Source: Octopus vulgaris (lineage: Eukaryota). From it: a DNA stretch of 64,000 nt. This document shows positions 1-64,000 of this stretch, one piece after another. The notes beneath the pieces are model-generated. The model ran no database searches. It was given only the letters and a program-made list of their open reading frames with translations, and was not told the origin of the DNA. A program made the translations under genes and the position numbers. The DNA is taken from assembly GCA_951406725.2 (NCBI GenBank), contig OX597833.1, positions 1,426,001 through 1,490,000 on the forward strand, given 5' to 3'. Positions within the stretch are counted from its first letter, which is position 1, and the number at the start of each line of letters is the position of its first letter.

Positions 1-824
1 TGTATTATATATATCGACAAATATCATAGAGTACATAAAACAGATTTCTGTAGTATAAAGAAAACTTTCATGTTTGTAAATACAAAAAAATTCTCACTAT
101 ATATAATATATTAAGTAACAAATATTCATTATGCGCACACATTTATAACCATGTACGTATACACGTCTATGTATCTTTATGTATATACATATGTATATAT
201 ATATATTTATACATATATATTGCGATAAATATGTATATATATATATATGTCCATATATATATAGATATGTGTATATACTTTTGTGTATGTATGTATAGAT
301 ATACATTTACTATACATACATTCACCTATAAAAGCTTTAGTATACATTCTTACTTTGGGTGAATAAAGTTGTTTTTCTTGCACATAATATTTTCTTCTGT
401 CAAACATTCATGATATCCATATCAAAACAAGAGAATCGGTAAATACGATAAGAACATTAAGAATATATGAATAAGAACCATGTACACCCAAAAATAAATA
501 CATATTATACACACACACACACGCGCCCGCATATACGTGTGTGTCTATGTGTGTGTATGCAGGTGCGTATGTATATGTGAATGGGTGAAAGTTTGTTTAG
601 GAAATATATTTTGGATACTGGAATCACGTCACTCACATCTGACAGTAAGTAAAGAGAGTTTTTCGCTTCTCATGTCATTCAATGTTTGGCCAGGTTTTGG
701 CAAAGAATATCTTGATTTTGTTTTGCAGAGTTATCTCGTCTTATATTTTGAATTCTTCAATACACACTAGCAGTAAAAATTAAACACATACAAAAAAAAA
801 AATAATAAATAAGATAAAATAGAT

Positions 825-1240
825 TGGCGCAGGAGTGGCTGTGTGGTAAGTAGCTTGTTTACCAACCACATGGTTCCGGGTTCAGTCCCACTGCGTGGCA
901 CCTTAGGTAAGTGTCTTCTACTATAGCCTCAGGCCGACCAAAGGCTTGTGAGTGGATTTGGCAGACGGAAACTGAAAGAAGTCCGTCGTATATATGTATA
1001 TATATATATGTATGTGTGCATGTATGTTTGTGTGTCTGTGTATGTCCCCCTAGCATTGCTTGACAACCGATGCTGGTGTGTGTATGTCCCTGTCACTTAG
1101 CGGTTCGGCAAAAGAGACCGATAGAAATAAGTACTGGGCTTACAAAAGAGTAAGTCCCGGGGTCGAGTTGCTCGACCAAAGGCGGTGCTCCAGCATGGCC
1201 GCAGTCAAATGACTGAAACAAGTAAAAGAGTAAAGAGTAA
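825..1240 (+). mobile_element. tRNA-derived SINE family A (CORE-like domain, internal TA/TG microsatellite), full length
   Basis: Head GGCGCAGGAGTGGCTGTGTGGTAAG (A box) and GGTTCAGTCCC (B box), CORE-like CACCTTAGGTAAGTGTCTTCT, tail (AAGAGTA)n. Near-identical copies recur through the window. Confidence 0.9.
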
Positions 1241-1382
1241 AATAAAGCAAACAAACATCACGTGCGTACGCATATAGTAGCACCGTTATGTATGTTTATG
1301 TCTACTGTAGTTACTTCTAGTTCTGGTAGTTGTTATCCAAGTCGGTTTTAGTCCCATTGCTGGCCATCTTGGGCATCTTCGG

Positions 1383-1990
1383 ACGGACGAAATACCTATT
1401 TCTTTACTACCCGCAAGGGGCTACACACAGAGGGGGCAAACAAGGACAGACAAGCGGATTAAGTCGATTATATCGACCCCAGTGCGAAATGATGAAAGGC
1501 AAAGTCAACGTCACGGAATTTGAACTCAGAACGTAAAGACAGACGAAATACCTATTTCTTTACTACCCACGAGGGGCTAAACACAGAGGAGACAAACAAG
1601 GACAGACAAACGGGTTAAGTCGACTATATCGACCCCAATGCGTAACTGGTACTTATTTATCGACCCCGAAAGGATGAAAGGCAAAGTCGACCTCAGCGGA
1701 ATTTGAACTCACAACGTTGCGCCAGACGTAATACCGCTAAGAATTTCGCCCGGCGTGCTAACGTTTCTGCCAGTTCACCACCTTGATCTCAAGACATAAA
1801 CATTTCTACTATAGACACAAGGCCCGAAATTTTGTGGGAGAGAGCAAGTTGATTACATCGACCCCAGTGAGTAACTGGTATTTATTTCATCGATCCTGAA
1901 AAGATGAAAGACAAAGTCGACCTCCGCGGAATTTGAACTCAGAACACTAAACATTTTGCTTGACGTGGTAACTATTCTGCCAGCTCGTGA
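1383..1990 (-). mobile_element. SINE family B (Meta-domain-like) cluster, partly tandem
   Basis: Repeated reverse complement of GTTCAAATTCCGCCGAGGTCGACTTTGCCTTTCATCCTTTCGGGGTCGATAAA, head at about 1785. Confidence 0.85.
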
Positions 1991-2120
1991 TCTTAATCTC
2001 AGGAAATAATAATGAGAAGTTCACACTATCCGTGTGTGTGTATGCGTGTATGTGTTTGTGTGCCTTTGTGCGTCTCTATGCGCGCACATTGACTGAAAAA
2101 AAACGTATCCATCTATATTT

Positions 2121-2520
2121 AAGGCGGCGAGCTGGCAGAATCGTTAGCACGCCGGGTGAAATGCTTAGCGGTATTTCATCTGCCGTTACGTTCTGAGTAA
2201 CTGGTACACTGGGGTCGATGTAATCGACGTATCCCTTTGTTTGTCCAGGTATTTCGTCTGTCTTTACGTTCTGAGTTCAAATTCCACCGACATCGACTTT
2301 GCCTTTCATCCTTTCGGGATCGATAAATTAAGTACCAGTTACGCACTGGGGACGATCTAATCGACTGTCTCCCTCCTCCAAAATTTAGTGCCTTGTGCCT
2401 GCGGCTAGCTGGCAGAAACTTTAGCAGTATTTCGTCTGTCTTTACGTTCTGAGTTCACATTCCACCGAGGTCGACTTTGCCTTTTATACTTTCGGGGTCG
2501 ATAAATTAAGCACCAGATGT
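2121..2520 (+). mobile_element. SINE family B fragments
   Basis: AGGCGGCGAGCTGGCAGAATCGTTAGCACGCCGGG head plus two GTTCAAATTCC...GGGTCGATAAATTAAG bodies. Confidence 0.85.
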
Positions 2521-2896
2521 CTAGAGTAGAAAAGAATATCTGTCTATATTGCTTTTATCTTTCTTATATAATCCAAAGATTTCGGAAATACAAAGTTTTA
2601 GTTTATTCGCTTACTTTTACGTCTCACATGTAAAGCAACAGTAAATAGAAACTTTACAAGACACATAATTACATAAGACCAAGCTAGTCTTTGGAGAGTA
2701 AAGGTGACTCCTTCAACTCAAATTATTTCTCGTGTCTATATGGGTTCGTTTAGGGCTTTCGGAATGCAGTGCTGTCAGAGTCGATGCAACATTTCATTCG
2801 TCAACGGACGAAGATAGAAGCAAGTGTTAAGTACCGAGTCGGACGAAGTTGGTTACATAATCTCTAGCAGAACGACTGCGCTTCAAAAAGGAAGAC

Positions 2897-3054
<158 letters not shown>

Positions 3055-3267
3055 GGTTGTCTATCTGCTTGTGTCTCTCTCTCAGTCTGTCTGTCTATGT
3101 ATGTATGTATGAATCAATCTATCTTTCGGTAGCTGATACAGAAGTGGATCTCCAGTCCTACATATCCCACATGCAGTGTTAAATGGATGTATACACTCAC
3201 ACACACACAGACACACATACATATATACATACATATATAGAGAGATAGATACGCTCCCCCCTCTCTC

Positions 3268-3329
<62 letters not shown>

Positions 3330-3707
3330 CGCACACATATATGAATATAAAAGATCGATATCATTTCTAAAAATAGTGGCCGTATATATTCATATGTATT
3401 TGTATTAAAAGTAGGTATACATTTATGGGAAAACGAAAACACGTACAATACTCATTTATTTTTATCAAACAAATTAAAGGTTAAGATAAAAGTATTATTT
3501 TAGTTATGAAAAATGTACTTGTTATGATCAATGACACTGCACTCAAAGTATTCTAGCGCTCAAAGTATTCGAACTTAAACTCCGATGTCTTTTCGAGGGA
3601 TCAAATTTGCAGGGTAAATAGTGACTATGAGAAGGATCAAGGTGAACAGATATGGAGGCAAAGATTATAATTTAATGTGCTAATAATTTTAATGAATTAA
3701 TTATAAC

Positions 3708-4339
3708 TACGGAGATGTACTTGCTTAGCAAGTGAGCTGATCTGAGATCGTGTGCTGGAACGAAAACAATTGCAGCGTGGAAGGTGTTTATAAGCCATTT
3801 AAGAAACACACAAAATCCGTTAGATTCACTTCAACATTTAAATCTAACTAGCAGTATCGCCCGGCGTTGCTCGGGTTTGTAAGGGAAATAACTATATAAG
3901 CATTTTTAGAGATGTAAAGTATAATAGCCATCTCAATATGGCTAACCACAAAGGGGGGGTTACTACAGTTTTTTACGTTCTGAGATTTAATAATACATTT
4001 TTAGAGAGTTACTTCCCTTATATATGCCAAAAATGCATTAAAAATGGGAAAAATTGATGGTAACTTTTTTTTAATCGTAGACTCATCGTAGACGCGCGCT
4101 AATACCCAGAAGGGCTCGATATGAATCACGACTATAAGATACCCGGTTTTGGTTAAACTGCACCGCAAAATGTGGGAGTAGTTAGGAATCCAAATCGTAG
4201 GAGACAGACAGCACACAACCTCACTTTTATATATAAAGATTTGCCAGAATATTTTCGTCTCTTTGAAACCGTCACCTGATCAGTGACAAAATTCCATGCT
4301 GCACGGGATTTTATCAGTAATCAGGTCCACGCTGCAATT
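3708..4339 (-). mobile_element. Penelope-like pLTR mini-element with HHR-like motif, split by a Helitron
   Basis: Homologous to 43470-43718. ATTATAAC is duplicated at 3700-3707 and 4340-4347 (candidate TSD). HHR-like motif at 4241-4289(-). Confidence 0.7.
3848..4239 (-). mobile_element. Non-autonomous Helitron
   Basis: Minus strand starts TCTTTATATATAAAAG and ends with hairpin CCCGAGCAACGCCGGG, 8 nt, CTAG. It sits between A3847 and T4240 with no TSD. The empty site is reconstructed from the sibling copy at about 43538-43570. Confidence 0.9.
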
Positions 4340-4405
4340 ATTATAACATTCATGTGACACTTACTGTATACCTACTTTTGCGCCCCGTGTATGTATGCTT
4401 GTATA

Positions 4406-4639
4406 CTCTTACTCTTTTACTCTTTTACTTGTTTCAGTTATTTGACTGCGGCCATGCTGGAGCACCGCCTTTAGTCGAGCAAATCGACGCCGGGACTTAT
4501 TCTTTGTAAGCCCAGTACTTGTTCTATCGGTCTCTTTTTTCCGAACCGCTAAGTGACGGGGACGTAAACACACCAGCATCGGTTGTCAAGCAATGCTAGG
4601 GGGACAAACACAGACACACAAACACACACACACACATAC

Positions 4640-4711
<72 letters not shown>

Positions 4712-5068
4712 ATATAACGGGAAGCTTTATGAAAATAAACAAAAGACGAAGTCAGGTGGAATACAAACAAACAATTGCATTAGTATGGCGCTCAGGAATA
4801 TAAATAAAACAAGTCTTTTACGTTTCGAGCCTACGCTCTTCAGCAGAAAGATCCACAGAAAAGAAACACGGAGAGAAACAAGAAGAGAATACATATATAT
4901 ACATATATACGACAGGCTTCTTTCAGTTTCCGTCTACCAAATCCACTCACAAGGCTTTGGTCGGCCCGGGGCTATAGCAGAAGACACTTGCCCAAGATGC
5001 CACGCAGTGGGACTGAACCCGGAACCATGTGGTTGGTTAGAAAGCTACTTACCACACAGCCACTCCTG
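4406..5068 (-). mobile_element. SINE family A, interrupted in its TA tract by an HHR mini-element
   Basis: Reverse complement of 825-1240 with an extra insert at 4717-4890. Confidence 0.9.
4814..4851 (-). ncRNA. Minimal type I hammerhead-like motif (A6-variant family, copy 1; element about 4717-4890)
   Basis: TCTTT-CTGCTGA-A-GAGC gtag GCTC-GAAA-CG-TA-AAAGA. Confidence 0.6.
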
Positions 5069-5416
5069 TATGTATGTATATGCGTCTGTCAGTGCGTGGG
5101 TGTATGATGCATGTGTTTCTTTATAAAGAAATGGATGTGAAAAAAACAATCAAAGTTGGATAGAATATTAGAATTTATTTAAAAGACGTTAATAATTTAG
5201 ATGATGCAATCAGAGATTTACACTTGTAACAACGCATCCAATTGATACTGTTACGAATATTATGTAATTAAGTGTAAACCTTATATTGCAAATTACAAAT
5301 GCATAGGATATATCAACATATATATACCGTAAATACAGACAGACACATCTACCCCCACGCACATATGTATATAAGTACATTTATACATTTATGTGTAAAT
5401 GTGCATGTATGTATGC

Positions 5417-5489
<73 letters not shown>

Positions 5490-5508
5490 CGTATATGTAA
5501 ATACACCT

Positions 5509-5555
<47 letters not shown>

Positions 5556-5808
5556 TATGTGGGCACAGGACGTCACGAAACTTGTACAACAAAAAAGCAC
5601 GAGTACATGGAACATGAATTATTCTCTCGATCAACGAAAGACACAAATAGAAAATAAAACAAACAACATAAAGAACCACCCATCATCAGTCGTTGGCTGT
5701 TTTTCTAGTCTCGTATTTCGAGCATTTAAAACAAGATACACTTTCAATAAAACAGTTGCTCCCGCAAAGCAAAGCAAATTAAATAGAATTTGGGATTTTG
5801 CGGAGCGT

Positions 5809-5844
<36 letters not shown>

Positions 5845-6032
5845 GGATAAGATCGTTAATTTAAAAAATAAAATAATAATTTTATCAAGTGGTCAGTATG
5901 GAAAAGATAACGTTCAAAGTTAATAATTATTAAAATTATAAATTAGCGTATCTACGAGATACTACCATGCTGAAAATAGCAGCCATGATCTGACTCTAAA
6001 ACCACCTTAATTGTCCATATATCATATATAAA

Positions 6033-6116
<84 letters not shown>

Positions 6117-6473
6117 TTGTGTGTGTGTGTATGTGTGTGTGTATATATGTATACTAACATTGGTAATTTTATTGCCGATTAGTTGGCGCCATACGCATAA
6201 CTTTGGTGATGAGGATTAATAAGATTGGAATATGATCGACGTTGGCGTCATACTTAATGAGGATTAGACCTGCTCCTGCAACATGACATCAATCAATTGG
6301 AAATAACGTAAGTCAAAGAGTCGTTTCCATTGTTATTCTTTGAAGGAAGATCTAACTTCTTAAACTTTTACAAATTCTATAATTTTAATCAAATAAAATT
6401 CATCAATTTTATTGATGTGATACGATTTTTTTTCTCCAAATGACGCGAAGTATATATAATTCAATTAGTAACA

Positions 6474-6526
<53 letters not shown>

Positions 6527-7323
6527 TACCAAAATGTTTTTAAGTAGAAAAAATTCGGCGGAAAGCCTTGAAATTTTCCGATCCAAGGGGATTATTCACC
6601 ACCCAATGTTTATTACTTATATTTTTGATATGAGCAGTAGAATCCATTTCCAAAACTGATTTATTTATTTATTTATTCAGTAAATTGCTACATTAAAACA
6701 AGAGTATCAATTAAATAATCTAGAATATTTATCCATGAATATACAATTCAAACAATTCGTTACTACGTCAAATTATTTGTCATCTAACACAGTAAAAACA
6801 TGGCAGCCATAATGAATTACGCTCGATGGAATGTAGTTAAGGAGATTGCAATTTTCCATTTCTAATGTACTGCAAAATTTAGGTGACAAGGAGCGCAGAG
6901 GAAGTATTTCAATATGTTCGGTATGATTAATAACTTTTAATTATGTAATATGCTTTTGTGTAGGTGAAATCGAGTGACTACAAGCACTGGAAATTTTGTT
7001 TCATTAAATATGTGTGGGAATAGTACAGTTCTTGTTTTTCATCATCCTTTCATCCATTTTCTCTCCTTCCTTTGCACACACACACACACACGCATACACA
7101 GACACACAAACACACGCAGATGTATTTATTTATTTATGTGTGTGTGTGTGTTAATATTCATTTTATTACTGGTTCTTCAACGACACTATATCGAAGCAAA
7201 GATTAACTACAATGTATCGCAAACTCACGATGGCTTGCCAGGCCGAAACGTTAGCAACCCGGGCGAAATGCTTAGCGGTATTTCGTCTTTCTTTACGTTC
7301 TGAGTTCAAATTCCGCCGAGGTC

Positions 7324-7375
<52 letters not shown>

Positions 7376-7386
7376 GTTTAGAAGAA

Positions 7387-7710
7387 GGAGCACTCCGTCG
7401 GTTACGACGACGACGGGCCCAGCTTATACGATCAGCAAAACAGCTTACTCGTGAAATTAACGTGGAAATGGCTGAGCAATTCTCAGACATTTGTACCCCT
7501 AACGTAGTTCTTAGGGAAATTAAGCGTGACACAGAGTGTGAAAAGACTGGCCCTTTGAAATACAGGTGCAACTCATTTTTGCCAGCTGCGTAGACTGGAG
7601 CAACGTGAAATAAAGTGTCGTGCTCAAGGACACAACGCGTCACCGGAAATTGAACTCACGACCTTACAATCGTGATCCAAATGCTCTAACCACTTAGCCA
7701 CGCGCCTTCA
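7387..7710 (-). mobile_element. SINE family C (tRNA head, CORE-like domain, family-C 3' part)
   Basis: Minus-strand head GAAGGCGCGTGGCTAAGTGGTTAG...GAGTTCAATTTCC, CORE-like TCCTTGAGCACGACACTTTATTTCAC. The 3' part is shared with 41660-41835. Confidence 0.85.
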
Positions 7711-8023
7711 CGGTAGTCGAGGAAAAGAAAGACAATGAATTATACTTCGGGTTAAACGGGTACAAGAGCCCGTTTCGATCTTAAAGCAAAAAATCTATAT
7801 CTACTGCAATCTTAAGCAACGTTACACCGTAGCATAAATTCACAACTTTTAGCGTCTATTTCTAGCGCGTAGAGAGGCCAATATCCAATCTCCTGTTATA
7901 ATTATGTATATAATTATTAAAATATTTGCTGTTATTTTTTTACATACAAAACTATCAACATGGTTCGAATATTTCGAGCAATGTTCACATAGTCACCAGA
8001 TTGAAACATGTGTAATTATGCAT

Positions 8024-8349
8024 ACTCTTTTACTTGTTTTAGTAATTTGACTGCGGCCATCCTGGAGCACCACCTTTAGTCGAGCAAATCGACCCCGGGA
8101 CTTATTCTTTGTAAGCCCAGTACTTATTTTCTCAGTCTCTTTTTGCCGAACCGCTAAGTGACGGGGACGTAAGCACACCAGCATCAGTTGTCAAGCAATG
8201 CTAGGGGGACAAACACAGACACAAAAATTTACACACACACTTATATATATATATACATATATACGACAGGCTTCTTTCAGTTTCCGTCTACCAAATCCAC
8301 TCACAAGCCATTGGTCGGCCCGGGGCCATAGCAGAAGACACTTGCCCAT
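8024..8349 (-). mobile_element. SINE family A, 5'-truncated
   Basis: Matches family A from GGGCAAGTGTCTTCT to the tail. Confidence 0.88.
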
Positions 8350-8529
8350 GCGTTATAGTATGCACATTGAAATTTTATTGGTATTAAACTATTTGTATTT
8401 TCATATTATGATACAAATAAAATGAGTATCCACAATAATATTTTTTCTCCTTTTTGTTATAGCGCATACACACACACACACACACAAACACTCGCACACA
8501 CTCACACACATATATTTATATATATGTAT

Positions 8530-8730
8530 AGTGGGTTAGGGCTGCGGGTTCGCGGTCGTGGGATCCTAGTTTCGATTCCCAGAACGGGCATTGTGAGTGT
8601 TTATTGAGTGTTTCTGTTCTACCCGTATTTGAAAGGGGTAGCCTTGTCACACTCTGTGTCACGCTGAATCACCCCGAGAACTACATTAAGGATACACGTG
8701 TCTGTGGAGTGCTCAGCCACTTGAATGTTA
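8530..8730 (+). mobile_element. SINE family C variant, internally deleted
   Basis: Similar to 41470-41835. Confidence 0.75.
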
Positions 8731-9120
8731 CATACATACATACATACCTACAGACAGATATACAAACAAAAATACCTTGTTTTTGATGTTGAAATTCCAG
8801 TGAATGAACCTCGGATCTAGGTTCGATACTGGCTCTTTCCCTGTTGGCAAGAAATCTTGAAATAAAACTGAACAATAATATACATAGGTATGTACGTATA
8901 TCCTGTATGTATGTATGTATTATGTATTATGTATGTACATATGACTGTATGTTTGTATGTATGTATGTGTGTGTATGTATGTATGTATGTATGTATGTAT
9001 GTATGGGCATAATTTGTGAATTCTAACTCAAATTGTTCTTCAAAATATATTTCTCTCTTCTATTGCCTCCAAAACTGCTTTAGAATGAAAACGTAACACA
9101 CGCATGCTTGCACAAACACA

Positions 9121-9183
<63 letters not shown>

Positions 9184-9824
9184 TCTCTCTCTCTCTCACT
9201 CTCTCTCTCTCTCTCTCTCTGTTTCTCTCACTCTCTCACCTTCATATACGCTCACATATGTTTGCCGTTATATATACAAAGTCATCAATTTGTTTCTAAT
9301 GAGGAATAAGTGTACATCTATGTTTCATACGTATCGGGAGACTTCACCGATATGCCAGTTGTTGGTTATATCTTACATACAAAAGGAAATCTCTAAATCT
9401 GTTCCTATTATCAAAGAAAATAGAAAACTAAATATAGAAATACTACGGAAATGTAAAGCAAATGTAGTCTCAATAGGGGCTCCATTTTGATGCCTGTTAT
9501 AGCCCCCTGCTAGCTTTATTTTAAATTATTAAAGGAATAAAGCCGCTCTCTCTTCGCTCTCATTTTCTGTCCGACTTTTCGTTAATGGAATTAATGAAAC
9601 ATGAAATATTTTTGAAGAGAATCTACAAGATAGTAAATGGAATTCTAAATGGTCATAAATATATATGAAAAATGACAATGTGAATGAAGGGAAAATATAT
9701 ATAATATATATTATTTATAATATTTAGATCTCGTTTGACGCTAGTTCAGATGTTGTCACGTTTTGTAAGTAGCTGTCTCTGCATATATATAAGAGTATTC
9801 AAGTTAATTTAATTAGAACAGGCA

Positions 9825-9902
<78 letters not shown>

Positions 9903-9931
9903 CCTACCTACCTATCTATCTATCTATTTAT

Positions 9932-10017
<86 letters not shown>

Positions 10018-10019
10018 CG

Positions 10020-10100
<81 letters not shown>
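9825..10100. repeat. Compound (TATC)n/(TC)n/(TA)n microsatellite
   Basis: Directly visible. Confidence 0.95.
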
Positions 10101-10101
<1 letters not shown>

Positions 10102-10273
10102 GTATGTAGATTTACATTGTATGCCTATACATGTAATAATACATATATTAATGTATACACATATCTATGCCTTTTTTTGAATGTATGTATGTATGATTGT
10201 ATGTATGTATGTATGTATATATGTATAAACAGTATATATATATATATATATATATTTAAAGTTTAGGTATATG

Positions 10274-10342
<69 letters not shown>

Positions 10343-11389
10343 ACATGCATACGCACATTCATTGATGTTAATTCATAGGTTGGCGTTGGAGGGAGATTAC
10401 TGAGGTATGTAGAAAGGTATGAGAGAAGATAGAGGGAGCTCGACAGATGGGGTTTGAGTCAGTAGTCACCGCAGTAGTAGTCATGAGTCCCTTGACAACC
10501 AATGCTGGTATGTTTATGTCCCATTAACTTAGCGGTTTGGCAAAAAAGACAACAGAGAATAAGTACTAGGCTTACAAAGAATAGGTCCTGGGATCGATTT
10601 GTTCGACTAATTGCGGTACTCCAGCGTGGCCGCAGTCAAATGGCCGAAACAAAAAAAAAACAGAATGAAAGAATAAAGGAATATACATACGTGCCCCAGC
10701 ATGGCCACAGCTCGTGAGCTGAAACTAGATAGAAAAAGATAAAATAAAAATAAAAAAATAAAATAAAAAATACATATTAAAGGCGGTGCTCCAGCATGGC
10801 CCCAGTCAAATGACTGAAACAAGTAAAAGAGTAATATACAGATAAAGGGTGAAATATAATTAATTTAATAAAATCAACAAATTTCACCAAGTATTGTTTC
10901 GGTATGGAAAAGGACCATATTCGGTAAAAGTTTATATAATTATAACAAAGAGGGTCTTTGCAACGAGTTGCAAGACCACATACCGAAAGTATTAGAAATA
11001 GCAACCAAAGGACTTTTATTTCTTTTACTACAAAAATATGTCTCTACAGACAGCAGCGTTTGCAACTTACTATGTGGCAAAAAAAGAAGAAAAATAACGA
11101 AATCAAAGAGTCCACGGACAATTATGGACGTACGTTTCTGGATTAGAATCAAAGATTCATTTCTTTCATCAACATAAAATTCCGGTACATAAATCTAGAA
11201 ATGCTAGGAAATCTTACCCTCCATATTTCCGACCAGGCGACATCGGAGCATACAGAAGCTAATCAGCATATCCACATTTATATAGACAAGTGAATTCGTA
11301 TCTCCCTCCAGAATTTTTTTCACACGTGAGTTACAAATACATACATATATATATATGTGTGTGTGTGTATGAATGTACGTATGTACGTA

Positions 11390-11476
<87 letters not shown>

Positions 11477-11649
11477 ATATATATATATATTCTCAAATCT
11501 TCAGAAACTGTACCAAGGAGTGCAGTAAGAATCCGTTGCGTTTGTGCTCATTTCGAACAGACCAGTGGGGTGACATCTGTCTCTTTCTGGATCCATCTCG
11601 AACCGGGGGTGCTCTTCACTAGCATCGCCATGCTACCAGCTTTTAATAA

Positions 11650-11880
11650 TCGAGCTGGCAGAAACGTTAGCACGCCGGGCGAAATGCATAGCCGTATTTC
11701 GTCTGTCGTTCTGAGTCGAGTTCAAATTCCGCCGAGGTCGACTTTGCCTTTCATCCTTCCGGGGATCGATTAAATAAGTACCAGTTACGCACTGGGGTCG
11801 ATGTAATCGACTTAATCCGTTTGTCTGTCCTTGTTTGTCCTCTCTATGTTTTAGCCCCTTGTGGGTAGTAAAGAAATAAA
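11650..11880 (+). mobile_element. SINE family B, near full length
   Basis: GAGCTGGCAGAAACGTTAG head, B box GTTCAAATTCC, tail TAAAGAAATAA. Confidence 0.88.
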
Positions 11881-11999
11881 TAATACTGATGAAGCTAGCA
11901 GACGGCGGCGTTGGCGGCGGTAGTAGTGGTGGCGGTGATGATGAAGATGACGATGACGTTGGCTGATGATGACGACGATTTGAGATGACGATGACCAAG

Positions 12000-12242
12000 A
12001 ATTACAATGATGATGATGATGATGATTACGGCGATATTGATGACGGCGATGGTGATGACAACAATGATGAATACGACGTTGAGCCACGATGATGACGATC
12101 ATCATCATCATCATCATCATCATCATCGTCGTCATCATCATCATCATCATCGTCATCGCCGTCATCATCGTCATCAACATCATCGTCGTCGTCATCGTCA
12201 TCATCATCATCATCATCATCGTCATCATTGTCATCATCATTG

Positions 12243-12274
<32 letters not shown>

Positions 12275-12350
12275 GTCATCGTCATCATCGACATCATTGT
12301 CATCATCATCATCATCATCATCATCATCGTCATCATCGTCATCATCGTCG

Positions 12351-12382
<32 letters not shown>

Positions 12383-12391
12383 GTCATCATC

Positions 12392-12423
<32 letters not shown>

Positions 12424-12473
12424 CATCGTCATCATCATCGTCATCATCATCATCATCATCATCATCGTCATCG

Positions 12474-12529
<56 letters not shown>

Positions 12530-12533
12530 GTCG

Positions 12534-12568
<35 letters not shown>

Positions 12569-12590
12569 GTCATCATTGTCATCATCATTG

Positions 12591-12622
<32 letters not shown>

Positions 12623-12724
12623 GTCATCGTCATCATCGACATCATTGTCATCATCATCATCAGCATCATCATCATCGTCATCATCGACATCATTGTCATC
12701 ATCGTCGTCATCATCATCATCATC

Positions 12725-12756
<32 letters not shown>

Positions 12757-12806
12757 CATCGTCATCATCATCGTCATCATCATCATCATCATCATCATCG
12801 TCATCG

Positions 12807-12862
<56 letters not shown>

Positions 12863-12875
12863 GTCATCATCATTG

Positions 12876-12907
<32 letters not shown>

Positions 12908-12932
12908 GTCATCGTCATCATCGACATCATTG

Positions 12933-12973
<41 letters not shown>

Positions 12974-13050
12974 GTCGTCATCATCATCATCACCATCATC
13001 ATCGTCATCGTCGTCATCATCATCGTGTTCATTCATCGTCATCGTCATAA
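12000..13050. repeat. About 1 kb (CAT)n trinucleotide array with CGT/TGT/CGA variants
   Basis: Directly visible. It accounts for the poly-M/H/D/I/S ORFs. Confidence 0.98.
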
Positions 13051-13695
13051 CGATGATGTGCTCTGAATAGCGCGTGCATTCACTGCTGTCTAAATTAACG
13101 TCTGCTTTGTGAACCGTGTCCCCAATTATTTGGGCAAAAACAAGAAAATGAAAAGCTTCCTCTGTTAAAACTTCTGAAAGCAGAGAATAGAATTACACCA
13201 TCATACTTTCTATTTTCAAACGTTAGCAACACCTCAAACCGCCGCCATTCCTTCGCTACACCATACTAACATACAAAAGATATAATTAACAACATTGTTA
13301 TTAGCCTTATTGTTTCTTCCCCGATTTTGTTGTTTGTGAAGTGTTTTTGTTTCATTTTTATTCTTTCTTTCGTTTTTATCAGTCTTGCGTCATGTTTTTT
13401 TAATTTTGTTTGCCGTGTTTTTCTTACAGAATTATTTATTTCTTTACATTTTTAGCGTAGTTTTTTGTCTGGTAGTTGTTTTTTGGTTGTCTTTCTTTGT
13501 TTCCAGACTTTCGTCTGTATTCTTTTTTGTTCCTAGTTTGTTTTTGATTTTGTTATTTTTTTGTATATATATCGTTACTTATTTTGTACGTTTTTTTTTT
13601 CTTCTAATATCTATTTTCACTTGGCTTTATACTCTTTCATTGTTCCTCTGAATTTTCAATTTTCTCCCTGTCTCTGTGTGTCGGTTTGTCTATCC

Positions 13696-13752
<57 letters not shown>

Positions 13753-13838
13753 TACATATTTATACCCGTATATTTATAAACATTCGTGTATATATATATA
13801 TTATATGCATATGTATAGTATACATACATTCTTATATC

Positions 13839-13873
<35 letters not shown>

Positions 13874-14011
13874 GTTCATTCATATATACATATATATGTT
13901 TATACCTATATATATGAAGACACACACACACACATATATATATATGCATATATATACATATATATATTTGTATGCACATATACGTACACACAAGGATATA
14001 ATACATACATA

Positions 14012-14065
<54 letters not shown>

Positions 14066-15430
14066 GGAGAGAGAGACGTGCACATATATATAGTTCTATT
14101 TCTGTCTGTCTCTCCTTTTCTCTTTGTCTTTCTGTCTGCCTTTCTGCTTCACTCTCTCTGTCTGTCTGTCTCTCTCTGTCTCTCTCTCTCTCTTCCGGAT
14201 TTTTTTCCTTTGTCTTGCGTTCAGTATCCATTCTGTTCCATCTGTCCTTCTGTCTCAGGCTCCTTCGGTATTTTTGTGCATTTTTGCGTTCATCTGTGCA
14301 TGTTCATGCGTGTATGTGCTTCCGTAAGTGAACGTAACGTGTTCGTATGGTTCGTAAGCGCGTGTTTATGCGTCTGTGCGCGCGAGACTCCTTCTTTTCA
14401 CCTCAACATGATGCTCTCATTTCTCTGTTGAGCGCTACATAGATTTTAGCAACATCATCAACATGTCTTCCCTTTGTTTTTTACTTATCCGGATTTTAGC
14501 TTCCTTCATACAACATTAACAGCTGACTTGCTTTGACAGAAACCCTTCTCGAAAAAGAAAATAAACAAATGAAATGAAACGAACAATAAATACGAAATAA
14601 ACAAAAATAATTATCTCAAATCAAAAACCACGCAACACCTACTAAAACATTGTGCTGACATAGATTTCGTTTGCGGCATCAAAAAACCTTCCCACAAACT
14701 CCAGAAAAAACAAATTCAAGACAAAACAACCACACAATGCGCTCAGTTCTGTTTTAATTCTACATTTATCACACGATTTTATTTTCCTTGATGCCAGTCA
14801 ACGCCTCTCACTCGCAGTTTCTTCTTTGCCTTTTCCTTTATGTTATATTTCATTTCTGTTCTTGTTTAAAATTGAAATGAGGTGTATGTCAACAAGTGTA
14901 ATTAGTTAAAGCTTGGCAGTCAAAATTTCACGTAATTAAACGCTTCTTAATGTTTTCCTTCGCTAATTATTTATTTTTTAAGCTTTTTCTTCCGTGATCC
15001 ACTGCCATACCTCACATTCGCAACTGATTCAAGCTGTATTTTTGTGAAAGTCGTGTTAATTAATCAATTTATTTATTTACGTATTTTATAAAAGAGTAAG
15101 ACAAGCATAATCTTGTAATTAAACTGATTCCAGTGACGGATCTTGATCCTTTTATTGTTAATCGATTCCTTTAAAGACAGCAGGCTGCCAGAAACTGTTC
15201 CACGTCAGAAAAAATACATTGTTTCCTGTTTTCCGCTTTACGTTCTAAATTTAACCCCCTCCGGCGTCGTTAAAATATATACCAGTGTACTACCAGGTAA
15301 AGAAAATCCACCGACCCCACCCATCCTCGTTATTGCTGAACCCAAATTTCTTAAAATCGTTATTATTTGTTCGACAGAAGGCAGTGCTCCAGCATGACGG
15401 CCGTCAAATGACTGAAACAAATCAAAGAAT

Positions 15431-15551
<121 letters not shown>

Positions 15552-15782
15552 CGTGACCGACCAGGCTATCAGATGTTGTTACACATCGCTGGTCACAATG
15601 CGCTTCGCATTATTTTAGCCTTCGAAATGAATCCACCCCGCTGGCTAAGCGAGCAGGCCAATATATATATATATATATATGGTAAAAACGGTAAGATAAC
15701 AAAAGAAAGAAAGATACCTCAATATTATGTAAATAGAGGAAATTTATCTATAAAATAATATGTTACATTTACTCAATAGTCA

Positions 15783-15845
15783 AGATAAAACTCTCAGTTT
15801 CAGATGCCGAACTGGAAATCCACAACACCATCTCTTCGGTTATCT
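15783..15845 (-). ncRNA. Type I hammerhead motif, U4C core variant (element about 15680-15853 within TA repeats)
   Basis: AGATAA-CCGAAGA-GATG...CATC-T-GAAA-CTGAGAG-TT-TTATCT, with 6-bp stem I. Confidence 0.6.
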
Positions 15846-15850
15846 GGCCA

Positions 15851-15901
<51 letters not shown>

Positions 15902-16210
15902 AATATATGGATATATACATACATATACACATATATGATCTGATGCAAAATCTGTAGAAGGAAACGTGGACATACTTGGTATTAATTTAATTACCTTTAT
16001 ATTACTTATTGAGCACATCCAGTGATGATTACGTCATCTGAAGATGACGTAAACGATGATATTAATTGAAAAGTAGTCGCCACTTAATTTCTGAAAGTCG
16101 TTTTCTATTTAACTATTTCCCTAATTTTATCAGACATGAAATTTTCCACGCTGTTATTACCAAATTAATCTACACAATAAACGTTATACGTAGGTGTATT
16201 TATTTCGTGA

Positions 16211-16252
<42 letters not shown>

Positions 16253-16417
16253 GTTTGTCTCTCTCTCTCTTTATATACATATATGAGAGAGAGAGTAAGA
16301 GAGAGCGAGGAAGACACAGATACAGAAAGAAAATGGGTGAATTTATACAAACATTACGTTTTATATAGGTGAGTAAAAGTTTGTATGTATATAACTAGCT
16401 AATACGTATTAATGTAA

Positions 16418-16506
<89 letters not shown>

Positions 16507-16936
16507 GTATGTATGTATGTATGTATATGTATATATGTATGTATATTTAAATGCACATATATGTATATAAGTATTAATATACCTACATACGTATATATAC
16601 GTGTATGTGTATGTGTGTGTGTGTAAGTTTGTGTGTGGGTGTGTGTGTAGGTGTGTGTGTCATGTGCGTTTTCAGTTTCTTAATGCAGCAGAGAACAAGC
16701 AATGTTTCCAAGTACGAAATCTAAGCTGTCTTATTAGAATTTAGATAACAAAAGTAGAGTTATTCAGAAAATTCTTTCATACTATCACTATGCCTCTTAC
16801 GGATTAATTCTCTTCTCCTGTCTTAACAAACTTCTTCCTTAATCGGCATACATGTATATACGAGTATGTATACAATTATACACCCACACATACACCAACA
16901 CAGACATACACACATACGATTACATATACAAGTATA

Positions 16937-16984
<48 letters not shown>

Positions 16985-17007
16985 TATACATACATACACA
17001 CATAAAT

Positions 17008-17077
<70 letters not shown>

Positions 17078-17082
<5 letters not shown>

Positions 17083-17228
17083 TATTAAATTAGAGATAAA
17101 ACCACTATTAGGCAAATCAAACAGTAAAAAACATAAGCCAATATTTTAAAATTAATTTTATGTATTGGCTTATGTTTTTCACTGTTTGATTTGCCTAATA
17201 GTGGTTTTATCTCTAATTTAATATAATA
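17078..17228. repeat. Palindrome with about 65-bp arms (inverted pLTR-like ends)
   Basis: TAAATTAGAGATAAAACCACTATTAGGC...AGCCAATA is followed by its reverse complement with 1 mismatch. Related to 28530-28590. Confidence 0.9.
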
Positions 17229-17311
17229 TAACGTAATATATTTATACTATAAAATTGGATTTAATCCTAAATCTAATTTTTCCATGTAAGTTTGGATTTA
17301 TTCCCTAATAT

Positions 17312-17395
<84 letters not shown>

Positions 17396-18012
17396 GTATA
17401 TATATGTAATTTTCATTGTTTTAATTGTTCATGTCAACGTTCTTTATTTTCTAAGCAAAGATAAATGGAATATCTTGCGTGGAGTTTAGGCAACGAAAGA
17501 TAGTTGACAGAATGCCTTACAGATTATCGGCAATGGGCTTGCTTCTTCCACGTCTGACATTCTACACGTAATGTACACAAGTATGTTGTTTCCAGTTCAA
17601 ATATTTGTATTGATACTATTAGTGCAAATATATTTTAGAGTCATCTCTTCTGGTCGTCATATTACCTCGTTTCCTGTCAGATGTCTTACTCTAAGTTAAA
17701 TTACTATTAACCGCTTGATACATTTAAAATTGTCTGGTGGAAAATGGAGAAATAAGGAGGTCGTTTTCGAGAGATGTTGCTACATCTCCGAGACGCCTGA
17801 TGATTCTTTGTAAAGAGCTGAAGCGTGAATGTAAATTAATGATCAAAATCCGAGTAAATTCACACAAGTTGCTTGCTGGAAAACTGAAACTTCCAGGATT
17901 GAATTTAAATGTTCTAACATTTCATAGTTTATCAAATAAACTTCTCCATCAGATTAATATAGAGGTCTACATATTTTTGCTTCACACATGTTGCATATAT
18001 ATATAAATATAA

Positions 18013-18252
18013 ATGCGCCCTTTTAAAGCCTAACCAGGCTCATAGGCCCGGTTTCCGTGGCGTATGTTTTACCCAGCTGGATGGGACGCCAGTCTATCGC
18101 AGCGTTACTCATTTTTGCCAGCTGAGTGGACTGGAGCAACGTGAAATGAAGTGTTTTGCTCAAGAACACCACGCGACGCTCGGTCCAGGAATCAAAACCA
18201 CAATCTTACGATCAGGATGCTGACACCCTAACCACTAAGCCACGCGCCTCCA
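18013..18252 (-). mobile_element. SINE family D (family-C head and CORE-like domain with a different tail)
   Basis: Head and CORE match 7570-7710. The tail GCTGCGATAGACTGGCGTCCCATCCAGCTGGG differs. Confidence 0.8.
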
Positions 18253-18260
18253 CCACATGC

Positions 18261-18298
<38 letters not shown>

Positions 18299-18299
18299 T

Positions 18300-18528
18300 T
18301 TTACTCTTTTATTCTCTTCTTTCAGTCATCTGACTGTGGCCAAGCTGGAGTACTGCCTTTAGTCGAACAAATCTACCCCAGGACTTATTCTTTGTAAGCC
18401 TAGTACTAACTCTGTAGGGCTCTTTTGCCGATCCGCTAAGTTACGGTGACGTAAACACACCAACATCGGTTGTGAAGTGATGTTGAATTGACAAAAACAG
18501 ACACATATATACATGCATACATACAAAT

Positions 18529-18545
<17 letters not shown>
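18300..18545 (-). mobile_element. SINE family A, 3' half
   Basis: Diverged match to the family A tail. Confidence 0.8.
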
Positions 18546-18603
<58 letters not shown>

Positions 18604-19635
18604 CATATTGAAAGCTCGAAACAGGTAATAATAAACAATCGATAACCGAGGAGGGGCTAGACTTCCTGTTGCTATTTTGCCCTTTACTTATCTCTGAGTT
18701 TACGTATTTTTCACTCTCTGGTGCTGTCCTGTACTTAATGTGTATTATTAATTATCTATAATTGAACGTCGCGCAGCTTTTGCAACGCATTTATATATAA
18801 TTTCTGTGACTGCACACTCTGTTCACTGTCTTTCTCTCTATCACTCTAAAATCCTCTATATTTATTTTCCTCCCCTCCTTCTTTGCTGTCCTCTCTCTAT
18901 CTTTCTTTGCTTCTCCTTTCTCCTCACTCCCGTCGTTTCTTTCTCTTCTCTCTCTTTTCCTCTTCCCCTCTGCCTGTTGATCACACGTGTCTACAAGTCA
19001 GTTTTCCCATCTCTCTATCTTTTTGGGATGGGATGTTCAGCAAGCTGGACGTAATTTCTCTCGCCTCTCGCTATCTTTTTCTCTCCTATTATTTTTCTCT
19101 CTTCTACTATTTTTTTGTCTTCTATTTATTCTATATCATTTCAAAAATTTTCCCAGGCGTTACCCATTACAATTCGTGTTCGTCTAACGGCCCTTAATGT
19201 CTGTTTTTGACGATTGTTTATTCAGCACATCAACTCTGGTGTCGTTTCTTCGTTCGAAATATTGTCAACGACTCCTTGTCTCGTTGCGGTAAGATTGAAA
19301 AATCTTGCTCAAAGTCTCTACAGCAGACTTACCAAGTTTTATGCATAATCTCACGTTGACTTTTCGTTCCAGCTTCCTGTCCATAACAAAATCGCAGACT
19401 ACAGCATACACTTGATCGCAAAGACACAAATTTCACAACTTACGAAGTAAACGCAGCGATTCCACACGGCACACTGTCTCATGAAGGTCACTGCTTGCCC
19501 CCAATGTGTACGCCACTAGGCCGGAAAACGTCTGATACCACCTCCTACACATGCAAATACACACTCACCAACACTGAAACACACACATGTACATATATAC
19601 ACACACACAACACACACACGCACAAACATATATAT

Positions 19636-20640
19636 GCGAGCTGGCACAAATGTTAGCACGGCCGGCGAAATGCTTAGCTGTATTTCGTCTGCTGCTACGT
19701 TCTGAGTTCAAATTCCGCCGAGGTCGACTTTGCCTTTCATCCTTTCGGGGTCGATAAATTAAGGACCAGTTACGCACTGGGGTCGATATAATCGACTTAA
19801 TCCGTTTGTCTGTCCTTGTTCGTCTTCTCTGTGTTTAGCCCCTTGTGGGTAGTAAAGAAATAGGTATTTCGTCTGTCTTTACGTTCTGCGTTCAAATTCC
19901 GTCGAGGTCGATTTTGCCTTTCATCCTTTCGGGGTCGATAAATTAAGGACCAGTTACGCACCGGGGTCGATATAATCGACTTAATCCGTTTGTCTGTCCT
20001 TGTCTGTCCCCTCTGTGTTTAGACCCTTGTGGATAGTAAAGAAATAGGTATTTCGTCTGTCTTTACGTTCTGCGTTCAAATTTCGCCGAGGTCGACTTCC
20101 CCTCTCATCATTTCGGGGTCGATGTAATCGACTTAATCCCTTTGTCTGTCCTTGTTTGTCCCCTCTGTGTTTAGCCCCTTGTGGATAGTAAAGAAATAGG
20201 TAATTCGCCTGTCTTTACGTTCTGCGTTCAAATTTCGCCGAGGTTGACTTTCCCTCTCATCCTTTCGGGGTCGATGTAATCGACTTAATCCCTTTGTCTG
20301 TCCTTGTTTGTCTCCTCTATGTTTAGCCCCTTGTGGATAGTAAAGAAATAGGTAATTCGCCTGTCTTTACGTTCTGCGTTCAAATTTCGCCGAGGTCGAC
20401 TTTCCCTCTCATCCTTTCGGGGTCGATGTAATCGACTTAGTCCCTTTGTCTGTCCTTGTCTGTCCCCTCTGTGTTTAGCCCCTTGTGGATAGTAAAGAAA
20501 TACGTATTTCGTCTGTCTTTACGTTCTGCGTTCAAATTTCGCCGAGGTCGACTTTCGGGGTCGATGTAATCGACTTAATCCCTTTGTCTGTCCTTGTTTG
20601 TCCCCTTTTTGTTGAGCCCCTTGTGGGCAATAAAGAAATA
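19636..20640 (+). mobile_element. SINE family B with six head-to-tail body copies
   Basis: Unit GTATTTCGTCTG...TAAAGAAATA restarts at about 19680, 19864, 20048, 20200, 20352 and 20504. Confidence 0.92.
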
Positions 20641-21254
20641 ACAAACATATATATGCGATTGGCTTCATCACAGTTTCCATCTACGACATTCACCCAGAAG
20701 ACAGTGGTTGACTCGGAGCTGTATAATAGAAGATACCAGCACAAAGTACCGTAGCGTGGAAGTTAATCGGACAGCACATGTTTGCTAAACGTCCCTTAAA
20801 TAATACAGAACCATGCTTGCCACTTCCTGCTCATTCTACGAATTTAAACCAAAACGAAAACCACGAGGACACACGTCTTCTGTATAGTGAAGTGAAAATA
20901 ATGCGTCCTGATATTTTCTAGTTACACTGTATTATGGCAAATATACTTTTTCTCACTTAAAATTTTCATTCAAAATAAATTTGTTTTCCGAAAAATAATG
21001 TATCGTTTTATTTTTTCAATTTTCATTGAATTTGTCCTGTAAAACAGTAAAAATGTATTTATAACTGTATGTGTGCATATATGTATGTGTGAATGTATAT
21101 GAGTGTGCATAGGTGTTCATGTGTGCGTTTACTTGTGAGTCATGTGTGTATCTATGTGTATGTATGTTCGTGAGTATTTATATAGTTGTCTCTCTATCTA
21201 TCCCTCTCTCGCACTCTCTCTCTCTCTCTATATATATATCTATCTATCTATCTA

Positions 21255-21339
<85 letters not shown>

Positions 21340-21444
21340 GCTTGTGTGTTTGTTTGTGTGTGTGTGCTTGCGTGTGTGTTTGTGATGTGTGTGTAGTTAT
21401 GCTAGTATGTATGAACGTATATATACATATACGCTTACAAAGAT

Positions 21445-21522
<78 letters not shown>

Positions 21523-22024
21523 TTATGTATATATACATATGTATATATATACATATACATGTATATATATGTATATATATATACATACATAATATATATG
21601 ATATATATATTTATACATTATATATATATATATATATATATGCATGATCTGTTTTTCTGTGTATGTGCGTATGTATGTTTGTCTCTGTGTATGCAATGAT
21701 CCATATATGTATTTATGTGTAGCTGTCTTGCGCATGTAGTGTGTGTGTGGTGTGTGTGTGTGTGTGTGTGTGTGTGTTTACGTGTGTACGGCGAGTGTGA
21801 GTGTGTCTGCTTATGCAGCTCCAAAGTCGTAATCCATTGAACAGAAGCCAACGTGACAACAAAACAAAAGGAACACGTGAAAACGTTTGCCGTAATCCGC
21901 TTTCCCGAGCTAGATTAATTACTTATTTGGAAGGAAATAGGAGACTCGTATTCTAAACGAAAAGAAAAACAAATTTTGGTAACAACCAAAATGTAATTTC
22001 ACACATTACAGGAACTCTTCACAA

Positions 22025-22430
22025 GCGCAGGAGTGGCTGTGTGATAAGTAGCTTGCTTACCAACCACATGGTTCCGGGTTCAGTCCCACTGCGTGACACC
22101 TTGGGCAGGTGTCTTCTACTATAGCCTCGGGCCGACCAAAGCCTTGTGAGTGGATTTCGTAGACGGAAACTGAAAGAAGCTCGTCGTATATATGTATATA
22201 TATATATGTGTGTGTGTGTGTTTGTGTGAGTGTGTTTGTCCCCCTAGCATTGCTTGACAACCGATGCTGGTGTGTTTATGTCCCCGTTACTTAGCGGTTC
22301 GGCAAATGAGACCGATAGAATAAGTACTGGGCTTACAGAAAGAATAAGTCCCGGGGTCGAATTGCTCGACTAAAGGCGGTGCTTCAGCATGGCTGCAGTC
22401 AAATGACTGAAACAAGTAAAAGAGTAAAAG
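22025..22430 (+). mobile_element. SINE family A, full length
   Basis: Near-identical to 825-1240. Confidence 0.92.
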
Positions 22431-22843
22431 AGAGAGAGAGAGAGTCTGTGGAAATCAAAGAACGCCTACTTTGGTACCGCCATAGTAGAGGGCACTTACT
22501 CTGGTTGCCGTACAGTGGGACTGAACGCGGGGTATGTGTGTAAGAATGTATGTATCTATGTAGGCATATATATAGGTATGTCCCTGTTGTTTTTCCTTGA
22601 GATATTACTGAACAAACTCCCCTTAGAGAAGTCGAACCGGTTATTAAAGAAACGGACAAGGATATTTCTTTGAAGTCGAGACGGTTTTTTGGCTTTTGCG
22701 GATATATGAATTGATTAGCGAGTGTACGATGTATATGTGATTGTGTATAAATCGATAAATTTGTTTATGAGATAGATGTACTTGTTAATTTGATATGCAA
22801 GTATGTCAACAACATTGTATATGTGTGCGTCAATGTATATTCC

Positions 22844-22896
<53 letters not shown>

Positions 22897-22913
22897 TATA
22901 TATATAAATATAT

Positions 22914-22949
<36 letters not shown>

Positions 22950-24004
22950 GTATCTGTACACACATGCATGAATATATATATATATATATATATCAGTTTG
23001 AATGTCTTCATTGAAGTATTTTTCTATCTATCTCTTTAAATTATGTGAAATCTCCATGCTAAAAGTTCTACCATTGTTATATAAACAATAACTTGTAAAT
23101 AATCAATACCGTATTTGATAACAGAAACAACGAACTGACACATAATAGTCGCAATCCATATCAGCAGCGCATATTCAATATTAATAGTCTTAACAAAATT
23201 ACAGCATGTAATATAGAGTCAATTTTGCATAGAGAACCGAGGGTGATATTTTTGGAAAATAACGTCCTTTTTATATGCCATCAAATACGGTACATAAGTT
23301 TAGAAAATTCTTGCATATTTTAACAGTTTCATTTTGAGATTGATTTTTGCGAAATGCCACTCACATAAACTCATTATTTGCTTTCGAAAAAAACAAAACA
23401 CAAAAAAACTACTATATTTGAACTTCAGTTATTTAGTAGCATAATGAAATATGGCATCAATTTTGTGTGTAAAATGTGTATCTTTCATTGTATTCCGCCA
23501 TTATACTCTAATTAATATTGAACAAAACCTTAATATCTGTCGGCACCGAATGTCCACAGTGATATATTATTTCTATCTCTGAACAATATCAGACTATAGC
23601 AATTTCTGCTTATTGTTTTAGCTCTAATATCTTTCCATACAGGAATGCAATCGCTTGGTGACATTTGCTGACAGATGCTAATCACATGTTTAATATCTCC
23701 CACAGGTAAGTGAAACAATTGACATATTCATTCGCCTATCCGGAGCTCAAAGGCTTCCAAATCTCTATACTTCTTCTTTTTCGACACGTATTTATCAGCT
23801 AACACTTGCTCTCGGATTAGAAAAGTTTGACTTTCTTTATATGGCGTGTTCTAACAATCACGAATCGTGTGGGGTTATACTTCCTGGCATCAATCTCAAT
23901 TTGTCTTCTTCTTATTATTGTTATTAGCGCGAATGCAACAAGCTGACGGATTCAGTGCGGCATTGAATAAAATACCTCGCGGTATTTGTTCAAGTTGTTA
24001 GTAA

Positions 24005-24240
24005 AGGCGGCGAGCTGGCCGAATCGTTAGCACGCCGGGCGAAATGCTTTGCTGTATTTCGTCTGCCGTTACGTTCGGAGTTCAAATTCCGCCGAGGTCG
24101 ACTTCGCCTTTCATCCTTTCGGGGTCGATTAAATAAGTACCAATTACGCAATGGGGTCGATATAAACGACTTAATCCGTTTGTATGTCCTTGTTCGTCCT
24201 CTCTGTGTTTAGCCCCTTGTGGGTAGTAAAGACATAGGTA
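24005..24240 (+). mobile_element. SINE family B, full length
   Basis: AAGGCGGCGAGCTGGCCGAATCGTTAG head through GTGGGTAGTAAAGA. Confidence 0.9.
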
Positions 24241-24857
24241 TTTGTTCAAGTTGTTCATATTCTGAGTTCAAACCGCTCGATGGTTATTTTATTATTCTCC
24301 CCACGGATGTCGGTGCAATGAAATATCTGTCAAATATTAGGGGGCAATGGTATCGACTAACATCCTCCCCTCAAAACTGGTACCCTAGGGTCGAAATCGA
24401 ATCCATTCTTACAAAAGCAGCGAGCTGGCAGAATAGTTAGAGAGCTGGAAAAAATTATTGGTAATCTACGTTCCGACTCTTTACGCCCTGAATTAAAACC
24501 CTGCTTTTCGTACTTTCGTGATAATAATAATAATAATAATATGTAAGGTATACTAGCCATCTCAATATGGCTAGCCACTGAGGGTGGGTGTTACTGTAGC
24601 TTGTAGCCCCAGGAGAACATCGTCTCCAACTGGCTTTAAGCACACTTTCTGTGCCCTTATGGTATTTGCAAAGGGAGCTCATCCCTCCCTCGTCAACCTA
24701 AGTGGTACGCACGGACTGCAGTTGCTAGGTATTTGCCTGTCTTCAGCGTACGGTAGTCACCGGTTGTCGATGAAGGGGGTCCCAATGCAAATACTTATAT
24801 CGTTTTTCCAGTAACTTTTCGTCACTGATCTCGAAAAACTGTATGCAATAATAATAA

Positions 24858-24926
<69 letters not shown>

Positions 24927-24949
24927 CAACAACAACAACAATAATAACA

Positions 24950-25165
24950 TCCCTTTCTCTAATAGGTATAAGGTCTGGACTTTTGAGGGAGAGGACTAGT
25001 CGATTCAATCGACCCCAGGGTTACTCTCGTACTTAATTTATCGAACCCGAAAGGATGAAAGGCAAAGTCGACCTCGGTGGAATTAGAACTCAGATCGCAG
25101 CAGCAGACGAAATACCGCTGACCGGTTGGCCCGGCGTGCTAACGATACTGCCAGCTTACCGCCTT
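24950..25165 (-). mobile_element. SINE family B, older copy flanked by (AAT)n
   Basis: CCCGAAAGGATGAAAGGCAAAGTCGACCTCGG body. Confidence 0.8.
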
Positions 25166-25167
25166 AC

Positions 25168-25217
25168 TAATGATGATGAAGATAATGATGACGATGATGA
25201 TGATGATGATGATGATG

Positions 25218-25309
<92 letters not shown>

Positions 25310-25436
25310 AAGAAGAAGAAGAACAACAACAACAACAACAACTACAACAACAAAAGTGTCGATGGTGCTTCTGTGAGTGATGATGACGATGAAGAGAATT
25401 ATTGCTTTTGTTGTTGTTGTTGTTTTTGTTGTTGCT
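25168..25436. repeat. Compound (GAT)(AAT)(AAG)(AAC) microsatellite
   Basis: Directly visible. Confidence 0.95.
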
Positions 25437-27341
25437 AATCCTTCAATTGCCGACCGAATCACTTTGAAGTAAATAATTAAAGTTTATGAAAATGTCAGTT
25501 CGATCGCAAAATGCATTGACCGGAAATGGATAACATAGGCCAGAAGGTAAAAAGAAAAACGTACACGCAATCACAAAACCAAAAACAAAAGAAAAATTCA
25601 ACAACTACCATAACAACAACAACAACTAGGAAAAGAAAACAACAACAACAACAGCGATGACGACAATAAAAACAAAAAGTTAAGCTGCCATGATATTAAT
25701 CTGATTGGTAGTAATCGAAGAAAAAAAAAAAGAATAAACGCTAGAAAGGTGAAATATTATGTCCGCCATGTTTGATTGCTGACTTTGAAAGCTTTGCTAA
25801 GTCCACAAAATCATACAATGCTGATATGTTGTGACTTTAGTATTAGTTGATCGATAATTGCCTTCGATAATTTTATGGTAATTATTCAAAATCGGAGGCA
25901 TCGTTGTGCGGTTAAGAAGTTCTAATTGCAATCTCGTAGTTTCTCGTGGTTTCGCTTCGCAATTTCTTGATTTCCCATCGCTCGCTGCATTTAGAAAGTG
26001 TTTCCTACTATTGCAGCTCTGGGCCGAAGAATAATGGAACAGTGCTTTCTGAATGGAATTGGTGGGCGAGAGCATGTGGTTTCGCATCCACTTTGAGCAA
26101 GTGTTTTCCACTGTTAAAAGCCCCGGTCCGAATAATGGAAGAATGGACAAATGCCCTGTGAATGGATTTCGTAGACGATAACATTTTGATATTAGTTCCC
26201 CTGCGGAGCAACATGGGCCGTGTCTTTTATTATAGTCCAGTCCAAACAGTGCCTCGTGAGTGAATCATGATACAGGGAAACTGTGCGGAAGCTCTTAGTA
26301 TATAACCAATGTAGGTATGTGCCTCTCTCTCTCTCTCTCTGTATGTGTCTATTGAGTGTGCATGGCTGTCTGTTTGCCTCCCTTTTGTTTGACAACCGGT
26401 GATGGTTTGTTTGTGACCCTATAACACATTAGTTCAGCAGAATATACAAAAAGAAATAATAATATAACTTGAAAATATAAAATGAAATAAAATAAAATAT
26501 ATTGGTGTCGAGCTGTACGATTAAACGCGCTGTCATACCGTACCCCCACCCTGGCCGCAATCCAACGAGTGAAACACTAGAAAAGATTAAATGAATGGTA
26601 AAAATAGTTGAGAATACGAGTGCTCTGCGCTCAAGCGTATTGAGACGAGATGGATGATGTCATTTGCTGTAAATGGCGAATCCACCTACTTGGTTAGTCG
26701 ACATCATCTGAAGTGTGAAAAGCGACTATGGCTTGGTATTGACTCCTTGAAATTACGTATTACTGCAAGCAATTCTCACACATGAGATGTTAATATAATC
26801 AACAATTTGATGAATACGAATCAACGCACCTCTGTTAAAGGATAATTCAGCAGAGACCTTTGATGAATTTATTTACCAGCCTGGAAGATATCTTACTCGT
26901 GTGAAACAAGATAACAACGATGAAATGGGTTTGTTTCTGTATTGTCTGGGCGATAAAATAGTTGGTTTCTTCGGTGAAAATACGGTGAACTAATGACAAA
27001 CGATCACATTGAAGATAACTTAATTTTTTTCTTTAAGCTGGCGCAGAAGATTTGCATTGCATCTTGCCGCGCTGCTGCGAATATTTCTCCATAAATAAGC
27101 ATCGATAGAGCCTATATTTCTAGCTGGGTATCTCTGTGATTAAACATTAATGCAGTGCAGTGTTCTTTGCCCACTATTGAGCCACGAAAGCTTCCAAATA
27201 TAACATGAGATATGTCCTGGTACCTTGCATGTGACTTCGTTGAGCCTGTAATCTCTCTCAAACATAAAAAGGTCCTCAATTTCATATCACCAATGCACGA
27301 ATGAACTTGAGTAATCATCACCGTCTATTACGGGCCAGAAT

Positions 27342-27519
27342 ATACCCCAAAGAATCGCCGTGAAGAAAGACGACGGCATTTGTCAAGGGCCTATATATAT
27401 TTGAGGAACATACGGTAGAGACATTGTCGTTCTCCGGTGGGTGAACAGGGCTACACATACTAAGATGCACACCTGTCCGAGGAAGCATTCAGATTCCAAA
27501 ATTACACCGATCCTCATAG
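27342..27519 (+). repeat. Left arm of about 178-bp long-range inverted repeat
   Basis: Reverse complement of 30515-30693 with few differences. Confidence 0.9.
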
Positions 27520-27915
27520 AATATTCTAAAATATAACATTCGATGTGGCCTCCGTGGTGTCTCCAAATTTTTTCAATTGTCTATTCACACACGACAGAAG
27601 ACCAAACACAAACCTGGGAGTTTGTATAACACTACGAATACTGGGTAGCATAGAGTAAAATCTGAAGGTGGACGAGTTTTATACTGTACTCTACTACGCT
27701 CTTCACAAAATATACCATAACCATATATATAATTGTTATTATTCAGATTGTTTTTCGCAATTTACAACCGAAAGGCACAGGCATAGTCGTCACTAAAGTG
27801 AGCACAAGCATTGCTAGAAATGAGAGCACTTATCTAACGGCTGGCAAGACGGACAGCTCACTACAGCAAGCGAGATGGACTCATATGATCTCTCTCCTTG
27901 TTTCTTTTCTGTGTA

Positions 27916-27953
27916 TCTTTCTGTCGAAGAGCGTAGGCTCGAAACGTAAAAGA
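27916..27953 (+). ncRNA. Minimal hammerhead-like motif (A6U family, copy 2; element about 27885-28050)
   Basis: TCTTT-CTGTCGA-A-GAGC gtag GCTC-GAAA-CG-TA-AAAGA. Confidence 0.62.
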
Positions 27954-28063
27954 CTTGTTCTATTTCTATTCCTGAGCGCTATACTAATACAATTGTTTGT
28001 TTGTTCTTCACCTGCCTTCGTCTTTTGTTTATTTTCGTAAACCTTCCCGTTATATATATATAT

Positions 28064-28440
28064 AGGCGCAGGAGTGGCTGTGTGGTAAGTAGCTTGCTAA
28101 CCAACCACATGGTTCCGGGTTCAGTCCCACTGCGTGGCATCTTGGGCAAGTGTCTTCTGCTATAGCCCCGGGCCGACCAATGCCTTCTGAGTGGATTTGG
28201 TAGACGGAAACGGAAAGAAGTCTGTCGTATATATGTATATATATATATGTATGTGTGTGTGTGTCTGTGTTTGTCCCCCGAGCATTGCTTGACAACCGAT
28301 GCTGGTGTGTTTACGTCCCCGTAACTTAGCGGTTCGGCAAAAGAGACCGATAGAATAAGTACTGGGCTTACAAAGAATAAGTCCCGGTGACGATTTGCTC
28401 GACTAAAGGTGGTGCTCCAGCATGAAACAAGTAAAGGAAA
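28064..28440 (+). mobile_element. SINE family A
   Basis: Near-identical to 825-1240. Confidence 0.92.
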
Positions 28441-28449
28441 GGAAAAGGA

Positions 28450-28526
<77 letters not shown>

Positions 28527-28610
28527 ATTCGAGACAAAACCACTATTTTAAAACCAAACAAGGAAAGACTTAATCAATACATAAAATTTTAATATAAATT
28601 AAATAAACCG

Positions 28611-28654
28611 CCACTACAAATGTTTCATGTCTGCTACCGACAATCTTCAGGTGG
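28611..28654 (-). ncRNA. Minimal type I hammerhead ribozyme, canonical core
   Basis: CCAC-CTGAAGA-T-TGTC ggtagca GACA-T-GAAA-C attt G-TA-GTGG. Confidence 0.75.
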
Positions 28655-28685
28655 ATTTTCGATCTTCTAATCAGTATATATATAT

Positions 28686-28982
28686 ACTCTTTTATTTGTG
28701 CCAGTTATTTGACTGCCGTCATGCTGGAGCACAGCCTTTAGTTGAACAGATCGATCCTTGGCCTTATTCTTTGTAAGCCTAGAACTTTTCTATATGTGTC
28801 TTTTGCGGAAAAGCAAAGTTACGAGGAAATAAACACACCACCATCGATTGTCAAGCGATAGTGGGGTGACCAACACAGACACACACAGGTACACAGTAAC
28901 ACACACACACACACAGTGGCACGGAACCCGGAACCATGTTGTTGATAAGCAAGCTACTTACCACAGAGCCACGCCAGAGCCT
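28686..28982 (-). mobile_element. SINE family A, diverged and deleted
   Basis: Head and tail match family A, middle missing. Confidence 0.75.
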
Positions 28983-29140
28983 ATATATATTCTTTTATTT
29001 GTTTCAGTCATTTGACACCGGCCATGCGGTCGCACCACCTTTTCTCGAACAAATCGACCACAGGACTTATTCTATCGGTTATCAATCGATGGTGGGAGAC
29101 AAACACAGACACACAAACACAGACACAAGCACACACACGC

Positions 29141-29184
<44 letters not shown>

Positions 29185-29768
29185 AATATGTATGTATGCC
29201 CATTCTTACAACGCAGTATATTACGATTTTTCCCGCCCTCTTGTTTTGTCTTTTACGCTTTTCAAGAATTTTCCCTGGAGTAATAAAATTGATTGAAAAG
29301 AATCCGTTAAACTGGTGGTTTGGAAATGTCATATTCAGGGAACACTCACGAATTATGAGCAATAAAACATTACACGCAGTTAAATCTGATAGAGAAGCTA
29401 TCAGACCTCAACAAGTAATGATATATGATGTGAAGTTAGCATTCATTTTTTCTTGCGTAGTCTTGTGTTGTGAATAAAGTCAATACTTTAAGGCGTACAA
29501 AGCGATATACAGACCAATGCATACATACATAAATACATACTCACATGCAATATATAAAAAGAGAGAGAGAGAGGGGGGAGAGAGAGAGAGATAGGCTTAG
29601 AGAGGCGCGTAAATGAAGAAATACACATACATTCAAATACAAAATCCGCCATGTCCCGCCCGCGCGTTTATTGTTTTTGTATATGGGCAATTTGACTAAT
29701 TGTATTATATACATATCTGTATACACACAGAGGCATATATGTATGTGTGCACATACATACACATACAC

Positions 29769-29836
<68 letters not shown>

Positions 29837-29870
29837 ATATATATTTATAAATATATAAACATATATATAT

Positions 29871-30000
<130 letters not shown>

Positions 30001-30514
30001 TGAGTGTTATATATGTGCCATTGGGAATGTATTGTGAACGTGCAAGATGGCAACCGTCTTTTTTTTGTCTTTGTTTACCATTTTACCTGTTAGTGCTGTC
30101 AAAGGCAATTCGACCTGGCTGCCTTTTTTTTTCTTTTCGGCTCACAGTTTATTTATATTAATCCGGGCGTTTGATCTTTTGGGAGGTACGAAAATACTTA
30201 AAGAGAAACGTCTCTCAATAAACCAGGAATTACAGTCAAAATACATTGCTGTCAAAATTAGTTGCTCCCTAACTCTCTTTTCAATTACCTGAAGAGATTT
30301 TTATGAATTTTGACACGCGATTGCTTGCAAACTTTAGAAATATTCTTAGATGGTTCTTCGTCAGTTGCAGCAATTGGACAATACTTTTAAACTCCGCTTA
30401 ACATATGTCGCGTGTTGTTTCAAATTCTGTGACATTAAAACAGGTAAAATCTGGTCTTCACTCCCCTGTTACTAAATGAGATTGTTAATCTCTTCCTACG
30501 TATATTTCCTCGAG

Positions 30515-30693
30515 CTATGAGGATCGGTGTAATTTTGGAATCTGAATGCTTCCTCGGACAGGTGTGCATCTTAGTATGTGTAGCCCTGTTCACCCACCAG
30601 AGAAGGACAATGTCTCTACCGTATGTTCCTCAAATATATATAGGCCCTTGACAAATGCCGTCGTCTTTCTTCACGACGATTCTTTGAGGGTAT
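30515..30693 (-). repeat. Right arm of long-range inverted repeat
   Basis: Reverse complement of 27342-27519. Confidence 0.9.
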
Positions 30694-31159
30694 TCCGTTA
30701 TATTTCAGCCTTCCATAGATGCCTTTGGCATTCCATAGAGGCATTACTCTGGGTGTTCTATTTCTATACTTTCATCTTCTACCTTTTTTCGGTTTTCAGT
30801 CAGTTAACTGCCGTAAAGCTGTCGCACTGCTCTCAAGTGTCTACTCAAAAGAGTCCACTCAAAAGAGTCCACTCAATTACTTTTCTACCGACCTCACTTT
30901 TATCAAACGGCTACGTTACCAGGGCTTAAACACAGCAACACTAGTTATAGAGCGGGGGTGGGGACAAAAAGACCGCAGACGCACATAAAGATAAATGTGT
31001 ATGTACACACATACACACATATATACACACACATACACGTACACATATATATATATATATTTTAATAAATATATGTATATATATGTATATATATATATAT
31101 ATACATATATATGTATATATATACATACACACACACATACACGCACATATATATGTATA

Positions 31160-31571
31160 CTCTTACTCTTTACTCTCTTACTTGTTTCAGTCATTTGACT
31201 GCGGCCATGCTGGAGCACCGCCTTTAGTCGAGCAAATCGACCCCGGGACTTATTCTTTGTAAGCTCAGTACTTATTCTATCGGTCTCTTTTGCCGAACCG
31301 CTAAGTGACGGGGACGTAAACACACCAGCATCGGTTGTCAAGCAATGCTAGGGGGACAAACACACTCACACAAACACACACACGCATATATATATATACA
31401 TATATACAACAGGCTTCTTTCAGTTTCCGTCTACCAAATCCACTCACAAGGCATTGGTCGGCCCGGGGCTATAGCAGAAGACACTTGCTCAAGATGCCAC
31501 GCAGTGGGAGTGAACCTGGAACCATGTGGTTGGCTAGCAAGCTACTTACCACACAGCCATTCCTGCGCCTG
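31160..31571 (-). mobile_element. SINE family A, full length
   Basis: Reverse complement of the family A consensus. Confidence 0.92.
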
Positions 31572-31889
31572 TATATGTAATATATATGTTTGGAGAGATA
31601 GCTTGTTTATCCAGGTGGATAGCGTACTAGCTCTCAATTATGTTCCAGTTAACGGCTAACCACGACGATCGTTATCTAATGCCTGAGAGTACATTTAGTT
31701 GCTAGTCTCTCCGTGAATTCTTTCAATGGGTAATTCCGTCCCCTCGTCGCTGGACAGTAAACATTGTCTGAGGTGTGTATAAATATTAATAACAAACATT
31801 AAGGAGATTTATGCATGCACAAAATTTAATTTTAAAGTTATACACAGCATATTTTAATGACCATCCTAGAAGGATGACCCAAATGGATG

Positions 31890-31963
31890 GATCCTGATGA
31901 ACAATATCACAAGGTTGCATTTGCAACAGTGATTAGTCGCTGCAGCGGAAACACGTGTCGGTC
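31890..31963 (+). ncRNA. Type I hammerhead ribozyme, canonical core, branched stem II
   Basis: GATC-CTGATGA-(ATCAC..GTTGCA tt TGCAAC..GTGAT; CGCTGCAGCG)-GAAA-CACGTG-TC-GGTC, with stem III palindrome ACACGTGT. Confidence 0.7.
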
Positions 31964-32026
31964 ATTATAATACGCTGTATATAACTATAAAAGTAATTTG
32001 TGGATGTACACGTCTCCATACTCTTA

Positions 32027-32083
<57 letters not shown>

Positions 32084-32140
32084 GTTATTATTATTATGAT
32101 TATTATTATTATTACTAATAAACACAAACACACAGACACA

Positions 32141-32213
<73 letters not shown>

Positions 32214-32299
32214 AAAGTTTACGAAAATAAACAAAAGACGAAGTCAGGTAGAGTACAAACAAACAGATGTATTAGTATAGCGCTCAGGAATAGAAAAAG

Positions 32300-32337
32300 T
32301 ATTTTACGTTTCGAGCTTACGCTCTTCTACAGAAAGG
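32300..32337 (-). ncRNA. Hammerhead-like motif (A6U family, copy 3; element about 32210-32395)
   Basis: CTTT-CTGTAGA-A-GAGC gtaa GCTC-GAAA-CG-TA-AAATA. Confidence 0.55.
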
Positions 32338-32971
32338 TATACAAAAAAAAGCAAGGAGAGAAATAAGGAGAGATAAAAATGCCTGTAGAAGCTATATATA
32401 TACGTACGTATACATCAACGTATGTATACGAGAGGTTTCTTCTAGTTTTCGTCTACCAAACCAGTTCTCATGTCTCAGGCTGGCCTGTGGCTAAAGTATA
32501 CCACACTAGTCCAAGGTGCTGCGTAACAGAACTGAACCCTACACCACTTGATTGATAAGCAATTCTTTTACCCACACAGCCGCGTCCTCACGCAGTTTTT
32601 TGTTTTATATAACATGAAAAATAAATCAATTAAACATAAAAATATATTCTAAGGAAACTAATCTATTTTCTGTGATAAATCCGAGGTTACAAGTGAATCC
32701 ATTCCATGAATTCGTGATGGATGTGATTTGAGTTGTTGCTTTTTCTAAAATGGCCGTTTTTATTTTAGAGTCCGTTATCTGCGCTAGCATGATATCGGCA
32801 TCCGGCGGGTAAGTACATGGTGACATGCCACTGGAGAGGATTGCTACGTAATATGTATTTACAGGTACAAGTGCAAAGGGAAACGTATGGGCCCATACAT
32901 GCACACCAAGTCAGAAAAGAATGTATGCGCATATATGTGAATATGTACATTATATACACACGCACACACAC

Positions 32972-33027
<56 letters not shown>

Positions 33028-33082
33028 TGTATGTATGTATAGATATAAATTCACATATATATCCATTTGCATGCATGAATGT

Positions 33083-33251
<169 letters not shown>

Positions 33252-33526
33252 CCATTTGTATGCATGAATGTAGGTATTAATATATATATATACCTACATG
33301 CATGCATACAAATGGATATTTATATAAATATCTATATATATATATATATATCTGTGTGTACAGTATCTATGTGTATGTCTGTGTGTCTGTATATATATAA
33401 TATATATGCACGTATCTACGTATATGTATATGTATATACATATACATATATATGCATATATATATATACATATATATATATATACGTATACATATAAATA
33501 TATACACACATAAAGACAGACACATG

Positions 33527-33573
<47 letters not shown>

Positions 33574-34014
33574 ACACCTAAAAGACATACAAACATACAT
33601 CTCATGAATACACAATTACACATCATTTTACACTGCCACACACACACACACACACACATACACACACACACACATACCAAATCTACTCAATTTTTCTCTC
33701 CTTCGCCATTCCTACACAAGCTGTTACATCTCCATTTGTCGTTGTATCGCGTTTCACATTCATTACATTCGCTGTTTTGCTGTCGTCGTATCTTGTTATT
33801 GTCGTCGTTCCTGTTATTGTTAGTCCTGATCGTCATCATCGTCATCATCATCATCATCACCACCATCATGAAGGTGGAACACTGGCCGAATAGTTAGCAC
33901 CTCGGCGAAATTTGAACTCAAAAAGTGAAGTCGGACGAAATTACGCTACGCATTTCGCCCGGCGCGTTAACGATTCTACCAGCTCACAGCCTTAATAAAA
34001 AAAAAAAAAACTAA

Positions 34015-34059
<45 letters not shown>

Positions 34060-34078
34060 TAATAATAATAATAATAAT

Positions 34079-34258
34079 ATGACTGTCCCAAACGATATAA
34101 ACGTATCTGTCAAGACCTACCAAAAAACTGAGCAAATATAAATTAGCAAAATATAGAACATAAAAACTAAAACAATACCTATTGTCATAAGTGCCCTAGG
34201 AATGATAGCAAAATGGGCTGATTGCTACCTGGCACAGGTACCAGGGAACACCAAAATG
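34079..34258 (+). pseudogene. Fragment of an R4/Dong LINE REL-endonuclease C-terminus next to (AAT)n
   Basis: Reads TVPNDINVSVKTYQK..SKY..KTKTIPIVISALGMIAK across frameshifts, homologous to 53844-54068. Confidence 0.75.
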
Positions 34259-34367
34259 AAAGGCAAAGTCGACCTCGGCGGAATTTGAACTTAGAACATA
34301 ACGGCAGACGAAATACTTCTATGCACTTCGCCCGGCGTGCTATCGCTTCTGCCAGCTCGCCGCCTTA
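34255..34367 (-). mobile_element. SINE family B, 5' part
   Basis: Ends GCCAGCTCGCCGCCTT. Confidence 0.85.
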
Positions 34368-34419
34368 AGTTTCTATTAGCCTCCGTTACCGTTTCTGACA
34401 TATAAAATTCTTCAATGCA

Positions 34420-34617
34420 TTGTTGTTATTATTGTTGTTGTCGATGATGTTGTTGCTATTGTTGTTGTTGTTGTCCTTCCTTACGTTTATTGCAGTTTAT
34501 CAGGGAAGACGGTGAAGATGACGCAGATGATGATGATGATGCTGATGATGATGATGATGATGATGCTGCTGATGATGATGATGCTGATGATACTGATGAT
34601 GATGATGATGAGGATGC

Positions 34618-34658
<41 letters not shown>

Positions 34659-35423
34659 ATGCCACTGATGATGTTATGGCAATGATGAGGATAATGATAA
34701 TGATAATGGTGGTGGTGGAGTTGAGGATAACGACCATGCAGTCGTCGCTGAGGAAGGAAAAGAAGAGGAGGGAATGAAGGACGGGGGTGGTGGTGTTCGG
34801 GATAAGGGGGTGGATGATAAAAACGGTCCTGATGCTGTTGATTATGGAGTTATTGAAAATAGTGACCTTGCCGTTGGTTGCTAATGACGACGACGACAAC
34901 GACAACGAATAAGACGATGACGATGAGGAGGAGGAGGATGATGATGATGATGATGTGGGAGAGGTGGAGAAGGAATAAGGTTGAGGGGGAGGACGATGAA
35001 GATGATGGCGAAGAGTATGCCGCCGAGAACGATGACAACGATGATGATGAAGAAGATGCTGACGATGGCGGTAAGAGTGATGATGATGGTGATGATGATT
35101 ATAACGATGTCAGTGGCAGTAGTCATGGTGGTGATAATGATGATTATAATGATGATGATGATAGTGATAGTGTTGGAGGGAGGTTCGCTTATTGTAATAA
35201 CGTTCAGGGTGGCTTACTTTACCGTTGGAGTTGTTGTTGTTGTTGTTGGTGGTGACGGTGGTAGTCGTAGACCTGTTACATATAATGTTGATCGTGGTGG
35301 TGGTGGTTGAGGTTGAGGTGGTGGTGGTGGTGGTGGTGGTTGAGGTGGTGGTGAAGTTCATGATAGTGGTGGAGGTGTTGGTTGTGATGCTGGTAGTGGT
35401 GCTGATTCTGTGGATGTCGGTTG

Positions 35424-35455
<32 letters not shown>

Positions 35456-35500
35456 ATAGTTGTGGTGGTGGTAGTAGTAGTGGTGATGGTGTTGCTGGTA
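34420..35500. repeat. Degenerate (GAT)/(GGT)/(GTT) trinucleotide region
   Basis: Low-complexity triplets. Confidence 0.9.
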
Positions 35501-35998
35501 GATCTGCAGTTGAATGTGCAGGGTTGGTCGGTTTCGAGTTGTTTGCTGTGCTTGTTTTTGTAGCAATAATTAGGCAGAAAACAATGGCGAGGACGCACAG
35601 ACAGAGAAAGAGACAAGAGAGAAGGGAAGCCGGAAAGAGAGAAAGAATGATTGAGAGAGAGAGAGAGAGACTATAGCAGGTAGGGAGGGATTTGAGAAGA
35701 TACGAAATGAAGGATTCTTAAGAGATATAATTAGACATGTTCTTAGGAAGAACTGATAGGCAGACAGACAGACAGACAAGCAGACAGACTGAAAGATGAA
35801 CAGGAGAAAAATTAATTAAAACATACATACATACACACACATGTATATACTTCTGTGTATTTGCGTATGTGCTTATTTATGAAAACACGCATATACATAC
35901 AGAAAGGTTTTTTTTTAAGTCAACATCTGCCGATTATCAATGAAAAGACGTATCTATATATTCGAGATATTAGTTTCGTTTTCCTGTATGCATCACCA

Positions 35999-36076
<78 letters not shown>

Positions 36077-36102
36077 TAGATAGATAGATAGATAGATAGA
36101 TC

Positions 36103-36154
<52 letters not shown>

Positions 36155-36364
36155 TATAGATATATAGATAGATAGATTGATTGATAGATAGATTCAGATG
36201 AATTTGGTACTTAAGTTGAGGCACCAGAATTTAGTATGGTATTATCCATACAATTTGAAAGTAAGGTGATTAAAATCAAAATAAGTGACAAGGATATCCA
36301 GAAGTAATGCAGTACGATCGTTTCATGCAACTCCATTTAACAGAACATTGCAATCATTGATAGC

Positions 36365-36447
<83 letters not shown>

Positions 36448-36856
36448 GTTAGGCTGCTAGGCTTATGTATCGATGATTGGAATATGTAACGGTAAGTACT
36501 GGTTTATATATGTCCTGTGTACAGATGAATAATTTGTATTTCAAGAGACACATTAGCATCTGTGCAGAAGTGTCTATTTTGTTCACAAGCTGGAATTTGT
36601 TATGATTGTGCTTGCTCCCTGCTTTAAGACAACCTTACTCTCTCTAGCTGAAACTGAAGGGAACATACATACAGATATATATGCATCCAAATATATATGC
36701 ATATATACAAACATGCATACGTACAAACAAGCATGCATACATACCAATATACAGCCATACATACAGACGGACAAACATACATGCTTACATAATTACATCA
36801 GAGATACCTACCTACCTAACTACGTATTTATTTATGTCTATATGAATATATATCTG

Positions 36857-36914
<58 letters not shown>

Positions 36915-37043
36915 TCCAAAACTACCGTCTCGGTTATATCCTTGCAGCCCTATAATCCGTTACAGCACTTACCTAGCGTACCTAATCGTTTAGATCACTT
37001 GTGAACTAAACCCCATACGTTGTATATACATACACATGTGTAT

Positions 37044-37150
<107 letters not shown>

Positions 37151-37251
37151 TATAACGGGAAGGTTTACGAAAATAAACAAAATACGAAGGCAGGTGGAGT
37201 ACAAACAAACAAATGTATTAGTATAGCGCTCAGGAATAGAAATAGAAAGAG

Positions 37252-37289
37252 CATTTTACGTTTCGAGCCTACGCTCTTCGACAGAAAGA
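37252..37289 (-). ncRNA. Hammerhead-like motif (A6U family, copy 4; element about 37156-37357)
   Basis: TCTTT-CTGTCGA-A-GAGC gtag GCTC-GAAA-CG-TA-AAATG. Confidence 0.58.
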
Positions 37290-37356
37290 TACACAGAAAA
37301 AAACAAGGGGAGAAACAAGGAGAGAAAAAAATGCGTGTAGGAGCTAACGATCTATC

Positions 37357-37387
<31 letters not shown>

Positions 37388-37450
37388 CGTACTTATATAT
37401 ATACATATATACATGTATGTATATACAGGTATATTATATATATATGTATG

Positions 37451-37506
<56 letters not shown>

Positions 37507-37706
37507 AGAGAGAGAGAGAGAGATAAATAGATAGATAGATATATGCGCAGCGCATGCGTGTTTGTGAGCGTCTTTGTGTGGTTATGAATGTATTGATATA
37601 TATGTAGGTATCTTGATAGACAGACAGACATAAATGGATAGCTATGCTTACGTAACTGCATACATACACATACATATAAACATACATACACACATACATA
37701 CATACA

Positions 37707-37738
<32 letters not shown>

Positions 37739-38219
37739 CAACCAAGGGTTTACACACACACACACATGCTCACACATTAGCCTTCATAAATATGCATAGT
37801 AACTGAATATAAACGTAAAATTATGCACACACAAAAAAGAAAAGAGGCCGGTCTGAGCTCTCGCTCTCCGTCTCTTCCTCTCTCTCTGACATAAGCATAC
37901 TCATACCCACATACAGGCTCATGGACACGATCGCAGACAGAGTCACGACCGACCCACGCGTATATAATTGCTGCGAAGTTGTTGAAATAATGTTGCGCTT
38001 ACCAACGTTCCTTCATTAAGCTTGTCTTAAGCTTTTGTTTCTCTCTCGATATATTTTTAATGACTAATCAGTAATATTCCTGTAGTAGTATGTTAGCCTA
38101 CGATTACAAAATACTGCAGCAGATGAGAGAAAAAAAAAAATAATAATAATAATAAAGAAGACAATTGAAGGAGAAACGTGAAGCTAATGACTGTAATGGC
38201 GAAGAGGGAGAAAGAAAGA

Positions 38220-38722
38220 GGGAAGAAGAAGAGGAAGAAGAAGGAGAAGGAGAAGAAGGAGAAGGAGAAGGAGAAGGAGGAGAAGAAGACGAAGAAGAAG
38301 GAGGAGGAGGAGAAGAAGAAGAAGGAGAAGGAGAAGGAGAAGAAGAAGAAAAAGGAGAAGAAGAGGAAGAAGAAGAAGAAGGAGAAGTAGAAGAGAAAGA
38401 AGAAGAGGAAGAAGAAGGAGAAGTAGAAGAGAAAGAAGAAGAGGAAGAAGAAGAAGAAAAAGAAGAAGAAAAAGAAGAAGAAGAAGAAGACGAAGAAGAA
38501 GAAGAAGAAGAAGAAGAAGAAGAAGATGAAGAAAAAGAAGAAGAAGAAGAAGAAGAAGATGAGGATGAAGAGAAAGAAGAAGAACAAGAAGAGGAAGAAG
38601 TAGAAGAAGAAGAAGGGGAGGAGGAAGAGAAAGAAGAACAAGAGAAAGAAGAAGAAGAACAAGAAGAAGAAGAACAACAACAACAACAAGAAGAACAAGA
38701 AGAAGAAGAAGAAGAAAAAGAA
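38220..38722. repeat. (GAA/GGA)n polypurine array
   Basis: Directly visible. Confidence 0.97.
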
Positions 38723-39117
38723 ACGAATGGAGACTGGTTTGCAGGAGGATATGCAATAACATTCTTTATAAACAAAAGAAAAATCTAAGATGATGAAGGA
38801 CCGATTCTTAATGGATGTCACGTGTGTCTGGACCCGGATATGGAGGCATGCAGAGACAGACAGTTGTAATGAGGACCCGGCATTCAAGAGAGGATCTCAT
38901 TCATACGCTCACGTATCGGCCTCGATGTAGATGCGCAGTGACTATATGCTTAACGTGAACTTAAGCAAGCGTAGCTGTTCCCCTCTCTGTAATGCCCTCA
39001 TGGCAAATTTTCATGAAATAAAGTAGCTTGCCCAACAACCACATGGTTTCTGGTTCAGCCCCACTGCGTAGCACCTTGTAAGTGGATTTGGTAGACGGAA
39101 ACTGAAAGAAGCCCTTC

Positions 39118-39149
<32 letters not shown>

Positions 39150-39152
<3 letters not shown>

Positions 39153-39790
39153 ATTTTTTCTAGAATTTTTTCTAGAATTTTTTTGCTACCCTTATATTTA
39201 TTAATTAATGATTTTTTGGCTAATTTTGAAATTAAATTAAATAGTCTTTGACTATCTTTCCTTTCTCACTGGACTGCTGGTAGCGGAGAATTTTTTCTAG
39301 AATTTTTTTGCTACCCTTATATTTATTAATTAATGATGTTTTGGTTAATTTTGAAATTAAATCAGCAGTTTGTATTTGCTGCTGAGAAGACCGCGCAATT
39401 GCGGTAGATTTTGAAAATTTATAGCATATAGACTTGAGGCTTCCTTACCATCGCCTCGTGGGTATATACTCGTCCTAGGCTTCTTTGCTGACGAGGCACG
39501 CCAGTTGTAAATAAATTTAATTTAATTTAATTAATTTGTTTACTAAAGTTTGCCGAAACTATGCATAGTCCAGAGATGAAAGGGGTAAACATTTTTATTT
39601 CTCTTTCAATTTCAGAATTACAACTATTAGCAGTTTGAGTTTGGCTGCTCTTTCTAGTGAGTCGAATGTCCTATTATGACAATTCCTTATATCTTTGAAT
39701 GTATATTATATAGTCTTTCTCACTGGACCGCTGGTAGCGGAGAATGTTTTCTAGAATTTTTTTGCTACCCGTATATTTATTAATTATATA
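39150..39790 (+). mobile_element. Partial-tandem pLTR/retrozyme-like element (family H1)
   Basis: Direct repeat CTTTCTCACTGGA..GCTGGTAGCGGAGAAT..GCTACCC at 39261 and 39715 (period 454 bp) with a central HHR. Confidence 0.75.
39482..39576 (+). ncRNA. Type I hammerhead ribozyme, intact canonical core
   Basis: TCTTTG-CTGACGA-GGCA..(GTAAATAAATT/AATTTGTTTAC)..TGCC-GAAA-CTATGCATAG-TC-CAGAGA, with 12-nt palindrome ACTATGCATAGT and a GUC site at 39568-39570. Confidence 0.85.
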
Positions 39791-40261
39791 TATATATATA
39801 TATACATATGCATGCGTGTGTATTTGTGTTTCCACGCCACCGCTTGACGATCTGTGCTGATGTGATTGCATCTCCGTCAACTAGCGGTTCAGCAAAAGAG
39901 ACCGATTGAAGAAGTACCACGTTTGAAAAAGAAATACTGGGGTGAGGGTGTCAATTCATTTTATTAAAAGTTCAAGGCGGTGACCCAGCATGGCCGCAGT
40001 TTCATGACTGAAATAAATAAAAGATGAAACAAAAATAAAAAGATTAAGGGCCGACAAAAAAAAGGAAGTGAGACAGATCTGAACTCTGTCCAAATTTGTT
40101 TGTCTGTCTCTCCCCCTCTCTGTCTCAATCCTCCCTCTCTCTTTGACTCTGTTTGATCCCCCACCACTACCACCACACACACACCATGCAACTCCCTCAC
40201 TCACAAGCAGAGCTGTAAATTTATTTAGAGTTTGGCTGTTTGTGATTGAAGTTAGCAAATT

Positions 40262-40512
40262 TAAGTTAATTTAAAGAAGACCAATGTGTTAAAGGAGCTA
40301 CTCTTTGAAGTTTATTAGATATCTATAAGCCAATGAATATCCAAATATGGTTATCTCGATGCAAGAAAAGCCGATGTACACACACACACACACATACACA
40401 CACACACTCATACACATACACACACATATATATATATAAACTGTAAGGCCTATCTATAAATGCTCTAATATCTACACAGCCTTGGTTTTTTTATCTTATC
40501 ACGCAAAAAATT

Positions 40513-40580
<68 letters not shown>

Positions 40581-40703
40581 GGCTTTTCTTGCGTTGAGAT
40601 AACCATATTTGGATATTCATTGGTGAATATCTAGGCTTAGGGATATCTAATAAAATTCAAAGAGTAGCTCCCTTAAGACCGTGCTTTTCTTTAAATTAAC
40701 TTA
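40262..40703. mobile_element. Foldback/MITE-like element with about 120-bp inverted arms around CA/TA repeats
   Basis: 40262-40379 is the imperfect reverse complement of 40575-40703 (e.g. GAATATCCAAATATGGTTATCTC / GAGATAACCATATTTGGATATTC). Confidence 0.75.
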
Positions 40704-40754
40704 TATGTAAAAACATACCTTAGGAATGAGAACCCAGGTTCGAAATTTCCCCAA

Positions 40755-40800
40755 GACACCCGATGAAGGCTGGAGGGTATATCAGCCGAATCGTTGTGTT
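40755..40800 (+). ncRNA. Degenerate minimal hammerhead motif
   Basis: GACAC-CCGATGA-A-GGCTG gagggtatat CAGCC-GAAT-CG-TT-GTGTT, two core changes (U4C, A15.1U). Confidence 0.55.
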
Positions 40801-41352
40801 AACAAGTAACAAGGTGAGGACAAATATCCGTCAAATGTAAATAATGTAAAGGATATAAATAATGTAAATAATGTACATAATTCCTCATCTCTTAAATATA
40901 GAACTGTCTTATCCTTATGAAACTTTTGAATTGGGTCGTTGACTGCAAACGTCTTCGTTGCGACCTGAAAAGAAATATGTGTTGATTGCTGACATCAGGA
41001 ATGCGAGTTCCTAGAAATTTTGACGGTGCGCATAGGGAAATATTTGCAATTGTTATAAGTTTACAAACTGAGGAAACTTATATTATTTTTCTAGAAGGAC
41101 TGATGAAGATATTTCTGAAAACAAACACTCCTTCAAGCATTAAATATTTTTCATCGCGTATATATATATATATATTTGTGATTTAGCTCAGGCCTCAGGC
41201 TTTCCAAGTTTCAGCGTTTTCCGTTAAATGCTCTCTCCCCCTTTTCTCTCCATCTCTCTATCTCTGCTGCGAGGAAGGCTCCAGCATCCTAGCTTTATAT
41301 GTATATCAGTGTGTATATACATTATATACACACTAATATATATCATGCATAC

Positions 41353-41405
<53 letters not shown>

Positions 41406-41469
41406 TGTGTTTTATGAGTTTGTGTATTTGTGCGTGCGTGCATGAGTGCGCACATGCGTATCCGTGTGT

Positions 41470-41835
41470 GGAGGCGCAATGGCCCTGTGGTTAGGGCAGC
41501 GGACTCGCGGTTTCGACTCCCAGACAAGGCGTTGTGAGTATTTATTGAGGGAAAACACCTAAAGCTCCACGAGGCTCCGGCAGGGGATGGTGGTGATCCC
41601 TGCTGTACTCTTTCACCACAACTTTCTCTCACTCTTACTTCCTGTTTCTGTTGTACCTGTATTTCAAGTGGCCGGCCTTGTCACTCTCTGTGTCACGCTG
41701 AATATCCCCGAGAACTACGTTAAGGGTACTCATGTCTGTGGAGTGCTCAGCCACTTACACGTTAATTTCACGAGCAGGCTGTTCCGTTGATTCGGATCAA
41801 CCGGAGCACTCGTCGTCGTAACCGACGGAGTGCTT
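41470..41835 (+). mobile_element. SINE family C variant, full length
   Basis: GGAGGCGCAATGGCCCTGTGGTTAGGGC head, tail GTCGTCGTAACCGACGGAGTGC. Confidence 0.88.
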
Positions 41836-42299
41836 CCATCCATCCGTGTGTGTGTTTGTCTATTTGTGTGTGCATTTGTGTGTTCATGTAAGTCGTGTGT
41901 GTACACTTTATGTTTATACCTTTTCTTCAAATTTGGTTTCCCCCCCTTTACCTGTTCAAATTTCGGTGATCAATTTTGTATCAAGTGCAATAAGGCTAGA
42001 TTTTTGAAAACATTTTCTTCTACGATGACTTTCCTGCATTGTTTCTCTCTATAGGTATATCTGCGTAGAAATTTTCCCCATTCTCGTAATTGGATTTTAT
42101 GTAAATCATGAGTCTAACCAACCTCGCATACTATTCCCTACCGATACTTCGTATGCAGCAACATTCAACGGAGATACATACGGCAAGGTCTTACCACTGA
42201 TCCCATAACTCTTTTAAATACGTGTAAAATCTTGTAAAGACCACAACTTAACCTCGTGATAACAATAAAAAAAGAAAGAGGATTAGAGAATATACTCGG

Positions 42300-42755
42300 A
42301 GTCTGTCGATTATGAGGGCGATTATTCCAGTTGATCAAATCAAGGGAACAGACTGCTCGAGAAATTAATGTGCAAGTGGTTGAGCACTCCACAAACACGC
42401 GTTCCTTTCACAAAGTTTTGTGGGAGACTCAGTGTGACAGGGCTGACCCTTTGAATTACAAGTACTGCTCATTTTTGAGTGGTACTTGTAATTGTATATA
42501 TATATACATACATTTACATACATATATATACACATATATATATATATATATGTGTATATATATATATACATATTATATATGTATATATATATACAAACAC
42601 ATATATATATATGTGTATATATACATATTATATATGTATATATATATATACACACATATATATATGTGTATATATATACATATTATATATGTATATATAT
42701 ACACACATATATATATATATGTATATATGTATATATATATTATATATGTATATAC

Positions 42756-42810
<55 letters not shown>

Positions 42811-42908
42811 TATATACTTTGCAGAGGTCTCTCAGCAGGTATCACAACCCGTCGCCAGGAATTGAACTCACGGCCTTACGATCATGAGCCGTTGACTATT
42901 ACTAAACC
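42300..42908 (-). mobile_element. Old SINE family C copy split by a (TA)n-rich tract
   Basis: Tail at 42300-42482, head at about 42845-42908. Confidence 0.7.
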
Positions 42909-42909
42909 A

Positions 42910-42944
<35 letters not shown>

Positions 42945-43406
42945 GCATACTTACATACATACGCCCACACTCACACACACACACACACACACACATATGC
43001 TTTGTCATGGAAACTAATGGTTCAATGAATATACCGTGTGTATCTTCTTTCTCCTTAACGTTTCTCTCTTCATTATTCCGATTACCGCTTGTTTTGTTTG
43101 CTGCTCAGACAGAATGCTTTTGCAGGCACATCGTCCATTTTCACGTTCTTAGTTCAAATTATGCCGATTCGACTTTGTTTTGCATTATTTCAGGGTCGAT
43201 AAATTAAATAAGTAGGTTGATGAATAAGTATCTGGACTGTTGCCATAGTAATGAGGCTAAAGCACGCAGAGTAGAGTTGCTTGGCACACATTGACATTAA
43301 ACAGTGTTGTTCATGCGGTTTAAGTTTTAACGTTGTGATACCTCCACATTTTACAGCAGTGCTTGGAAGGAACGTGTGTAGCGTGTGATTGTCTCATTGA
43401 CAAGGC

Positions 43407-43469
<63 letters not shown>

Positions 43470-43470
<1 letters not shown>

Positions 43471-43715
43471 CAATTGAAGCGTGGAAGGTGTATGTAAGCC
43501 ATTTAAGAAACACACAAAAGCCGTTCGATTCACTTCAACATTTAAGTTTAATTTTTCAAAATATTTTCGTCGCTATAAGACCGCGACCTGTTCACTGACA
43601 AAACTCCATGCTGCATCTGAGTTTCTTAAATGGCTTACGAACACCTTCCACGCTGCAATTGTTTTCGTTTCAGCACACGATCTCAGATCAAATCACTTGC
43701 TATGCAAGTACATCT

Positions 43716-43718
<3 letters not shown>
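43470..43718. mobile_element. Penelope-like pLTR mini-element with inverted ends inside (TA)n
   Basis: Inverted repeat 43471-43511 / 43621-43661, homologous to 3708-4339. Confidence 0.75.
43553..43601 (-). ncRNA. Hammerhead motif with G3:C8 swapped core
   Basis: TTGTCA-GTGAACA-G-GTCGC ggtcttata GCGAC-GAAA-ATAT-TT-TGAAAA. Confidence 0.6.
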
Positions 43719-43792
<74 letters not shown>

Positions 43793-43820
43793 AGTATTGT
43801 GGTTTAGTTCACAGGTGATG

Positions 43821-43856
<36 letters not shown>

Positions 43857-44518
43857 ATATGTATGTATATATATATCTATGTATGTACATGTATATACAG
43901 ATGTGCGTTTGAGTGTGCGTGTGTGTTTGTATATATATATATATATATTTATATACACACATATGTGTGTACATATATATGTGTGTTTATATATATATAT
44001 ACATATATTTATATACACGCATATGTGTGTACATATGTGTGTGTGTACGTATGTGTGTGTGTGTATAAGGCAAGCGAGTATTTTAGTTTAGTACACAATA
44101 GCAGAAACTGCATTATTGATGCTGTTTGCACTGAGAATCGAAGTCAGAGTTCACAGCAAATATACAAGCCATAGAAATAATTACAAAAACGCACTAATTA
44201 AAACATCTTAATTGCATAATTCACATAAGCTTAATTATTAGTTATTGTTCTCAGATATTCAACTGCTACTCACGAAGGAGTGGGGGGGGGGGGTAACTAG
44301 ACGTTTCCAAAAGGAAGCGTGTTATTGAGTACATTAGATTCTGGTAGCGTCTGTAGCTTCGGCAGTGCTGCTGTCTTCACCGATGTGGCTACACTAGCGT
44401 TCTATTGATGAGGCTGTAACGACAGTTGCCAAGGATGATCATTATTGAATACGGTTGTTTTGTGTTGTGTTTGTAGACCTTGTTTTCAATACGGCTGTAT
44501 ATATATATGTATATATAT

Positions 44519-44557
<39 letters not shown>

Positions 44558-44572
44558 GTATATATAAATATA

Positions 44573-44620
<48 letters not shown>

Positions 44621-44699
44621 AATATATATACATATATATTTTAAATCGATGTTGCATTTCCTTATATATTCCATATATATATACGATATATATATAATA

Positions 44700-44791
<92 letters not shown>

Positions 44792-44994
44792 TTTGCAGAG
44801 GTCTCTCAGCAGGTATCACAACCCGTCGCCAGGAATTGAACTCACGGCCTTACGATCATGAGCCGTTGAACTAACTACTAAATCATACATATATATACAT
44901 TTATTAGTACCGTTTCAAGGTTAGATGATGTTTTCGATAACAACATGAATGCTAATACTACACTGGTTTCTACTGGTGTACGTTTTTTCTGTCA

Positions 44995-45199
44995 TTTTTT
45001 TTACTGGTTTCAGTCATTTTGACTGTGGCCATGCTGGAGCACCGCATTTAGTCGAGCAAATCGACCACAGGACTTATTCTTTGTAAGCCTAGTACTTATT
45101 TTATCAGTCACTTTTGCCGAACCGCTACGTTATGGGAACGTAAACACACCACCATCGGTTGTCAAGCGATGTTGGGGGACAAACACAGACACACAAACG

Positions 45200-45269
<70 letters not shown>

Positions 45270-45433
45270 CGACGGGCTTCTTCCAGTTTCCGTCCACCAA
45301 ATCCACTCACAAGGCTTTGGTCGGCCCGAGGCTATAATTGAAGACACCTGCCCAAGGTGCCACGCAGTGGGACCGAACCCAGAACCATGTGATTGGTAAG
45401 CAAGCTACTTACCACACAGCCACGCCTACGCCT
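44995..45433 (-). mobile_element. SINE family A, full length
   Basis: Reverse complement of the family A consensus. Confidence 0.9.
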
Positions 45434-45584
45434 ACTGTTGTTATTGCTTGCTTTTGGTGTAGATGCAGTTTCCTTTTAAGTTCAAGTTCTTAGTGACGGA
45501 TTTATTTAAGCAGGAATAATTCTATCATAGATTAACCTAAGCCTATAACTAATAAAAAATGCAATTACAATCTGTTGTTACCTA

Positions 45585-45848
45585 CATTCCGAAAAGCTCT
45601 ACCTGCGACGATTTCATCTCAATCGAAGGAGAGGAGCTTTCTCCGTCCGGGTTGCGGATCCGTGGAACAAGCTGCCAGACGAGATGGTGAAGATGCCGAC
45701 GACCGCTTTGTTCAAAGCCTCCCTGGACCTCAAGTGGCCTGAACTCTTCACATGAACACCACCCTGTACTTAACTCCATGTCCCCCTACACGGCCTTGCT
45801 ATTTGCTTTTGAGCCAAATTAACTAACTAACTAACTAACTAACTACTA
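45585..45848 (+). mobile_element. 5'-truncated CR1/L2-group LINE 3' end
   Basis: Open frame HSEKLYLRRFHLNRRRGAFSVRVADPWNKLPDEMVKMPTTALFKASLDLKWPELFT* (stop 45753-45755) carries the FSxRV..WNxLP..FK..LD motif. Short 3'UTR and (AACT)n tail follow. Confidence 0.88.
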
Positions 45849-46446
45849 AGCCAATAAAACGACATCTCAGATTTTCGGTGAAGACGAAGCTAAGTGAAGC
45901 CTCCTTGTAGGAGTCTAAGAGAAAAAAGAACCCAGTTAAAATCTACCGGCAACTAGAAGGAACACTTCTGTGCTCTCTCAACAAATGCGAAGAGTGTGGT
46001 CAAACAGTAAAACTTTAAAAAATAGACAAAATCAGACAAATATCAGAGATGCCTGGGGATGAACATTACCCGTATCCTGGTGAAAAGATGCGTGCCACCG
46101 GGTTTGACAGCCGCAATGTAATACTTGAATGGCTGTTACACCAGCAAATCGACCCCAGAACTTATTCTTTGTAAGCCTAGTACTTATTCTATCTGTCTCT
46201 TATGACCAACCGCTAGCCTACGGGGGCGTAAACACGCCAACATCGGTTGTCAAGGAATGGTGGCGGGACAAACACAAGCACACAAATGTATACATACATG
46301 CAGATACACATACATACATAAACACACACATATATACGATCGGCTTCTATCGGTTTCAGTCTTACAAGGCTTAGGTCGACGCAAGGCTATAGCAGAAGAC
46401 ACTTACCGAAGCTGACCCCGGAACCTTGTGGCTGGAAAGAAACCTT

Positions 46447-46532
<86 letters not shown>

Positions 46533-46814
46533 TAACAGTGAAGAAGTTTCAATGAAAATAATAATGCAATACGAAAGTATTGCTTTCCAGTAAAAGATAG
46601 CCCGTAAGGGTAAAATTATACATATAAAAGTAAATAAATGGCACAACGAAGTACCGACATTTACTGGGAAATAGCAATCGTAATAAATCGACGCTATTGT
46701 ATAGCTTCACTGCGTATATACTAGCAAAGACGTGTGTGTGTGCAACAAACATGAAAAAAATTTGTCTTACCTCTAGGAAGAACATCTGAAAAATGAAAAA
46801 CCTAGAAACGGATA

Positions 46815-46885
46815 ATGCAGGACCGGTTTCAGACTCTTCAAATACGTTTGACAACGTAGATTTGATTTGCCTTCATCAGCTGCAT
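46815..46885 (-). ncRNA. Type I hammerhead ribozyme, intact canonical core
   Basis: ATGCAG-CTGATGA-AGGC..(TCAAAT cTACGTT gtca AACGTA TTTGA)..GTCT-GAAA-CCGG-TC-CTGCAT, with stem III palindrome ACCGGT. Confidence 0.88.
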
Positions 46886-47302
46886 ATACCTGGACAAAAT
46901 TTCATATGTTGCCACTTCTATGCCAGTACACTCGTCTGAACGCCAAAACGTTAACAGAACGAGAACAGTGAAGAAAGCTTCAATGATATATTCTATAGAT
47001 ATATTATATCTATGCATATGTATATTTATGTGTGTTTGTGTATGTATGTATACATGTATGCATGTATTTTTGTGCGAGTATATATGTATATACACATCCT
47101 GCACTATATATTATGAGTAAGAGAGAAAAGTCAAGGAAGATCGATAAAAAACGAATTGTAATTCTGTCTACTTAAGAGTGTGCCTGTATATACATAGATG
47201 TAAATGTGTCTATATACACCTTAGGTACGTATACGTACACGCAGAGGAGCACATGAACACATGAACACCTATACGTGCATACACAAACACATACATACTT
47301 AC

Positions 47303-47333
<31 letters not shown>

Positions 47334-47410
47334 TCCTTAATTACATCTCTATGCATATCTGTGTATGCAAGTATATGTATGTATATATGTATTTATGTAT
47401 GTATATTATG

Positions 47411-47460
<50 letters not shown>

Positions 47461-48018
47461 TGTATGTATTTATGTATGTATGTATGTATGTATGTATGTA
47501 TTTATGTATGTATCTATGTATGTATGTATGTATGTATGTATGTACGTATGTATGTATGACTATATGTGGGTATGCTCATGATATATGTCCGTGTGCACGA
47601 GGTGTGTCTGAATCAATTTCTGTTTCTATTCCGGTAATTCCGTTTCAATTAATACTTGAATATTTCTTTAATTAAATCCTCTACATTTATTCATTATTCA
47701 TTATTCACTTCCTCACTCAGATTAAAACTGGCGAAAGTAGAATATTTACTTTTTGATGTTTCGTGTGTTGTTGTTGTCGATGTTCAAGTCGCTGTATGTG
47801 ATACCATTGTTATTGTGCTAATTGTTCCGCCCAGTTTTTCCCTGTATTTTATAACCGTTTGTGGTACGGTAGTTATATTGTTGTTTGTTATTGTCTTTAA
47901 TTTACACTTTTTACTTTTCTAATTATTCTCCAAGCTTGTTCATTATTAGCAATGGATAGCATACACTCACACAAACACACATAAAGTATCTAAACATGTG
48001 TACATATATAAGTGTATA

Positions 48019-48104
<86 letters not shown>

Positions 48105-48110
48105 TATATA

Positions 48111-48154
<44 letters not shown>

Positions 48155-48155
<1 letters not shown>

Positions 48156-48545
48156 TCTTTTATTTGTTTCAGTCATTTGGACTGCACCCATGCAGAAGCA
48201 CCACCTTTAGTCGAGCAAATCGACCCTAGGACTCATTCTTTGTGAGTCTAGTACTTGTTCTATCGGTCACTTATGCCGAACCGCTAAGTTACGGGGACGA
48301 AAACACACCAGCATCGGTTGTCAAGCGATGTTGGGAGGACAAACAGACACACAAACACATACACACACATACATATATATATATAAACATATATACGACG
48401 GGCTCCTTTCAGTTTCCGTCTACCAAATCCACTCACAAGGCTTTGGTCGGCCCAAGTCTCTAGTAGAAGACACTTGCCCAAGGTGACTGAACCCTGAACC
48501 ATGTGGTCGGTAAACAAGCTACTTACCACACAGCCACACCTATGC

Positions 48546-48547
<2 letters not shown>
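48155..48547 (-). mobile_element. SINE family A
   Basis: Reverse complement of the family A consensus. Confidence 0.88.
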
Positions 48548-48578
<31 letters not shown>

Positions 48579-48594
48579 CATACATATATCGTGG

Positions 48595-48830
48595 CTCTCC
48601 GTCGGTTGCGACGACGAGGGTTCCAGTTGGTCCGATCGACGGAACAGCCTGCTCGTGAAATTAACTTGTAAGTGGCTGAGCACTCCACAGACACGTGTAC
48701 ACTTAACGTAGTTCTCAGGGAGATTCAGCGTGACACAAAGCCGGCCCTTTGAAATATAGGTACCACTCATTTTACCCAGGTGAGTGGGCTGGAGCAACGC
48801 TAAATAAAGTGTCTTGCTCAAGGACGCAAC
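48595..48830 (-). mobile_element. SINE family C, 5'-truncated
   Basis: Matches 7387-7635. Confidence 0.85.
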
Positions 48831-48918
48831 TCGTCGCCGACGCAGCTTATTTCCGGCAACAGAGAGGATGCCGGTAAAACCTCGAACAAATTTATCAAAA
48901 TTCATTTAAACATGATAA

Positions 48919-49360
48919 ATAATATTAGGGTAATAAGAATTATAGAAATTTCTACTACCAGTGGCCTAGCGGATTTGAAAAGTTAGAATATACAAATAAT
49001 GAGTTTACATGCGGAATCGATCACGTTGTGTGTATATTTAAAATTTAAAGGCCACCTACTGATGAAGACTGGCCTCAGTAAATCTTCTTTTACTGAAATA
49101 AGTCAGAAACCATGGTCTAAGAACTAAATTAGATGATAAATGTTTTTAATTTTCATTATCTTCGAGAATTTATCCCTAATTAGTGGTTTAAGTTGTTTAC
49201 TGCTCTTTCTAGCGCAAGGCATTCCTATGATGGAAGCCTCTTAATATGTTTTAATGTACACGATATTTTATATGAATAATATATAGTCTATTGACTAAAT
49301 TTTTTTGCGCTAGGCCAGTGGTAGTAGAAATTTCTATAATTCTTATTACATTAATATTAT
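48919..49360 (+). mobile_element. Family H1 mini-element with about 53-bp inverted termini
   Basis: Inverted repeat 48919-48971 / 49308-49360, internal HHR, and a TTTACTGCTCTTTCTAG motif. Confidence 0.75.
49055..49121 (+). ncRNA. Type I hammerhead ribozyme, canonical core
   Basis: CCTA-CTGATGA-A-GACT..(TCAGTAAA/TTTACTGA)..AGTC-A-GAAA-CCATGG-TC-TAAG, palindrome ACCATGGT, one stem I mismatch. Confidence 0.72.
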
Positions 49361-49554
49361 ATATATATATATATACTGACGTTCAGTTTTTGAATTTCTG
49401 AATTTTAGTTTTCCCTTGAAATTTCTCTTTTTTAAAGTAAGTTTTTCTGTTGTTTACAGTTTTTTCAATTGTGAAGTTTGTATACATTGGCAGGTACGCA
49501 CCTACTTAATTTTATTTTATAGTGCAATTTAAATGTGTAGTGGCAATGAAAGGC

Positions 49555-49965
49555 ATGTTTGCATATTTGGACAGTCAGGAAGAAAAGAAAGATAAATATT
49601 TTCACACAAAATTGAAGATATTAAAGTTTTAAAATTTTCTAGAGATGTTCGTTTGTATGTTAGATCAGAGAAGACTGTAGCGTTTTTGCATTAAAAAGGA
49701 TGTTTACATTTTCGAATATTCAGAGAGAAAGGAAATAAAAGAAAAAAAGGTTAAAATTTTCCCAGAAAATTTAGATATTAATGTTTTAAAATTTATTAAA
49801 GATGATTTTTTTGTTTGTCCGAACAGAGAAAACTGCAGTGTTCTTAGAATGAAAATGTTGTTTACATTATCGAATACTCAGGTAGAAAGGACAGGTTAGT
49901 TGTTCAGAAAGGTAGTAGATATTAACACTTTTAAAGCTGATCGTTTGTGTGACGAAAATTGCAGA
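49555..49965. repeat. Old degenerate tandem repeat of about 150-158 bp (roughly 2.7 units)
   Basis: AGATATTAA at about 49616, 49773 and 49917. TGTTTACATT..CGAATA.TCAG..AGAAAGGA at 49701 and 49859. Confidence 0.75.
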
Positions 49966-49977
49966 TATGTAAGTTTA

Positions 49978-50188
49978 TTCTTTTACTTGTTTCAGTCATT
50001 TGACTGCGGTCATGCTGGAGCACCGTCTTTAATCGAGCAAATCTACCCCAGAGCTTATTCTTTGTATTCCTAGTACTTATTCTACCGGTCTCTTTTGCGA
50101 ACAGCTAAGTTACGGGATGTAAACACACCAGCATCGGTTGTCAAGCGATGTTGGGGGGGGGGGCAAACACAGACACACACACATACGC

Positions 50189-50251
<63 letters not shown>

Positions 50252-50415
50252 CGACAGGCTTCTTCTAGTTTCCGTCTACCGAATCCACCCACAAGGATCT
50301 AATCGGCCCGAGTGTATAGTAGAAGACACTTGTCCAAGATGCCACACAGTGGGACTGAACCCAGGACCATGTGGTTGGTAAGAAAGCTACTTACCACACA
50401 GCAGCTCCTGCGCCC
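49978..50415 (-). mobile_element. SINE family A, full length
   Basis: Reverse complement of the family A consensus. Confidence 0.9.
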
Positions 50416-50534
50416 TTAACTTATTTTGAATGAAAGTCAAAATACAGGAAATTGTAGATATTCCAGGCTTCGAGAGTTATCTTTCATTTTTTTCTGTTGG
50501 GTTGTATTAATGTTTCTTTAAGTGTTTCTGTGTC

Positions 50535-51279
50535 TCCGGAAGCGGAGGCTCTAATCTATGTTACCAAAGAGCAAGCATTGAAAACTAATTACATCAAGTG
50601 TAGAACAAACAACACATCAGAAAGTATTAAGTGCAGAATTTTTAGACAAATTGGTGAAATCGTATGGCATATTACCAGTCAGTGTATGCCACTAGCCCAG
50701 AAAGAATATAAGAGACGTCATGAGAATATACAAAGGATTGTCCATTGGACACTTTGCAACAAGTATGGACTTGACAACAAAAGAGTGGTACGAACATAAA
50801 CCCGAAGGCATCACTGAAAATGATAATGCAACGATTCTATGAGATTTTATGATTCAGTGCAACCAAGAGATAGAGAATAGGAAACCAGACTTTGTGTTAA
50901 TTGAGGAAGAAAGCAAACTATGCTGGATCATAGATATAGCATGCCCAGCTGATAACAAGGTATGCAATAAGGAAGAGAGAAAAATCGATAGATATGACAG
51001 GTTAGCTTGGGAAGTTAAGCAGTTGTGGTCGATAAAAAAGGTGGCAGTAGTACCAATTCTTGTCTGAGCCATGGGAACAGCGAGCAAAAATCTTGAGAAA
51101 TACATAGAACAAATAGGGGCTCAAATAAGGATGGAGCACTTGCAGAAAACAGCAGTGCTTGGAACCGCTCGAATACTCCGCATAGTGCTCAAAAAATAAG
51201 GGGTGTTACCTTTTTTCATTGGTAGTGAACAGCTGACTCCGTAGTACATCTGCGTTAGAAGCTGTGCAAAGATAACAAC

Positions 51280-51365
<86 letters not shown>

Positions 51366-51390
51366 TAATAATAATAATATAATAATAATA
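50535..51390 (+). pseudogene. 3' part of an R4/Dong-clade RLE LINE (CCHC knuckle and restriction-like endonuclease) with (AAT)n tail
   Basis: CRI..GEIVWHITSQC.PLAQKEYKRRH and RKPDFVLI..IIDIACP..K..Y..L motifs, with frameshifts and stops. Confidence 0.9.
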
Positions 51391-54255
<2,865 letters not shown>

Positions 54256-54741
54256 TAGCAATAACAACAACAATAATAGCCTTCGCAGGAGTTTTCAAGC
54301 ATGACCAGTGTCATTTTGGTCTGCTGGCTGTGAACAGCAGACATTTTTCATCATACCTAGCAAAATATACTGTGATTTTCCATCACATCATAATAAGAAT
54401 AAAGATAGATATGATGGTGAAGGGGTATGTGTTTATAATCTGACAACGACAAGGACTCCTGTGTCGTAAATATACATCGTTGACGCTGTTAATGGCGGAT
54501 TTAGAAGCAACGAAATAGAAACCTCAACAATAAAGGACAATCGCATCACCATTAACATCAAGAGAAACAATAAGAGAAAACAAAACATCGACAAGTGGCA
54601 ACACAAGAAATAATAATAATAAAAAAACGAAAAGAAAATATAATACAATGGAAGCTGGAATAATTTAAAATGTTAAGAACGACAAGTTCAAAAGCAAAGA
54701 AGTTGAGAATGTCAACGAAAAGTCGAACGAAGCAAGTAGCG

Positions 54742-54845
54742 CCATCATCATCGATATCATCATCATCATCATCATCACCATCATCACCATCATCACCATC
54801 ATCATCATCATCATCATCACCATCACCATCATCATCATCATCATC

Positions 54846-54876
<31 letters not shown>

Positions 54877-54883
54877 TTATCAA

Positions 54884-54915
<32 letters not shown>

Positions 54916-54929
54916 GCATCATTACCATC

Positions 54930-54980
<51 letters not shown>

Positions 54981-55087
54981 GTCGTCGTCGTCATCATCAT
55001 CATCGTCGTCGTCGTCATCATCATCATCATCACCATCATCATCATCGTCGTCATCACCATCATCATCATCATCATCACCATCATCAC

Positions 55088-55119
<32 letters not shown>

Positions 55120-55144
55120 CCATCATCATCGTCGTCGTCATCAC

Positions 55145-55175
<31 letters not shown>

Positions 55176-55239
55176 GTCGTCGTCGTCGTCATCATCATCA
55201 TCATCATCATCATCATCGTCGTCGTCATCATCGTCGTCG

Positions 55240-55271
<32 letters not shown>

Positions 55272-55324
55272 GTCGTCGTCGTCGTCGTCATCATCATCAT
55301 CATCATCATCGTCGTCGTCATCAC

Positions 55325-55355
<31 letters not shown>

Positions 55356-55356
55356 G

Positions 55357-55394
<38 letters not shown>

Positions 55395-55480
55395 GTCGTC
55401 ATCATCATCATCATCATCATCATCTTCATCACCAACATCGTTATCTACGTCGTCGTCGTCGTCGTCGTCAACGTCATCAT
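54742..55480. repeat. (CAT/CGT/CAC)n trinucleotide array
   Basis: Directly visible. Confidence 0.97.
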
Positions 55481-56690
55481 TAGCAAGAACAGCAGTGAAA
55501 CAAAAGAAAAAGCACAATAACACAAACAATACAATATGACGAGAATAAAAGAGCGGCAAATATCAATTACAACTATAACAACAACAACAACAACAACAAC
55601 AATAACAGCAACAACAACAATAATAACATCATGAATATTGATGAGAGCATCAACAAAAATAACGCAAACACCATTAAAAAATATCACTCATTTCAAAAAT
55701 ATACTTAAGATTGAGTAATGGGTTGGCATTCTTAAAAGGCCCCGATTCGTTCTCGCGAAATCGAGGCTCGCGCATAGAAACATACGAGAAGTGACGGGAA
55801 ATGTATGACAGTTTAACTATTAGTTGTATAGAAAATGAGACCTGAAGATTAGTCAAATTTATATACGTAACAACAATGATTATTTGATGGTTTTCCCAGC
55901 AGAGAAAATGATAAACATAAGGAAGAAAAGAGCGACAGACAACAGCTGAAGCGGCAGCAACGCGTGTAGGATATTGTTTTCAGAGGAGAAGCGGTTGCAA
56001 TCCAGAAGATAACAAAAGAAAAAAGAAAAAAATCCCCCAAAACTCGCCTTCTACTTGAGAGATATGAAGCTTTATCCCCGATGTACCACCAGTTTATTTT
56101 CCTACAGGGGAAGAGAGAACCGAGGCACGGATGCAGCAGAAAACTGCCCTAGCAGTTAAAAAGAAGGGGAAAATGCAAAAAATGAACTCGAACAAATTAT
56201 TTATAAAGGGCAAACTTTTGCAGCGATATGGGATTTGCTGTTCTGCAAATTGCATAAGAAGAGCTTCTATATATACCGAACATTGTGTGTGTACGAAGCA
56301 GAGAGGAACAATCTACCGATTGAGAAGTGACATTAAATATTTAAAAACTTTGAACGAAATTCTAGTAATAAAATCAATACCAGCGGTGTATGAAGAGCAA
56401 TGAGAACTAACTAGAAACTTGGAAGCATATCCCATTCACAACGGATAGCAGTTTTATTCGATAACCTAGCTGCAGTCATGGTGTACTTTACCCCCCGATA
56501 GGATTTCTAATCCTGTATTGTACCCGTGATAACTTTATCCGATTACATTTGTTTCGTTCTCATTTGATTATTCTCCAGTATAAACTGGCTCGTGTCATTT
56601 CGTATCACGCAATTAAAACGTTTCATTTCTATATTTTCCGTTCAGTCGATATATCTTACGTGTATTTATTCTATCGAAATTTCTCTCTCT

Positions 56691-56757
<67 letters not shown>

Positions 56758-56759
56758 AT

Positions 56760-57186
56760 CAATATAGGGTGGCAAAAAAATTTTGTAGAATCTTATTGCC
56801 ACCAGCGGCCTAGTGGGAAAAAATTAAATAGTCATAAACCATTTTTAAGTTCAACATCACAATCAAGGAACGGCCATAATAGGCCATTCACCCACTAGAA
56901 ATAACAGCCAAAAGCTTCAACCGCAAAATAACATCAATTCCGTAAACCAGGAGAAAATTAAAAAAAACATTTACCCTGTAATTTCTTATACGATGCACCG
57001 TTTCGTCTACTGTTTAATGGTAAACTAACCTGATTAAGAAACGGTGCATCGTATAAGAAATTACAGGGTAAATGTTTTTTTTAATTTTCTCCTGGTTTGC
57101 GGAATTAATGTTATTTTGCGGTTGAAGCTTTTGGCTGTTATTTCTAGTGGGTGAATGGCCTATTATGGCCGTTCCTTGATTGTGAT
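56760..57186 (-). mobile_element. Family H1 mini-element forming a 149-bp-arm palindrome
   Basis: Arms 56856-57004 / 57038-57186 (2 mismatches, 33-nt loop). Colinear with 39555-39790. Confidence 0.8.
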
Positions 57187-57405
57187 ATATATATATATAT
57201 ATACAACAATTTTGTGAGAAGGGGGTGAGTCAATTACATCAAGTCCAGTGTGAAACTTTTACTTCATTTATCGACCCCGAAAGGATGCATGGCAACGTCG
57301 ACTCTGGCGCTATTCGAACTATAGATCTTGCCCGGTGTTCTATCGATTCGACCAGATCACTGCCTTACTACTTCTACTACTACTACTACTACTACTACTA
57401 ACAAC

Positions 57406-57440
<35 letters not shown>

Positions 57441-58097
57441 CAATAATTCTTTCTAATTTTGGCATAAAGCCAGCAGTACTGAAGGAAATCGATTGCATAT
57501 CCATTAAGTAAATTATTTCATCGAACGCCCAAAACGATAAGCTGACCAATGGTGGGTTTTGAAGTCGGTGGCTGTTCGATATTTTTTGTTCGACGCACTA
57601 ACAATTCTGCCAGCTCCCTTCATTGAATAACGGTTTCTGATTTCGGTAGAAGACCAGTAATATCAAAGGGATGAATATTAGTCGATAGCACTGAGCCTAC
57701 CATTTCCATTGAACGCTCTTTTACCGACTCTCCAACAAGATAAAAGAGAAAACCCTCCGCAACATAATTCGAACCCTGCAAACGTAAAGCGACAGAAAAT
57801 ACTTCTAAGTACTCGTGAGCATTTCTCAATGATGGGGCGTGGCTATTATATGCATCCAAAATATATCTGTGTGACCGGCAATATACTTATATAGATGTAT
57901 ACCCCTCACACCTCTCGTCTGGGCAACCATACCACTGCACATAGTTGCAGCATTGTTCTGCAGACTAACTGAAAACTACTGTGTAGTTTCATAACTATAC
58001 GCCAAGTTTTGTCACACAAAACGATATTTGTTTCATAACACCTATATCTTTATCTAGATGCATACATGCATAATAATACATAATAGTACATACTTAC

Positions 58098-58130
<33 letters not shown>

Positions 58131-59133
58131 TGCCTCTCTGTGTGTGTGCATTCATGGGTGTTTTTGTATTCTTCTTTCCTATTTTTCGCTAATTTTATAT
58201 CATTCCATTTCGATTTCCAGCTATTTTTATGTTATACCCGCTATTTTTCGTATTATCTATGGCATTTTCGCATTATTCGTTCTACATCGCTGTCTGATTT
58301 TTTCCCCTTCATTTTCTTTATTTAAATTTTTTTTTCTATTTCGTTGTTCGGTATTATTATATTACTGCTTAATTCAGTTTGCTTTTTTTTCTTTTAGTTA
58401 TTTTCATATTTGATTTCTTTCTCTTTATTTCCTCCATGCTAATATTTTTTGTCTTCTTTACAACGTTGATTTATTTCGTTTTTCGTCATGTTACGTCGAT
58501 CAATTTTTTTTAGCAACTCTTTTACTTTTCTTCGTTTTTTTTCATTCATTACATGCTATACGTTCGCGGTTTATCTTATTTTAAGCTATTTCTATATCAT
58601 CCCATTACAGATCCAGCTTTTTGTATGTTCTTTTTTTATTTAATTTTTGTTGTTCTTTTCCTTTAGCTTAAATATCCAAATTCATGTGTTCGATATTAAG
58701 AAAAAACCCCAAAACAAAACTAAAACAAATATCAACGATATATCTATTCCAGACGTGTAACATTTTATTTCCACTTTCATACACATATTTCTATAAAAAA
58801 TATGGCTGTCTCAATTCATCAGGATAGATTACCGACAGACCAAATGCCAATAGTTCGACTCGTATCTCCTCTACAGAGACCAATCACAGAATTTGTAAAA
58901 CATTTAGCTATGTCATTTTCCGTTCTAGGTTCGAACCCCGCTGGAGTTAACCATTTCAACTCTTCAAGCAATTTTCTCTCGGCTTATTTTCGAACATGAG
59001 GTCACCGTCAAGATTTGAATGGAGCAGTTACATGTATATTATCACCTTTATTTGCCACAGCCTATTCTCTAAATGTACCACATGGTTCTGTTCAATCGAG
59101 GGGAATAATAAATCGATGATGAGAACGTATAAT

Positions 59134-59194
<61 letters not shown>

Positions 59195-59280
59195 GGCACG
59201 CACGCACATATATATGTGTGTCATGATTGACCGTTAGCTCCAAAAGCTTTTTTTATTCTCTTTGTTTATTTCCTCATATT

Positions 59281-59318
59281 CCTTTCTGTTGAAGAGCGTA
59301 GGCTCGAAATGTAAAAGA
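59281..59318 (+). ncRNA. Hammerhead-like motif (A6U family, copy 5; element about 59250-59410)
   Basis: CCTTT-CTGTTGA-A-GAGC gtag GCTC-GAAA-TG-TA-AAAGA. Confidence 0.55.
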
Positions 59319-59635
59319 CCTTCTCACCTTCCCCAACGTTAAACTAATACAGCTCTTTGTTGTTTATACAGCTGTTTTTCTTCTTTTGTTTTTCTAGAAA
59401 TTTCAACTATATATGTATATAAGTATGTATATAAATTAAGTATATATATATATATATATATAAAAATATATATAGAAATATATATGTAAATATGAATGTG
59501 TGTCTGTGTTTGTATGTAAGAGTATGTGGCTATCTTAACCGTATTCAGGGCTCCAAGATCTGGTAATAAAATTGAGAAATTTAACCCTGAACTGAAAGAC
59601 TATCCGTTTTGTTAACAACAAACTACCCGCTAAAC

Positions 59636-59968
59636 CAGGGGTTCTTAACCATCTTATTAATCTATGAACCCCTTTGATTACTATTTTATTCTGATGGACC
59701 CCTATAACTATCTTATGCTGAAAACCTAGTTGTATAGAAACTTCTTTCAAACTTCTTATTTTGTTTTGCATACATAACCTTGTATAGGTTCGACTAAGTA
59801 AAGTGTTAAAGAAAGAAACCCAGCTGTTTGTTGCAATACTTACCAATGCTTACATCTAAAGCAATAATATTTTCAGGACCCCGTGAAATACTATTTTGGA
59901 TCCCCAATTTACTATTTTGCTACGTGGACCAAGGTAAATCTTGAATGGACCCTGGTTGAAAACCACTA
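59636..59968. mobile_element. hAT (Charlie-like) MITE
   Basis: TIRs CAGGGGTTCTTAACC / GGTTGAAAACCACTA, degenerate 8-bp TSD CGCTAAAC / CCCTAAAT, internal GGACCCC motifs. Confidence 0.7.
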
Positions 59969-61592
59969 CCCTAAATGCTTGCAAGGCCCCATATTTCTGC
60001 CACAATAAGAATAAATTCGTAATGAGAACGGACCCTCTGACGGGTTTCTACGTAGTTTCTGTCTTACCGCAAGGCTTGCATTCAGAATGAATTTCAACCT
60101 ATGACATCCGTCATTCGTTACAAAAAACATCTACATGATACAAATCTTTTGATAGGTTTTCAATCTTTGGCCTATGACCAACAAGGGGTACCACATTCAA
60201 TAGTAATCGAATGGATCTTATCGATTTCATTAATTGCATTACACACTCTGCACTGCGATTGAACGCAGCTTTCATATAAAGCTTTGAATGATATTTAAAA
60301 TATTATGGAACCTCAATCTGGTTATCAAATTTTAGAATCAGCGTTCAAAGTTGCTGCAAAGAATTAAAAATACTCAAGAAAATGGTATTCTGTGGAATTT
60401 GAGCATCGGATCTTTTAGATTGTTATCTCAGGAATGTCTGCTCGTTCGTTCTTCAAAAAATTTCAATTAGCAGAATTATAATTGTCAAATATTCAGTACA
60501 AGTAATACTCGATTTTATTTTCTCATTTGTTTTATTTCATTATTTTACTGAAGTCATTCAATAATTTTCAAATTTTGATATCTTAATTTTTGATTTTCAT
60601 TCTTATACTTTTTCCATGAAAAAACATAATCGAATATTAGAATTGGACAGTGATGATACAGAGTCGAAATTCTTCAAGTATTAAATTAAGATCATTAATG
60701 AACTTAAAATATCAACTTGATATTCCAAAAGATAACACTCGATATTCTTCACAAAATTTCTAAGAATGAAAATAATATTTCATCTAATTAAGTTTTGCGA
60801 CGGACTTCCAAAGCTCATTTCAATTTAGTTTTTCTGTCAAAGCCTCCTAAGTTCTGTATAATGATTCTGTTAGAAATGAATATGATTTGCTTCTGAAAAT
60901 AAACATTTAAAATGTCTTGTGTGACACAAATAGTTTCTTTGACAAACATGGTGGTTTTCATTAAGATGAAAAGAACATAAGAGATATTATTATAGATGGA
61001 GACTTGTCTTGCGAAACCTACAAAATGAATGATATAGTGTAGTGGGATAAACGCTTGCACTATTTTCTACGTTGTTTAATCAGTAAAACAAGCCGCGTCT
61101 TTGTAAATTATGATATAGAAAAAACAGAAGCAGAATTTATATACGGATTTAATTCCATTGCGTTTTGGTAATATCACGTGGAATCATCGCAGAGCACTAA
61201 TTATATCACGAGCTACGTTTAAGAAAGTAAATCCATAAAAATTATTATTGAAGAACGCGCAATTATAAACGTTCAATAAACACTTGAGTTAGAGTTTAGC
61301 CGGGTTTCAATTTCGATTTGAAGTTAGGGTTAGCTCTTCGGCTAGGGTTACGGTTAGGTTTACGGTTATGTTTAGGCTTATTAAACCATGTTCACGAAGT
61401 TGAGTAAGTTTGTACAGATTCTTTTCAAGACTATCATTTTAATTGTGTGATACGAAATGCTACAGATCTAAAAGCCAAAATGATTCTTGCTTTGGAATTT
61501 AAGAACACAAACTTCAAAACAAATCAGTACTTATTTCTCTTGTCCTCACGATCGATTTCATATGTAAAGTTGATTGAAAGTCACTAACTGAT

Positions 61593-61790
61593 GCTCCATC
61601 GTTTACGACGACGCGTATTCTAATTAAGCTGTTTTACGGAGCAGCCTGCTCGTAAAATTAACGTGTAAGTGGCTGAGCACGTAGTTGTCAGAGAGATTCA
61701 GCGCGACACAAAATGTGACGAGGGCCTTTTGAAATATATGTACTACTCATTCTTGCCATCGAGTTAACTGGAGTAACATGATATAAGGCT
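61593..61790 (-). mobile_element. Old SINE family C 3' part running directly into the satellite
   Basis: Matches 48595-48800. Confidence 0.8.
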
Positions 61791-63425
61791 TCTGGCTCAT
61801 GTAGCGTGAGATAAGGCTTCTGGCTCACGAAGCGGGAGATAAGGCGTCTGGCTCAAGTAGCGTGAGATAAGGCTTCTGGCTTAAGTAGCGTGAGATAAGG
61901 CTTCTGGCTCAAGTAGCGTGAGATAAGGCTTCTGGCTCAAGTAGCGTGAGATAAGGCTTCTGGCTCAAGTAGCGTGAGATAAGGCGTCTGGCTCAAGTAG
62001 CGCGAGATAAGGCTTCTGGCTCAAGTAGCGTGAGATAAGGCTTCTGGCTCAAGTAGTGTGAGATAAGGCTTCTGGCTCAAGTAGCGTGAGATAAGGCTTC
62101 TGGTTCAAGTAGCGTGAGATAAGGCTTCTGGCTCAAGTAGCGTGAGATAAGGCTTCTGGTTCAAGTAGCGTGAGATAAGGCTTCTGGCTCAAGTAGCGCG
62201 AGATAAGGCTTCTGGCTCACGTAGCGTAAGAAAAGGCTTCTGGCTCAAGTAGCGCGAGATAAGGCTTCTGGCTCAAGTAGCGTGAGATAAGGCTTCTGGC
62301 TCAAGTAGCGGGAGATAAGGCGTCTGGCTCAAGTAGCGTGAGATACGACTTCTGGGTCAAGTAGCGTGAGATAAGGCTTCTGGCTCAAGTAGCGCGAGAT
62401 AAGGCTTTTGGCTCAAGTAGCATGAGATAAGGCTTCTGGCTCAAGTAGCGGGAGATAAGGCGTCTGGCTCAAGTAGCGGGAGATAAGGCGTCTGGCTCAA
62501 GTAGCGTGAGATACGGCTTCTAGCCCAAGTAGCGTGAGATAGGGCTTCTGGGTCAAGTAGCGTGAGATAAGGCTTCTGGCTCAAGTAGCGTGAGATAAGG
62601 CTTCTGACTCAAGTAGCGTGAGATAAGGCTTCTGGCTCAAGTAGCGTGAGATAAGGCTTCTGGCTCAAGTAGCGTGAGATAAGGCTTCTGGCTCAAGCAG
62701 CGTGAGATAGGGCTTCTGGCTCAAGTAGCGTGAGATAAGGCGTCTGGCTCAAGTAGCTGGAGATAAGGCTTCTGGCTCAAGTAGCGTGAGATAAGGCTTC
62801 TGGCTCAAGTAGCGGGAGATAAGGCTTCTGGCTCAAGTAGCGTGAGATAAGGCTTCTGGCTCAAGTAGCGTGAGATAAGGCTTCTGGCTCAAGTAGCGTG
62901 AGATAAGCCGTCTGGCTCAAGTAGCAGGAGATAAGGCTTCTGGCTCATGTAGCGTGAGATAAGGCTTCTGGCTCACGAAGCGGGAGATAAGGCTTCTGGC
63001 TCAAGTAGCGTGAGATAAGGCTTCTGGCTCAAGTAGCGTGAGATAAGGCTTCTGGCTCAAGTAGTGTGAGATAAAGGGTCTGGCTCAAGTAGTGTGAGAT
63101 AAGGCTTCTGGCTCAAGTAGCGTGAGATAAGGCTTCTGGCTCAAGTAGCGTGAGATAAGGCTTCTGGCTCAAGAAGCGGGAGATAAGGCTTCTGGCTGAA
63201 GTAGCGTGAGATAAGGCGTCTGGCTCAAGTAGCGGGAGATAAGGCGTCTGGCTCAAGTAGCGTGAGATACGGCTTCTAGCTCAAGTAGCGTGAGATAAGG
63301 CTTCTGGCTCAAGTAGCGTGAGATAAGGCTTCTGGCTCAAGTAGCGTGAGATAAGGCTTCTGGCTCAAGTAGTGTGAGATAAGGCTTCTGGCTCAAGTAG
63401 TGTGAGATAAAGTGTCTGGCTCAAG
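61779..63425. repeat. 28-bp minisatellite, about 58-59 units, consensus GTAGCGTGAGATAAGGCTTCTGGCTCAA
   Basis: Contiguous units with no spacers. Confidence 0.98.
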
Positions 63426-63540
63426 AAATTTACCCGACATTAAATTTGCAACGCACAAAATAATCTATGTATTTAAATTTAAGGTGTAATAGATAACCAA
63501 GAGAAATAATAGACGTAGCCGAATTGCAAATGGGTGAAAA

Positions 63541-63960
63541 TACGAATTGGTATCACAAAGTTCCCGGACTAGTTCTGTAGCACACCAACAGATGGCAGCA
63601 CACCGTTGTGTGTATATCGAGAGCTTGTGGTGACCTCCATGCGGCAGTGTGCCGAGAGACATCACAATGTTTACTTCGTAAGTTATGAAATTTGTGTTTT
63701 TGTGATCACGTGTATGGTGGAGTCTGCGATTTTGTCATAGACGGAAACAAAGAGTCAGTATAAAATTTTGTTTTAAACTTGGGAAGTCTGCTACAGAGGC
63801 ATTGAGCATGATTCGACAAGGTTATGGCGACGAGGAAATGGGTCAAGCACAATGTTTCGAGTTGCACAAGATGGTTATTTCGAAGGAGACGAGGCTAAAA
63901 TTAAGTTATTGTTTCTCATTAAACACAAATAGTCCAGGGACAATTCGATACGACCGCGCA
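63541..63960 (+). mobile_element. Internally deleted mariner transposon
   Basis: Degenerate 31-bp TIRs (63541-63571, 63930-63960). N-terminal HTH KQRVSIKFCFKLGKSATEALSMIRQGYGDEEMGQAQCFELHK is joined to the C-terminal YFEGD. Confidence 0.88.
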
Positions 63961-64000
63961 CTAGCTATTAGGACTGAGGTGTTTAGGTGTTCATAAGTTC

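Follow-up and report, generated by a model that had tools for sequence, protein, structure and literature searches.

A decayed copy of a probable non-LTR retrozyme, bearing a type I hammerhead motif, in a (TA)n tract of Octopus vulgaris

Insertion site and structure of the element

The DNA analyzed here, a 64,000-nt stretch of Octopus vulgaris (contig OX597833.1 of assembly GCA_951406725.2, positions 1,426,001 to 1,490,000, forward strand; hereafter the window), is rich in microsatellites and contains 211 short reading frames, among which small remnants of Penelope proteins may lie. Translation of a stretch from one of its abundant repeats gives three matches at E ≤ 1e-12, and the two that carry a name come from Octopus vulgaris, in line with an octopus host. 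At 39153–39786 (+), an element lies inside an older, dispersed host repeat that we take to be a SINE: the left arm of this repeat (39030–39120, +) adjoins a (GT)n(AT)n tract that forms the left half of the insertion target (39118–39152, +), and on the far side 39787–39935 (+) comprises the remaining, right-hand (TA)n portion of this target and then the right arm. Elsewhere in the window, nine copies of the host repeat have both arms within 800 nt. In eight of the nine, TA/TG microsatellite alone (16–60 nt) separates the arms, compared with 684 nt at the hammerhead locus; the ninth has 279 nt between its arms, including another hammerhead-like insert. The near-empty sites in these eight paralogous copies thus identify the element as an insertion of approximately 39153–39786 in the (TA)n tract. 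A microsatellite target is a mark of Penelope-like insertion; within (TA)n a target duplication is unreadable.

The locus consists of pieces of three units and carries one hammerhead only. A direct repeat (39261–39332 and 39715–39786; 69 of 72 positions identical, 454 apart) delimits one complete unit (39261–39714, +) of 33% G+C, in which the frame listing contains no ORF of 100 aa and no reverse transcriptase plus GIY-YIG frame. This unit measures 454 nt here and 467–469 nt in other copies, relative to which about 15 nt are missing; the repeats on which an earlier note based a 454-bp unit are therefore real, whereas the family period is 467–469. The second member of the direct repeat (39715–39786, +), which contains a hairpin at about 39733–39769, is both the start of a third unit and the 3′ end of the insertion. 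Upstream, 39162–39237 copies 39287–39362 (74 of 76 positions identical) and belongs to a 5′-truncated first unit (39153–39237, +), so that the earlier reading of one monomer plus a partial second unit was right in seeing more than one unit and missed this third partial copy. Ahead of it, at the 5′ junction (39153–39175), a motif of 11–12 nt is duplicated, possibly by re-priming as copying ended.

The first unit ends at 39238–39260 (+), given that 39241–39260 comes after 39709 in other copies, and would lack about 344 nt (469 minus 125). The short motif TTGAAAT is shared by both edges of this putative gap, for which a jump between templates while the copy was being made would account as well as a deletion afterwards. 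The missing segment would have contained a second hammerhead, and the original insertion would then have comprised about 2.1 units. Two consecutive units with complete hammerheads were not found at the locus, which on account of its single hammerhead is classed as a retrozyme derivative, not as an active retrozyme as Li et al. (2026) use the term.

The hammerhead motif and its predicted folding

The complete unit contains a type I hammerhead motif (39482–39576, +), open at stem I and with the three stems and the CUGANGA, GAAA, and NUH elements in place. Stem I (39482–39487 and 39571–39576, +) has five Watson–Crick pairs and one G.U pair, and is followed by the core CTGACGA (39488–39494, +). 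Stem II has a 4-bp base (39495–39498 and 39551–39554, +) that is extended by an internal loop and a long AT-rich hairpin (39495–39554, +), the extension being present in further copies of the family. GAAA (39555–39558, +) leads into stem III, a perfect 12-nt palindrome (39558–39569, +) that is weak as a hairpin and strong as an intermolecular duplex; GTC then places the predicted cut between 39570 and 39571 (+). The complete core, the 6-bp stem I, the extended stem II, and the palindromic stem III of the earlier note thus all lie where it had placed them. A second, degenerate hammerhead suspected by eye at about 39382–39430 was reported by neither descriptor.

That such a motif could have arisen by chance in AT-rich repeat DNA is so improbable as to be negligible. 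With at least 4 bp required in stem II, 2 in stem III, and 6 in stem I, a descriptor matched the real window twice (39488, +, and 46879, −) and gave no match in any of 300 block-wise dinucleotide shuffles; its loosest setting gave a match in 7 of the 300. The motif is also conserved in a multi-copy family and in a sister copy of 71% identity. Consistent with chance are a fold z-score of only −1.77 and the lack of any match to an Rfam hammerhead model here, whether at the gathering score or among the 16 matches at E ≤ 10; the latter is likely a consequence of the long stem II insert.

Without its flanks, the motif is predicted to pair between two ribozymes. The palindrome alone is predicted at 0.0 kcal/mol as a hairpin vs. 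−15.9 kcal/mol as a duplex. A single copy of the bare motif has a minimum in which the core is mispaired with GUC; when two copies are folded together, their minimum coincides exactly with the double hammerhead (−53.1 vs. 2 × −20.3 kcal/mol). With flanks the palindrome is still paired intermolecularly (12 of 12 positions in all four constructs), and stem I is lost from the predicted minimum, in monomer and dimer alike, once 12–64 nt of flank are added (0 of 6 pairs in each of the three longer constructs), so that the active fold of the 39482–39576 copy is not predicted in context. Dimer-gated cleavage is a model prediction for the family that is doubtful for the copy at 39153–39786, which is likely inert.

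Palindromic stems III permitting ribozyme pairing are shared with dimeric Penelope-like hammerheads and with satellite 2 of newt and axolotl, as described in the parts of PMC4209133 and PMC7229834 drawn on here. Unlike the hammerheads described there, the octopus palindrome is long enough to form a 4-bp hairpin, so that a monomer might also be active.

Sister copy and 3′ ends

A sister copy of 71% identity (56738–57201, both orientations) consists of two inverted, 5′-truncated arms that both begin near the GAAA of the hammerhead and run out into (TA)n, each at a different one of two 3′ end sites. One arm ends where the 39153–39786 insertion ends, 216 nt past the cut (distal site); the other ends some 80–95 nt earlier, about 130 nt downstream of the cut site (proximal site). 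This spacing of about 80–95 nt exceeds the usual 30–40-nt Penelope-like tail. Each 3′ end lies 15–20 nt beyond a hairpin. The distal hairpin (~39733–39769) has z-scores of −2.51 here and −2.84 in the sister, and the proximal hairpin (39664–39685, +), just upstream of the second class of family 3′ ends (~39700–39705), has z-scores of +0.66 and −2.50, respectively. Relative to the locus, the sister has one compensatory and one wobble change in stem III and one compensatory change in the distal hairpin; covariation across these two independent lineages is not significant (105 of 500 shuffles) and is better than in all six slid controls.

The inverted 5′-truncated copies and the partial tandem (pseudo-LTR) layout are marks of Penelope-like elements. 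Together with the clean insertion into the TA tract of a dispersed SINE-like repeat and the fixed 3′ ends, the inverted truncated sister points to reverse transcription, and it is very improbable that the family is instead a satellite or minisatellite spread by DNA recombination, with the hammerhead as a relic. The tandem period would suit a satellite, and local tandem amplification after insertion is discussed in the sections cited of a recent preprint (bioRxiv 10.64898/2026.07.22.740005).

A multi-copy family with head-to-tail units

Parts of the stretch are present in 20 of the 24 listed sequencing runs, under four organism codes, and none of the runs contains half of its words; no run among those listed as sharing the stretch is labeled RNA. 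Four runs, X1, X3, X6, and X11 (organisms A, C, B, and B), were mapped onto one non-repeated period (39238–39714). X1, X3, and X6 are likely-DNA or unlabeled runs from three organisms, and any RNA status of X11 is a guess; the 64 contigs and the back-joint of X11 carry no information on expression. The family is represented by 529 contigs in X1, 512 in X3, 1089 in X6, and 64 in X11, covering all 30 bins in three runs and 28 of 30 in X6. An exact 19-nt pattern had no match in metagenome contigs.

Head-to-tail joints step back by 469 (X1, X3, X6) or 467 (X3); two further back-joints come from X1 and X11, and joints in all four runs fall within 467–469. Contigs also extend from the 72-nt repeat into the hammerhead side and through it (X1 records 3, 4, and 7; X6 records 25–27). 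The fraction passing into unlike sequence is 0.01–0.02 in X1, X3, and X6, and 0.15 in X11. The cyclic joints and the scarcity of run-on into unlike sequence indicate that the family forms a 469-nt path that closes on itself and does not represent the tail of a longer element. No contig with two tandem hammerheads was seen in the four runs, in which the shorter side of a back-joint reaches at most 48 letters. Among 24 of 250 loose ends listed, some enter (TA)n at the proximal 3′ site (X1 and X3). Opposite-strand joints occur in X3 and X6; one, present in both runs, maps to 39390, in a region with two short hairpins (39361–39407) upstream of the hammerhead within the unit. An intron was considered and rejected: the possible acceptor before stem I varies in the family (39477), and no GT–AG joint is among the joints listed.

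The same evidence bears on whether the locus is the 5′-truncated tail of an autonomous Penelope-like element, its repeats being local products of template jumps or DNA duplication. We regard this as improbable: the same cyclic path is found in contigs of three organisms, the same sequence follows the 72-nt repeat in two successive units, and the unit contains no frame of 100 aa. An inverted truncated sister would also be expected of such a tail, family D in the same window resembles tails of this type, and a minor branch into an ORF could lie beyond the 24 of 250 loose ends listed. On balance the evidence favors the non-autonomous (retrozyme) branch over a pseudo-LTR remnant of a coding element. 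Lacking a frame for reverse transcriptase or GIY-YIG endonuclease, the element is not classed as autonomous, and its assignment to a clade would need a protein.

Sequence variation further separates the family from this copy of it. Among the 40 of 65 variant rows listed, none falls within 39486–39548 or 39550–39574 (core, stem II base, and stem III), with reads cut at 39505–39544; X3 record 21 covers 39439–39584 without gaps, so that the family as such has the long stem II. The letter usual in the family at 39485 converts the G.U pair to G–C, rendering stem I fully Watson–Crick, and a G>A variant at 39575 (10–47% of depth) would disrupt one pair of stem I if not matched by a change in its partner. 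At least 11 of the variant rows (again among 40 of 65) separate the locus copy, in each of the four runs, from at least 93% of the depth of the family. For three of these 11 the locus itself offers a sibling copy for comparison, and each of the three differences is confined to a single copy. These differences indicate that the locus is decaying.

Other elements in the window

A second complete type I hammerhead, unrelated to the first (46815–46885, −), has a 6-nt palindromic stem III and a long stem II, and lies in an element (46526–46986, −) of the same layout and a different family, with direct repeats of 30–31 nt that are 431 apart and an end in (TC)n/(TA)n; a dimer fold is predicted for it as well. 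No sequence likeness was found between the 39153–39786 family and family C of the window. A further family has five copies (4846, −; 27921, +; 32332, −; 37284, −; and 59286, +) with a minimal hammerhead-like motif, the core of which deviates at position 6; every copy terminates in (TA)n at a common site, the 5′ ends vary, and the copy at 4846, too, lies within the TA tract of the SINE-like host repeat. The presence of two other hammerhead-type families within the same 64 kb indicates that such inserts are common and that the setting is ordinary. The window also encodes a reverse transcriptase frame of 497 aa (51788–54068, +), the matches of which carry PF00078 and the frameshifted continuation of which is broken by trinucleotide repeats; this reverse transcriptase is presumably R4/Dong-like, not Penelope-like.

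Relationship to described retrozymes and Penelope-like elements

The short head-to-tail unit with a type I hammerhead, its non-coding, 33% G+C composition, and its membership in a multi-copy family are features of retrozymes, and the unit is very probably a non-autonomous element of this type. Animal non-LTR retrozymes, as characterized in the parts drawn on here of Cervera and de la Pena (2020; PMC7229834) and of Li, Clavereau and Pollet (2026; bioRxiv 10.64898/2026.07.22.740005), likewise consist of short units of low GC content that are non-coding and carry one type I hammerhead; they occur head to tail and as monomeric derivatives, and Penelope-like elements are proposed to mobilize them. 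A mollusc example is that of Mytilus (350–390 nt). The octopus unit (454–469 nt) is larger than the 150–450 given for animal retrozymes in PMC7229834 and falls within the 51–972 of the 2026 preprint. It differs further in its 12-nt palindromic stem III, where animal retrozymes have 1–2 bp and a short loop, in its long AT-rich stem II, and in the single hammerhead of this locus; the cited parts of those sources name no cephalopod host, and the octopus family is described here from DNA and contigs. Long stem II loops are also found in two plant elements tabulated in PMC8557442. In the literature, no octopus or cephalopod retrozyme or hammerhead repeat was found beyond the entry for Hydra-1_Obim (below), a search to which Repbase, Dfam, and an octopus repeat library did not belong. 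Recently active Penelope families are reported for Octopus vulgaris in PMC13282606, the consulted part of which does not mention ribozymes. Since animal non-LTR retrozymes are already described, the octopus family would add a member to them (PMC7229834; bioRxiv 10.64898/2026.07.22.740005).

Among Penelope-like elements, the Hydra clade (Craig et al., 2021; PMC8557442, as far as drawn on here) shares a (TA)n target, a hammerhead near the 3′ end, and a near-palindromic stem III (9–10 nt in 25 of 25 Hydra families, File S2), and occurs in octopus (Hydra-1_Obim, Octopus bimaculoides). In contrast to those elements, the family described here has no reverse transcriptase/endonuclease frame, and its stem III is 12 nt. 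By eye the 3′ end of Hydra-1_Obim looks unrelated, and five short motifs of the family had no match in the Hydra-1_Obim supplement consulted for PMC8557442, where no autonomous partner was found; without sequence likeness to Hydra-1_Obim, a Hydra-type partnership is a guess from architecture. A further parallel is the Poseidon element PAc of Anolis, which, in the account cited (Frangieh et al., 2024; PMC11167929), has an AT-rich target, two 3′ sites downstream of the hammerhead, and a stem-loop near the starts; unlike the octopus unit, PAc is autonomous, has its two sites at a distance of 30–40 nt, and bears a minimal hammerhead that is assisted by protein.

Proposed mobilization

We consider the locus to be, with reasonable though qualified probability, a non-LTR retrozyme in a state of decay. 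Such a unit, about 469 bases long, Penelope-like, and non-autonomous, would have its tandem transcripts cut by paired hammerheads, likely circularized, and likely returned to the genome by a Penelope-like reverse transcriptase and endonuclease. The earlier suggestion of a retrozyme-like or partial-tandem pseudo-LTR element copied from a circular or tandem template is supported by the short non-coding cyclic unit, read-through of the cut site, and the Penelope-like insertion marks.

By the proposed mechanism, tandem source arrays would be transcribed to multimeric RNA, in which two hammerheads would pair via the 12-nt palindrome and cut after GUC, releasing unit-length RNA. A host ligase would close these molecules to circles, for which there is precedent in other animals (PMC7229834, in the part cited). 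The (TA)n tract would be nicked by a Penelope-like protein, which may belong to the Hydra clade with its (TA)n targets, and reverse transcription would begin inside the RNA, 15–20 nt past a conserved hairpin; counted from the cut, the start would lie about 130 or 216 nt downstream. Copying would then proceed for about two laps, the first unit having lost some 344 nt including its hammerhead.

The 3′ ends are internal to the cut-to-cut unit, and the insertion continues across the cut site, so that a linear monomer cannot have served as template, leaving a circle or an uncleaved multimer. If the unit is of retrozyme type, a circle is the fairly likely template, a judgment that derives mainly from precedent: unit-length circular RNAs are demonstrated for the retrozymes of coral, mussel, and axolotl in the cited part of PMC7229834, so that comparable animal units do yield circles. 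The same non-autonomous unit might instead be copied from uncleaved linear multimers, the hammerhead being a passenger or serving another step and no circle being needed, which we view as rather unlikely, although it is the most credible of the alternatives. A multimer would explain the read-through of the cut site no less well than a circle, and once flanks are included the predicted fold is not the active one. For the anole element, according to the portion of PMC11167929 used here, internal initiation is shown, hammerhead cleavage is dispensable for insertion (in vitro, mutants of the ribozyme insert normally), and the substrate is mainly unprocessed RNA. Against a mere passenger stand a core and stem III that look invariant among the 40 of 65 variants listed and that covary in the sister (not significant). 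In Xenopus, eight of nine predicted retrozyme dimers showed no cleavage, and the preprint reporting this calls the mobilization mechanism unresolved and, in the sections cited, leaves invertebrate pairs unstudied (bioRxiv 10.64898/2026.07.22.740005).

Within the retrozyme reading, the full scheme for octopus, comprising circular RNAs of about 469 nt, palindrome-gated paired cutting, Hydra-type internal initiation at a hairpin, and two laps of copying, is a tentative proposal that in all its parts together is unlikely to hold. The locus shows no sign of a host function and is a decayed copy among many. The family bears on the question of who mobilizes animal retrozymes and how a circle devoid of a 3′ end is primed: its mappable 3′ ends within the cut-to-cut unit, its inverted truncated copies, and its defined target make the idea testable in octopus genomes and RNA. 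If true, the proposed scheme would provide junction-level evidence that internal initiation lets end-less retrozyme circles insert.

Follow-up and report, generated by a model that had tools for sequence, protein, structure and literature searches.

The 64,000-nt window of Octopus vulgaris DNA analysed here has a GC content of 35.7% and is rich in microsatellites. It contains five hammerhead-bearing repeats with an intron-like segment (A at 39.3k, B at 57k, C at 49k, D at 46.7k and G at 11k), a count that leaves out candidate F and a possible family at 15680-15856. Another hammerhead element, E, ends ~80 nt after its ribozyme and is uninformative on the segment. The elements and their segments, in window coordinates, are as follows.

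39261..39786, plus strand: element A, a 454-nt unit plus a 72-nt direct terminal repeat
39482..39576, plus strand: hammerhead of A, with its core at 39488, a long AU-rich helix II, a palindromic helix III and a predicted cut after 39570
39585..39657, plus strand: intron-like segment of A, GT..AG, 73 nt, 14 nt past the predicted cut
56760..57186, no single strand: element B, a head-to-head inverted pair
57068-57147, plus strand, and 56895-56974, minus strand: intron-like segments of B
48915..49364, plus strand: element C, with a 57-nt inverted end (4 mismatches) and a hammerhead core at 49059
49136-49212, plus strand: intron-like segment of C, 77 nt, starting with AT
46526..46986, minus strand: element D, with a hammerhead core at 46879 and a 31-nt direct terminal repeat
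46770 (donor) to 46664 (end of the AG), minus strand: segment of D, ATG at +4
10830..11345, minus strand: element G, newly found; outer limits approximate
11172, minus strand: hammerhead of G, first core base changed
11070 (donor GTAAGT) to 10992 (end of the acceptor-like motif, AA), minus strand: segment of G, 79 nt
5840..6010, minus strand: candidate F, flanked by (TA)n tracts and truncated at its 5' end; its acceptor-like AG ends at 5970, ATG at +2
31782-32038: hammerhead element E, core at 31894 on the plus strand

Motif and fold together define a type I hammerhead in A, C, D and E, with the core, three helices and a palindromic helix III, for which cleavage is a prediction. Rfam searches returned no match at gathering score, the hammerhead of A included, and D matches Hammerhead_HH9 at E 0.0045, below gathering. 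Over positions 39100-57300, 162 matches were obtained at E ≤5; the 150 listed were nearly all microsatellite or fold-back noise, with none naming the 3' domain of the elements. An earlier note on this DNA had placed a ribozyme ahead of the segment in the copies of one family, H1. This holds for A and C, while B possesses only the 3' half of the hammerhead, as both of its arms (56856-57004 and 57038-57186, with 2 mismatches in 149) are 5'-truncated inside the ribozyme. Profile and BLAST searches of the window gave no further H1 copies.

All insertions are embedded in, or adjoin, tracts of (TA)n or of other AT-rich sequence, and A is placed between (TA)n tracts. Direct end repeats are present in A and D, and head-to-head inverted, 5'-truncated pairs in B, C and E. 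In A, positions 39261-39332 equal 39715-39786, the unit end joins the unit start twice, and partial copies occupy 39150-39260. The left arm of B is ~95 nt longer than the right one and the ends of C are equal, where a one-sided tail of 30-40 nt was looked for. An insertion bias of this kind is reported for the Neptune and Naiad clades (available text of PMC8557442), and partial tandems and inverted truncated copies are described for Penelope-like elements (available parts of PMC8557442 and PMC3846280). Octopus and squid are both reported to carry Penelope families (PMC8967140 and PMC6962438, both in part), and TA-targeting Naiads in Octopus appear in the accessible supplement of PMC8557442. 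A Penelope-like origin of the repeats is supported, mainly by the hammerhead, the insertion structures and the TA-repeat targets. The earlier note had suggested the same origin from the intron-like segment, and it stands mostly on features other than that segment.

Among 139 window reading frames scanned with Pfam (138 of 220 complexity-filtered frames plus one added), none matched GIY-YIG and no host exon or Penelope-type ORF was found; no autonomous partner element was found in the window either. The sole reverse transcriptase among the scanned frames is that of a LINE (51788-53278), which has no sequence in common with the elements by BLAST. This LINE is broken and extends over 51480-54068 on the plus strand (RVT_1, E 1.3e-20), interrupted by trinucleotide repeats, with a second fragment at 50458-50799; its C-terminal part, as we take it, resembles the restriction-like endonuclease of the R4/Dong type. 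The one other Pfam match among the scanned frames is a mariner transposase HTH fragment at 63706-63993 on the plus strand (Pfam HTH_48, E 8.6e-05, below the curated cut-off).

Further observations concern single pieces of the window. The first base of the inverted arm of E is the one that directly follows the predicted cut (31960) of its ribozyme, as would result from copying a self-cleaved RNA; with an arm identity of 78%, it is one old case. The fold-back of B at 56947-57095, if transcribed, would give ~150 bp of nearly perfect double-stranded RNA, and Rfam scores it, below threshold, as a miRNA-like hairpin. Between (TA)n tracts at 15680-15856 on the plus strand, CG|GTAAGA at 15691 is followed by TTTCAG and then directly by an ATG at 15803 (113 nt). 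In this ribozyme-less piece a helix begins at the AG and the covariance model described below gives E 0.14; judged by its sequence, it is possibly another family of the same layout. It adjoins a strongly folding 112-nt piece, also between (TA)n tracts, at 15549-15660, which is single-copy in the window.

The GT at 39585 with the AG at 39657 (73 nt) and the GT at 57068 with the AG at 57147 (80 nt), both reported in the earlier note, were recovered, and the mirror copy in B (56974-56895, minus strand) is added here. The degenerate version that it had placed at ~49137-49212 corresponds to a homolog at 49136-49212 (77 nt), which starts with AT rather than GT. Overall, the segments are 73-80 nt long in four of the five repeats (A, B, C and G) and 107 nt in D, with GT and AG both intact in A, B and D. 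The donor of C has AT in place of GT, a change that keeps a predicted pair, and the acceptor of G has AA in place of AG, combined with a perfect GTAAGT donor. As reported, an AG|GTAAGA lies downstream of the hammerhead of D, at 46770 on the minus strand, with an acceptor-like AG ending at 46664; four further AGs lie 50-77 nt past this donor, and the segment of A holds four internal AGs. The note had called D unrelated. BLAST indeed finds no similarity and the covariance model gives only E 2.2, but the same motif and helix make D probably related.

The donors read GG|GTAAAC/T in A and B, AG|GTAAGA in D and TA|GTAAGT in G, with only GTAA as a common core; the variants otherwise sample the U1-matching consensus. 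As a background, GGTAA, GTAAG and GTAAGT occur 70-115 nt upstream of 4.1%, 4.5% and 1.6% of 12299 sites, respectively. A donor of the quality seen in A (≤30 nt from the site) with a pyrimidine-rich YAG 60-110 nt on is found by chance at 169 of the 9470 non-microsatellite sites sampled (1.8%), a test whose own pyrimidine filter B and D fail. The acceptor-like motif alone, which was defined from these copies, has seven matches in the window, compared to 2.7 expected under a Markov model; they fall in A, B (twice), C, D, F and G. Near the acceptor, 12-14 of 17 positions are pyrimidines and the tract is short. A branch-like word is located at -43 in B and -37 in C, and A has no YTNAY within 60 nt of the AG. 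An ATG follows the acceptor by 4-11 nt in A, B, D and G (background 17%), the first ATG of C being at +15, and ~100-135 nt separate the ATG from the end of the terminal hairpin.

Alignment of A, B and C revealed invariant columns at 8 of 9 positions up to the AG, compared to 2 of 8 immediately beyond it and 7 of 24 inside the segment; comparison of 8/9 with 7/24 gives a Fisher p of 0.004, for regions picked after viewing the alignment. Much of this conservation, which the earlier note had proposed to look for at the GT/AG positions, is explained by the helices described below. A scan of metagenomes for the pattern gave 25 loci with no relatives among them. One of 26 metagenome matches had an upstream hammerhead-like core word, situated inside an unrelated coding frame. 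Ten loci with chance pattern matches (L001, L003, L006, L007, L013, L020-L022, L024 and L025) lie within a multi-copy repeat whose copies show many C/T and G/A differences, resembling fungal repeats that undergo repeat-induced mutation, and which is unrelated to the elements.

The acceptor lies within a predicted 3' RNA domain, comprising the pre-acceptor hairpin, a long-range helix, the post-acceptor hairpin and the terminal hairpin.

39629..39649, plus strand: hairpin inside the segment of A, 39629-39635 pairing with 39643-39649
39653..39661, plus strand: 5' strand of the long-range helix of A, containing the acceptor AG and the next 4 bases
39664..39685, plus strand: hairpin after the acceptor of A, with the ATG at 39666; partly broken in A
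39719..39727, plus strand: 3' strand of the long-range helix of A, just before the terminal hairpin
39733..39769, plus strand: terminal hairpin at the 3' end of A, the presumed region of reverse-transcription start
56891-56899 with 56809-56817: helix of the minus arm of B
49208-49216 with 49306-49314, plus strand: helix of C
46667-46660 with 46594-46587, minus strand: helix of D
10988-10979 with 10906-10897, minus strand: 10-bp helix of G
10888-10848, minus strand: terminal hairpin of G

The TTTGGCTG stretch noticed earlier before the acceptor is mostly the 3' arm of the hairpin at 39629-39649, in which all four listed family substitutions keep the pairing and the two listed insertions fall in the loop. 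The long-range helix joins the end of the segment to a strand 62-94 nt downstream of the AG. Consensus folding of A, B and C paired 27 of 27 helix cells, with 3 of 9 columns changed on both sides; a slid partner paired 33-56% of cells, and 11 of 500 shuffles paired equally well. D is a fourth variant at the same place, giving 35 of 36 cells paired over A-D. All four exon-side pairs vary with compensation among these copies, in contrast to the invariant pairs C-G at -4, A-U at -2 and G-C at -1. Predicted pair probabilities of the helix core are 0.57-1.0, and single-copy shuffles gave p values of 0.028, 0.036, 0.0005 and 0.09. This covariation is based on three aligned copies together with D and G, which were placed by hand because MAFFT put the helix partner of D out of register.

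Over the whole 3' domain, 91.5% of 117 cells are paired and 8 of 42 pairs show two-sided change, a value reached by 1 of 500 shuffles, with controls that lean in the fold's favour because the structure was derived from the same three sequences. The consensus fold has -25.9 kcal/mol on the ribozyme strand against -15.3 on the other, with 18 G-U cells against one A-C cell, a comparison biased by the structure having been taken on the ribozyme strand. A purine-rich hairpin with weaker support covers the donor too. An alternative in which the donor pairs upstream of the ribozyme was rejected because the sequence there is variable.

A covariance model of the 3' domain, built without ribozyme or donor, gave 59 matches in the window at E ≤10. 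Ranks one to seven go to A, B, C and their repeats, after which come F (6007-5865, E 0.031) and then G (11010-10846, E 0.077); rank 31 of 59 is taken by D at E 2.2, below significance. Candidate F could form 8 of the 9 helix pairs, at a predicted probability of only 0.06. G, the second-best of the 52 matches outside A, B and C, carries a hammerhead-like motif 180 nt upstream and the donor GTAAGT, both outside the model. Its 10-bp helix has a probability of 0.44-0.96 and its terminal hairpin is present as well, but the helix starts four bases past the acceptor-like motif, and where the others have the AG in the helix, G has GG, opposite a compensated partner. Folding thus predicts a long-range helix covering the acceptor AG in four of the five copies.

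For the splicing test, positions 39333-39786 were compared at 80% likeness with assembled contigs of sequencing runs, presumed RNA for X11, X13 and X17 (two studies) and presumed DNA for X4; none of the 24 listed runs is recorded as RNA, which says nothing about expression, and only the A subfamily was covered. Family A is present in runs of four organisms, with shares up to 0.31. The earlier note had looked to junction reads as its check; no splice joint across the segment was seen in any of the four runs, two joints at a skipped AT-rich repeat in X4 having been set aside. The absence of spliced RNA cannot be shown in this way because contigs drop rare forms, the RNA status is presumed and only the A subfamily is covered. 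Unspliced family sequence is present in the runs: among 32 of 187 pieces listed, contigs cross the donor unspliced in X11 (record 5), X13 (records 11-13) and X17 (record 17), and the acceptor in X11 (record 7) and X17 (record 19). With no joint seen and no host exon among the scanned frames, the earlier idea that host transcripts may receive splice sites from these elements found no support.

Among the 40 listed of 79 substitutions, none falls at 39583-39590 or 39645-39663, and directly ahead of the donor there are four such sites and a deletion of one base. All four runs have their depth peak at 39637-39668, and contigs of divergent sequence depart at 39637-39642 and ~39675; therefore, the most widely shared block spans the AG. 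The divergent subfamily in X11, X13 and X17 continues differently past the ATG-containing hairpin (after 39675), and might be closer to an autonomous partner.

We consider that the segment is probably a retained, vestigial spliceosomal intron of the 5' UTR of short non-autonomous Penelope-like elements, in which the fold rather than splicing is under selection. Descent from an intron is supported at the sequence level by differently flanked donors at matching distance, lengths near 75 nt, the fixed AG and the close ATG. The retained intron proposed in the earlier note is upheld as far as the three donor forms and the nearby ATG go, but not by junctions, and two of the five copies lack GT or AG. 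The short pyrimidine tract, the internal AGs and missing branch-like word in A, and the order of ribozyme and intron, which is the reverse of that in D. virilis Penelope, also count against it. A vestigial intron in protein-less elements is favoured because it accounts for the evidence on both sides.

The alternative with the most weight, tentative and clearly less probable, is that there is no intron: the segment would be only part of a protein-bound structured RNA domain, whose GTAA and YAG, kept for structure or for contact with the protein, resemble splice sites by chance. The donor, the pre-acceptor motif and the AG all lie in predicted helices, C and G each lack one splice dinucleotide with their helices intact, and the runs combine a lack of joints with a most shared stretch (39637-39668) that crosses the AG. 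However, chance resemblance sits poorly with donors that lie at matching distance in three different flanking contexts, the perfect GTAAGT among them having come from the blind search, with AG pairs that do not vary in A-D, where the four pairs beyond them do covary, or with an ATG close behind the acceptor in four of five copies, given that a 75-nt Penelope intron is known.

Active splicing in a fraction of the short-element transcripts, with the helix regulating the choice between spliced and unspliced forms, appears quite unlikely. It agrees with the three copies that keep both GT and AG, with the two blocks around the splice sites that are free of listed substitutions and with in silico removal of the segment, which lowers the exon-side pair probabilities from 0.57-1.0 to 0-0.25; the lack of joints in the three presumed-RNA runs speaks against it weakly, as contigs drop rare forms, and an intron-less form was not seen in the presumed-DNA run X4. 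Very unlikely is that the copies are non-LTR retrozymes cycling as circular RNAs, with folds serving circle stability and a segment without a role of its own: the double end-to-start joining in A, the low GC, the type I hammerhead and the 454-nt unit near the retrozyme range (available text of PMC7229834) fit, but each insertion has one core, complete hammerhead units never follow one another in the window, the insertions B, C and E are truncated and head-to-head, and no going-back joint on the A unit was seen in the run contigs. This last account overlaps with the vestigial intron because retrozymes derive from pLTRs (10.64898/2026.07.22.740005, in part).

Under the vestigial-intron reading, each element would be a pseudo-LTR-plus-tail module consisting of the ribozyme, the intron, the ATG, ~100-135 nt of a former ORF start and the terminal hairpin. 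The protein acting on it would be an autonomous Penelope-like RT-endonuclease, absent from the window, that attaches to the folded 3' domain, begins cDNA synthesis close to the terminal hairpin and integrates the product at (TA)n. It would copy unspliced sense RNA, since both splice sites are predicted to be largely base-paired and protein-less copies need no splicing. By tying up the end of the segment, the modelled helix could help explain how the intron survives copying. In a more specific form, which we regard as unlikely, the last intron bases would be half of a helix needed for template recognition by the protein, such that only unspliced sense RNA transposes and spliced RNA, its helix half having lain in the intron, could not be copied into the genome. 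If true, this would be a structural answer to intron retention in Penelope-like elements and an argument against the antisense-template model; the coupling of helix and acceptor is not universal, as the helix of G starts past the acceptor.

Introns and hammerheads in Penelope-like terminal repeats are already known (available parts of PMC4209133 and PMC8557442). The Penelope intron is 75 nt long and lies in the 5' UTR (PMC8557442, in part), and in D. virilis Penelope it precedes the ribozyme, with its end at the 5' side of hammerhead helix I (PMC4209133, in part). Similarly, the octopus repeats have, in genomic copies, a terminal module that bears a hammerhead and keeps a short segment (73-80 nt) from GT to AG, just ahead of an ATG, and in both the intron's 3' end touches an RNA helix. 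Unlike Penelope, the octopus segment starts 14-56 nt after the predicted cut, and its end is predicted to pair with a strand 62-94 nt downstream. Moreover, the Penelope intron is spliced and its element encodes an RT-endonuclease (accessible text of PMC8557442 and PMC4209133), whereas the octopus copies are protein-less and their intron is putative. A search of the literature, covering few subscription papers and none of the Penelope intron papers from 2003, 2006 and 2008, found neither an intron described as lying behind the ribozyme nor a helix reported to cover the 3' splice site.

Animal non-LTR retrozymes represent non-autonomous pLTR derivatives (10.64898/2026.07.22.740005 and PMC7229834, both in part), and share with the octopus repeats short, AT-rich, non-coding units, a type I hammerhead and a palindromic helix III. 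They are recognized by two or more consecutive units with complete hammerheads (available text of 10.64898/2026.07.22.740005), whereas the octopus copies are single, partial-tandem or inverted, with units of ~430-520 nt; the available parts of PMC7229834 and 10.64898/2026.07.22.740005 make no mention of an intron-like segment. In Poseidon_Ac of Anolis, reverse transcription starts in a stem-loop 111-118 nt into the ORF, a hammerhead is present and insertions run past the cut site (PMC11167929, in part). The octopus elements likewise have an end defined by a stem-loop ~110-120 nt past the ATG and AT-rich targets, and the likeness of their ~100-135 nt from ATG to hairpin end to the 111-118 nt of Poseidon_Ac is, by analogy, a lead only. 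Unlike in the octopus elements, the Poseidon_Ac hammerhead overlaps the start codon, with no intron between ribozyme and ATG in the available description (PMC11167929).

Intron retention in Penelope-like elements is described as unexplained (PMC8557442, in part), with two open models, an antisense template or an unspliced sense template (PMC3846280, in part). A helix over the 3' splice site, with covariation between families and a better fold on the sense strand, offers a small, mutable handle on this retention, and the modelled fold marks out an RNA domain of these elements as a candidate for protein binding. The octopus arrangement so far remains a variant of the known Penelope-like layout.
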